A DNA stretch of 64,000 nt from Plasmodiophora brassicae (Eukaryota), in assembly GCA_036867785.1 (NCBI GenBank), contig CP145417.1:682001-746000 (forward strand), read 5' to 3'. The notes under the pieces are model-generated. The model was given only the letters and a program-made list of their open reading frames with translations, was not told the origin of the DNA and did not search any database. How positions within the stretch are numbered: the stretch's first letter is position 1; every line of letters begins with the position of its first letter. Positions 1 to 64,000 of this stretch are shown here, piece by piece. Position numbers and translations under genes: made by a program.

Positions 1-369
1 TTACCATACTCGCCCTATGCTACTTCCGCAAGTACCGGTCTGCCGGAACGCCAAAGGACATCAACCCACCTCCATATTCCCCAAGTTAACCTATAACGCT
101 GCCCAGTTTGGGATACACATCAGGGTTTGGTGCAACGGTCACGGACACACGGGAGGGCCGGGCCCACCAAAAAATACCGCAACATTTGCGGCGTCACAGT
201 CGAAAGGTTCTTATCCTTTTTGGGAGCCCCGTCGAACGGGGTTTCCAGTCTCAGGCACTGCGCAGGATCGGGACGCGGCGGCCGGTGGGGCCGGTGGCGT
301 GCGCGTCAAACCCATCTCGGGCGGCGGCCAGGCGGCGGTCGCGGTACTGGGCAGGGCGACGCGCGCGCG

Positions 370-2316
370 ATGTGGTATTCATTCACGTTGATGGACGCGC
401 TCGAAGCACTGCTCGTCGCCGTCGGCGTCGTTCTCCTGGTCGCGTACTGGTTCGACTCGCGGTCGACGCCCGTCGGGAAGCGCCTGCGCGCGCAGCCGTC
501 GTCGAGGGCGGGGCCGACGGCGTCCGCCGCCGTCGCGCGCGCCCCGAAACCAACGGGCCCGCCCATCACGATCCTGTTCGGATCACAGGCGGGCACGGGT
601 GAGTCGTTTGCGCGCGGGTTCGGGAAGGAAGCCGCGCGGCGAGGGTTCGCGCCGCATGTTCGCGATGTGGAAGGGTACAACGTCCTTCAGGAGCTGCCCC
701 AGGAGCGCCTCCTGATTCTGTTCATCTCGACGCATGGCGAAGGCGATCCGCCGGACAGCGCCGTCGAGTTTGACGAATGCCTGATGGGCGACGATGCGCC
801 CAAGTTGCCTGCCGAGCTGACGTTCGCCGTGTTCGGGCTTGGCAACAGGCAGTACGAGCACTTCAACGCCATGGGCAAGAAGATCGACGGGCGGCTCGAG
901 GAGCTGGGCGCGACCCGATTGTTGCCGCTCGGCCTCGGTGACGACAACGGGTGCATCGAAGAGGACAACGAGAACTGGAGGTTGGCGTTATGGCCGCTGG
1001 TACACAAGCACCTCGGCGTGCCCGACGTCGAATCGACGCCTACCGTTCCCGTCTTCGAGCCTGGCTATCGCATCGTCTGGGCGCCCGACCTGAAATCGGG
1101 CAGTCTCTCGTTCAGAAACCGACGCACGTCGCTGTCGACGCAGTCGACGCATCGTCTGCTCAGCGTCGATTCGGTGCGGACGCTGACGTCGCCTGACGCT
1201 GAAGCCAGCGTCGTCCATGTCGTGTTCGACATCACTGACCTGTCGCTGTCGTACCGTACGGCGGATAACCTCGGCGTCCACCCGAGGAACGACCATGCCG
1301 TTGTTGCACGCCTCTGCAAGCGGCTGGGTGTCAAGGGCGATGACGTGTTCACGTTGAAGCGCATCAAGTTTGGGACCGACAAGAAGTTGCCGGTGCCGAC
1401 GCCGTGCAGTGTGGCCGATGCCCTGCTGTGGCACATGGACCTGATGAACCCACCGGGCAAGTCGTTCATCGGGTTCCTGTCGCAGTACGCCACCGATGAA
1501 GGCGAGAAGATTCGCCTGGCGAATATGTCGTTGCCGGGCGGCAAGGACGACTACCACGAGCACCTGGTCGTGGACAAGAAGACCATTCCGGAACTGCTGG
1601 ACATGTTCCAGTCGGTCCAGCCGCCGTTCGAGCACTTCCTCGAGGAGTGCCCGTCCCTTCAGCCGCGTATGTTCACGATCGCGTCGTCACCCAGGGCCAC
1701 GCCGAACCAGATCCACCTGACGGTGGCGGTCGAGCGCACAGAGAAGGCGCGCGGCCGCGTTCACCACGGCGTCTGCTCGACGTTCCTGTCCGAATTGCAA
1801 CCCGGGCGGCACTGCGTCAGCGCATTCGTCCGCCAGTCGTCGTTCTTCCTGCCCGAGGACCGTTCGATCCCCGTCGTCATGATCGGCCCCGGCACCGGGA
1901 TCGCCCCGTTCCGCGCGTTCATCCAGGAGGGTATGTCGCGTGGCGGGCCCCTGGACTGGCACCTGTTCTTCGGGTGCCGGTATGCGGATCGCGATTTCCT
2001 GTACAAGGACGAACTGGAGGAAGCCGAGCGGGTCGGCGTCCTGAAGGGCCTGTACGTCGCCGTGTCGCGGCAGGACCCGAACAGGAAGGTCTATGTCCAG
2101 GATCTGATCCTGGAGAAGAAGGAGATGATCTGGGACCTGGTCGACAAGCGCCAGGCGCTGTTCTTCCTGTGTGGTTCCACAGGCATGGGCAAGGGCGTCC
2201 GCGATGCGCTGCGCGCCATCATCCAGGAGTGCTCGTCGTGCAGCGAGGACGACGCGACCGCATACCTGAAGAAGCTCAGCGACGCTGGGCGCTTCGTATC
2301 CGAACTCTGGGGTTGA
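370..2316 (+). CDS. NADPH-cytochrome P450 reductase-like diflavin reductase, single exon
   Basis: N-terminal TM anchor. FMN motifs ILFGSQAGTGESFA, STHGEGDPPDSA and FGLGNRQYEHFN; FAD/NADPH motifs RMFTIASSP, MIGPGTGIAPFRAF, LFFGCR and KVYVQD; C-terminal ELWG. Start placed at ATG 370 (alternative 391). Confidence 0.92.
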   Translation: MWYSFTLMDALEALLVAVGVVLLVAYWFDSRSTPVGKRLRAQPSSRAGPTASAAVARAPKPTGPPITILFGSQAGTGESFARGFGKEAARRGFAPHVRDVEGYNVLQELPQERLLILFISTHGEGDPPDSAVEFDECLMGDDAPKLPAELTFAVFGLGNRQYEHFNAMGKKIDGRLEELGATRLLPLGLGDDNGCIEEDNENWRLALWPLVHKHLGVPDVESTPTVPVFEPGYRIVWAPDLKSGSLSFRNRRTSLSTQSTHRLLSVDSVRTLTSPDAEASVVHVVFDITDLSLSYRTADNLGVHPRNDHAVVARLCKRLGVKGDDVFTLKRIKFGTDKKLPVPTPCSVADALLWHMDLMNPPGKSFIGFLSQYATDEGEKIRLANMSLPGGKDDYHEHLVVDKKTIPELLDMFQSVQPPFEHFLEECPSLQPRMFTIASSPRATPNQIHLTVAVERTEKARGRVHHGVCSTFLSELQPGRHCVSAFVRQSSFFLPEDRSIPVVMIGPGTGIAPFRAFIQEGMSRGGPLDWHLFFGCRYADRDFLYKDELEEAERVGVLKGLYVAVSRQDPNRKVYVQDLILEKKEMIWDLVDKRQALFFLCGSTGMGKGVRDALRAIIQECSSCSEDDATAYLKKLSDAGRFVSELWG

Positions 2317-2339
2317 GTACCGCATCCCGCCCGTACACT

Positions 2340-3010
2340 TATCTATCTGGCATGCTGTATAAAGTTGTCGTCGCCCCACTCGCAAACCCGCCTCGTGTGT
2401 GCACCGGAACAGCAGTGACTCACGACGCGACCGGACCGGATCACGGAAGCGGGTTCGAAGCAGCACCACCAGCAGCACTGTGCCAATGCCAGCGAAAGCG
2501 TCATCCAAGCCAAGGGGGCGCGTGTCTCGGTTCCTGCTGTCCACGCGAGCGGATGCGGTCCTCGCCCGGCATCGCCGTCGCATGACGGAACCGGGCAGTA
2601 CGAAGCGCTCCCGGGCGTCGATCGCCTCGAGGACGCTGACTGGTGACGGTGGCGATGCGTCGCCCCAGTACGAGGACGTCTGCGCTATCAGCGACCCTGG
2701 CACGGAATCGTCATCATCGTCACCGTCGTCTGGGGAACACACTGTCCGCGTACTGGGTTCCGATGTCTTCCGTCGCGTTCGCACAGACGACGAGTGCTCC
2801 ACGACCGCATCGCCGTCGTCGTCGTCGTCGTCAGACTCCGCGAAAGCATTCCCATTCGTTCCATACCCGGTGTCGACAGCCGCCTCCTGTACTGTGCCAA
2901 GCCAGCCTGCACCGACCGGGGAACCTGAACAACGTCGTCCACCCGGCACGCAGCGCGCCCGCCTCATCTCAACGTTCCGTGCCGTCTTCTCGTCCAGCAA
3001 CACGTAGCAG
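2340..3010 (-). CDS. hypothetical acidic low-complexity protein, boundaries uncertain
   Basis: Open minus-strand frame with Asp runs (ESDDDDDDGD, DDGDDDDD) filling the gap between two plus-strand genes. No recognisable domain; start, stop and introns unresolved. Confidence 0.3.
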
Positions 3011-3146
3011 TGCCCTCGCACCGAGACAATAAACCATCCGGATCTGCCAGCACGACCTGGTGCTGATATGCCTCTCTGCGTCAGCAGATAAATATCTGGG
3101 CGCGCGTGCGGTTCGTCAGGTCCAGGGCGCGGCGGCGGCCATCGCG

Positions 3147-3746
3147 ATGCCCAGCAGCCTGCCGCACCTGGTCCCGGGGCGGAACAACGAGTTCGGCCGG
3201 GCCCTGGCACGAACCGCCTCGCTGACCTACGTCCAGAAACTGGGCCAGAAGCCGTATGGCACGCTCCTGCACAAATCCATGGTCGCCGAGCGCCAGTTTG
3301 AATGCACGAGGCGCAGCGCGCTGCCGCCCGCGATCGCGATCCGAGGCGTCGGCGAGTTTCGCCACGAGAACGCGGAGACGCTGTCGTCCCGAACCGACCC
3401 GACCAAATGGGTCTGGGGCGACCTGAACCGGACCAGGCGCCCGAAGGCGTTGTACATCAACAACATGATCAAACCGAGGGACAGGGATGCACCGCCGCTG
3501 GCCCCGGTCGGGGACGACCGCCTTGGCAACCGGGCCGCCCTTATCCTCCAGCGCTGGCAGTCCGCCAACGACCTCGTCAAGGCCGGCCGCGGCCGATTCG
3601 GCAAGGTCGACGTGGTACGACGCGAGAACGCCGGCCTCGCCAACGCCGACATGTTCACGATCATGAGGGGCGCCGAGTTCACGCCCAGCAAGCGACCGGA
3701 GCACCTGCGCCCCCCGGTGCCCACGCCGAGGCACTTCCTCTGGTAG
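3147..3746 (+). CDS. hypothetical basic protein (199 aa)
   Basis: ATG 3147 to TAG 3746, GC3-rich coding-like codon usage, no recognisable domain. Confidence 0.6.
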   Translation: MPSSLPHLVPGRNNEFGRALARTASLTYVQKLGQKPYGTLLHKSMVAERQFECTRRSALPPAIAIRGVGEFRHENAETLSSRTDPTKWVWGDLNRTRRPKALYINNMIKPRDRDAPPLAPVGDDRLGNRAALILQRWQSANDLVKAGRGRFGKVDVVRRENAGLANADMFTIMRGAEFTPSKRPEHLRPPVPTPRHFLW

Positions 3747-3837
3747 CAGCGCGCCCCCCATTACTATTACACGATAATCGGTGTATTCGCCGGGTCGCTC
3801 GTCGGCAGCAGCCGAACGCCACCGCCTGTCAGAAGCG

Positions 3838-6800
3838 TCAGCCGCACGATAACGCACGACGGAACGAGTACGAACGTTGGGTGACGAGCGCGATGGACCG
3901 GGCGGGAGGGTCGACGGCCTCCGCTTTGGGAACGGCGAACGTCCCGGTGCCGATCGCGACAACCGGGAACGCCTCCTGCCAGCAGGTCAGGACGCGAAGG
4001 TTGCCACTGTCGACGCCGATCTGTGTGATCCTTTCGGGGGGCGTCAACGAGCGGCAGCGGGTCTAACGCTGACAGGTCTACCGGTTGGAGAAGGCAGAGC
4101 TGATCAGCAGGCAACGGTCGGTGACCCAGCGGATCACCAGAGGCGTGCCGATCGTGTCGCAGGCCAGGGCGTCCACCTGCTGCAGGCCGACACTGTCATC
4201 GTCGGCGACGACGACTTGCGACAGGATCAGGTTGGGTTGCCCGGCGTGCCGGCAGAGCAGGACCCAGGGCCAGCACGCGCTCAGCGACACTGACGCCGGC
4301 TGCGTCGACGGCCACGAGCACTGCCCCGCCCGGTGGATACGCGAACCAGTGCACTGCCAGATCGACAACCGGTCGTAGGACGCGATCGCGAGCAGGTTGT
4401 CGTGAACGGGTTGCCCGGCCAGCATCGACCCGGTGCCGACGATCGTGCTGGCCTGGAGGCGCATCGACCCGTTCCGATGCACGTCATGCAACGAGAGGAG
4501 GTGGGCGTCGTCGGTCCTGCTGAGGATCGCCAGGAGCTCCACAGCGCCCACCCGCACAGGGAACAGGTCGACGAGGGCGTGCTGGAACCGACTGGAGCCG
4601 ACCAGGGCGACGGGCGCCCGCGTGTACACGTGCACGGACGCGTCCGCGTTGCCGATGACGATCGTGTCGCTCTGCTCGAGGTGCACCAGCGACCTGGGGC
4701 AGGACCCCTCGGCGAGGTTCGTGACGACCTGCTGCAGGGCGCTGGGGGCGCGTTCCAGACGGGCAACGAACAGGCGCCCGTCGCTCGACGTCGTCTGCAT
4801 CAGCAGCCGAGACGTGTTGTCAACGGGGGCAATGACGCGCGGGACGCCGTCGACGTGAATTCGTGTGGCCGACCAGGCCCCGTTGTCGTTCGTGATCGCG
4901 ACCGGGTCGTCTGACCACGCGATCGCCGTGTCGTCGCCGCACAGGCAGATGGAGACGGGGCCCTGCCCGCCGACGATGAACGCCTGCACCAGGCGCAGGC
5001 GGTCATCGTCGGCGACGTCGTAGACGAGCAGACCGCCGTCGTCGGTCCCGACCAGCACGCCCCCACCGACCATGAACACGATGCTGGTCACGTCGAACTC
5101 CACAGGAACGGATCCGACGCTGGACACTGGTTACAATTGGCGATCGGTCCCGTGACGTCGACTTACATGGCCAGGCGGTCGCCAACGATCTCGCAGAGCA
5201 GCAACCGGGCGGCATCAGCCACGATAGTACACGACCGGGAGCGCATGGCGAGACAGGTGGCCAGCAGGCCGTCGTACGAGGCGACGACGTTGACCAGCAT
5301 ACGCGCCCGGTCGAGCGCCAGGACCTGGATCCCGTGTCGGGTGGCAATGACAATCACGTCGCCGTCGTTCGCCGCCTGCACGATCTCGAACGAGTCGGGC
5401 GCCCAGGACGACCTCAACCGGTACGGCGGCCCGCGTTCAACGATCCGTACGTCGTCCTCGCTGACGACCAGGAGCGCATCGTCGACGACGTCGGCGTGGA
5501 CCACGACGAGTGCCGGGTCGATGGCAGCGGCGTCAACCGGTTCGAGATCGGACGACGCCGCGTCCCACCGATACACCTGCGTGCCATCGCTGCCCGACGC
5601 GATCACGAGCGAGCCGACGACGACGACCCGGCGCGCCTGGAAACGCAGGTCGCGCTCGACGCGGACGGCCAGGTCGGTGACCAGGCACCGAATGATCGAT
5701 TGCCCGGTACAGACGTACAACGCGTCGTCGACCGTGCAACTGGCACTGGCGCCGTTCAATGCGCTCGGCGACAGGACGCGGACGACATCGACCCTGGCGC
5801 CGGGTGCGTCGTTGGCGGCAGCGAACAGGGACGACCCGGAGGAGCTTCCCAGGAACAGGCGTGCCGGGGTCACACAGGCGATCACGTCGATGGGATCGGC
5901 GCGATCATGCAGTGCAAGACGATGAAGCGCGAACGTGTGCGGCGTGTTGATGAGCCGGTAGACGCTGCCGTCCGAGCAGCCGACCAGGAACTCGTCAGGG
6001 CGGCCCGATGACGACAGGCAGGTCGGGGTGAAGAGCGCGTCGTCGTCGACGACAACGACCTTGACCTTACGGGACGTGTCGGTGACGTGAATGATGTCAC
6101 GTGATCCGACGCAGATGACGCCGGTGGCAGTGGCGATCAGACGTCGTGACGATGGGTCGATGTCGCGGACACGGTATGGGCCATCGTGGACGCGACGACG
6201 ACCGACCACGCAGGTGGACAGTTCGACGCTGTCGCCGTTCGAGGAACACAGCAGAGCGACGACCGGTCGTCCAGTGTGATCGGCCGCGGGCAGCGGCGCC
6301 AGGTCGATGACGTTGCTGTATGGAACAGGGAGGTTGCGGGTCCGGATGCCATCGGATGTCACCTGGCCATGCATGGGTCAGTGCAGGTGCGATAACGGCG
6401 CGCGCAGCGAAGGCACACCTCGACCAGGGTCAGGCACGTCCGATAAACAACGACGACGAGGCTCGCCATGATACCAGGCGACTTTGTGGGCAGGTTGGCC
6501 ACAATCGCCGGCATCAGTCTCTACGTCAATCAAACCGCACGTCTCTCGAATGAGGCACGGGTTCGGAATCGCACACCGGCGGTCGATTACGATGGGCGTT
6601 CCGGGAGGTGGGGGAGCAAGAGCGCCGTCGTAGACGGTTTCGAGGCCCGAGGCTGACCAGCGAACCAGACGTATGCGAAGGTCGGCGAACAGCGCAGCAA
6701 TGGCGTCGGTTTCACTGCATTCGAATGAGCCACAGCGACGTGCCGCGGTCCCAGGATTCTCAACGGGGCACCGTACGATGGCGGAATGCGAACCGGGCAC

Positions 6801-6842
6801 AACGCGATGATGTTGAACCGAGAAAGCGGCGCGGACCCGCAT
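3838..6842 (-). CDS. divergent DDB1/CPSF160/SF3B3-family beta-propeller protein, multi-exon
   Basis: Segments resemble DDB1: RIRLVRWSASGLETV, NVIDLAPL..RPVVALL, DGPYRVRDIDPSSRRLIA..GVICVG, FLVGCSDG, LFLGSSSGSS, GSCPRSLVHL. Several GT-AG introns. 3' end uncertain (3838 or 3767). Confidence 0.65.
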
Positions 6843-7267
6843 TGTCGAACCGGGCGCGAGGCCGTCCAGGTCCAGACCTCCAGGGCGCGGTCCTGCAGCG
6901 TATGAACGGGTCAGCCGAGAACCCGACCAGGAGGACATCGCTGATGAAACGGTACATTCGCAAGTGCCAGCTGATCACCGATCTGGTCCTTCAGGAAACG
7001 CCCACGAACGCAGGCAGTGACAACGCCTTCGGCGATGACCGACGTCATGCACAAGTCGCCACGACGTGCCCTGTGCCTTGCAGCATATATCATCTGTCTT
7101 CGCTGCTCGCCGTTCGATGGGTTGGCCAGGATGTCGGGCTTGGCATGCCGTTTCATGTCGACGGTGCCACCGGGGTCACTTTCGGTGAACCGGGTTCCCC
7201 TGAGACGAGGATGACGCTATTACGCAGTCCGTGGAAACTGCAGTGCTGACACGGCGTCCGACAATCG

Positions 7268-8653
7268 ATGCCGATGAAACGCGTGCGCGTCGTGTTCCGG
7301 TCGCGGGAGCCCGATCGCGTGTCGGCCACCCTACCGGCCCCGAGTGCCATGCTCATTCGGGACGATGTGCAGACGGTGCGCGATGTGGTTGAGGCGATCC
7401 GATCGCGGTTTCCCGTCCTTCGCGCGTGCGAGCTGTCAATGGAGCTGGGGTCGTTTGCCGTCCTTGACACGGAGGACGCGTCCATCATCAGAGACGATGA
7501 AACGATTGGCATTGTGGCGTCGTATCAGCGTCGACGCGACGTGAAACACACTCCTCCTCCTCCTCCCCCTCCTCCTGAAACTGCCGACATGTCCGCCTCC
7601 GATTCATCGTCGTCCATTGCCGAGCCTGTCTCAGGTGGACGCACCTTGGCCTCTAACGCCCCATCAAAGGAAGTGTCTGGGCTCGACGCGAAATCGCTTC
7701 GAAAGATCGAGAAGCATCGAGCGAGACGAATTAAGGTGCGGATGAACCGGAAGCTAGGTCGCCGTGAACGGGAAGGTGCAGCGGTCGGTTCCTTCGTGGT
7801 CATGACGGATGACGCTGTTTCGCCTCCGACGCCTGCACAGAACATCGATCGAGGCACCGATTCCGTGCCGAAAGCGTTTTCTCGCACGGCTCAAGTCGAG
7901 GGGAAGCGGGTCCTACCTCGAGGGCATTTCCGGTTCACGGATACGCCTGACGTTGTCGAAAAGGTTTCAGCCGATGTGGCCGTTGAAGTCCCATCGAACA
8001 TCAGGGTCGATCGTGCGAAGCGCGCTAGCAACTTCAGCTTCAGGATGATCGAGGAGGGTGACGTTGACGAGGCTGCGGACGAGCAACCGGAGGAGCAACC
8101 GGAACCACCATGTGAGCAGACTGACGAAGGCGCCATCGCCGAGGTTGCAGTACCCGAAGAAACCGCCGATCAAACGTTGCTGATGACTACCATGGCCATT
8201 CGCGGTGCGAACTTCTTCGCTCCTCGCACGTTGAGTTACTATGGGTTGTCGAACGAGGGTCAAGCACCGGCGGGCGGTGAAACGCCTACCGAGGTCCAGA
8301 CGCGATATGAGACACTCCCCGTCATCAGCGACTTACGTGACCTGGGTCGCGATTGCGTCATTGCTTTCAAGGAGCTGGAGATTGTCGCGTGGTCGCCGCA
8401 GCTGTCCGCGTTTAAAACGGCCACCGTTGTGGAATCCTGTCACGAATCCAAAACGCTGGACGTTGTCACCCGCGGCGGCGAGCGGCGGCGCGTCGAGTAC
8501 AACAGCATGCACGACGTCCGACTCGTGTCCGGCGACCTACAATCGAGCCGCTCGATCGACCATGACCTCATCGCGGCGCTGCAGGCCAGGAGAGCCGAGG
8601 TCATGGCGCATACGATCGGGCCGCAGCAACCGGGTGGCGTCGCTGGGGCGTAA
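7268..8653 (+). CDS. coilin-like protein
   Basis: N-terminal coilin-type fold (RVRVVF...TVRDVVEAIRSRF...GSFAVLDTEDASIIRDDETI), basic NLS-like linker, and C-terminal Tudor-like segment YETLPVI...IAFKELEIVAWSPQLSAFKTATV resembling coilin [22 protein letters not shown]. Confidence 0.75.
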   Translation: MPMKRVRVVFRSREPDRVSATLPAPSAMLIRDDVQTVRDVVEAIRSRFPVLRACELSMELGSFAVLDTEDASIIRDDETIGIVASYQRRRDVKHTPPPPPPPPETADMSASDSSSSIAEPVSGGRTLASNAPSKEVSGLDAKSLRKIEKHRARRIKVRMNRKLGRREREGAAVGSFVVMTDDAVSPPTPAQNIDRGTDSVPKAFSRTAQVEGKRVLPRGHFRFTDTPDVVEKVSADVAVEVPSNIRVDRAKRASNFSFRMIEEGDVDEAADEQPEEQPEPPCEQTDEGAIAEVAVPEETADQTLLMTTMAIRGANFFAPRTLSYYGLSNEGQAPAGGETPTEVQTRYETLPVISDLRDLGRDCVIAFKELEIVAWSPQLSAFKTATVVESCHESKTLDVVTRGGERRRVEYNSMHDVRLVSGDLQSSRSIDHDLIAALQARRAEVMAHTIGPQQPGGVAGA

Positions 8654-8887
8654 CCCTGCAGCGAATAAACGTAATAGCGGAATGGCGTCGCTGCCCGCCG
8701 CCGCGCTCACTATGTCGTTGTTGTCCTGCCGGACAAGACGGTCGGTAGTGAGTCGATGGCAGAGAGGACCGTTTTGGGGCGTCGCCAGTCGACTCGCGTC
8801 TGCTGCGGTGCGGCGGTGGCCGTGCGGCGTCTCCGTCTGGCCCTCACACTGCAATTGGGGCGGTGTGCCGGGTGCGGGAGGGGAGTC

Positions 8888-11051
8888 ATGTCCGCGTGGT
8901 CGAAGGTCCTGTCGCGGTTCGGCACGGAGGCGCGTCGCGCGACCGCGGTGACCGGACGATGGAAGATGGCGCTGCCGGCGGTCGCGGGTACGGCCCTGCC
9001 CGGCGGGTCCGCTGCGCATGGCTCTGACGTCGTGTCGGTGCAGCGCATTTGTGCATCGGGTCGCCGTATGCGTGGAGCTTGATTGCGGATCCGATGACGC
9101 GCGAGCTCGGTATCGTCTCGTCGGCGGCTGGCGATTGGGGTCTGCCCGCCACCGCTGGCGTCCTGTCGGTCACGTTCGCGTTTCAGGTACGCGCTCCATA
9201 TCCGACTCGGCGTTGTATCCCGGCTCAGTCTATGTGTTGCCAGGGGTTGACAGCGGCCGCTCTTGGCAACTGGCAGAACCGTGTCGGTCCTACGATCTCC
9301 GTTGGCGCTGCGGCGCTCTGCTTCGGCAGCGGTCTCATGTCTGACGCCGCTTTGTCCTCTGGTCGTGGACACGGATAACCAGTGGCGGACAGGTTGGCCG
9401 GCGTCGGTGTCCTCAATCATTCGTTGCCGCTTGTCTACCTTGGATACGGTGTGCTAAGCGGGATCGGTGTCGGGCTGGCATACACGCCGCCTATCCAAGT
9501 CTGGCAACAACGTCCGCCCAGGGCCTCATCCGTGTCCTAATCTTCCGGCGTTCAGGTGCTCATGGAGTATTTCCCCGACCGAAAAGCGCTCGCATCCGGT
9601 GTCACGGTTGCAGGGTTCGGGTGTGGCGGGTTGCTGTTCGCCCCCCTGTCCGGCAAGCTCATGAGCATTTTCAAGAAGGACCCGACGTTGATTGGCGCGG
9701 AAGGCGCTGTGTCGACAGTGACCAAGAGCGGCCAGCTGTTTGCGGATACGCCGTCTGGTTTAGTTGAGGTCGTGCTGTCGTCTCCCTCGTGCGACCTTGC
9801 TCAGGGGTTCTACGCTGTCGGGACAGGTACACGCTGGAGGACTGTACTCGGTCCATGATTTACTGTTTGGTGTAGGCGGCACTGGAGTGGGCGAAACGCT
9901 CCTGTGTTGTGGAGCGCTCTACTTGACAACCCTACTCGGCTCAGCCTGGGGGCTTCGTAAGGCACCTGTCGGATATGAAGGGCCAAACCCTTTGCCGAAG
10001 CCCACGTCCGGCATCGAGGCCAATCTGCTTGAACGCGCGGTGCATTCCGACACGGTGATGAAGACGCCGCAGTTCTGGTCGTTGTTTACGACATTCTTCT
10101 GCACGATCTGTGGAGGCATGGCTCTGATCAGCGTCGCGAAACCGTTAATGATGCAAACGTTTTCGTCTGCCGTGCCTCTGCTTGTCACCCCGTTCGTCTC
10201 TTCAGCGTAATTCCCTACTGATTCCTCATGTCGCAAGTCTGTGTTTACGCTGGGACTCAGATTCGTCGTCGCCCTTTCTGCTGGAAACCTGGGCGGCCGT
10301 CTGTTCTGGCCATCCGTTGCGCAACGATACGGCTTCCGTAACACCGTGCACGTCATGACCCTGTCATCGGCCTTGCTCTTTGTTTCCCTGCCGAGTCTTG
10401 TTCGCATGGTTGCCGCGACACAGTCCGCGACGCCGTTCTATGGGTTCGTTGGCTCGTCCATTGCAATCGTATCCATCATGGGCGGCATTTACGCTCTTCT
10501 TCCGTAACCGAACTGTTCATGCTTGGCTCGGTGCCTCCTCTAAACTGTCACGCAGTGCCTATGAGTCAAAGAAGTTCGGCGCCAAGTACGTGGGCTCGAA
10601 TCATGGTAACGGAGCACGGCTCGAACTGTCGACGACCGCGTTCTAACGGCCGTTCATTGTGCCAGGGCGTATGCTTCTTGCCTCGACCGCGGCTTCAATT
10701 GCTGGCCCGGGCGCTCTTCTTAGCCTTCGCTCCCTGGCGACGGATACTGCGATGAACGATCTTCTGGCCAAGGTGGACCCTGCCACCTTCCAGGCCAAGT
10801 TCGGCGTTCCCGTTTCGCAGGCGCAGGAACTCGTGGCCAGCGGGACCTTGTCTTTACCAAGGCTGGCCGACTTGATCCCGAACACGGCCGATCCTTCCAT
10901 CTTCATCTACGACTCTACCATGTATTCCATGAGCGCCTTGATGCTGTTGGCGTTCGTCGCGCATGGTCGCCTGCGTCCCATCGACCCGAAATACTTCGAG
11001 AGCGCCGAAGAAGCCGCGTCTCGTGCGCCTCCTTCTGGCGGCCATCACTGA
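8888..11051 (+). CDS. MFS transporter, oxalate:formate antiporter (OFA)-like, multi-exon
   Basis: Spliced product contains HLCIGSPYAWS, YGVLSGIGVGLAYTPPIQ, FPDRKALASGVTVAGFGCGG, KTPQFWSL, NLGGRLFW and FGAKYVGSNHG; many TM helices; GT-AG introns. Confidence 0.9.
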
Positions 11052-11102
11052 GATCAGACGCATTGGGGGGTGCTGTTTCTCAATGCATATCCGGCCGGTT
11101 TG

Positions 11103-12860
11103 CTACTGTACACTGTTATCCGCCTTTATGTCGGACGAGGCTTGCTGTGCGCGTCGCCTACGGTAGTGCACAGCGAACGCCGCAGCAATGATCAACGCAA
11201 CGGCAACGGACGGCCAGAAGTCTTCGACGATGCTGGACGCAACCAGTGCCGCGGATGCGGTCGCCGACACGACCGGGACGAGCGGGTACCATGGCACCCG
11301 GAACTGGCCCGGTGATCCCGGCCCTCTTCGTAGCCTGATCAACGCCAGCGCGGCCAGTCCTGCATAGAACCACCCTGCGACGCCGGCGTAGTCGATCCTA
11401 GAACGCGTGAACCCCAGTGTCAGCCCACGTTCGTATCAGCCGGTCCACTGGTGCGGCGGCGAACAATTCGGCGACGTTGCTCCCAGCGACGACGAGGATA
11501 CAGGACCAGGCCGTTATAGCCAGAACCGCATTCGACGGCGTACCGGCGTCGTTGACGTATGCGAACCATTCTGTGTCGACGTATCATCAGCGTCGGGTGA
11601 TACACCAGAGCGGGAATCGCTCGGCTACCGAAGAACAAGCCGTCGCGGCCAGCGGCGAAGACAACTCGTGAGGCGCTGAAGATGGTCGAATGGGCAGCGC
11701 CCATCGTCGTCATCGCGACCATAACGGACAGCACGTCGGCGAACGTGTGCCCACCAACGATCAACGCGAAATCGTATCCAACAGATTTGGAGTTGGACAG
11801 GACGGATGCGGGCAATGTGATCAGGAAGCTCAGGTTGGCCAGCAGATAGACGACGAGCACGACGACCATTCCAGCAACCTGCACACTTGAACGCCTTAGC
11901 CACTGGACGAGTCTGTTTCGCGCGACAACAACGATATACGATGCCGACGGGAAGGTCGCGTTGTGGGGTGGCGAACTCTTCGGAGAGGGAGCAGACCGAG
12001 TTGAAGCCGCTATACGAGAACAGGCAGGCGATGAGGCCCAGTGCGAAGGTCGACGGGTTCGTGCCAGCAAAGCAGTGCTGGGACGAACCGAGTGCTGACA
12101 GGTTCCTGACTCCAGGTGAAGCGAATAGCGCTCCAGCAGCGACGACCACCACGGCACATAGTTTGAAGACGACCATGACCATCTGGATCATTGCCGACTT
12201 GGCGCTGGCCTGAACGTTAACGGCGCCCAGAACGATGATCAGGGAGACAGCAGCGGCCTGCACCGCCCATCGCGTCTGCACGCCGAACACTGCCAACAGG
12301 TACCTGGCGAAGACGGTGGACTCGATCGCAACCGATCCCGGGGCCAGCACCATAAACAAGACGAACACGAACGTAAACTGGGTTGCAATCAGTCGATGGA
12401 TCCAGTGCAAATGCGTTTGCTGCCGCTTACGGCGACATCACTGTTGAAGGCTTTCTGGAAATAGGCCGATTCGGCACCTGCGTCGACCTGTCCAGTGCCC
12501 TGGGCGCACAACGTCAACAAGGTCGAGCCCTACAATGAAAGATACCGACCAGTTCTGCATAGCATAGAGCACCGAGCAAGCTGATGATGCCGGCGAGAAC
12601 CCATGCAACAATGGCACCGCATGGGCTCCCAGTCTGAACGTACACTAGGCCTGGCGTGACGAATATACCACTGCCTGGGTCCAAGTCAGCTTGGGAATCC
12701 TTCCAGGTTCCTATGGGCATGGCCAACCTATGATGTTGCTGATTACCATTGCGAATGCATCGCGAGCGGTCAGGTGCCCGGCAAGGCGTTGCTTCACGTT
12801 GCCGGCTTCCGTCTGCAGAGGCACGCGCTCCAGGATGGCGTCGTCGCCATTACTACTCAT
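11103..12860 (-). CDS. APC-superfamily (LAT-type) amino acid permease, multi-exon
   Basis: NIIG|SGIFVTPG, WVLAGIISLLGALCYAEL|GT, LFSYSGFN, EEFATPQRDLP and SRVVFAAGRDG; GT-AG introns. Confidence 0.9.
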
Positions 12861-13695
12861 TGACAGCAACGGTCACAGTTAGGATCTAGGTGCAACCACC
12901 CACCCAACCCTGAAGGCGATACCGTACCAACAAGTTCCAAAGAATGGCGCCAGGTGCCGCCCATGTTTGAGCACTGTAGACCGGACCGCCCAACTAGGCC
13001 ACGTCGACGGCACGTGGCAATGCTCAATCAGCTAGCGAAACACGGGCATTGCAGATATTGTGCTCATTGCTAACGTCGTTTTCCCTGCCGGCTCTAGGCG
13101 CCACAATCCTGCCAGGTTGATCACCAAACGTACTCGCTGTCCTTCATTTAGCCTCCCGACGGCGAACGCCTTTCGACACGAAGAAATGACATCCGGTCGA
13201 ACAAGAAGGGCACCGCCGCTGCCATCGCTATCGGCTCCAGATTCGATCGGTGACGGCGATTCTCGACGGTGGTAGGGCGTTCCTCAAATGGCGCATGGGT
13301 TGGACGAGGCGAAACGACGGCGGCAAGTGCACAGAGAGGCGTACGAAACCGCCGAAAGGCGGGACGATGACCTGGAGACGAGCTTGCAGGCAGTGGCCCG
13401 CAGTAGCAAAGAGCAACGAACAGCCCAGATAGAGCTAGCGGGTCAGAAGAGAAGACCATCGTTCTGTGGTCACCCGTGCACGTCTTGGGAACGACGGTGA
13501 ATGGCGTACATGCGCCGGGAGTGAGTTTGACGTCCACGGCCTCCCCTTGTCGTCTGCCAATGACAATACAAGCGAGTAGCCGTACAGCGCGGTAAGACCA
13601 TGACGTCAGCGACCACACGACAGAGCACGGTGACACTAAACGAATACTGTATTTCTGCAATTCTAACGGTTTGAAGTATTGAGCGAACGCCAGAA

Positions 13696-15527
13696 TCAGA
13701 TGTCGACGACCGCGAACGCCCGGGGCTTATAATATGGACCCTGTGCCAGAAACATCAGAGGGAATAAGTCAGATGTAGACGCACGGTACCTGATGGACGT
13801 ATTCATGAATCTGCTTCGCAAGGCGATCGTTGGTCGACGACGTCAAATGAGGGCTCGTGGAGATCACTTGTAGGAGAGCAAATTTCCACTCGTTGGCCTT
13901 TGCGTCAATCTCAATGTTACGGTCAAGGAGTTGTTCAGGCAGGACAGGCGTCGCGAGAATGGCACGAAGTCCCCAAGGCGACTTTGCTAGCTCGGAGAGA
14001 AACCGGTAGCAGGCGATGCGCAGGTCTGCAGAGCAGTGTTAGCGACTGACAGTTACTTCAGTAAACAATCTGATACCAGTTTCAATATTCGTCGACAACA
14101 CCCTCACTCGTGACATAAAACTGGGAAGAGTTGAGTTGTCATCGCGAGCGGACCGCGACCCCATCAGAATTGCGCGCCGAACTGGATCAACAACATCCAT
14201 TTGCCTCGAGTCGTATACGCTACCGAAGACAGTCGCGAGACCATGCATCGTTGAAATGTGCAGTTCGTTCGTCGACAGGTTCTCCTGATAGACAACGCGG
14301 ACGACGCGAAACAGAAGATCGTTGTCTGTCTCGGTCACCATCGCTAAGCCGACAAAGCACTTAGCAACGACACAAATTGCTCCAATTGCCCCTGCCTGGA
14401 CATCCATGATGTCATTCGATAGGCACCTATCAACGCATTTAGTTCAGTTCGCTGTCGACGCGCGCCCAATTACCTTTCCAGTAAACATTTGACATCGCCG
14501 TTCTCCATCCAAGCAAAGTCGTTATGTTGAATGGAGCGATCAACAATGTCCTGGATGGTACCAAGGGCACCCGTCGTCAGGAAGACGTCCGGACCTGGTG
14601 GGGCAAACTGGAAAAACAAGCTGGCGAGGTGCGCCTCATTGGTTAAGTACGTCAGGCCAAGCGACGACTTTGCAATTTCGTTCAGGACCTCGAATGCCGA
14701 CATTCGCAACAAGATATCGTCATTCTCGGATTGCACCAACTTGACGGTAGCGTGAAGTAGTCCACTATAACGATACGTTTCGAACGCTGCGGGAGACAGA
14801 GCACCAACGCGAGCCGCGAGAGTGAGGACTCGAATCAGTACCGTGCCCTGTGAGTTGGCAACCTGAGCGATCTCGTCATAGGACGAGAAGAAGCGGGAAC
14901 CGTCAGGTCCAGCAGCCTGCAGAAGAATGTCGGAGACTGCCTCCGATATCGACGACAACGGGTCAGCCAGAACGCTCATCAAGGTGCGATACATGTCAGG
15001 CTGTGAAATCAACTGCATGAACGTGCCCTCAGGTAGATCGGACGCCAACAGGAACCTCAGTTCTCCAGCAGTCGTTTGACGGACGAATTCGTTGGAATGC
15101 CGTAAACCTGATGCAGAATAAGAACCCGTGCACAGTCATTTAGCAAACAAAGGTGGCAGACCTTGGATAAGGGCCGGGCCGACAGCAGGGAACTGGACCA
15201 ATGCGCGACGGCCTCGCTCCGTGTTTAGGACCAACCTCAACGACCTCGCAACATCTTCTCGCAGGTACTCGTCAAGCTCCTCGGCCGAGAGCACCGTCAG
15301 CAGCGTCTAGCGGCTACATCTCAGCACAGGCAGCCCCATCAGCCGCGACACGGCAACCGACTAACTGCAAAGCCGCCGGCCGTCCTCAGAAACTCGTCGA
15401 CGAGATACGGCCTCGCGTCGACGATGGTCTGCGGCGTCGCGCTGAACTCCTGCACGGCGACCTGGAACGTCTCGAACGACACGGCCCCGGCGTCGTCCTC
15501 CTCCTCCCCGGCCCCACTCCCATCCAT
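13696..15527 (-). CDS. PSMD5: 26S proteasome assembly chaperone S5b/PSMD5 (Hsm3), multi-exon
   Basis: HEAT-like protein with DDILLRMSAFEVLNEIA..GLTYL, DLRIACYRFLSELAKSPWG, LLDRNIE..KANEWKF and terminal GPYYKP, as in PSMD5. Confidence 0.8.
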
Positions 15528-15639
15528 CGGGCTACCGACTCCCACCCAGGCAATTGCAAAATGACCGCTGCGCACGTTTCGAACGCGGGACAGAATGGGG
15601 GGTGCATTCCTCGGTAACGTGTGCCCCCGACAGCGGTGG

Positions 15640-16838
15640 TCAGGTCTCGAAGGCCTGGTCGAAGGCGGCAGTCGAGTGGCCTTCGACGACCCGAGAGACG
15701 GGGATCGTGAACGGCAGGCCGGCATCCTGGATGTACTGGTTGGCGACCTGGAAGCACTTGGTGCCGTCATGGGTGGCGTTCTTGCCGACGTAGACGAACA
15801 GGCTGGTTCCGGCCAGGTCGACCAGGAAGACGGCATCTGAGGTCAGCATCGATTTCCTCAGGGTGCCTTTGGCAACCTCAGTGAGCTTCAGAGACCCGTC
15901 TGCGCTGGACAGGCGGAGCAGCTTCTTCTCAGTGCCCGAGACAGCGTCGTCGGATCCGCCTTCATCAGCAGACTTCACTGGACCGTATCCGCCGATGACG
16001 TTCCAGAAGGCGTCGTTCTTCTCCGTGCCATCCAATACGGTGACTTTGGGCTTGCTGGAACGAGAATCGCGAATATAAGAGCAGACTTCGTTGGCCTTGC
16101 GTTTCTCGAAGACGCCTGCTTTCGTTCCATTCCATTGGAAGATGGACAGTCCGTTATCTAACCATACAATCAGGAGCGATGCTGACGAAAACTTGTTGGA
16201 CTCACCAAGAATGAAGACATCGCCATCGTTCAGGGAATCGCGGGAGAGCTTGACCTGCATGACAGCAACGTTCTTCCGTTTGCCTTTGACCTGCATCAGA
16301 CGCGGTTTGTATTCAGTCGGCTTCTGGTGGTGGAATGCGCTGTCGATGCCGCCTTGTGCAGTGATGAACGCAGGTTTGAACAGTTTCAGGAATTCATCGG
16401 ATTCGCTGCCCTGGACTTCACGGAACTGGATCGGCAGGCCGCCCAGCACAGTGTCGAGCTCCACAGTCTTGTACGCCGCCGTCCCCGCTTCATCCTGCGT
16501 CGTGTGCTGCCCGAGCCAGAAGTGCACGTTGTTTGCGATCTTGTCGCCTTTCATATAGGTGTGCAGGACGATGTAAGAATCGCCATCATAGAATGCCGCG
16601 TACTGCTCAGGCGACATTTTCCTAACGCCAAAGTTCTCGATACGCCAAACCTCCAGACCAGGAGTCTTTCCAGCACCAGCAAACTGTCATCACAAAGTCA
16701 GCACAGCGAACGATGGCTGCTGCGACGACGACCGACCTGGGCCTCCGTCGCTGCGGCCGTCTTCCGAACTTCCTGTGCCAAATCGGAGTTCAACAGGGAA
16801 ATGTTGCTCTCCTCAAACTTCGCCTGGTTGGCCGGCAT
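15640..16838 (-). CDS. gelsolin/severin/fragmin-type three-domain actin-severing protein
   Basis: GLEVWRIENF, FYDGDSYIVLHTY, HFWLGQHTTQDEAGTAAYKTVELD, REVQGSES and SLNDGDVFIL; two GT-AG introns. Confidence 0.93.
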
Positions 16839-17154
16839 CGTTAGTCGTTCGCACTTGAAGGTCGTCGACCAGACCAAACAAAAATATGAGGTCGCGCCGG
16901 CTGTCGAGGCCCCACTGGCCCTGCCCCACCCCAGAGGCCAGAGCCTGGATGTCCTCCGACGGGGCCGGGGCCGGCGCCGTGGGCCCCAACTGACAGGGGG
17001 TCCCAAACCGGCGAATATGGCGTTACCCGTGCCACGCGTCGTTACGTTCACTACGTGGATCAACTGCGACGATGTCGGACTGGGACGATCAGCTTCGCCA
17101 ACGGTAACACTGGTATCTTATATTGGGTCTTACGACACGAATCGCATCGTCGCG

Positions 17155-18505
17155 CTATGTAGCGGATGCTACCGCCGCCTCTTGTGATGCAGCTTGACGC
17201 TTCTGGTCGAGAACCTTCGAAAGAAAGAACTCACCTGCCCTGTACGACGACCGGACAAGCGGCCCCGAAGCCACATAGAGGAACCCGAGCGCCTCTCCTG
17301 ACACAACACAACGTCACCGAACCATGCACTTCAACGGAACGCGATGAAACCTTCTTGCCGGAACTGCTCGAACTTCTCGGGAGTCACGTACGAATGGACC
17401 TAGCACATTTTCTGAATCCGAACATCCAAACATAGATTCGTTTCGTTCAACCTTCATGTGTCGTCGGGTAGGCCGGAGGTATTGCCCTAGCGTTAGCACG
17501 GATACCCCCGCAGCCAGGAGGTCCCGCATCGATTGCCGTACATCCTCGTCAGTTTCACCGACGCCCAGCATGATTGACGATTTTGTAATCAGTTCTGGAA
17601 CCGACTGCACATTCACATTAATACTGGCGCCGCAGAACAAACTGGTCGACATCCGACCTTCTTGGCATGTTCAAGAACAGCCAGGCTCTGCCGATAATTG
17701 GCCCGATGGTCGCGCACATACGGCGAGCACGCCTCCACTGTTTCAATGTTGTGAGCGAACACATCAAGCCCCGACTTGGCAACATGTTCAACGCGATCCG
17801 CAACCCCGCTGAAATCTGGCGTTAGGCATTCAACGTGGGGCGGAGCTGACGAGTCCTTCAACAATCTAATCGTCCTGGCGATGTGATCCGCACCCTACAG
17901 GAATCAGTCGTTGCTACTCATGACGGATACAGCGCGTACCTGATCTGGAAGGTCATCTCGATCAACGGATGTCAGGACAACATAATCAAGTCCCCAACTA
18001 TGGATCGCTTTCGCTACCTTCTCAGGTTCCAGTGGGTCCAACGCAGGAGGCGCTCTTGACGTTTTCACTGAGCAGAACCGACAACCTCTCGTACATGTAT
18101 CGCCTAGAGGGTCCAGTAAGACTCCCTATTTCCTAACTTATGTGGCAGGCGAGCAAGGCGCACCCATAAGCATGATTGTTGCCGTTGCTGTGCCCTTCTT
18201 TCCTAACGATGTACGTCAGGATGTGGCCCGCGATATCATGCCGGAGGAGTACCTCCCCAGCATTCGCCGATATTCGGGCATCGCGCCTCCTGGCAGACGG
18301 TCGCCAATCCGAGGTCGGTGACGGTATCCCGCAAGCGACGGTAATTCTCGCTGTCGGCCGGCTCGACCTTGAGCCACGTCGGCTTCGGTTCACGTGCGCG
18401 CCGGATAAACGTCTTTAGACCGGGCCCATCGGGCAGCGGGACCGCCCGCGACGACAAGCGGCGCGCGCCACGCTCCGCCACCGCGCTTCGCAACAAACCC
18501 CACAT
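17155..18505 (-). CDS. LIAS: mitochondrial lipoyl synthase (radical SAM), multi-exon
   Basis: [64 protein letters not shown] and [16 protein letters not shown]-terminus resembles a transit peptide. Confidence 0.95.
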
Positions 18506-18988
18506 TGCCGGCTCCACTCAAGCGCAAAGCGCCGCTACCGACGCGCCGAATCTATTTTTCGGGTCCAGACAACGCGGCCATGATCCCCAGTGTAGGTACT
18601 TATACGACTGTACGGAACTGACGCCATGCGAAGTCCCTGTGTCGCCCGCTGCGTTCCAAGTCACACGCGTTTGGCGGGTCTGAACTCCGTTCCGAACGCC
18701 GACCCGCGCTAGTGTGACGGGTTGTGGCAGCGCGACAAGTATACAACGTCCACCAGAGTTGGACATCCGGAGTGAAGCGGGTTTCCCGAGCTCAACCACG
18801 AGGGGACAGGGAAAGACAGTGAGCGAGAGCGCGCGCGAGGGAGGAAGAGCGAGAGGGTATGTATTGCCGGCTCTACGCATTTGTCCACCGGATCGAAGGC
18901 GCTCGTCAGTAGGTAGCCTGTGGCCACGGATTGTCTCTGAGATCCGCCGTCCCGACCGCCCGTCCGCGAGGTTGTTGTGAGCCTCGCC

Positions 18989-19332
18989 ATGTGGTCCAAG
19001 ATCACCCAGCGCCTACCGTACTTCAACCTCGCCATCGGGTCAACTGCGTTCCTGTTCCAGCTCGGTTCGTGCGGCCGCACGTGGTCCCTAGGCGCAATGC
19101 TGACCTGGTCGTGTGGGCAGGCGTTCTGTACCCATGGCACCAGGAACTCGATACCGAGTTTTACAAATTGCGCGCTGACATTGACGTCAAGCTGCAGCGC
19201 TACCATGAGCTGAAGCTGCAGAAGCTGGAATCGTTGCAGTCCCTGATCGCACACGAGACTGCCAAGGTCGACGCGAACAAACTCGGGGAGCGTGCACCCG
19301 CCGCCGAAGTGAAGCCAGAGAAAGGACATTGA
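18989..19332 (+). CDS. small single-TM coiled-coil protein, 2 exons
   Basis: Spliced NLAIGSTAFLFQL|GVLYPWHQELDTEF resembles a conserved uncharacterised fungal-type family (FQvfVLYPWH motif). Confidence 0.7.
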
Positions 19333-19462
19333 CCAACTTCTAAGTTTTCGACTTGCGTCCCGGGACGAAATAAAGCCTGACGAACTGTTCTGAAGCCCAA
19401 TGGATTTTGAACCGTACTCTGTATTATGTGTTAGGGAAATAGGAACGAACAAGGCCGAACGG

Positions 19463-19807
19463 TCAAGGCGTTTGGGACGGACACGGGTGGCCACCACTCC
19501 CGCTGTCGATAGCGCCCAGCGCATTGGCCGGGGCAGTGAACGACTTCCACAGGTCGAAATCATCATCAGCGTCAAACCTGCCCAGTCTCGGCTTGACCCG
19601 CTTAGGTTCAACCCGGCAGCGACAAATCACGAACCCGGCCACCATGATGGCGGCCATCATCAGCGCGCCAAGAGCCATGTACGCCACAGGATGCCACCCA
19701 GGAAACAGATCGTCGCCATCCCTCGCAGGCAACCATGCGGAACACGAGTGCACACCGGTTGTCGCAACCAGTAAGATACAGGAGGATCGCGAGCTGCTAG
19801 AGATCAT
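19463..19807 (-). CDS. hypothetical small single-pass membrane protein
   Basis: Weak signal-like N-terminus and a TM segment AYMALGALMMAAIMVAGFVIC followed by basic residues. Confidence 0.5.
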   Translation of the reverse strand: MISSSSRSSCILLVATTGVHSCSAWLPARDGDDLFPGWHPVAYMALGALMMAAIMVAGFVICRCRVEPKRVKPRLGRFDADDDFDLWKSFTAPANALGAIDSGSGGHPCPSQTP

Positions 19808-20045
19808 GGTGCTGCCAACACGCCAACACCGAACGACGGTGGACTGGCGGTCCGCTAGTGGTCAAGATTCCAAATCGGGCACCGTCCCGTGCGTTGCGCA
19901 GTCTTTATTTTCGGCTGACCCCGGTATATCCAGGACCAGCGCTCGATTGGACCCCACGCCGGACAGTCGTATTATCGGTTCCGTGCACAGCAACGATGGC
20001 TGGAGCGCTGTCAGTCACAACAGCGCCGGAATGTCAGTGTCAGCG

Positions 20046-22497
20046 ATGACTGTTATCAATGGCGATGTCCTGCAGCGGCGGCTGAAGAACGCCGAAGGCA
20101 GTAACCTTGTCAGCTTCGCAGACAGCTATTTACGAGATCAAGGTGAGTTGTGAGCCGCGCGTTGATGAACCGAAAGAGCGCTGAACGAAAATGGCCAGGC
20201 TGCGAGACTGTTTGCAGGTTCGTGGAACAACAGGCCAGCGTTACTGAGCTGGACCTGCGCGGAAATGATATCCACGAGAGCGGTGCCAACGCAATTGCCA
20301 AACTACTCCGGCTAAACACGACAATCAGAAAGTAATGGCACCGTTAACGACTAGGAAATTTCACCTCGGTGACGTACGAGATAGGTTGAACGTCCAATGG
20401 AACTTTCTGGGAGAATCACATGGCCTGCATGCCATTATGGAAGCCCTGGCGACCAACCGAACGCTCATCAAGGTACGTATTGGCTTAGACAGTGAAACCG
20501 TCGCTGATGAACGATACAGCTGGATCTGAGGAACAATAAGTTGGACGGTAAAGGTGCCAGGTCTGTTGCAGGAATGCTAGCCAGAAACGCCACCCTTCGT
20601 CAGCTCGGTCGGAAACATTCCTGTCGCATGCGAAAGCGCGAATGCTAACATTTCGTCCCCATCAGATCTGCGTTGGAATGCACTGGGAGAGGAAGGTGGT
20701 CGAGCAATATGCCAGGCTTTGCAAGGCAACCATGTCCTTCATGAATGCCAAGTCACTGGCAACAATGTTCCCATGGAAATATGTCAAGGAATCACAGACC
20801 TCCTCGCCCGTAACAAAGCTGGCAGGGTGCCATCATCCGTGCGACGCCCCGTCGAGTCAGCGATATCCAGACCGCCCGGAAAGCCGGGTCTTAACGAAAT
20901 GTTCCAGTTCTCTCAGAACAAGATTGACGCGCTGAAAGCGGAAAATGCTGACTTCGCCCAGGAGATCACCAATTTGAAGGCACAGCTGGCAATGCGGCAG
21001 AACCTGGAACAAGAGCTTCATTGCCAGCGCGTCCAGTTTGAAGCAGCAGAGCGGGACTGGCAGACCCGGACCGATATGAAATCGGTCGAACTGGCGAATC
21101 TGGAGCAGTCGCACGCTGAGGTCAACCTGAAACTTCAGGCGGCTTTGTCCGAGCTCAAGGACCTAACTGATAGGGTTACTCCGACATGCATCGGGTGATT
21201 GTATGGCGGTATTGACGATAGCGAGTGCAGGTGGAGACGATTAAGGCCGAATCGGGTCGACGCGAACGAATGGACGCAGAGATGCGATCCGCCCTGCAGA
21301 AGGACAATTTAGAACTATCGGCACAGATCGACAGGGAGCGGTCCGCCGCCCTGGAATTCACGCAGAGGTTGCAAGCCAGCCTCGACAGTGAAACGAAACG
21401 TCGCGCGCTGGAGAGCGAGGCAACCGCCCAACGTCAGCAGGTAACTTGGCTGGTTGAAAGTTGCCAGCTAGGCCTCTGACAAACATCGTGTATTAAGGAG
21501 GAAGCGGAAAGGTTCGCTGCCGAACTGAAAACGCTCAAGGAGGACCATCAACAGCAGTTGTCGGCGTCTGCTGCAAAGATCAAACAGCTGGAAGCCGACT
21601 TGGACGCGAAGACGTCCGAGCTAGCCGCCGTGAAACAAGGCACCGTCCAGCAGACGTACGAGCTGGAGGAGAAGTACCACCAGATGGAGCGTCGTCTGCG
21701 GGAAGACTACCAGAAGGAGCAAGACTCGAAGGTGGTCGCTATGGAGAACCGCATCGTTCAACTACAGATCTCGCGCGATCAGTTGGAGGCTCGTAGCGCG
21801 GCGCACGAGTCGGACGCCAACCGGTACCGGGAAGCGCTCGACAATGAGAAGATACGCGCCGAGCATGCGATCCAAATGGAGCAGTCCAGTCGCATGCAGC
21901 TGGAAGGCAGTGCAAAGGCTGCTGCCTCTGAACTCAAGCGCAAGGATGCACAGGTCAGCGAATCCTGGCTTATGTGAACGACGAACTCACCCCGATAGAC
22001 AGATTGCCGAGCTCGAAACCCAAGCTGTACGCCTGCGGGATGAAGGCAGGCAGCACAGGTCGCAGCTCGAGTCGGACCTACAGATCAGCGAGGCGTCCAG
22101 ACGTCGGGAAGTTCGCGATCTCACCGATCGCTTGTCTGAGCGCGACGACCAAATCGAGGCAATTCGGACGCAACTTCGCAAAGTAGAGAACGCGAACCGC
22201 TTGCTGAAAGAGGATCGCAGCCGACGGGAGATGAAAGTCAAGACCGCCATGACCGGCTTACGCCAAGCCCTCGACTATGAGGTGGCATCTTTCGCCGATG
22301 ATGCCGAAGACGATGACAACGACAACGACAAAGGCATTAGACGGGCCGGCCGACGATCGCGATCGGCGAATCGCCACAAAAGCCTCTGCGTCGTTAACAA
22401 GGACGCCAAACCCGACCCGTCGTCATTATCGAAGACCGACCTCGACGGTCCTGGACCTGCCATCAAACGCGATCCGGTCAAGACCGGTCGCGAATGA
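20046..22497 (+). CDS. LRRC45-like RI-type LRR plus coiled-coil protein, multi-exon
   Basis: LDLRGNDI, LNVQWNFLG, LDLRNNKL, LDLRWNALG and TGNNVP repeats followed by a long coiled coil. Start 20031 or 20046. Confidence 0.8.
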
Positions 22498-22639
22498 AAC
22501 AGGAACTTAACTGTCGCCCACACCGCCTGCCTGCCCCACCGGAATTCAATGCGTGACTGCGCGCACCTATTTTGGTGCCACTACTGGTGGTGTTACGGGT
22601 GCGGCAGTCGTGACCGTTTAGCTGCCCTCAGTCGCGCAA

Positions 22640-25000
22640 ATGTTATCCGGCGATGACGAGCACGGCCGACTGTCGCCGCTGCTGGCGTTCGACAGCGAGC
22701 AGCTCGTCGCCACGTCGCATCGTCAATGGGCGGCGGTGCAGAACCTCGACACGTTCTTCCAGAAGATAAGTCGTCGCCCGTGGTCGGTGCTGCTGGCGAT
22801 CCGTCTGACGTGCATGCGTGCACATTTATGAGTATTTTGAAGAAAGGGGGTTCTGGAGAATGACCCTGTCCCGAATTGTGAGCCTGCTGACATTGTCGTT
22901 CACCATTCTGTTCTCGACGTTCCTGCTGCTGTACGTGGATTGGAACGAAGTCCTCAACTGCCACACCAGGCGGTCGTGTGCGAAGATCATTGGCATTCGG
23001 CAAGATGCGCTGAAGAAGTATGGGGTTTACGCGATGTCACTGTTGAGTAACTAACACGTTTCATAGCGTTAGCTTTGGCGACGCGGTTGTCATAGCCTAT
23101 TTCGTCGTGTTTTCCCTCTACTGGCTCTGGAACTTAACCAGCTTTCTGTACGGGCTTCGGGACGGATTCGAAATGAGGGCGTTCTACAACACAAAACTCA
23201 ACATCACTGACGTGAGCGGCGTGACGATTGTAGCGACGCAGTGCAACGTTCTGATGGTTGCACGTCAGGACGCCCTTCAGACAATGGAATGGGCCGACAT
23301 TGTGACCCGCCTCGAGCAGCTACAAAGATCCTTCAAAATATCAATCATCAAGGACCACGATGCTCTCGGTAGGCGTACCGTGAGTTCGTAAGCGAACATC
23401 CCTGACACCCAGTCATGCTAGACATATCGAACCGTATTCTAAGGAGAGATAACTACTTCATCGGTACGTACACGTCTGCGGTCATCTGCTCGTTCGGCCA
23501 GCGATTGATTGTTGCACTCTCCAGCGATGGTGAATTGTAATATTCTAGACTTATCTATCCCGTTCCTGACGAAAGAGCTGCATGTCCCACCGATCCTGGG
23601 GAAATCGCTCGAGTGGAACATTCGCTTCTGCGTGCTCAACTCCATGTTTCACGACGAAACGTTTACGATCCCGGAATCGTTCTTTCGCGAGCCGGAACGC
23701 CTGCGACGATTACTGGTTCGCATGGCCTGCGCGAACCTCATCCTGATGCCGTTTATCCTCATCTTCATGATCATATTCTTCTTCCTGAAGAACGCTGAGG
23801 AACTGCACAGCAGGAGGTCGTACCTGGGCCCTCGTCAGTGGTCCTCGTTGGCCCAGTGGATGTTCCGCGAGTTCAACGAAGTGCCTCACGTTTTCAAGGC
23901 GCGTCTGAACGCGTCCCATGAGGACGCCTTGGCGTACATTAGCCAGTTTCCTCCAGGAGCGATATCGATTCTGGCGCAATTCGTTGCGTACGTGTCGGGG
24001 GCGATCATCGCGGTCCTCCTTCTCCTAACTGCCAGCGACACTGCGCTTGTGATGGACATTCAGATCCTGGGCCATTCGCTGGTGTACTATTTGGTGGCAT
24101 TCACTGCACTGCTCGCTGCATCGAGATCCCTTGTTGCGACGCGCCGGCCGAACCAGGACTTTGGCGTGCTGATGTCCAATGTGTTTCGGCACACACATTA
24201 CATGTCAACGCTGTGGCAGGAACAGCCTCAGTCGTCTATTGTTCGGAGAGAGTTCTCCCGGCTGTACCCCTTCAAGGTCATCGCATTCCTTCAGGTAGCT
24301 GGCAGAGTCAGCGGTGGGGCCCTGCCGTCAAGCCGGTCTGATCGTTCACCTGCAGGAAGTGCTGTGCGTGCTCACCACGCCGTTGGTGCTCGGTGTCACT
24401 CTACCAGCAACGGTGGATCGCGTCATTGGGTTCGTTCAGCAGCACACGGTCCGGTTGCCGGGCGTGGGCGACGTTTGCGACTTTGCGACCTACGATTTCT
24501 CCATGTTCAGCGAGACCCGCGCCAGGTCCAGTGACACCGCTGCCAACATAGGTCGGCATTGCTCGACGTGTGTGGACGGATGAATGTGGGATTTGCTAAC
24601 GGCTGGTGTCGTTGTTGCTACAGCGGGCTCCATTCGCAAGGTGGAAAAGTCCCTCGTGTCGTTCTCGATGACCCACCCGTCGTGGTGCCCCAATCGACGA
24701 TGCGTCGAACTGCTGTCCGAGCTGGCAGACCAGGCAGAACCGTTGCAACAGGAACCCGAGCCGTCTCAAGGGCGGACGGATGCTGCTGCGTTGGATTCGC
24801 CGAGGCATCATCAGCACGTGCCCCTGTCCCCGGACGCCAGCGACCTCTCCGAGAGCACACGAGCACTGGCGCTGAACGTCAGCCAGATCGTGTTCTCCGG
24901 GCCCTCCTCCATGTCCCACCGCCTGGACATGCAAGCGGCCATGATGCGGTCCATTGTCCGGACAGATCGGGAAGACGACGCGACCCGGAGCGTCGTCTAG
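22640..25000 (+). CDS. ATG9: autophagy protein ATG9 (lipid scramblase), multi-exon
   Basis: NLDTFFQK|IYEYFEERGF, RILRRDNYFIA, KSLEWNI, GPRQWSSLAQWMFREFNEVPH, GVGDVCDFA and KVEKSLVSF..HPSW. Confidence 0.95.
22766..22823 (+). other. predicted AT-AC intron (58 nt) in ATG9
   Basis: AAG|ATAAGT...CTGAC...TGCAC|ATTTATGAG. Removing it restores the frame and the conserved ATG9 motif. Confidence 0.8.
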
Positions 25001-25073
25001 ATCCACACCAGCTACGACAGTAAAACGCACGTTGAACATGCCGCTGTATGACTAACAGCTCGTGACGGCCCGA

Positions 25074-27146
25074 TCACCCGCGTTTGAACTGATCCTTGAA
25101 CTCAGACACGCCGTCGAACGGTATCCGGATGGGGCGATCCGGCCCCTGCGGCAGGTGGTGGGCCGCCTGCTCCGGCAACCTGTGTGCCACGTACGCCGAC
25201 CTGGCCTCCGACGCCCCGTCGAACCCGGACGCGGCCGGCGCCGCACGACTGGTCGGCGTCGTCAGCCTAACGACCCTGGTCGCGTCGGCGAGCGGCGCCG
25301 TGTAACTCGCGCGCGTCTCGGTCACGCCGTCGAACGGCAGCGGCACCCGTTGGTGGTACGTCTGGCCGTGTTCCCGGGCGCGCTGCGCATCCAGAGCGAT
25401 GGGGACGTAATCGACCGCGTAGGACGAGGCGCCGTCGAACGGCGGCCGCGGCGCCGGCCCCCGCTGCCCGCCGGATTCGTCGTCATGATGCACCCGCCTG
25501 CTCGCCTGGCGCAGCTCGTCGATCGGCACCGGCCTGTAATCCGATCGCGACACGGATTCCCCGTCGAACGTCAGCGGCACCCGCGTCCAGGTGCCGAACG
25601 CGGACGTCTCCCGCCCCGGCAGCGGCATCGGCGTGTAACTCGCACGAGACTCGCTGACGCCTTCGAACGTCAGCGACGACGACGACGACGCCGCCGTGGA
25701 ATCCGCCGGCGCCGTCGTCGGCTGGCTTAGCGCGCGTCCACGATGCGGCGCCGGGTAATCGGATCGCGCCGTCGACGCCCCGTCGAACGCGGGCGTTGCC
25801 AACGCCTTCGCCATCGGCTGGCGCGCGGCCGGCGCCATCGGGTGCGACACGTAATCCGCCCGCGATGTCGACTGCCCTTCGAACGGCGTCTCGCTGATCG
25901 GGTCGACGGCGGCGGCGTGGCGACCCGATCTTGTCGCCGTCGCCGACGACCTCGTCGTCGTCGGTGGTGGTGCCCTGTAGTCCGCCCGATGCACCGACGT
26001 CCTAAGCAGGACACGTCAGGGGGCGGAGCGGGACGCGGACGCGATACTGGACGGTCCCGACCCTTCGAACGGAATGGGTTCGTCCTCGGAAGGAGCGGCG
26101 GCGTCGAACGCGACCCGATTGGCGGCGGCCACCACGTCGCTGCCGTACGGGACGTAGCAGGCGCGCGCCTCGCTGACGCCTTCGAACGGCGACGCCGCCG
26201 GGTGGCTGTCGAACGCCTGGAACGCCGACGCGGACGGTCGCGCCGGGATCGCCTTGGCGACGTCGTGACGGACGTAGCTCGACCGGGATTCGGTCGTGCC
26301 CTCGAACGGGATCTCCGGGTCGCCCGCCTCGTCGTCGTCGTCGAACGCGCCGCGATTCGCCGCCGCCTCCAGTGGCATCGCGTGGAACTCGGCACGGTAC
26401 GACGACGTCGCGTCGAAGGGCGCCGCCGACATCATCATCACGTCGTGGACGTGCACGTCCGGGTCGTCGTCGAGGCGGCGCCGGGCGGGTCCCGCGTCCC
26501 GCGCCGACGACCCGTCGTCGTCGAACGGGACCGCCCGGAAATCGGATCGGGTCGTCGACTGCCCGGTGAACGGCAGGACGAGACGTGGTTTCGGGGGCGC
26601 CGGCGCCGACGACGGCGGCCGCTGGACGTCGTGCCGTCGGTAATCGTCCCGCGCCGACGACTTCCAGGCGCCCGACGCGTTGTCGTCCGGGAAGACGGAT
26701 CCCGTGCGACGTTGCGGGTCGTTGACGATGGCCGATTCGCGATGGCTCCCAGGGTAGTACCGATAGTCGTGCGACGTCGGCACGCCCAGGAACGGGATCT
26801 TCAGCGAGCCACGCGTCGCGCTCGTCGACGGCGACGATGAGGCCGGCGGCGGCGGCGGCTGCTGGTGCACCATCGGGCGGTACTCGGCCCGGTACGACGA
26901 CACGCCCGAGAACGCGCCGTCGTGTTCGAACACGGTCGTCGTCTGGCGGCCTGCCGGCGGCGCGCCTGGCAGGTTCGCGATCGTCGTACCGGGTCGGAAG
27001 TCGGCCCGGGACGTGGACGGGCCGGTGACGGCGTGGACCCGTACCGGTGCCCTTGTCGCCGTCGACGACGACGACGGCGGCGGACCCGACCCCACCCATG
27101 GGCGGTATTCGTCGCGGTACATGGATGTCGACGCTGACGACGACAT
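25074..27146 (-). CDS. SAXO/FAM154 (Mn-motif) axonemal microtubule inner protein, 5' end uncertain
   Basis: Many repeats of PF[ED]GxSxxRxxYxP across two ORFs joined by a GT-AG intron (FEG|TSVHRADY). Confidence 0.82.
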
Positions 27147-27512
27147 GGGTGCCCAACGCGTCCCCTCGTCCCCGGGTTACCAATTGGGATCGTCGGCACC
27201 GTACCCCATGGCCAGCTGTGAAGACGGCCCTTAACGGGCAGGGCAAGGCCTCCTCCACCCGCCGCCGACTTTGTCCATTGCGCCTATGGGACGACACAAG
27301 CGCCACCTTCTCCTGCTCCAGACGCGGGCACTGTCGCTACAACGGGGTGGGTCCGGTCGGGGAGGGCCTACCCGGTCAGGTCCCGGCAGCGGTTGACGTG
27401 GAAAGATCAGTGGGGTCCTGAGCACACAGGGTCCCCGGGGGGTGTGCTCGACTGGTATCGATCGGGTAGGGTACGCGAGCCATACCGTCGACGTCGATAG
27501 GTCGTCGTCGTT

Positions 27513-29490
27513 ATGGACGCGGAGACGGCGCCGATCCCGGCGGCGGTCGACGATGACAAGGTGACGTTCGCTGACGGGTCGTTCCCCGACAAGACGTTCG
27601 GCGACGAACTCAGCAAGGACGACGACGACGACGTCGACCCGGGCGCCAAGACGCCGTTACCGCCGGATACGCCGGCGGCGGGGGCCGCTGCCGGCGTACC
27701 GCCTCGCGACCTGAAGGACGCCATCAACAGCAAGCTCCTGCCGGACCTGCCCGACGACCCGCCCGACGACCGCGTCGTCATCTCGGTGCAGCCGATCCCC
27801 AGGCGCCCGCTCAGCGAGGAGGCCCTGTTCTGCAAGGGGGCGTCGAAGCTGCCCGACCTGGAGCTGCTGAGGACCCACTTCCTGCGCGAAGGCAAGATCA
27901 CGCACGCCTGCGCCGTGCGCCTCATCGTCCAGGCCACCGAGCTGTTCAAGAAGGAGCCCAACCTGCTGCACCTGCACGACCCGATCACGGTCTGCGGCGA
28001 CCTGCACGGCCAGTACTACGACATGATGCGGTTACTGCAGGTCGGGGGCGACCCCGCCGACGTCCAGTACCTGTTCCTGGTAAGCCAGCGCGGGACGAAC
28101 GCGCTCGTCGGTTTGTACTGATCGAATGCAGGGCGACTATGTCGACCGTGGGTGCTTCTCCTGCGAGGTCGTCCTGTACCTGTACGCGGTGAAGATCACG
28201 TACCCGGAGACGTTCTTCATGCTGCGCGGCAACCACGAGTGCCGCCACCTGACGTCGTTCTTCAACTTCCGCGACGAATGCATCTTCAAGTACACGCTCG
28301 ACCTGTACAACGAGTTCATGGAGTCGTTCGACTACCTGCCGCTGGCGGCGACCATCAACGACAAGTTCCTGTGCATGCACGGCGGCCTGTCGCCCGACAT
28401 CACCGCCCTGGACGACATCAACGACATCGACCGGTTCCGGGAAGTGCCCCGCGAAGGCCCCATGTGCGACCTGCTATGGTCGGACCCGTTCGACGAGAAC
28501 CTCGAGCACGAGCCGGACGACCTGAGCGGCGGCAAGCGGGCGCCGGCCGCTGGGGGCGCCCCTGGGCCTGCCCCGCCACCGGGACCGAAACCGCAGCAGC
28601 AACCGCTGTCGCCGAAGCAGACGCCGGCCGAATCCGCCGACCAGTGGTTCACGTACAACGAGACGCGCCAGTGCTCGTTCGTGTTCGGCGTCGCCGCCGT
28701 CGACATGTTCCTGAAGAAGAACCGGCTGACGGCCGTCATCAGGGCGCACGAGGCCCAGCTGGAAGGGTACCGGATGCAGATGCAGAATAAGCACGGCATC
28801 CCCAGGGTCATCACCATATTCAGCGGTAACGTCGTCGTCTGCACGCGGGTGCATCGCGTCCAAACACGGGGCTGACCGGTTGGGCGGGTGGTCCCCACAG
28901 CGCCAAACTACTGCGACGTGTACCGCAACAAGGGCGCCTGTCTGCACTTCGACGACGAGCTGCTGAACATTCGCCAGTTCATGAACTGCGAGCACCCGTA
29001 CTACCTGCCCAACTTCATGGACGTGTTCTCCTGGTCGTTGCCGTTCGTGGCGGAGAAGGTGACCGACATGCTGGCGGCGGTGATCGACTCGAGCGGCGAC
29101 GGGTCGCAGTCGGAGAGCGAGGAGTCGCAGGAGGCGGGCGTCCCGGCCAGGGGGCCGAAGTCCAAGGTCCTGTCGGAACGCGGGCAGGTCTTCAAGGACA
29201 AGGTCCTGGCGGTGACCAAGCTGGTCCGCGTGTACAAGATCCTCCGCGAGCACAACGAGCTGATCATGCAGCTGAAGCAGCTGACGCCGAACAAGATGGT
29301 GCCGAAGGGGCTGCTGTCGCAGGGCAAGGACGCCATCCTGGCCGCCGTCGCCGACTTCAAGAGCGCACAGACCGCCGACCTAGTGAACGAGCGGCGGCCG
29401 TCGTTCGACGGGGTACCCGCGAGCATGTTCGACCCGAAACTGAAAGACAAGGAGGCGACGTCGCCGTCGTCAACGAAATCAACATCGTGA
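27513..29490 (+). CDS. calcineurin A (PP2B catalytic subunit), 3 exons
   Basis: [40 protein letters not shown]-binding [23 protein letters not shown] and autoinhibitory [15 protein letters not shown]. Confidence 0.96.
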
Positions 29491-29641
29491 GCCCATCGTC
29501 CACGGAAGAGGGGGTCACGACCAGACAGGCGTGTGCGGTGGTCCCATTCATTAAACGTATTCACTGGATTGACGACCGACCGACCGATCGCCGTCTCGGG
29601 CACGCCACGCTTCCCAGTTCATTAACCACGGCAGATGACGA

Positions 29642-30112
29642 TCACTGCTGGATGGCCGCTGTCAGCTCAGCAATGACAGCGTCGTACGCGTTTCGTGGCG
29701 ACTGTGACGCGGCGACGTGGGTAGCGGCAGGCTCTGCACAGGCGCGTTCTGTGCGACCGAGTTGCGGAAACGGCGGCGGCGGAACACAAGTGTTGGGCCG
29801 CAAGGCACGGTTCGTGGCTTCCTCGATTCGCACCCGAACCGACCCCCGGACCTGTTTCAGGAACGATCGGGCAGTCGGCGATCCACACGCTCGCTCTTCA
29901 ACGCGACACAGGTGGTCACCGAACTCTTCGATGCCGCGCATGACGGCCACGAATTCACGGCCGCGCAGCAACGCCGTCGCCCGCGCCCCGACCTGCAACG
30001 CGTCGATCTGGACTGCCACGTGCTTCCTCATCTTGTCGTGCGCGTGGCTCCACGCGCGACCCAGCGCGCCATCGTCGGCGTCGACCTGCACCCACCCGAC
30101 GTCCTCGTCCAT
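29642..30112 (-). CDS. hypothetical protein
   Basis: Open frame MDEDVGWVQV... with coding-like GC3 bias, divergent from COX6B; no domain recognised. Confidence 0.5.
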   Translation of the reverse strand: MDEDVGWVQVDADDGALGRAWSHAHDKMRKHVAVQIDALQVGARATALLRGREFVAVMRGIEEFGDHLCRVEERACGSPTARSFLKQVRGSVRVRIEEATNRALRPNTCVPPPPFPQLGRTERACAEPAATHVAASQSPRNAYDAVIAELTAAIQQ

Positions 30113-30381
30113 GCTGCCCGCGCGCCCACAAGAAGTACCGGCCATTAAGGCGCCACATGTGACATGTGGTAGAGCCTCCAGGGGTCGGAGAATGTGACAA
30201 AACGGCTGCCCGTGTCCACCCGCCCGTTCGCGTACGGGATTTTGGTTGCCGGCAGCCCCCAGTGCCCAGTGTGACAGACTGGCAGTGCAGCCGTAGCCAG
30301 CGTTTGTTTTTCGGCAACTGGAATTTTTGTTCAGAGGTGGATTGAGAGTGGGGTCGACGAGGGGGACACCGTCGCCGAGGG

Positions 30382-30829
30382 ATGGCAGTTGGGCACACGG
30401 CAGCGGCGAAGGCGGAGGAGCCGGAGGTGGAGGTGGAGGAGGACGATGAGGGGGACAAGCCCAAGGCGGTGAAGTGGGACGACATCCCGGAGCGGTTCCG
30501 CAAGCCGAGCACGACGCCGTTCGACTACCGGTTCACGGCGCAGAACCAGGCGCGTCACTGCTGGACGCGGTACAACGAGTTCCTGATCTGCGCCCGCGAC
30601 AAGGGATGGCCGGATACGGAATGCCAGAAGCTGCGGAAGTGGTACCTGGGCATCTGCCCGATGGCCTGGGTAAATCGTTGTATTCGCGTTCCTGGCCGGT
30701 TCCCGCGGCGCTGAAACCTGAGTCTGCTAGGTTGAGCGCTGGCGCGAGGAACGTGCCGACGGGAGGTTCGTCGGCGTCCAGTACACCGGCGACATTGAGG
30801 ACGAAGCCGCCGCAGAGGCAGACGAGTAA
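30382..30829 (+). CDS. COX6B: cytochrome c oxidase subunit 6B, 2 exons
   Basis: DYRFTAQNQARHCWTRYNEFLIC...C...ICPMAW|VERWREERADGRF with CX9C/CX10C cysteines; intron 30670-30730. Confidence 0.92.
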
Positions 30830-30978
30830 GGGGGCGACCAGACGAACCGCTGCCACCCGCGATGCCAAGCACGTGGGGTCGTCTACTAAACCGCACACAG
30901 CGTGTGATGGTCGAACCCGTTGCCCGAAAGATCGTGTTTTTATTGGTGCAAACGAGGGAGCGACATTGGGCCGCCCAT

Positions 30979-32573
30979 CTATACGAACCGCGTGTGCTCG
31001 TTTGCAGAATGGCCATCGCCTTCTAGGGGCACATACTGAGCCATAATGCTGCGCAGCTCGTCCCTCATCTTGTTCGACGTGTGCTGGTGGTAGACGATCG
31101 CTGCCGCAATCAGGATGGCGGCCAGGATGACGATGAGCACGATGATCGTGCCAACAGATGCGCCACCGTCGTGTTCGCAACTCTCGGGATCCGTCATGAA
31201 ATCCGGCGAACCGGGCTCGTTGCATCGATCGCAAGCATCCCGCGTCTTGCCCAGCTCGCAACCCTTGCTGGGAGAGCACACGGCAGGTTCAAGGCCGTTG
31301 GTGTAGGCGGTGCACATAGTTTTCAGAACGCCACAGTGAGCCAGGTCCAGCGGCATTGGACAGGACAGCGACCCGTAGTACGTGACGCCGTTGACGATGA
31401 GAGTCGGCAAGAGGTACACGCCATCGTCCTCCTTCGCCTTGAGCTCGGCCTCAATCATACTGTTCGTCCCGCTTGTCTGGTCGGACCCACCCGAACTCTG
31501 CACACAATCATGGACGCCGTTCCACGATAGACCATCGATCTTCTCAACAACCGACTTCGAGCATGCCTAGGCGGGACGTTACCATGGGAACGCGCATAGA
31601 CCTACGATGGATAAACGGGGACCTACCTCATCAACCGTGTTGACAGAAGCACACTTTGTTCTAAACTCATTGACGTATGCCCACCAAAGGTATTCCTTCT
31701 GACCACTCTTCGCCTGCTGGAATATGCACATCTCTCGCAGGTTTTCCTGGACGACCTGAGCGCCGCTGACGCCTTCGTTCAGGTCGTGATCAGGGTCGAC
31801 GGCGCAGTACTTTCCGCTGTTGGTGCACTGGTTGCCACAGACGTCGCCCTTGTCACCTGCCGGACGGTAAGATGGTGCACAGTACATCGAACATGAAGCA
31901 ACCGCTTACATCCATAGCTCTTGCCACTGACGAAGAAGTACCGGACGTCAAACCGTGCCTTCTTCTCCAACGCCTTGGCGATATCACGGAAGTTCAGCTT
32001 GAACTCGAAAGCCTGAGGGTCCATCGACGACGTCCAGAGGCGGTAGTCGACGACATCGCTTTCAGGAAGACCGTATTCAATCGAAACCTCGATGAATGCG
32101 TCCGGGTGCTGTTCGGCCCAGTTCGTGATCTTGTCTCCAGCTGACTTCTTGATGATCATCGATGGGATGACGATGGACATTCCACTGCCGTCATTCGACA
32201 TGTGCGGGAGCGGCCCATCACCGTCGTTCTTCACGATAACGGCAGTCGCGCCTGCATCCTGCGCGTGCCGCACCTTGGTGACGAACGTGCACCCTCCTCG
32301 CTCGAACATGTACACAATCGGGTTATGATTCGGGTTATTCGGCGTCTGCTGGATCGGCTTACACCCGGCCCGGTCATCGCGATTCGAGGACCAGAAGATC
32401 TGCCCACGCAACGATCGCCCGTAGGTCGGCATACCGAACAGCGACGGCTGCTCGTCGATCTGCCCACGCAGCTCCTGCGGCTGGGTCACTGACATCCTAT
32501 TGTCAGACGATGCCCCGCACGCGATCACCACGAGCGCCAGCAGTGCGCACCACGCGCGGACGCCCACCATCAT
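30979..32573 (-). CDS. vacuolar sorting receptor (VSR/BP-80)-like PA-domain protein, multi-exon
   Basis: Signal peptide, FGMPTYG, ERGGCTFVTKVRHAQDAGA, QCTNSGKYCAVDPD, VVQENLREMC, LPTLIVNG, a TM helix, and tail MRDELRSIMAQYVPL (plant VSR: IMAQYMPL). Confidence 0.92.
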
Positions 32574-32797
32574 CGCCGCTTGCGCAAGGCACTCTCTGAG
32601 GCCGCCCAAAAATTCGCCGCGCTCCCAAAACCGGAGCCACCTATAATACAGTTGCCCCGTGATGATGAACTGCGCTGCCTGCGCACGGCGAATCGCAGGT
32701 CCCCTTGCGGCCCATCTCATCAGTCGGACCTCCTGTCGTCGACTTCGGAATGCTACAGTAGCGCCCCAGTGCCCAAATGCGATCACTGCAGACGAGG

Positions 32798-32925
32798 TTC
32801 CAATTTTCGAACGGCACACTGCGGAGGTGATCGTCAACACCTGCGCGGAACGGGACGCTCTGTCCAGCGCTTTGCTGCAGATGCTGAGGATCACGTCCGC
32901 GGTATGTGCCGCTCGAAAATTGGAA
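32798..32925. repeat. imperfect inverted repeat (arms about 32798-32844 and 32877-32925)
   Basis: ttccaattttcgaacggcacactgcggaggtgatcgtcaacacctgc versus reverse complement ttccaattttcgagcggcacataccgcggacgtgatcctcagcatctgc. Confidence 0.85.
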
Positions 32926-33570
32926 TGCCGAGCAGATGACAGTTGACGATTCCGCTGTGGTTGCTGTGGAGACGCAGGCAAGCATTCAAGTATGACGTCG
33001 CGAAATGCGTTAACATGCGCAACGAAACGGCGAATGTCCAGGACTTCGAGAGCACGTCAGCAATTGATTGCAAGTTGATAGCGCAGATGTAGCGCGCGTA
33101 TTTCGAAACAGTCGAATCCGAACAGGACCCCAACGATGCGAGCCCTGTACGTTCTGGCATGAGGGTAAGCAGGAACGCCGTCTGCTGGAACGAGCAACTA
33201 ACAGAGAGAGGGCCGACGTCAAGGTCGAATTGAGCAGGGTTCCTGAAATTGATTCAGTATTGCGGTGTCGTTCTAAAACTCAACGCGCCACCCAAGAATG
33301 TCTTTTTCTGGTGAGCGGCTCGTACCATTCTCCGTTCATCGGGTGCTGGCCTTGTGGTGTTGGGTGTATTTGTCAGTCCTGAATCGGTATACGTTACATG
33401 CTTCCTCGCTTTGCGCTTGGCGCCAACCTTCTCTTCCCAGTCGAAGTCAACGCAGAAGAGGCACTCGGCGCTTCGAACAAGGTTCGGGTGGTGCCCGCGG
33501 TACTGAACGGGGCGGCGCACAGCATATGCTAGCTCGGGAGCGCGCTCGAAGGCCTCCGAATGGCCCGCCA
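32860..33570 (-). mobile_element. decayed hAT-like transposase relic
   Basis: Frameshifted fragments AECLFC..EEKVGAKRK..FRTDKY..QHP, NPAQFDL..SFQQ..ERTGLASLGSCSDSTVSKYARYICAINLQSIADVLSKSWTFAVSL..TH..SYL..HLLGIPIFERH and TADVILSICSKALD. These resemble a DDE transposase family recalled from oomycete and other genomes. Confidence 0.65.
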
Positions 33571-33662
33571 CCGCCACCGGCAACTACAAAAGGAGAGGGC
33601 CGTACTTTTTCCGCGGCAATCTGCGATAGGATTACTCCGCGAGCAACGGCTTCGAAGCGGTG

Positions 33663-34308
33663 ATGGTATGGGAGGTGGATGACGCCGCGCTGCCGATTTG
33701 GGGTGGCTGATGGGCGGTATGGTCTGCGCAGGCGAACGATGCGATGAAGAAGCGCGGAAAGCGGTACGCCAGCACGTCGGCGCTGTACTTGCAGATCACG
33801 ATCGGCGTTCAGGTCAGTATTCGACGGATCCGCCACCCGTCATTGTCGTCTGAACGGCGTGTTTGCAGCTGGTGTATCTTGTGTTTCGGGTTATGTTCTT
33901 CTGGTCCACGTTCTCAGCGTGGTGGTCGTGGGCTCTGCTCGCAGCAAGCCAGGCGATCTGCTATCAGCTGATCCTGGCTGGAATTGCCAGCGGCAGGAAA
34001 TACTCGTACTACCAGGACATTCTGTTCATCAGCTGGTTCGTTCAAGTCACATTGTGTGTCACAGAGTACGCCTGGATCACTGCGTTGCTGGTCGGTATTC
34101 TTCCATTGTCGTCGTCCCTTATTACTCAGCATTGTCGCAGATTCCCGGGTACATATTGTTCAAAGCTGGATCCTACGTCTTCTCGTCGCTGAAGGCCACA
34201 GAGGGCCCTACAGAAGAGATCGAGCTATCGGAGAGAGAAAAGAAGAAGCTGGCCAAGCTCGAGCGGCACAACAAGCAACGGGAAGCCCGTTACGGCAAGC
34301 TTCAGTAA
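33663..34308 (+). CDS. TMEM208: TMEM208/SND2 (DUF788) SRP-independent targeting protein, 4 exons
   Basis: Spliced M|ANDAMKKR...YSYYQDILFISWFVQ...LL|IPGYILFK...KKKLAKLER; TM helices plus a basic tail. Confidence 0.82.
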
Positions 34309-34427
34309 TGAAACGGACTGAGGCGTTCATGGCAACAGTTTGTCTGGATTGGCTGTGCGATTGTATTATAGTCGAGAGACTTTGAAAGCTGTCAACAGGC
34401 TCAAATGGGCGGTGCGCGAGCTCGATC

Positions 34428-37332
34428 TCAGTCGACGCTCATCATCTCGTCCTGGGCTGGGGTCTGCTGTGCGGGACCGTCCTCCTTCGACTCGGTCGGG
34501 ACCATCTCAGTGTCAGCGGATTCTTCGCGTACGTTAGATTCGGGTGCGGCGCCTTCCGCTGCCTTAGCGGGCCCATCCGCTGCCTTAGCGGGTCCGTCCG
34601 CAGGCTTAGGCTTTTCGACAGGCTTCGGCGTCCTCATCACTGGTTCACAAACGGCAGACAGTTCCTTGCACTTCGCATCAATGGATGCCAGCGTCAGGAA
34701 TGGGTCATCGCACTTCGAGAGCCGTTCCTGCTTTGCCTGAGCGTCGGAAAGCCACTTCTGCACCTCCTGGCACTTGCGAGAGACAGTCTCCCTCTTGCTG
34801 GTGTCAATATGAGCGAACTTCGGGTCCTGGCTCTGAACAAATTCCTCATAGGTCGCCAGCAGGTTCGCCAGGTTTGCCAGGTGCGTGTCGCGGTGTTCGA
34901 ACTCGAATAATCGGCGCGTTGCAGCGTCACCAACGGCCTTCAGAGCGTTCAGCTTTTCCACGAAAACGCTCTTCTGGGCCTCTTCGCCCTCCTCCGAGTA
35001 CAGCCACTGCTCGGTGTCGTCGAGCGACGCCAAGAACGAAGCGCGAACATCGTCTGTGAAGAAGTCGTTCAGCTCCAGCGTTGCCTTGTCCCTCATCTCG
35101 TAGATGTACGACTCCAAATCATTCCTCTTCTCAGCGGTCTCGGCAACAACCTAATCCAGAGATCACTTGTTAGCTTGACAGCAGTACACAGCACCGCGGA
35201 GCGCCTACCCTGTCTTCGTTCTCCATTGCAACTTCCCGCTCATGCAATTCTTGAAGGGCGTCCTTCTTCAAACCACCGACAACTTCGGACACCACGGTGA
35301 CATCGGTTCTGATCACCTTCTTCTTCGCAGGCGGAGCAGCAGCAGCCGTTCCAGAAGCAGATGCACTCGACGCAGGAGCGTCTTCCATCGGTACATCGGC
35401 TGACGGCGTCGCGGGAGGTTTGCCTTCCTCCGTCTCCATCGCTTCGGGAGCCTGTTCCGCAGACTCGGACGCCGGTTCCTCGTCCATGGCCGCTGCCGCT
35501 GTCGTCTCAGAAGGTGCTGGGCCTGGCGCCTGATTCTGCTCTGGGGCTTCCTGAACGGCAGTGGCAGAATCCACGCTAAGCACACCGTTCAGATCCAGCT
35601 TCACGCGAACTTTGGTCTTGACGGCACGGTCAGGGTTGACCGGTTGCGGGATATCCTGAACAACGAACCTGTTGCACGGCGGTTAGCATTCGAGCGGCGT
35701 GCAACGCAGATGCCACGTACCGTCCGAGCAGCGGGTCGATTCCGCGAACAGGGGTCTCATACTTGGCTGTAATCTGGAACGGGTCGGACTTGAAGAAGCT
35801 GACCATCTTGACCTGGGGGATCGGGTTGAAACGCGGGAAGAGCTTGTTGACGTTGGACGCATCAACAGGGCCTGTGGATACCGGGCCGAAAACGAAGTCG
35901 ACGCCATAGGGGATGACATCTTGGACGTCGAATTCGCGTACTTTGAAGCTGGGTGACAGCATCGCACACTGAAGAGCAGCACCACGGGCGACAGCTTCGT
36001 CTCCATCGCAGGTCGTCGAGCACGGCTTTCCGAACCAGTTGTCCAGGGCGCTGCGGACGGCTGGGATACGAACGGTGCCTCCAACCAATTCCACGGAATG
36101 CAGATCGGACACTTTCGTGCCCAGATCGTGCAAAAGCGTCTTGATGGGCACGAGGATGCGCTCAAGGAGCCCGCTGGCCAACGTTTCGAATTCGGTTCGA
36201 GTCACCATTCCCTTAACGTCGACGTCGTTCATGATGCATTCAACGTTCCACGGGGCCTCATAGTTCGCCGAAAGCCTACATGCCGCAGTCAGCAACCGAA
36301 GTGTCAGGCACAGAGCTGGCGCTGCCTCACGTCTTCTTTGTACGCTCCGCCGTATGGGCGAGTCGCAGGAGAGCCTTGGTACTCTTGGTGACATCGAGCC
36401 GATTCTTCTCCGCGATGTCGCCGATGAACCTTTGGAGCAGGACGTTGTCGAAGTCACGCCCGCCGAGGTTCTGGTCAGAATTGTGCCCGAGCACCTTGAG
36501 TTTCCCTGCGTTTGCGTGAATGAGCGGGCGCAAGTCGGCACTCCTAATTACGCCCCACCTTGTATGAACGACACCAGGGACACATTGGTCGCACAGTGGC
36601 CAATGTCGACAAAGAGGACCTTGATCGGTGCTGCATCTGGCAGCACACGAAGGATCCCGTACGTTAGCGCCACGGCCGTTGTCTCATGCATCAGACGGAG
36701 AACGTTCAGGTTCGCGACGTGAGCGGCATCCAGGATCGCACGCCGCTGGACATCCGTGTAATACGGCGGGATCGTGATGACACCTGAGATGTTCACCGGT
36801 TAGCGAACAACAAGTCGGCCTCATATTTCCACAATGTCGTTCCGTACAGTCATGAACCGTCTGCGGCGTCAGCGCCTTCTCCGCAATTCGTTTCAGGCAG
36901 CCGAACAGTGCTGCTACGATCTGCTCCGACGTGAACGTGTTCTGCTGGTCCATGTAGTTGACCTCGACTCCGATATTGCCGTTGGGCAGCTCTACCGTTT
37001 TGAAGAAGAACCTGTCAGGGTCGCGATCAATCTTCCCGCGCCCCATTCACCTGCTGCCATGTGGGCGCTACATACAGTTTCCTATCGTTTTGAAAATCTG
37101 GATGATCGAATCGTTTCCCAATGATTCGCTTGAGGTTGTCGACCGTGTTCGACGCGTTCGACACAAGGCGGATGGCGGCAGCTTCGCCGAGCTGGCGGAC
37201 GCGCCCATCGAACGCAACGAGGGTCGGCGTTTTCCGATTGGAGACCTCGTTGGTGACCACCTCGACGACGCCCTTGCGGGCGACCGAGATGATGCAGTTC
37301 TGGTTGCCGAAATCGATGCCGACGACCGACAT
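34428..37332 (-). CDS. HSP110/SSE-type Hsp70 family nucleotide exchange factor, multi-exon
   Basis: MSVVGIDFGN, NEVSNRKTP, LGGRDFD, DEAVARGAALQCAMLSP, an acidic insertion, and NDLESYIYEMRDK...QWLYSEEGE. Confidence 0.96.
34555..34601. repeat. 21-bp coding tandem repeat (ADGPAKA) in the HSP110 tail
   Basis: tccgctgccttagcgggccca / tccgctgccttagcgggtccg. Confidence 0.8.
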
Positions 37333-37449
37333 GTCTGCGTGATGCGGTCAGGGAACTTGAAGATTGCCAAGCGCACGGAGTCCGTGGGGATCGGTTCTCA
37401 AGATTGTACAACCGCGCCGAGCAGACGCCCCGCAATTCCGCGCGCCTGT

Positions 37450-37490
37450 GGAACATTCCGATCCCCGCCGGGAATGTTCTTAGATTCCAG
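37450..37490. promoter_or_regulatory. heat shock elements upstream of HSP110
   Basis: Two nGAAnnTTCn units (GAACATTC 37451-37458, GAATGTTC 37472-37479) about 120-150 bp upstream of the ATG at 37332. Confidence 0.7.
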
Positions 37491-37949
37491 GGTTGGGGTT
37501 CGCCTATTGTGTGTGACACGCACCTGGTCTGGCGCCGGCTGGGCGACCCCCTCTGTGGTGCCACGTCATCACGCCCTGATCTGGTTGTGTTCGTGCTGCG
37601 AAAATGAGGTCGCCTGGCAACCACCCGCCTACCAACAGTAGGTTACGTAACTATACATAGGTACGCTGTAGACTGGGTGGCACAAATAGCTTCAAGGATC
37701 TTTGCTACCTATTCGTTGCTAAAGCATATTATACTCAACACAACCGAATCTGAACGGGCACTGGAGCAACCGGAACCAGTGTCTGGGCGCCAGGCAGGGC
37801 ACAGGTTCACGTACACGTCGATCATGCGTGTACTGTAAGGCGCGCTCCTTCAGAAGAAATGACACGTTTGGTGGCAATGGATGCCCATTCCTTGTTGTAT
37901 TCGGTTTTGGATGACGAGGCCTACTGTTGTTGTAACGCGCGCGCGCGGG

Positions 37950-38372
37950 TTAAGACGACGATGCGGACGACGACTCTAGGAAGCCGGTGCTTTGGACAAT
38001 GTCGGGTAACGGTTGGCCCGTCGCGTTCGGCGCCCGGGGTTCGCCTAGAATCGACGCCGTACCGTTCTGGACAGGGGCGTTCGTCTTCGACACTGGATGC
38101 AACGTCGGTGGTTCAACGGGTCTGCCATCGCCCTCCGGGTTGACCAGGTCCGGAAACTCCCATTCGCACACGAACCCGATCACGATGACAACGATGATCA
38201 GGTTGAACAGGCAATAGAATATGCCAGCGTTGGCCATGGCCACGAAGATAGTAATGATGACCGTCCACCATCCCCAGCCGACTTGCACCATGCTGGTGGG
38301 CTCACCGGGACGCTCCCCCAGTTGACTCATGGTACCATCGGTGTCATCGTCTGGATCGATCAATCCGTGCAT
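37950..38372 (-). CDS. hypothetical membrane protein
   Basis: ORF with two adjacent hydrophobic segments (WWTVIITIFVAMA, IFYCLFNLIIVVIVIGFVC) and a Pro-rich tail; start uncertain. Confidence 0.5.
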   Translation of the reverse strand: MHGLIDPDDDTDGTMSQLGERPGEPTSMVQVGWGWWTVIITIFVAMANAGIFYCLFNLIIVVIVIGFVCEWEFPDLVNPEGDGRPVEPPTLHPVSKTNAPVQNGTASILGEPRAPNATGQPLPDIVQSTGFLESSSASSS

Positions 38373-38404
38373 TTATGTATGCGCTCTAATAGGTAGGCCG
38401 CCCG

Positions 38405-41400
38405 ATGTCGAGCGGCAGCGAGCGCAAGCCGAGCAAGTCGGCCGAGTCGTCGTCGCGACCCACCGACCCGAAGAAATCGGTGTCGGGCAAGGCGCCAGCG
38501 GAGGTGGCTGCGGCCCCCGTCCCCAGGCCCAAGGGCACCTTCTGGGACTCCAATGTCCTCCTCGTGGGCGACCCGCTGTCGCATCTGGGCACGCTGGCCG
38601 GCGTCGCCCAGCTGCCCATCTCGCAGCTGCTGATCCCGCTCCAGAAGCGCTCGACGATCTACGCCCGGCGCCAATGCGCCTATAGCTTCGCGACGTACGC
38701 GTCGCCGGTGTCGCCCATCGAGAACGCCTGGGAGCAGATCATCATGATGGACGACCACGCCGGGTTCCGGGCCATCGTCGCCCTTGTTCGCGATCGGGAC
38801 CCCGTCTGTCAGCGCTTCGGCGCGTTGGCCATGCAATTACTGGCGATGCGCCCCGAGGCGCTGCCGCATCTCGCCAAGGTCAACGCCCTCGAGTACGTCC
38901 TGCCGCGGGCGCTGATCCTCGACGGCGGCAGGAAGGACTGGGACGCCGACGCCCAGCGGTACTGCATCATCGCCAGCGAGAACATGAGCCTCGACGTCGA
39001 CCGGCACCGGTTCGTCATGGGGTTCCTGAACGAGATCGTCCACATGATCGAGCGCCCGCCGCACCCGTCGTACCGCGCGTCGGCGATCGGCATCTGCAGG
39101 AACCTGGCGCTGTCGCCCCGGTTCCGGCCGAACCTGCTCCCCGCGGTTCGCGCCTGCGTCGCCATCCTCAAGACGCAGACGCAGACGATCGAGTGCCGGA
39201 CGAAGGCGGCCGACTTCTTGGCCCTGGTCAGCGACAGCGACGTCGCCAAGGCGTACCTGCTGTCGCGGCGCATCTTCACGATCGTCGTGAACGTCGTCGA
39301 GGCGTGCACGGGCGACCCGGAGGAGTCGCGCATGCTGGGCAACATCGCCCTGATGCTGCAGAACTTCGCCCTGGTCGTCGAGGCGCATCGCGGCATGCTG
39401 GACGACGACACGCTGCTGACGATCATGGTCCTGGGCAGCATGACGCACGTCGCCGACTGCCTGATCGGGATCACGCGCGTCCTGCAGATCCTGTCGTCGT
39501 ACCCGGCGCGCATCACGCTCCTCGTCAACCTCAAGGGCATCGAGATCGTCCTGCAGGCGTTCTTCCTCTGCGACCACATCGAGTGCCGCCTGGCCGCCCT
39601 GGGCTTCGTCGCCAACCTGGTCCACTACCCGCGCTACCACGACCGCCTCGTCCTGAACCGGGCGCCGGAAGCCATCGCCATCGGCCTGCAGAACAGCCAC
39701 CACGACTGCCTGGCACCGTCGATCAAAGCGGCCGCGTACATCACCCGCGAAGTCAGGCACCAGGCGGCGTTCTCGCCCGGCGCCATCATCCCGATCGTGT
39801 TCCGCGTCCTGGTCGACACGAAGCGCGCGTCGCTGGAGACGCGCGATCACGCCCTGGTGACGCTGGCGAACCTGGCCGCCGACCCGGGCAACCACCCAGT
39901 CCTGCTCGGCCAGTTCCGCAAGCACGAGGCGGCGATCCTGACGTTGACGACGACGGCCACGCTGGACGACACGCTCGTGTACCTCGGGAAGTTCCTGTGC
40001 AACCTGCTGACGACGGAGGACAGGGAGATCCGCGCCTTCATCGGGCGCCCCGCCGTCCTGTCGCAGATCGCGAAGCTGTTCGCCACCGTCAACGTCAACG
40101 TTGTCAAGTGCGGCCTGGCCGTCCTGGCCGGCCTGCTGCGCGACGACGACGACGTTCGTGTCGCCGTCACCAGGGCCTGCTACGGCGGCCTGCGGTTCGT
40201 CGCCCGCCTCTGGTGCAGCGAGACGTACCACTACATGGTGGCGATGATCCTGTCGAACCTCACCCGCAGCAGGGCTGTCGTCGAGACGTATCCCTGGCAG
40301 GACTGTGAGTGATCGCCCGGACGCCACCCCCGCCCGAGCTGAACGTCACGTCAGGGTTGGACCTCGCTGAGCACCTCCTGGCGGAGCCATGGGCGAAGGT
40401 GTCCAGGAAGGGCATGGAGTTCCTGCTGAACATCGCCGACCTGAACGCGGTCCAGGAGGCGGCGCTGAAGACGACGCTCATCAACCGCATGTTCACCAGC
40501 GTCGTCAAGCAGGACCACTCGTTCCCGCTGGCGCTGCACGTGCTGGCCAAGTTCTCGGCGGGCATCCTGCCACTGCGCCTGAAGGTCGCCGAGCGCAACT
40601 GCATCGGCGTGTTCGCGCGCCTGCTCCTGTCCCGGTGCAAGCACTGGCGCAAGTACGCGCTGCTGTGCATCGGGAACTTCACGTCGATGGAGGAGACGCC
40701 GCTGCCGCTGACGCGCGTCAACCTCATCAAGCATATGGTCGACCTGGCCGACGACAAGGACGCCGACCTGGAGGAGACCCGGTTCTGCACGTACGCCCTG
40801 GCGAACATGTCGTACCACGAGTGCAACCGGCAGGACCTGCTGAACTCGGCGTCGTTCCTGTTCCGCAAGCTGGCCGTCGTCATCGAGTCGGGCGACCTGA
40901 TGATCCTGCGCGGCCTGGCACAGTTCCTGCTGAACATGTGCTTCCACCTGCGCCACACGCACATGTTCGGGTCGAACCTGGTCGTCCAGACGATCCTGCG
41001 CATCGCCCGGTTCCTGGACACGACCACGAAGGTGTTCGCGATCCAGGCCCTGCACTGCCTGGCCGAGGTGCCGCGCAACGGCCGCGCCTTCATCGAGGGC
41101 GGCGTCGTCCAGTTCCTCAAGGACGAGGGCCTCGACTACAAGCGACGGGACGCGTCCGCCACGCGCCAGCTCTGCCAGTTCATGTCGTACGCCTGCCTGA
41201 TCGACGACGTCGCGTCGGCCTGCTCCCAGCAGGACCTCGTCCCGACGCTGCTGTACCTGACCACCCACCCGGAGGAATCCGTTCAGCTCGACGTCCTCAA
41301 GGTGATGGTGTCGATGGCGAAGAACCCGGCGGCGCAGGCGGGCCTCGTGTCGCATGCCATGGTCGACCTGGTGACCCTGCTCGAGTGCGACCACCCCGAC

Positions 41401-44400
41401 AAGCGGTTGATGGCGGCGCTGGCCATCGGCCACGTCATCTGCCGGCTGGACGCGCAGCGCCTGATCGCCCAGGCGTGTCGCGATTCGATCTACAAGGACC
41501 TGCTCTGCAGCCCGTTCCCGGAAGTGTCGCTCGTGGCCGTCTGGATCATGGCGCACCTGATCCATGAGCGCGACGACCACAACGACGGCGCCGCGGGCAA
41601 CGATTTCGCGTTCGACGACCCCGAGCTGGTCGCGTCGCGCGCCGCCAGCGTCCTGACGAACGAGGAGCGGGAGCGCAATCGTGTCCTGGCCGTCAACGTC
41701 ATGGGCCAGCTGGCCGACCTGGCGCTGAACTCGGAGGCGACGCCGGCGCTGGCCAAGTACGCGACGCTGGCCGTCGTGCGGTTCAGTTCGGCGCCGCACC
41801 TGCACAACGTCCTGAAGGCGTCCTGCGCCAAGGTCGTCGAGCAGATGTTCGAGATTGCGTCGTCGGAGGACGCGGAGATGCGCCCAGTCATGGTGACGAT
41901 GCTGGCCAACCTCAGCACGAACAGGGAGAACCATGCGTTCCTGGAGAAGCACGTCGACGTGTCGCGCCTGGACCTGATGGTGGGCGGCGACGACCTGGAA
42001 ACGCAGACGGTGGCGATCTCGGCCGTGTCGGGCCTGGCGATGACGCCCGGGAACGCGCAGCAGATGGTGGACGGAGCGCGGATCCTGCCCATCATGTCGA
42101 CGATGTGCAAGAGCGACGACAAGATGCAGTTGCAGTCGATCGCGGCCGTGTTCGTTAACCTGAGCGAGCACCCCGGGTGCCGGGTCGGCATGCTGGACCA
42201 GCAGGTCATCCAGGGCATCATCTCGCTGCTGCAGTCGAACGAAACCAAAACGCAGTACAACGCGTGCCGCGCGTTGTCCAACCTGCTGAACGTCCCTGAC
42301 GCGATCATCCAGCTCCGCGACATGGACCACACGCTCGTCAGCAACACGCTCTGGGGCGTCGTCCCGTCCAAGTCCCCGTCCGTGGTCGGTGTCGCGCTCC
42401 GCGTGCTCTGTTTCCTCGGCGGGCGCGACGACTTTTACTTCCTGATGAACAACGACGACGGCATCGCCTGCCTGGTTGGCGTCGCGCGGAACACGGCCAG
42501 GCGCGATCACGACCGCGACGACTGCGAGTACCACTCCGCCGTCGTGCTTCGCGCCTGCTGCGAAATGCCGCGCCTGCTGCCCATGCTGGTTCGCAAGGGC
42601 ATCGTCGACACCTTGCTCGGCTTCTGCCGCGCCGCACCGCGGACCAGCCCCGTCCACCTGCTCGGGGTCACCGGCCTCGAAGATGTCGCCCGCTTCCCTG
42701 ACGGTACGATTCGTCTGTCTGTCCGTGGGGAACGAGGGGGCGGCTGAAAAGGTTTGGCCCAAAGCTCGGCCCGCATCACGGCCCGCACTTTCGCGCAGCT
42801 ACCGTCGCACGTCTCACATTCCGATTGTGCGTGACTGCGCCCTGCGTCGGGCTTTGGGCCGGCTTTTTGTTGCAGTCCCCCACCCGATTCCCCCATCGTC
42901 GTTGCGACGCTAACGATTGCGTTCCACAGGGAAGAAGAGCTGCCTGGAAGCGGGGGATTACTTTCGGGATACGCTGATCGCCCTGATCGACGAGGGCAAC
43001 GTGGCGCTGCTGCGACATGTCCTGGCGATCGTGCTGCGCATGTCGGACACGCCGGAATGGAACGTCGCGTTCGGCGTGGACGGATGGTCCCGCGTCCTGG
43101 CGTGCTTCGTGCACGACGACGATAGCATCGTGCGCCTGGCCGTCCGCGTGATCGCTTCGTACTCACGGCACGTGTCCTGTTTCGAGTTCCTGACGCACCC
43201 GGACAGTGTCGCCGTGATCCGGTCGCTGCTGGTCGGACGCGTTCCCGCCCTGGATCGCACGTCGCTCAGCCTGGTCGGCACGATCGCCAACTTGTCGCGG
43301 CACAGTGCGACGAACGCTTCCGTCCACATCGACCTGCGACGGCTCGGCCTTGCCGACATCATGGAACACGTACTCTGGGACCTGGACCTGGACGCGTCCG
43401 ACGCGCTGCGTTGCGCGATGATGGCCGAGGCGCTGATCGCGTTAACGCACTTGGAGGAGGACGGCTCTAGGGCGATCCTGTTTTCGCATCCCGACGCCCT
43501 GGACCGCCTCACCCAGCTTGCAACGACCAGTTCTGACATTCGTCTGCTCCTCTGCAAGGCGCTGGACGTGCTGAGTCAGTCACAAGGGAATTTCCCATTC
43601 TTAACACCCGATACGTCATCGGCAGCGGCGTCGCTGGCGCCGCTGTTCGGGATGGCCGACGTCACCGACCTGCCGTTCCAGTGGTCCTGCCTGAAGACGA
43701 TCCACAACATCGTCAGCGCCGGGCTAGACGCTGACCTAATGCGTTCGTCGTCGCTTAGCGACGCCCAAATCGGCCAGCTGATTGGCATCGTGCGATGGCA
43801 ATGCCCCGAGTCCCGTTCGGCGCGCACGTTACGCGACGCGATCCAGTGCAGGCACGGCGCCATGGCCATCATCCGACAGTTGTCCTGCTCCATGTCGCTC
43901 GTCGAGGCCCCGGTCGCCATGTTTCGGATGCTGCTGGACGTGGTCGCCGACGACGACCCGTACGCGTTCTTCCCGATCCTGGCCAGAGGGCACCCGGCGC
44001 CGGCTGACGTGTGGCCCGTCGATCCCGACTGGTCGCACTGGGTCAACCTGGTCGCCCACGGCGTCAACACCGACAGTCTGAAGAACCCATGGAACGACGT
44101 GCCCGCGCCTGTCGACCCGCCCGACCTGCCCGAACAATGCCGATTGCATTTCGACCCGCAGCTGCGCCTCGACGCGATCAACGCCCTGGCGAACCTGTCG
44201 CTGTCGTCCAGGACGCATCGAACGCTGCTGGACGCCGGCGCCATCGTCATCCTGCAATCGTTCATCCACGCCACCAGTCACCTGCCGAACTGCCAGCGAC
44301 TGGTAACAGGGGTCCTTCATCAGGTGGGCGTCTCGCGGGAAGGGCGCCGTTGGGCCACGTCCTCTGCGAGACGCCCTCGTTGTGCAGGTTAAGCTCATTT

Positions 44401-46498
44401 GCGAACGTCGTAGGGGACGCAGTGCCTCGCGAACGTGGTCCAGTCGATGACGGACGAGATGATCGAGGCGCACGAGTTCGACTTCGCCGGCCTGGGTGAC
44501 GCGCTGACGCTTCTGCAGAGCCAGGAGCGCCGGTGCAAGAAGGGGACGCCGGCGTTCGTCCTGCGCCGGGACACGACCCGCACGCTGCTGCTGGCCATGG
44601 CGCGCCTGTCGTCGCATCGCACGTTCCGCCTCGACGAACGCGACCGGGAGTTCGTGTCCGCCGGCGCCCTGATCCCTTTGCTGAAGAACGAGGACCAGGC
44701 GACCGTTCATTTCGCGTTCCTGACCCTGGTCAACGCGATCGTCAAGTCGAGCGCGTTGCACGTCGACATGCACAGGGAGCGGTACGTCGAACACCTGATG
44801 CGGTTCCTTCGCGACCGCGACCCGGTCGTCCAGTGGCTGTCGCTGTTCGCCATCGCCGAGCTGTTCGACCAGTCGTCGATCGGCGCCGACCAGATCATCG
44901 AGCACTCGCTGCTGACCGTCGTCATCTCGTTGGCGTTCAGCGACCACCTCCAGACGCGGCGCTGTGTGGCCCGCATCCTCCGGGGCCTGATCGCCCAGTG
45001 TGGCACCGCCGCCATCCGGCACCTGATCTCGAGCATGCTGGGGCCGATCGGGCACCTGTCCGCCTGCGAGGACCTGGAGACGGCGCTGAACGGGGCCCGG
45101 GCGCTCGCGCTGCTCCTGCAGCGGAACGAGACGCTGAACACGATGATGGTCGGCGACGAGGACGGGTTCGGCAAGATCCTGGCCATGCTGGACCACCCGT
45201 GCCCGGAGCTGAGGCACGAGGCGGTCCAGTGCACGGCGATGGTGGCCGAGGCGGTCCGGTTCGCGCCGGTCGTCATGGAGCGGGGCGCCGTCGCCAAGAT
45301 CTGCGCCCTGGTGGACACGCTGGCCGACAACGTCAACTACGAGGGCGCCGCCCTCCTGTTCAGGAACCTGTGCGACCTGCCCAAGTTGACGCGGGAACTG
45401 TCCCGCATGGGCGCCATCGAATCGCTCCTGCGCTGTTCGGCGCCATCGCGACCCGCCTGCCAGCGGCTCGTCCTGCAGGCGATCAACAACTTCCTGACGC
45501 ACGCGGAGCGGTATCTGCTCGACGGCAAGTGGCCGGCGATCGTCGCCCGCATCGTCCAGCCGCTCCTGCAGGGGGCGGCAACGGCCGACGACATCGTCGA
45601 GCAGACGCTGAAGACGCTGGTGCGCCTGTGCAACACCAAGGACGACTGTGTGGCGTACACGGCGAGCGCCGGGGCGGTCCCGTTCCTGATCGACGTCGAG
45701 CACAGGTACCATGCGGCGCCCGGGACCGTCAGCGATGCGGCCGGGAGATCCGCCCGACGCCTGCTCCTGTTCATGGCCGAACAGGGTGGGAGCGCTTCCG
45801 CCGACGTTGCCCACGGGATGACCTTCCCGTTGCAGAACCGTCGCAGGTCGAGTTCTGCCGAGGCGGCGGCCTCAGCCTGATCCTGCGCCTGCTGTCGAGC
45901 GACGTGGCGCTGATGCGCAAGAAGGCGTCGAACGCGTGCGCCAGCCTCAGCCTGAACGGTGCGTTCGCAGGCGGTGGATACGCGCGCGCGCGCGCGCCAG
46001 GGGCACCCGCTGACGACAGGTCTGCCGCGCAGGGGCCGTCCAGGACGCGCTGATCGACGCCGGGTGCTTCCACCAGCTGACCGCCGTGCGCACCGACCCG
46101 TGCTTCCCGGTGCGTCGCAAAGGCATGGAGGCCTTCCTGAACATGCTGCAGCACGGTTGGCGAACGAGATGGGCGCGCCCGCGACGTTGATGCTGAGTGC
46201 GGGCGCGCGCGCGTCTGTGCACAGGTGCGGTGCTGGAGCGCGCCGTCGACGACGACGAGATCGTGCACAGCGTGTTCCTCATGTCGAAAGGCGGCATCTC
46301 GAAGGAGTCCAAGGACCGCGCCGCCGTCGTCTACGCGCAGCTGTTGCAGATGCGTTCGTGTTGCCCACGACCATGAGCGCACCACCATCCGGGTCTCTGA
46401 CGAGGGGACGTGCCCGCACAGGGGACCGGGCGCGCCAGCATCGCAAGTCAGCGCCCAAGCGATTGCCGACGGAGCCGACGGGCGAATCAGTACACTAG
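38405..46498 (+). CDS. very large armadillo/HEAT-repeat protein (roughly 2400 aa), multi-exon
   Basis: Four long plus-strand ORFs and short 3' exons joined by GT-AG introns; repeated ARM signatures (ALANLA, ALANMS, MLANLS, ACRALSNL, ALANLSL). Confidence 0.85.
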
Positions 46499-46537
46499 CA
46501 GAGAGCGTCGATGTGTGTGTGTGCGCGCGCGCGCGTG

Positions 46538-49004
46538 TCATGACACTTTATCGCCGGTGGACCAGCTGCGCGCCAGGCGCAGCGCCTCGCGACGTTTGCG
46601 CTCCATCTCGCCCAGCAGCGCCCGCATCTCCGTCTCGGTCCTAGACGCGCGCGCCGCCGCCTTCTCGGCCAGCGCCTGCTGCCGGGCCGCCTCCTGCCGT
46701 GCCAGCGCCAGCGCCGCCCTCGTATCGGCCAGCGCCGCCTACACACACACACACACACCGCATCACTGCATTGCACATTGCAGGAACGCCCCGCCGGGGG
46801 TCGCAACTGACCTCCTGCGCCTGGGCCTGTGCGCGAGCGCCCGCCAGCTCCGCGTTCCTCTGCGCGTTCTGCTCGTCGAACTCGCCGACCTTCATCGCGT
46901 ACGCCTTGCGGACGTCGTCCAGCTCCTGCTCGACGTACCGCACGATGCGATCCCGCTCGGCCAGGTCGTCCTGGACGCGTTTCGCGTCGCGCTCGCTGGC
47001 GGCCACCTCCTCTGCCCGAGCCTGCTCCACGTCCTGCAACGTCGCCTGGCAGTCGTCCAGCGCGCGTTCCGCTTCGTGGCACCGGTCGGCGTAATCGCGT
47101 ACGCGGGACGACAGCTGGTCCTGCAGTGCCGCCCACTCCCGCTTCTCCTTCTCAAGCGCCGCCAGCGCCGCCTTCAGCTGCTGGACGTGCGCCGCCTGGT
47201 CCTCGGCGACCTTCGCCCGCACCTTGTCCTGGTCGGACGCCCGGCGCCTCTCCGCCTCCACCTCCCTGAAGCTGTCCTCCACCGACGCCATCCGCTCCGA
47301 GAACGCCACCAGCTGCGCCCGCTGCTCCTCGACGATCGCGTTCGCCGCCGCCAGCTCCTTCTCCAGCCTGCTGGCGTCGCGCTGCGTCCGGTCCCGTTCC
47401 GCCTGCGCGTCTCGCGCCTCGCTCTGCAGGTGGCCCACCGCCTCGCTCAGCTCCGCCTGTCGCGCCAGCGCCTCGTCCAGCTGGCGGCACGCGCGCCGCT
47501 GCTTCTGCAGCGCGTCTCGGGCGATCTCCTTCAGCGCGGCGCGATCCCTGGCCAGCCTCCTGCAATGCGTCTCGACGTCCGTGCACCTCGCCGCCATCGC
47601 CGTCGCCGTCCTGCCCTGCTCCGCGTCGTTCTCGGCCGCCCTGGCCCGGATCGTCTCGATCGTCTTCGCCGACAGGTCGTTCGCCGATCGCAACCGGTCG
47701 ACTTCGCCCGACAGCGCCTGGACCTGGGCGACCAGGTCACCCTTCGCGGCAGCGTCGTCCCGGACGCGCTTCTCCAGGTCCTCGACCTGCACGATCGCCG
47801 CCGCCTTCGCGGCCGTCGCCTGATCGACGAGCGACGTCAAGCGCGACTGCTCGGCGTGGAGCGCTTCGACGTCGCGGCCGGCGCGCTCGACCTGGCCCGC
47901 CAGCGCGTCCCGCTCCGATTCCAGGTGCGACACGCGACGCGTCAGGTCGCCCTGCTCGCGCCGGGCCTCGTCGACGGCGCGCTGCAACGCCAGGCAGTGC
48001 TCCTCGGTCTGCCTCAGCACGGTGTCGTGCGCGTTGGCCTGCTCGTGCACGAACGCGCGCGCCGCCTCCACCTGCGCCTGCAGCGCCCGGATGCGGTCGC
48101 CGACCTCCCGGTCCGGATCCGTCATCGTCGACGCATTCACGAGCACGGGCCCCTCCTCCACCTCCGTCCACGTCGACGCCGTCGCCGTCGTCGTCGTCGT
48201 CTCGCCGACCTGCGCGTCCGCGTCGCGATGCTCGACCGCGGCGGGCGGCGCCGCCGTCGCCAGGACGCGCTCCAGCTTGGACTCGATGGATTCCAGGCGC
48301 GCCTCCTGCAGCGCCTGGTCGAGGATCGCCAGGGCGGCACCCGGCGACGGCCGCGCCTGCTGCTGCTGTTTCCTGGACCGGAACGTGTTCAGGACGGTGT
48401 CGATGCGGGGCGTGGGCACGATCGCGGACGGGACCGCCCCGTCCAGCGTCGACAGCCATGGGAGGACGGCGCCCACCCTGGACGCGTACCCGGCCTGCTT
48501 GCAGACGGCGTTGCCGGTCGCGTCGCTCGCCAGCGTTAAGGCGCGTAGGGCGCGGCACCCGACGAGCAGGTCGATCTGGTCGAGCGACTCGATGGCGTTG
48601 TCGCGCAGGTCGAGCGTGTGCAGGCGGGGCGCCCCGGGTTGGAACGCGCCGGGCGCCAGGCCGACGACGCTGACGATCGGGTTGTACGACAGCAGCAGGA
48701 CGGTGAGGCGGTGCAGCCCGTCGAGGCCGGCGACCACCCGGATCCGGTTCGACGACAGGTTCAGGTACTCGAGGCTGGCCAGCGCCTGCAGGCCATCGAT
48801 CCGCTCGATCCGGTTCGACGACAGGTTCAGCTGGCGCAGCGAGGTCGCGAACGCGTCGAGGCCGTCGATCCGGTCGATCTCGTTGCAGTGCAGGTTGATG
48901 GAGCGGATCGCGCCCCGGTGGTCGTCGTCGTCGTCGTCGTCGCCCGCCAGCGCGTGTGGGATCGAGCGGATGCCCGCGCCCATGCGATGGAACACGGCCG
49001 GCAT
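46538..49004 (-). CDS. LRRCC1/VFL1-like centriolar LRR plus coiled-coil protein, 2 exons
   Basis: SDS22-type LRRs starting INLHCNEIDRIDGL and LNLSSNRIERIDGL, LRRcap NAVC...LSTLDG, a long coiled coil, and terminal VETEMRALL. Start 49004 or 48983. Confidence 0.82.
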
Positions 49005-49111
49005 TCGACGGCGGGTATGACGGGCTGCTCCTCCATGAAGGAAGGAAGGACGATGATGCAACGGCCTCCTCCGGCGACCTCCGACCCCGGCCATTCGTAC
49101 CGGCGGCCGAG

Positions 49112-49852
49112 ATGCGCCCGACGCGACTCGGGCGACGATGGTACAGGAGGCAGGTCGTGCCGAACGCGTCGTACGCGTACCAGAGGACGGACGGGATCCA
49201 CCCGATCCGGGAGGACATCGTGCACGACGCGCTGGAGGACCACGAGGCGATGCGGCAGATCTACGACGAGGTGTGTAGGAGCGCGGCGCCCCAGGCCGGC
49301 GGCAAATGGTTCAACCAGTTCGTCTGGACGTACTGTCGGCATTCGTACGCGGAGAACGTCGTCCTGTACACGTTGCTGGGGACGATGGGCGACCGGGGCA
49401 GGGCGCTGGCCGACCAGGGCCACGCCGAACACGTCAGGCTGATGTACGACCTGCAGCGCGTGGTCAGCGACCGCGACATGAAGCGGTTCGACGCCTTCTA
49501 CAGCACGCTGCGGGACCATATGGAGTTCGAGGAGGGGCCGAACGGGGTCCTGCACCACCTGCAGCAGAACTTCGCGTCGAGGGACCAGTGGCGGTTGGCG
49601 TCGCTGGAGTACGCCATGGCGAAAGCGCATGCACCAACGCGACCGCATGCACCGCTGACTGCCAACCCGGGCGTGGTGGAACGCGCGCGAGCGCTGCTGC
49701 TGCAGGGCCCGATCGATAAGCTGAAGGACTGTTTCACCGAGTTCCCGGCCCTGCACGAGCTCCAGGTCCAGGAGCCATTGCTGAAGCCGATCCTCGCGAA
49801 AGACGACAACGCAGGAGCCGGTCGGAAGGTGCCGGCGTCGGGACCACAATGA
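49112..49852 (+). CDS. hemerythrin-like (HHE) domain protein
   Basis: EDH...NQFVW..RHSYAE...AEH...DHMEFEE...APTRPH...PIDKLKD.F..FP, the pattern of fungal-type HHE proteins. Confidence 0.85.
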   Translation: MRPTRLGRRWYRRQVVPNASYAYQRTDGIHPIREDIVHDALEDHEAMRQIYDEVCRSAAPQAGGKWFNQFVWTYCRHSYAENVVLYTLLGTMGDRGRALADQGHAEHVRLMYDLQRVVSDRDMKRFDAFYSTLRDHMEFEEGPNGVLHHLQQNFASRDQWRLASLEYAMAKAHAPTRPHAPLTANPGVVERARALLLQGPIDKLKDCFTEFPALHELQVQEPLLKPILAKDDNAGAGRKVPASGPQ

Positions 49853-49897
49853 CATTAGTGTATAACAGCATAGGCCTGGTTTGTCAGTGGGAACCGG

Positions 49898-50654
49898 TCA
49901 GTTGTGTTCCAAGTCCTCGGGATAAATAGGATGGTCCATCGGAACGATGGATCGTTTGTCGACGTCGCGCGGCAATGCCTTCCGCATGTCGAAGGCGTCC
50001 TCCTCGCCCGAGTAGTAGTTGATGACGCGCCGGTAAATCACGTACCCGAACTTCTGGTACATGTTGATGGCGACCTGGTTCGACACGCGAACGAACAGGT
50101 CGACAAAATACGCGTCTTGCCTGACAAGGCTCTCCCCGTTCAGCAACCGCCGGAGTGATGCTGACCAACTGACGTCACCTTTCGGACGCCTGCTCCAGGA
50201 ACGTCATCAAGGTCTGCGCCAGACCTAGTCGACGATATTCAGGAGCCACAGTCAGCGCCGTCACGTGGCCGTGCCAGTTTTCTCCTTCGCCTTCTGCTTT
50301 ACCAATGACTGCATAGTCAACCGTAAGCGGAATGGACGGCCAATGCAGGTGCGGCGGGTGGACGTACTGTATCCCATCGGCCTGCCATCAGGCGCCACCG
50401 CAGTTAGGCAAAGGTCTGGCCATCGAGCCAGATACTCCTGGTAGAATCGAACATTGTACTGAGCAACGCCCCGTTGTTAGCAATCGACCTGCCATGCTAC
50501 TACTGCAGATGATGGTCCACCGTTTCACTAGACAGATGAGTTAGCGCCCGGCACCCGTAGTCAGACCGCGATCCCCAGCCTACGTCAACGAATCCGCGTT
50601 AACACGATTGAACGCGAACAGGTCGTTCGCTTCGAATCGGCGCAACGTCGTCAT
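49898..50654 (-). CDS. NAA20: NatB catalytic subunit NAA20 (NAT3), 5 exons
   Basis: MTTLRRF..DLFAFN.VN.DSLT|ET|YN..FY.EYLARWP, GKAEG..WHGHVTALTVAPEYRRLG, FVDLFVRVSN and EDAFDMRKAL. Confidence 0.96.
50521..50527 (-). other. 7-nt microexon (TGAAACG) of NAA20
   Basis: Flanked by GT-AG introns 50583-50528 and 50520-50459, each with a CTAAC branch site; supplies the conserved LTETY. Confidence 0.9.
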
Positions 50655-50899
50655 GGCGAGAAAACCCGGCGCCGATCAATACAGATCGTTGCGCGCCGCG
50701 TCGGCGTCGATCTTGGATGATTAGCGCAGGGCAGGTACCGAGAGCAGCGTCAGGACTGCGTGGCGGACTCCGCCGCGGACAACAATCACGCCGAGTCATT
50801 TCGCGAAAGGCCACACTGCCCCACAGCGAGTCAATCGCGTCCGTACGTCGTACAGGTTGGTAGACGTTGTCGTTGTCTTTCATGCGCTCTGATGATTCC

Positions 50900-51760
50900 A
50901 CGATTACTTACCTACATTGCCTGAACGGCTGTTGGCCTTGTTGATTGCATGTTTCTGAGCATGTCTCGACGTTTCGGTTTTCAACTAGCCGTTCGAGATG
51001 AGGTGGCTGACGTTCTGCGTAGGCCTTCATCCGCGAGAGCCGATCTTGAATGTCGTTGTGTTCATTATGAATACACATGAGATATGCATAATAAGCACGT
51101 TCGGCGCATCCGTTGATCATTACGCCACAAACCTCTTCCGAATACGTCTTCAGCTCGATGCCCGCACTATGGGACCACAGGCTTCCACGTTAAGAACGGC
51201 TATGCGTTCGAGTAAGGCGACGGTTTCCTTTGTCGTCGGTATTGCTAATGACGACGTTCCAGTCCGGAGGTTCGTCGTGTTCGAGGACTTCGAAACATGC
51301 TCTACGTGTTTACCAACGTCTTGAAACGCGAACAATGCTGTTCGTCCTTCTATGCGACGCATCCTGACGTCATCGCTCACATGCCCATGGCGTTCAACAA
51401 CGAACTGGTTCCCCCACTTGTGTTGACTGAATCATGCGGCCTTGATGCGGCGGTGGTCATTGTTCGCGTTTCAAGACGTTGGTAAACACGTAGAGCATGT
51501 TTCGAAGTCCTCGAACACGACGAACCTCCGGACTGGAACGTCGTCATTAGCAATACCGACGACAAAGGAAACCGTCTCCTTACTCAAACGCATAGCCGTT
51601 CTTAACGTGGAAGCCTGTGGTCCCATAGTGCGGGCATCGGACAAAGATGTCTGGTTTGTAGAGGCGGTCTGGGCGAAGGCCTCCGCGATGAAAGGCGACG
51701 ACCGGGTTTGGCGCTGTTATCCACATGTGACCAGCTGGGCAGGTAAGCGTTAAGCGTATT
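50900..51760 (-). pseudogene. rearranged DUF6729-like (transposon-associated) gene relic
   Basis: Fragments WITAPNPVVAF..PDRLYKPDIFV.CPH and PEVRRVRGLRNMLYVFT...CCSSFYATHPDVIAHMP...PLVLTESCGLDAAVV, with in-frame stops. Family resemblance is from memory. Confidence 0.5.
51156..51639. repeat. 182-bp near-perfect inverted repeat with 120-bp spacer
   Basis: Arms 51156-51337 and 51458-51639 are reverse complements with only two mismatches (51209/51586 and 51218/51577). Confidence 0.97.
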
Positions 51761-52193
51761 ATCGCCACAGTGAACAAACGAAAATACCTGCTTTCAGCCT
51801 GTCAACTATATAGTCCCTGTTTCAAGCTGGAGCTTCAGACTGATGAACTTCACTGTCCTGTTCAAACATAAGAACACACTTACTGGATCAGGCAACGGCG
51901 CATTTCGGTCTGCATCTGTTTCAGCTCGAAAGTCGTTCACAGTCGCTCGTTGACTATTTCGTTCTCCTTTCAACAAACGTCGACATCTGAACGATTAAAT
52001 GAAAGATAAACGCTCAGTCTTTCAGACGTCGACCTTCGCGTGCTGAAATGAGAATGAATTGTTGAAGTGTCCCAGGAATAGCGTGCCCAGCGCGTGGTTC
52101 GTGACCTTATCTTCCCTGACATGGTCGTACTACATGAAACCTAACAATCGGATCGCCCTAAGGTACACGTTTGTCGACGCTAGTCTGTAGAGG

Positions 52194-53812
52194 ATGGCAT
52201 CGACACCATCGCAGCACCCGCTTCGGGAATGGCTCATTGATCGGGGTCTGCCCGACCACTATCTGTCGAACTTCACTGAGCACAACCTGACCTGCCCAGA
52301 AAAGGTCCAGTCGTTGACCGATTCCCAGCTTCGCGCCATTGGCATAGACAACATTGTCCACCGACGCTTAATGCGTTCCCCAGTCGGTAAGCTGGTCCAT
52401 CGCTCGTCGTACAACAGCGACTAGACACATTCCCCGCACAGAAGGTGGCGAGCGGGACCTCATTGAACTCGGTGCCGAAATCGGCCCGGCAACGGCCGAC
52501 CATCTCTGGGCGGTTGTCCGGGGCGATGTCCTGCAGAACGGCGAGCGAATCGTATGGCTCGACGCCGATTCGGCGGCGTTCCGATTCGGGGTCGTGCGCG
52601 CCCGTACTGGCGTCCTTATCGCCGATGACATCGGCGTCATGGTCGAAGTCGCCCCCAACGAAACCAAAGTACCAACAGGTGACATGCATCGTCGAACGGC
52701 AACCTGAACCTATCACAGAGATTGCCCATCGACGATATCCTGCGTTATCGCGCCTCACAGGCACGTTGCTGCACCTTTACAATGGTGTCGAGCTGCTAAA
52801 CTCGCGTTTGGCAGGAGTCGCCGGCGAACTGGCTGACCGGGCCGGTTCTTGGTCGAGGCGCGTTCGGGTGCGTTGTGGAGGCCATCGATGTGCGCACGGG
52901 CGCTCGCGTTGCAATCAAGCAGATCCCAATTCGGACGGGCGGCGCCAAAGAACCCGGCAAGGATGTCGTTGATGACGCTGTAGGTATAGGATGAATCGTT
53001 AGGCGGACACACAGCTGACCGTGTGCCCAGATTGTGAAACTATGCAATGAGATCACGTTGCTTCGAGCGCTAGCACATGACAACATTGTCAAGTTCTTAG
53101 GCACCCGCCTCGATCAAAAACAGCCCCGCCTGTACATCATCATGGAGCTTGTGTCAGGCGGATCGGTCGCACAGATACTGAGAGAGTATGGCGCTCTGCC
53201 CGAGCCCCTGATTAGGAACTACACGAGACAGGTGAACAGAAACGCGACATCATAACCGGTGAAGGTGATCTCACTGCCGCTAGATCCTGAATGGGCTCGC
53301 CTACCTTCATGAACATGGCGTCGTTCATTGCGACGTCAAAGGCAGCAACGTTCTCGTCTCAAACGAAGGTGTTGTCAAGTTAGCCGATTTCGGCGCTGCC
53401 AAGCTCGTCCAGGACGTGTGCGAAGGGAACCCATCTGTTGCGGTGTGTGGCACGCCAAACTGGATGGCTCCCGAAGTCGTCATCCAGAAAGGGTTCGTGC
53501 CGGTTCTGTTTGCGGATACTCACGTTCTGACTGATGCCAGATAGGTACGGCCCGCCAGCCGACATCTGGTCCCTGGGATGCACCATCATCGAGATGGCAA
53601 CTGGACGGGCGCCGTGGGACCCGAAACTGTCCCAGATCGAGATCCTGGTCGTACTATCTCAGTCGGACCGCACCCCGACTATACCCAGTCATCTATCCGA
53701 CGCCGCGCGGGATTTCTGCTCCCAATGCCTCCAGCGTGACGTCACTCGCCGACCAACGGTCAACGACCTCCTACACCACCGTTGGGTCCTCAACAACGAC
53801 ACAGTGCAGTAA
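52194..53812 (+). CDS. SAM-domain MAP kinase kinase kinase (STE11 family), multi-exon
   Basis: SAM domain EWLIDRGLPDHYLSNF..LTDSQLRAIGI..HRR; kinase motifs LGRGAFG, VAIKQI, MELVSGGS, HCDVKGSN, KLADFG, GTPNWMAPEV and DIWSLGCTIIEMATGRAPW. Confidence 0.92.
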
Positions 53813-54195
53813 ACAACCCCATTCTTCAGATACGCGGTTTACTGGTGGCGTTCCCGCTCTGAATCGGGACTGCAACGCGCTTGACATGAGGTCACGAGTT
53901 CTTTCCTGTGTCTGGCATTCCACTGGCAGGCGACTCATGGTGGCGTCTATTCTCGATACCGATGTCGATTGTCGTGCGTGCACGCTGCTCTGTCGAGTAT
54001 GGTCGAATACCTCCTACCTATGGATCACCATTCACCAGGCCTTGAACGTCTGTGACATGGCGCGCAATTTTTTGGGACCCTGCCGAGGGCTACTTCCGGC
54101 GGTAGGTACCAGACGGTGCGCCCCATAGGCAGACTCGTGCGGTCTGGCAAGCAAACCCGTCATTGTGGCAGGGCCGCGTCGCCGGCTGTGGTGTG

Positions 54196-56115
54196 ATGCT
54201 AGGGCGTTCGTCGCGATGGCGGACGCAGAGGCGGCAGTGGAGGCGTCGTATGCAGATCGTGCTGGCGGCTGGGTCGACGATCTGGGTGCTAGGCGTCATC
54301 ACGTTTATGCGGGGGTTGTGGACCAGTCAGCCGGAGACGGTGCGGCACGTCTTCGCGGCCACGGCCGTGCCGGATAACGCCGTCTCGTACTGCAACGGCG
54401 CTACCGGACCCAGCAAGCTGTTCTGCGTTCCGGATGGTCGTTCGAACAGTGGCCGTGCGCTCTACTGCGTGGGGACCGACGCGATGATTACCGCTACCAG
54501 AGGCCTCTCTCTTCAATGCAGTCAGCCTTCGCAGGCTGTGGACAGCATTTTGGATATCCCGCTGACGTTTCAATCGTCGCCCTCATGCGAAACCTCTCAA
54601 AGCGTGCCAACTGTCGTGATTCAAGCACCGTCTACGTCGTCTCTGGAAGTGCACCTGGCCTTTATTGAGCGAATTGCAAAGATCCTGCGCCGGCTCGGCA
54701 TTGACAACGCCCGCGTGCTTTACGTCGGTGCCGCACTGCATCACGAAGCTGTCTGGGTCGCTGCGTTCAGCAAGGTGCTCCCAGCTCCGACTTCGACCTC
54801 ACTATGCCTGTCGACTCTCGTCTACATTGTCGACACGGCGGACGATGGGTCGCCACCGGACTACCAGTTTCAAAGGTCTCTCGTCGTTACACCTGCGCCG
54901 GCGCCTAAGGATCCTGTTGTTTGGACCGTTCGTGCTGCCATGGTGTTCAACTGCAAATCGAAGCAGGCATGCCCTATGGCACAGGAGCTGCTCCCACAGT
55001 TCAAGGATTCGAATCTGGACGTTACCCCGTTGTACTCCACGTCGTCCATCCGTCCGAATGTCATCGGGGCCCTGGACGTTCTCGTCGTGGCGGCGAACGG
55101 CCCTCTTGATGCGATTGTCGCACTCCTGCCTCCATCCGCCATGATTATCGGTCTGCAACAGGAAGCGGGTCGGCCGCCGTCCCGTTTGCGGCAGTTCCAG
55201 CCCAATCTGGCGTATCGTCGAGTCCCTATCACCGGCTCTGTCTTTAACCAACTGTATCCTGTCATCGGGGCGCGGCTTGAAACCATCCCGGGCGTGTTTC
55301 CCGAACCTGAATTACCAAGCGAGGTACGGCAGGCACGGTGGCGCCCTGCATCACCAGGCAATCCTCGACTGGCGGTCATTGTCCCGTTCCGGGACTCAGC
55401 CAGCAATACGTCGCAGGGCGCGGGAAGAACGGCGAATCTTCGCGAGTTCGCGACGTACATGAACAAGTTCCTCACCCGAGCTGGCCGTGACTTTGAGATC
55501 ATTGTTGTCGAACAGGAGGAAGGCGTCTTGTTTAACAAGGGCGCCCTGTTCAACATCGGGTACCACCTTGCGAAACGCGGGTTCACGTATATCGCCCTGC
55601 ACGATGTTGACCAGATCCCGGTGGACGATCGCAACACGTACGAGATGCCTTCCACGCCCTTGCACTTGTGCAGCGCTTCGTCCCAGTACGGCTGGCAACC
55701 TGCATACCCAACCATGGTCGGAGGCGCGCTCCTCGTCACCGTCGCCGATTACAAGCGGATGAACGGCATGAGCAATCGATACTGGGGCTGGGGCATGGAA
55801 GACGACGATTTGTACCAACGGATCATGGGCGAATTCAAGCAAGCGCCGAAACTGGACCCATCGATCGGTCGGTACAAAGCTCTGGACCATCCTCGGGTCA
55901 AGGACCTCGATGTGACCCCGCTCTTCAACTATAACCGCGAGTACCTCGGCCAGGTCGAGAATGGACTTGCCAGCAGATATGTGGACGGTGTCAACACGAT
56001 CCGGTATCGCGTCAATAACGTTGTGCGGGACCCGCTGGGCTTCACCAAGTACAACGTCGGCCTGGCGCTACCATGGATGCCCAAGTCGTTGGACGAGATT
56101 CCCCGCAGACCTTAA
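54196..56115 (+). CDS. GT7 beta-1,4-galactosyltransferase (B4GALT7-like) with long N-terminal extension, type II membrane protein
   Basis: AVIVPFRD, FNKGALFNIG, LHDVD, GGAL and NGMSNRYWGWGMEDDDL; TM segment near the N-terminus; intronless. Confidence 0.9.
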   Translation: MLGRSSRWRTQRRQWRRRMQIVLAAGSTIWVLGVITFMRGLWTSQPETVRHVFAATAVPDNAVSYCNGATGPSKLFCVPDGRSNSGRALYCVGTDAMITATRGLSLQCSQPSQAVDSILDIPLTFQSSPSCETSQSVPTVVIQAPSTSSLEVHLAFIERIAKILRRLGIDNARVLYVGAALHHEAVWVAAFSKVLPAPTSTSLCLSTLVYIVDTADDGSPPDYQFQRSLVVTPAPAPKDPVVWTVRAAMVFNCKSKQACPMAQELLPQFKDSNLDVTPLYSTSSIRPNVIGALDVLVVAANGPLDAIVALLPPSAMIIGLQQEAGRPPSRLRQFQPNLAYRRVPITGSVFNQLYPVIGARLETIPGVFPEPELPSEVRQARWRPASPGNPRLAVIVPFRDSASNTSQGAGRTANLREFATYMNKFLTRAGRDFEIIVVEQEEGVLFNKGALFNIGYHLAKRGFTYIALHDVDQIPVDDRNTYEMPSTPLHLCSASSQYGWQPAYPTMVGGALLVTVADYKRMNGMSNRYWGWGMEDDDLYQRIMGEFKQAPKLDPSIGRYKALDHPRVKDLDVTPLFNYNREYLGQVENGLASRYVDGVNTIRYRVNNVVRDPLGFTKYNVGLALPWMPKSLDEIPRRP

Positions 56116-56160
56116 TTCCCTGTTTCAATCTATCGGGTAATTATACATTACTGTCTAACA

Positions 56161-57108
56161 TTAGATCTGTTGTATGGCAGCAGCAGGGCCAGCGTTCACA
56201 GCGATCACGACGGCAGTGTCGTGCGCATCTAGAACAGGGTCGTCGTCGGCAGTGTTTCGGGGATGTGGAGGATCATGTCCAATTACGTCCGGTAAATCTC
56301 TCGCTCTGGACGGCGCCGGCAGCGAACGACAGAGATGGCCAGGTTCCATGAGGAACCCGCAAAACTTCGAGTCCATGTAGACGCGAACAGGCGGGTAGGA
56401 GTCGATTCGGGACAAGTCGCACTCCAGGCCAACCTCCTCTCGCATCTCCCGAATTGTGCAGTACAATGCCGACTCGCCGAGCATGCGTTTGCCACCTGGG
56501 AACGACACTTCCCAGGCAGATCTCCCCTTCGACCTGTCCGGCCGTTCCATGACGACCAGGAACCACTGGTCCGGCAGGTGACGTCGAACTCGGTTCAGCA
56601 GACCCAGCCGATGCGAGAGCTTGACCTTCTGGATGTCCGGGAAGTGACGTTTGACGTGCGACACGATATACGACGGTCTCCAGGAGGTATGCACGGGGAA
56701 CGCATGTCGGGGTCCCTCAGACCGCGTGAATCGACACAGATCGCAAACGCGCTGGACATCGTCCAGCGAGCCGAATATGAGGACGCACGCATTCGGTTCC
56801 AGAGACAGCGCGGCGCCCATCAAGCGAATCGCGTCGTAATTGCCACCGATGACGTCGAGAAGTTCGCGTTCAGTCTGCGGGAACCGGTAAGGCGATTGGC
56901 ACGGTATATCGGCCTGAATGTCTCGGTACCGCAGCAGGATGGAGTCAAGCCGCGGCGACAGGAACAACTCGATGCTCTGTTTCGAGTCGCGCTCCGCTCG
57001 CCTGCACCGAAGTGCAGCGTCCATGAACTGCGTCATTCGATCGATGGATTCGGGCGCAAATGACGACATTCGCCGGTACAGGCGGCTAATGCTGTGGGCA
57101 CGACGCAT
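56161..57108 (-). CDS. Nudix hydrolase domain protein
   Basis: Nudix box FPGGKRMLGESALYCTIREMREEVGL. Start 57108 or 57069. Confidence 0.82.
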   Translation of the reverse strand: MRRAHSISRLYRRMSSFAPESIDRMTQFMDAALRCRRAERDSKQSIELFLSPRLDSILLRYRDIQADIPCQSPYRFPQTERELLDVIGGNYDAIRLMGAALSLEPNACVLIFGSLDDVQRVCDLCRFTRSEGPRHAFPVHTSWRPSYIVSHVKRHFPDIQKVKLSHRLGLLNRVRRHLPDQWFLVVMERPDRSKGRSAWEVSFPGGKRMLGESALYCTIREMREEVGLECDLSRIDSYPPVRVYMDSKFCGFLMEPGHLCRSLPAPSRARDLPDVIGHDPPHPRNTADDDPVLDAHDTAVVIAVNAGPAAAIQQI

Positions 57109-57324
57109 ACGGTAGCGGCCGCGGCGCGCAATACGCACTGCCAACCGCCACGGAGCCGCGCGGCTCGCGCAACCTGCAGCAGACCGCAGTTTCACTCGGA
57201 CTCCGAAGGACCACGGCTGGAAATATATTCACAAGAGGAATCACACGATTGAGAGTGCTAAGGGCTGAAGGAGTTCATACCTGGCTCGTCCAGTTGCACT
57301 TGGAGCTTGGTATATTTGGCCGCG

Positions 57325-58385
57325 ATGGCGCAGCTGGACAAGCTGCTCGTGAACGGCCTGAAGCTGCTGTTGCAGCTGGCGACTGACGATGTAGATACAG
57401 GTGCAGTCCTGGCAGCGTTGGGCATCGACAGACAGCCGACTGCAACACAACACCGCGATGCGACGCGTCATGACTCTGGGGCGGTTTGCTCGTTGGAAGA
57501 GGACAGAGTCTCCAGCTACAACGCCCATAGAAACACGTTTGAGGCAGGCGCCTTCCCTGGACCACTCTTGGACCAGGCGATCCGCAAAGGCCGGCAGTCC
57601 CACGATCTCTCTGCGCAACGACACCTGGACGAAGATGAAGACGACAACATAGCCAAGTCGAGCAACCAGACTCCAGAAATCGACAGCTCGCGCGAATACC
57701 CCAACGGCAACGTTTGTTACTGGGCCGATGTGACAGACAGAAAAGACGTATTGCTGTATCGACGAATCGGGTGGGCAGCGGTAACGTATAGCACCTCGAG
57801 TGGGAACAGAACCGCCCGCAAAAGGCATGTAAAATCCTGTCTCGGCGTGTACGTCTGTCCACGTGAGCGTTGTGGGTACGTCGAGCGCCCGAAGGTTCCC
57901 AGGCGCAATCGCAACAAACACTGCCTGCCGATGAAATCTGAGGCACTATGCGTGCATCACCAGGAACCGCTGCTGCACTTGCCATGCGAGGCCACGATCA
58001 CCATTGAGGAGCACGAGCGACAGTCTACCACCGTAGTTATCGTCTCCAACCACGGTGTGCACCGACATCCGAGGCCACCCCCGATCAGGCCCTCGGCGGA
58101 AGCATATGCTGCGTTTAAGCAGATGGTCAATTTCGCACCTGGCTGACGCCGACGCAGCTACTTGTGGGTGCCCAAACCGGGCCTGAGCTTGGGCCAACTA
58201 ATACACAAAATTACGTGACCGCGGATCGGCGTGTTCGATCAGTAGACGATCACGTCTGTGAGACGCGACGACATCAATACCTAGCGCACCTCGCTTCGAC
58301 GGCGTCGTCTGGGCTGGCTCACGTACGGTCGGATACCATGGAGGATGCCAACCCCATCATTCGTGCATCTTGTCTGAGTATGTAA
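57325..58385 (+). mobile_element. GCM-domain transposase-like relic, frameshifted and truncated
   Basis: EYPNG...GWA...KSCLGVYVC....C...RP...C...L.HLPC...HGVHRHPRP matches the GCM zinc DNA-binding domain. Stop at 58146, with apparent continuation TPTQLLVG in another frame. Confidence 0.75.
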
Positions 58386-58998
58386 TGCCCGGGCGTCGGC
58401 AGTGGTCGCCGGTTAATCCGTCAATGTCGACAACGCGGTCCGCTGTCGTTGACTGGTTATAGCTGTGGTTTCGCGCAACGCCATCATTTACGGATGGACG
58501 TGTCGGTGTACGTAATCTAAACAACGTCATTCGTTGTCGTTGGAGATGTAGACGATCGTCCGCGATTACGTGTAGCCATGCTTCCCTTTGATCGGCGATT
58601 GCGATTTGATATCCTATTGAAGAGCGGCGCCGACATCGCTGGGTGCACCATGGCGGACGACGTGTTTAACGTAAGCTATGTCGATCCGGTGAATATAATC
58701 GTGGGACACGATTCCTGGTACACCTATTCCGCCCGCTCTGTTTGGGCCAGTCGATACCGAGTCGCGTGTCGTTCGCCTGGTTCGGTACGCGGCATCGTGG
58801 GCGGGACCGCCCAACCCATTGTCCGCCATCGATGCCAGCAACCTGATGCAGTCCATCATCGATGCCAAAGCGGCCGATGGAGGCGCCCCCGTCTACCGTA
58901 CGCACATCGGCGTGCCTGTCAACCTCATCACACCGATCGCGCGTCCGCCAAGTTCTTCCTGGGCGGCTCCCCGTCCGTCTTTGATAGGAAGGACTTCA

Positions 58999-59057
58999 GA
59001 CGACCAGCGCAGCTGTATCAGTGACGACCAGCGCAGCTGTATCGGTGACGACCAGCG
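58999..59057. repeat. 24-bp tandem repeat, about 2.5 copies
   Basis: gacgaccagcgcagctgtatcagt / gacgaccagcgcagctgtatcggt / gacgaccagcg. Confidence 0.9.
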
Positions 59058-59283
59058 TACTGTGCTCTGACATGCCGGGTAATTGATAGGTATTGCGCAT
59101 GGGTTCGCTGTCACGTATTCATTATTGCTGGAAGTACTCACAGGCCTAGCGGACAAAGCCTCAGGTGTATGCATTCCTGGTCCAAAGCGCCTCCTTTGTC
59201 CCCGTGGTTGCATGCAGAAGGGGGCCCGGGACGGTCGCCTCGGCCTCTATTTACGGCTATCGCCTCTCCTGTACGAGAAGGAG

Positions 59284-61400
59284 ATGGACGGCCCAGCGCC
59301 ATCCTGCCCCAGTGGGGGGATCGTCCTGGATAACGAAGGTCCACCTGGCGCGACTCTGGAGCTCGTTGCTGGAAGGGACAAGAACGCCCCGTCTGTGTCG
59401 GTGCCTCGGCACTTGGCCGCCAAGCACGCTCGCCTGCTGGGACGCATGCTGGACAACGATTCGACCGTGACCAGTATGACCGTTCAATTCGACACGAGCA
59501 CCCTCAAACAGGTACCGATTTCCGTACCTGTCGTGTTGTCTGCGATAACGAACATACATTCGGTTTCTGATTGCAGATCGCATCGTTCCTGTCGATGGAG
59601 CCTGTGGACCGGTTCGCAACGGCGAACTGGATAGCCAAGCTTCGAGAAACGGCGCAGGCAGACGGCCAGTGGCGGGCGCTTCTAAATGCGGCGAATTACC
59701 TGGAGATTCCGTATCTGTTCGAGGGCATCATCGAAGAACTCGTCAAAGGAGGTCGACAGAAAACGTTGAAGGAATGTCTCGATATCTGGCTCGCTCCTGA
59801 GAATGGGTCCATGTTCATCCATCGTTGATCGCTGGGTGGTCGTTGTCTGACCAGCATCTGCCCCAGGGTGCTTCCCGAGTCGGTCGTGTCGCTGCTGGTG
59901 ACACATCGCCTACGCGTTTCATCGCCGCCGTTCGACGACTTTCAGAAGGCGATAGAAAATAACGAATTCGACATCGCCGACCGGATACTGCAGTGGTTGG
60001 TGCCCAGCGTTCGCTCCGCTGTCGTCGAGGACGCGCTGACGACCGCGCTGACTCCATCGACGCTTGGGCCATCCCAACTCGTTGCCGTCCTCGTCCGTCA
60101 CGTCGACAATCCTTCCATATACGACAAAGCGCAGCACTCCCCGTTGCACGTGGCAGTCGCTCGGAAGGATGCATCGATCGTTGGCGAGCTGGCCAAAGCC
60201 TGCGACGTCAACGAGCGCACACCATCCGGGGACACCCTGCTCCATTTAGCGGTGCGAACGAGAGACGCCACACTTGTTGAGACGCTGCTGGCCTCCAGTG
60301 CGGATCCCAACGCCCGCAACGCGTCGGGAACGACTCTGCTGAGCGTTGCGGCCCAGAAAGGTCTGGCGGCGATATGCAAGTTGCTGATCCAGTTTGGCGC
60401 CGATGTGAATGCTGCCGACACGCAGGACGACGAGGCGACTGCGACGCCTCTGCACAGCGCGTGTCGCGGGAAGAATCCCGACATTGCCAGGATGCTCCTG
60501 CATGCAGGCGCGAACGTCAACGCCGTTGACAAGTTCCATAACACGCCCCTGCACGTTGCCGTCCGACGCAACCGTGCGACCCTGGTCAGTATCTTGATCC
60601 AGGATGGGTTCCTGCTGAACATCGGTGCTACCGATGCTCGCGGGCGAACAGCGCTGATCGTCGCCGCCGAATCAGGGTCTGCTGAAATCGCCCGTGCACT
60701 ATTGAGGCGTGGGTTCGACCCAAACTTGGTTGACTCTACGGGCAGGAACGCGTTAATGCACCTGGTTCAGGCAGGCGTTCCTGCGCAACCGGTGTCGCCA
60801 TCGATCCAAGGGCTTGGGGGGTACACGGAGATGATCCATCAGCAACGACAGGAAACCGCAACGAGTATTCATCAGCGGCTGATCTGGGCCATGTCGCGTG
60901 CGATCCGCGATTTGAACGCTCGGGACGCCGATGGGACAACGGTGCTGGAGATGGCGATTCTGGCTGGGGACACATGGGCGGTGGACGTTCTGTTACGTGC
61001 CGGGGCTGAGCCTAATGCGACCTCGAGCACCGATTTCAGTCTCGCGTATGTGGCGGCCAGTCAGGAGGGGTGCCCCGGTCGCACTCCAATGCTAATGTCG
61101 TTGTTCGCCGCGGGGGCTCGCCTGGTGCCGGTGCTTGAAGAGGCCATTTGCCTGGATAATCGCAGCGCCGTGCGTGAATTGGTAACGACCGCCAAAGCAG
61201 ACCTGCGCCTAGTGTCGTCCTCCTCGGGTGAGAATCTCGTCACGCTTGCCGCATGGTCGTCCAGCGCCGATACCATCAGGATCCTGATCGACAGGGGCGC
61301 ACAGGTCGAAAGCGCCGCCGTTCGTATTGCTGATGCTCTCGGCGACAGCGAGATGGCCAATGTGCTACGGGATGCATTGGCCCAGTCGCGTCCGACTTGA
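59284..61400 (+). CDS. SKP1/BTB-like domain plus ankyrin-repeat protein, 3 exons, start uncertain
   Basis: VSVPRHLAAKHARLLGRML...DTSTLKQ|IASFL...ALLNAANYLEIPYL (SKP1-like), followed by many ankyrin repeats (SPLHVAV, TLLHLAV, TPLHSAC, TPLHVAV, TALIVAA). Confidence 0.85.
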
Positions 61401-61579
61401 ACAATAAATTGGCCGATTGCCACACCTGACTGCGCATCCGATGTTCAAACGATTATCGCCGCCGGTTCTCTTACCCAGAGTTTCCTCCTGTCAATGCGCG
61501 TTCACTGCCAAACAACCCGAACGAAATACTTCCGAACTCGAGTAATGTGGTCCGATCCTGTGAACTTTCTGACAATGCA

Positions 61580-61783
61580 TCAGGCGCTGACATCCAGTAT
61601 CACGATGTCGAGCGGTTTCGACCCGTAAGGGATATAACGCGTCTGCCATCTATCGACGTCGGCACGTTTGTGCTCGGCCAGGGTGGCGCCCGGAGTGAAA
61701 GTGCCACGACTATAGAGGATAGTCTGGCTTCTTCCTTGGGCCACAGCACGATCACCAGCATAGTTCAAGAGGCCCGTCAGTAG
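61580..61783 (+). pseudogene. possible C-terminal fragment of an ankyrin paralog
   Basis: GQGGARSESA...LASSLGHSTITSIVQEARQ* resembles the upstream gene's end DRGAQVESA..IADALGDSEMANVLRDALAQ. Confidence 0.35.
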
Positions 61784-61969
61784 ACGAATTTCCCGACAAC
61801 AGGTTACGAGGGACAGCTGACGCCACCACGTTACGTGCCACCATAGACAGGCGCCAGACGCTTTGCATGGATGAACGGTATCTTGTTTGCGTTCAGTTCA
61901 TACATAATTGACGCATTAAACGTTTCGCACGTACGCCGTCTCTGTGTTGTATTGCAATTTGCGCCCCAA

Positions 61970-62410
61970 TCAGCTCATCAGTGCCTGCATGGCTGCCGGG
62001 AGCTTGGTGATTGACCAGTTGACGTGCACGGTGCGCCACTTGCCGTCGATCAGGCGGTAGACCTGAGTCGAGTTCCAAGGCGTGCCGCATTTCTCTCCCC
62101 CTTTCCCATCTGGGACGTAGTTGATCAAGTTGTAGGTGACGATGCCCATATCGCCAGCGTCGTTGACGATCACCTTGGTGTTCAGGAAATCGTTGCGCAC
62201 GATGTTGAGCTTGCCTTCGAAGAACTTTCGAAAGTAGGCCTCAACCTGCTGACGGCCTGCCAGCAGCCCGTCGGTCATCGGGTCGAAGTACGTCACGTCG
62301 TCACTGTAGATCTCCAAGGCCCCGTCGACATCGCCCTTGTTCCAGCGCTCGTTGATGTAGTTCTCCAAGCCGAGGAGCGTCTCCTTGACCTTCCCTACGT
62401 CAGCCTTCAT
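61970..62410 (-). CDS. SnoaL/NTF2-like (DUF4440-type) protein, intronless, bacterial-like
   Basis: ERWNKGDVDGALEIYSDDVTYFDP..G...V..YF...TYNL...WNSTQVYRLIDGKWRTVHVNWS. Confidence 0.88.
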   Translation of the reverse strand: MKADVGKVKETLLGLENYINERWNKGDVDGALEIYSDDVTYFDPMTDGLLAGRQQVEAYFRKFFEGKLNIVRNDFLNTKVIVNDAGDMGIVTYNLINYVPDGKGGEKCGTPWNSTQVYRLIDGKWRTVHVNWSITKLPAAMQALMS

Positions 62411-63009
62411 ATCGTCTGTGATGATCACTGCGTGCACACGTCCAGAAGCCAACGGACGGCGTCGCCCCTGTCGATCGCTTCTGATCTGTTCACGACCGTC
62501 GACCAACGACCAAAACCAAAATTAGAAGGTGACTGGGACTGCGCGCATGCCGCGCGAACGGCTGGCGGACTGGGGCTGTCCCGGCTTGGGCGCCCGTGAC
62601 AGGAGGTCACGCGCTCACGCGGCGGCAGCCACGCGGCCCACTGTCACGCAGCAACGCGCGAGTCTCGATTGGGCCTCCGTCTCGGAACGCCGCCGCGCCT
62701 CCCAGGACGGGCTGCCCCTTGCCCTTCGTTGTCCCGGGCTGAGCCTGAACCAAGTTGCCGCTTATCGAGCTGTGGAAGGTGACTGCAATTTCTCTCGAGG
62801 CTGAATGCTCAAAGAAGTGCTGTTTGATCTCTGGTCCGGAGGCACGTGCCCGACGTTGTTACGTACTGCACGTCCGGCCGAAGCAGAACTCAGAATGGCC
62901 TCGAGATCGTGGTGCGTCAGAGCGGGAAGGGAGGAGCGGCTGGACCAGGATCACGGGCGTTGACCCAGCTGAAGACAAAGACGTGGCACGGACGATTGTT
63001 CTGTTTAGG

Positions 63010-63420
63010 TGCTCAGCTGGTCCCCGTTCGCCAAACAGCGTGGCCTCGAAGAACGCCCGCTCAGTAACGGTTCAACAGCGACCAAGGTGAAAGTCCATTC
63101 CCGTCGATGTCAAAACCAGATGGAACGTACACCCCAAATCATATTCCGCATGTCAAATGCCACCTCTTATCGACGTTTGCAGATCGCATCGTTCCTGTCG
63201 ATGTAAGATGTGGGAAAACGCGGACCATCTCTTACATTACCGGCACCAAGCCGCGCCTCCCGACAGGCATCAGCAACCTGGACAGCCATTGATAACCTGA
63301 ACGCAACCGACGGTGCTCGAAATGGCACCGAGCACTTTCGCGCGCCTGGTGCCTGTCTTGGTTGAGAAGATGGTAACTGACAAACAAACGCGAAATCAAC
63401 TGGCAAAGCTCGATTCAGAC
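63010..63420 (+). pseudogene. internally deleted pseudogene paralog of the SKP1-ankyrin gene
   Basis: 27-nt exact match 63177-63203 = 59571-59597 followed by TAA; colinear remnants KNARSVTV, AIDNLNA..TVLEMA and ARLVPVL. Confidence 0.8.
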
Positions 63421-63612
63421 GTGGACGGCAGTGCTGACACAGGCAATTTGCCAAACCGTGGCATGACGGGCGACGGAAACAGCATCCACCGCCGATGAGT
63501 TTGAAAACGTCGGCCGTTTATATTGAACCGCTACGAGGTGTATCCGTAGCATACTTCGCAAGAGTAAAGCGGCACCCAGTGGGGATTTGTGTAGCATGCT
63601 GGGACCCTCCTC

Positions 63613-63938
63613 CTACTTCTTTGGCGGGGTCTTCCACTGCAGCAGGGCGCGACGCATGCTGGGCGTCAGCGGCCGGGACCCCTGCTCGCTGAAAATACGT
63701 TCGAGCTCCTGAATCTCTTTCAGGTCGAGCAACCTACGCAATCTGGCTTTCTGATCGCGGTCACGCCTGCGGGCCAGCCACGCGTCAGACCCGGTCTGGC
63801 GACGGTGACGTAGCGACCTTACTCATGGCCTCGCTGTATGGTTTCGTTGTACTCGGGCGCTGTCGGATTGACGCGCTTGTACGACAACCGACGTAGGGCC
63901 GTCGTGGGCGTCGCCAGCGCGCGCAACTTGGTGAACAT
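63613..63938 (-). CDS. small putative mitochondrial protein (89 aa, 2 exons)
   Basis: Exons 63938-63823 and 63766-63613 with intron GTAAGG..CTGAC..GCAG; product MFTKLRALATPTTALRRLSY...ALLQWKTPPKK*. Missed by the ORF track. Confidence 0.72.
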
Positions 63939-64000
63939 CTTGCCAGTGTGCGCGTGACTTAAATACAGCGTCAGAGTGATCTCCAGGCGGCCGCCGACGT

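Follow-up and report, generated by a model that had tools for sequence, protein, structure and literature searches.

U2-type AT-AC introns form a very rare class: their ends are AT-AC, and it is the major spliceosome that removes them. Sheth et al. (2006) counted 24 of them among 610,067 introns in five species, and the examples they cite are the introns of human SCN4A and SCN5A, in which AT-AC termini are combined with an otherwise U2-type 5′ splice site. The same source describes a yeast counterpart, in which a change of the first intron base from G to A is rescued by a change of the last base from G to C, so that the terminal pair makes a U2-type intron spliceable. According to Lin et al. 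(2010), U2-type AT-AC introns, which have A at +4, G at +5 and T at +6, are rare products of the conversion of U12-type AT-AC introns to U2 type; once converted they are trapped, because a change of their ends needs two simultaneous mutations. ATG9 is a gene family with a described minor intron: in Table S6 of Olthof et al. (2024), the minor intron of human ATG9A was responsive in 4 of 9 inhibition data sets, and mouse Atg9a has one minor intron as well.

The first intron of ATG9 in the rhizarian protist Plasmodiophora brassicae (hereafter intron 1) resembles the SCN4A and SCN5A introns in its AT-AC termini and otherwise U2-type 5′ splice site, and it has the same bases at +4, +5 and +6 as the introns discussed by Lin et al. 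(2010). It differs from the two human introns in that it is very short (58 nt), in that its host is reported to lack the minor spliceosome, and in that the major snRNPs are only presumed to act on it. With U12-type AT-AC introns it shares the termini and a putative branch point near the 3′ end; in contrast to them, it has neither the ATATCCTT donor nor the U12 branch consensus, and it resides in an organism reported to be without U11, U12, U4atac and U6atac (Olthof et al., 2024, Table S7). The yeast pair of terminal changes was made up of laboratory mutants, whereas the P. brassicae intron is natural and fixed.

The intron lies in a 64-kb stretch of P. brassicae nuclear DNA, which we call the window. 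The gene that contains it is ATG9. The Pfam profile PF04109 (ATG9) matches 23530-24291 with an E value of 9.5e-69 and 233 bits, and it also matches exon 2 (E 1.2e-13, 51.4 bits), where residue 1 of the exon aligns with position 16 of the profile; both scores are above the cut-off of 27. The translation of the core exon is 100% identical to the P. brassicae ATG9 entry P0001 (647 aa) and 66% identical to the ATG9 of Spongospora subterranea. The coordinates of the gene and of its splicing signals are listed in the following table.

Table. Features of the P. brassicae ATG9 gene, in window positions. Coordinates of introns 2 to 7 are given after register correction of the contig joints; a slash marks a splice junction.
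Feature	Position	Strand	Description
ATG9 coding region	22640..25000	+	8 exons, 7 introns; RNA-supported product 649 aa
Exon 1	22640..22765	+	42 codons, from ATG at 22640; ends ...NLDTFFQK (CAG AAG)
5′ splice site of intron 1, aag/ATAAGT	22763..22771	+	U2-type consensus, A for G at +1
Intron 1	22766..22823	+	58 nt, phase 0, AT-AC ends; RNA joint 22765→22824
GT-AG intron of deposited model	22783..22846	+	64 nt; model reproduces P0001 (647 aa) exactly
Putative branch site of intron 1, CTGAC	22805..22809	+	branch A 22808, 15 nt before 3′ end
3′ splice site of intron 1, CAC	22821..22823	+	YAG at this place in the other 14 introns
Exon 2	22824..23017	+	starts IYEYFEERGFW (ATT TAT GAG TAT TTT GAA GAA)
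Intron 2	23018..23066	+	GT-AG, RNA joint
Intron 3	23212..23268	+	GT-AG, RNA joint
Intron 4	23369..23421	+	GT-AG, RNA joint
Intron 5	23464..23524	+	GT-AG, RNA joint
Intron 6	24295..24355	+	GT-AG, RNA joint
Intron 7	24552..24623	+	GT-AG, RNA joint

A first-pass annotation, made from the sequence, had proposed that a 58-nt AT-AC intron splits a conserved ATG9 motif and had predicted a transcript joint between positions 22765 and 22824. The letters are as it described them: intron 1 opens with ATAAGT and closes with TGCAC, and exons 1 and 2 joined in phase 0 read NLDTFFQK/IYEYFEERGFW. In the joined exons the motif has the spacing observed in homologues such as P0003 (NLDVFFQVMYKYYQNKGF), and a regular-expression search of 80 metagenome ATG9 loci found it uninterrupted in 68. 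A search of sequencing runs with 22500-24700 listed 24 runs, among them six guessed to be RNA that contained 0.64-0.65 of the words. We compared with region 18000-27000 the contigs of three RNA-like runs, X15, X17 and X20, which come from three studies and bear three organism labels, and those of a DNA-like run from a fourth study, X14. The runs were called RNA by guess, and their RNA nature was deduced from contigs that are without all seven ATG9 introns. Results showed the predicted joint in one contig of each of the three RNA-like runs, with 58 nt skipped and ends AT..AC, at a contig depth of 666 in X15, 11.6 in X17 and 56.8 in X20. Between 165 and 192 nt of contig lay on the shorter side of the joint, and the same contigs were also without the six GT..AG introns of the gene. 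The joint can slide by at most 2 nt (a 2-nt microhomology), and none of its three equivalent placements, AT..AC, TA..CA and AA..AT, is GT-AG or GC-AG. Contigs drop rare variants, and intron retention and rare isoforms fall outside their view.

The DNA-like run reads 22584-23436 unspliced, with no other letters and no gaps, and no joints were found in its contigs over 18000-27000. Because X14 reads intron 1 without a single difference, an assembly error is not the explanation, and neither is a base-call error, which the first-pass annotation had named as a way in which its proposal could fail. Moreover, X14 differs from the window elsewhere yet matches it at intron 1, and therefore the intron also exists in a second isolate. 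A pattern of ATAAGT, CTRAY and YAC in this order had a single match in the window, which is intron 1 (chance mean 0.13). These ends are AT-AC and they are used in vivo.

RNA joints support 14 further introns between 18000 and 27000, and the signals of intron 1 were compared with theirs. At the donor, intron 1 matches the U2 consensus at six of six positions (-2, -1 and +3 to +6), and the other introns match it at two to five; at the U12 core positions +4 to +8 it has none of five matches. The U12-type donor sequence /RTATCCTT is not the donor of intron 1, and a search for RTATCCTT gave no matches in the 64-kb window. The donor agrees with what Sheth et al. (2006) say of U2-type AT-AC donors, taken from their verbal description rather than from their matrix, and its full consensus parallels the compensation that they describe for GC-AG introns. 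In length, intron 1 falls among the local introns (47-72 nt). Its putative branch motif, tCTGACg, stands 15 nt from the 3′ end, and of the 14 other local introns, 8 have a CTRAY motif at a distance of 12-17 nt from this end. U12-type introns have a branch site that resembles TCCTTAAC, about 10-15 nt from the 3′ end. Judged by this consensus, the branch region of intron 1, CCGTCTGAC, would not be taken for a U12 branch site, and the distance of 15 nt is the local U2 norm. In 86 P. brassicae introns analysed by Irimia and Roy (2008), tctgac and ctgacr were the commonest putative branch motifs. The earlier assignments of the intron to the U2 type and of CTGAC to a branch site outside the U12 consensus agree with these data, which support the U2 type indirectly: AT-AC ends are present in RNA, the donor is of the U2 type, and the branch motif is the commonest branch hexamer reported for the species and stands at the usual local distance. 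We conclude with high confidence that intron 1 is a genuine, precisely spliced AT-AC intron of the U2 (major-spliceosome) type, that is, an 'AT-AC II' intron. The suggestion that it regulates autophagy or acts there as a rate-limiting step has no support; contigs give no splicing efficiency.

Published surveys bear on the machinery that removes this intron. Table S7 of Olthof et al. (2024) gives, for P. brassicae, zero putative and zero high-confidence genes for U11, U12, U4atac and U6atac, and their Table S4 classes one of its 34,708 introns as 'minor' and 154 as 'minor-like'. Vosseberg et al. (2023), who name P. brassicae among the species in their methods, infer that Rhizaria have lost the minor spliceosome completely, since the proteins specific to it are absent. 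The absence of a minor spliceosome rests on these two surveys, one of which used an older P. brassicae assembly. An Rfam search of the 64-kb window gave no matches, and neither Rhizaria nor Plasmodiophora is mentioned in the main text and one supplement of Larue and Roy (2023). Since the surveys report no minor spliceosome, the major spliceosome is the one splicing machinery that the organism is known to have.

In the mechanism that we propose, U1 and then U6 would pair with aag/AUAAGU at every consensus position except +1, and U2 would pair at CUGAC, 15 nt upstream of the 3′ end of the intron. At the second step, a contact between A(+1) and C(-1) would stand in for the non-Watson-Crick interaction that the first and last G normally form. 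Such a replacement would account for the change of both ends together; the A-C contact itself would follow from the suppression in yeast and from the SCN4A and SCN5A introns cited by Sheth et al. (2006).

The first-pass annotation expected gene finders to misannotate this intron, and they did. The only AG within 22771-22830 is the donor's own, and the in-frame GT-AG options are for this reason 22787-22832 and 22783-22846. Use of 22787-22832 adds ISRRPWS and loses IYE. When 22783-22846 was combined with ATG9 introns 2-7, the reconstruction gave the deposited 647-aa protein, and the 649-aa RNA-supported product differs from this protein solely in having IYEYFEER in place of ISRRPW. We scored the products on an N-terminal ATG9 profile made of 39 distinct segments from 51 metagenome loci, with no P. 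brassicae sequence among them: the AT-AC product obtained 86.8 bits, the product of 22787-22832 obtained 73.0 bits, and the deposited model 54.9 bits. The AT-AC splicing restores the conserved N-terminal ATG9 motif, and the public protein model is without it. Because the gene model used GT-AG ends, eight conserved residues of this motif are missing from the deposited P. brassicae ATG9, and the corrected 649-aa protein should be used in work on autophagy in this crop parasite, the agent of clubroot.

A separate observation concerns the S. subterranea ATG9 entry P0002, which begins with MH followed by IYEYFEQRGFW, exactly at the boundary of P. brassicae exon 2; in P. brassicae, in-frame read-through of the end of intron 1 gives VH. 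The Spongospora model might begin within a homologous intron whose end is ...CAC; alternatively, MH could be its last exon-1 codons.

The origin of the intron was considered with the intron orthology table of Olthof et al. (2024, Table S8), in which the ATG9A column is column 46 of the sheet (columns were counted by script) and orthology was called from 10 residues per side with a match of at least 40%. In this table, the P. brassicae counterpart of the human ATG9A minor intron is classed as 'non-canonical'. The corresponding intron is minor in Nematostella and major in Trichoplax, Arabidopsis, Acanthamoeba and Bigelowiella; Drosophila and Phytophthora sojae have no intron at the site, and Reticulomyxa has no ortholog. 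'Non-canonical' is defined there as a 5′ splice-site score below 50 against both matrices, and an A at +1 together with a non-U12 core would receive this label. As the sole ATG9 intron with non-GT ends, intron 1 is the obvious candidate for the entry, which could in principle mean another intron of the older P. brassicae gene model. Intron 1 and the human and mouse introns belong to one gene family, and it is by the table only that they are paired, with intron 1 as the candidate for its P. brassicae entry; they differ in that the human intron is sensitive to minor-spliceosome inhibition, whereas intron 1 has U2-type signals. Elsewhere, an intron at this site was found in none of the 77 metagenome ATG9 loci that cover it. 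Among all 80 loci, the motif was contiguous in the 68 given above, 9 with a divergent motif, judged by inspection, read through the site, and 3 were without the region. ATG9A was not found in the main text of the CENATAC preprint.

The identity of intron 1 can be read in other ways. According to one of these, the transcripts that chiefly function would use a GT-AG intron, either the deposited one or another, and the AT-AC joint would be a by-product or artefact; we hold this to be extremely improbable. In-frame GT-AG sites do exist, and the joint 22782→22847 was absent among the 15 RNA joints listed of 19, which leaves room for a rare isoform; against this reading stand the dominant contig of all three RNA-like runs, which has the AT-AC joint with its 2-nt microhomology, the products of the GT-AG options, which score 14 and 32 bits lower on an independent profile and lose conserved residues, and the DNA letters, which X14 confirms. 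It is also very unlikely that intron 1 is a U12-type AT-AC intron removed by a divergent minor spliceosome that the surveys overlooked. The AT-AC termini would suit such an intron, as would a branch A 15 nt from the 3′ end, which falls within the U12 optimum but is equally the local U2 norm. The minor type of the orthologous human and Nematostella introns points in the same direction, and Olthof et al. (2024) discuss highly divergent minor snRNAs as possible in some species; their survey nevertheless gave no match for any of the four minor snRNAs in P. brassicae, and the minor-specific proteins are reported absent in Rhizaria (Vosseberg et al., 2023). Within the intron, the donor has none of the five U12 matches at +4 to +8, no RTATCCTT occurs in the window, and CCGTCTGAC is unlike the U12 branch consensus as it is generally given.

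With intron 1 taken as a U2-type intron, its AT-AC ends may be old or new. [quoted passage not shown] We see about an even chance that intron 1 is such a molecular fossil, left by a U12-type AT-AC intron of ATG9 that predated the split between animals and Rhizaria. The first-pass annotation had likewise offered a converted U12 intron as one explanation; that part of its proposal receives partial support, which comes only from the published orthology table. The main alternative is that both ends of an old major intron changed anew: paired changes in a GT-AG intron without U12 ancestry, spliced by the major spliceosome throughout, would have given rise to AT-AC. This is possible, and on the doubtful side. 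Intron 1 is in phase 0, against which minor introns show a significant bias (Olthof et al., 2024), and it retains no residual U12 signal; Table S8 places major introns at the same position in Arabidopsis, Acanthamoeba, Bigelowiella and Trichoplax, and a paired change is tolerated in yeast (Sheth et al., 2006). Such an origin, however, needs two changes, each of them harmful alone, Lin et al. (2010) derive the existing U2-type AT-AC introns from U12-type AT-AC introns that were then trapped, and the position is of the minor type in human, mouse and Nematostella (Olthof et al., 2024). Descent from a U12-type intron, if true, would make intron 1 a natural, RNA-verified example of the rare pathway from AT-AC U12 to AT-AC U2, and it would suggest that other AT-AC introns in lineages free of the minor spliceosome mark former U12 positions.

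Nuclear AT-AC introns of P. brassicae did not come up in a search of the literature, within the parts of the sources that were accessible, and the accessible part of the genome paper of the species mentions AT-AC only for mitochondrial genes; an older P. brassicae annotation may already hold intron 1, as Table S8 suggests. Intron 1 is a new RNA-verified U2-type AT-AC intron, and its lineage is one for which absence of the minor spliceosome has been reported; the class is known, and the intron reveals no new mechanism. Few U2-type AT-AC introns have been tied so far to a lineage without a minor spliceosome, and RNA support together with a possible U12 counterpart in animals makes intron 1 a test case for U12 introns converting rather than disappearing.

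Several features were observed next to ATG9. Downstream of its stop codon there are plus-strand GT..AG introns at 25046-25105 (X15 and X20) and 25356-25422 (X20 only), in RNA contigs that continue from ATG9. They are antisense to long minus-strand open reading frames at 25074-26015 and 26016-27176, which contain a repeated FDG.S..R.DY-like motif and gave no Pfam match. These introns could belong to a spliced 3′ UTR, to a downstream plus-strand transcript or to a merged contig. X14 differs from the window by 21 substitutions, which lie in 25866-26942, and by two insertions of 3 nt, at 26328 and 26843; in 18000-25800 there is no difference. Near 25673-25694, each of the four runs has contig breaks with loose ends. 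This downstream part looks like a variable, repeat-bearing region. Upstream of ATG9, a plus-strand gene (20039-22500) has three short GT-AG introns at 20143-20198, 20332-20384 and 20473-20519, seen only in X20; its open reading frames look rich in coiled coils, and a sub-threshold match to HAUS-augmin3 was the only Pfam match. Farther upstream, two introns of a minus-strand gene, at 18104-18163 and 18203-18252, which read CT..AC on the plus strand, were present at high contig depth in X15 and X20.
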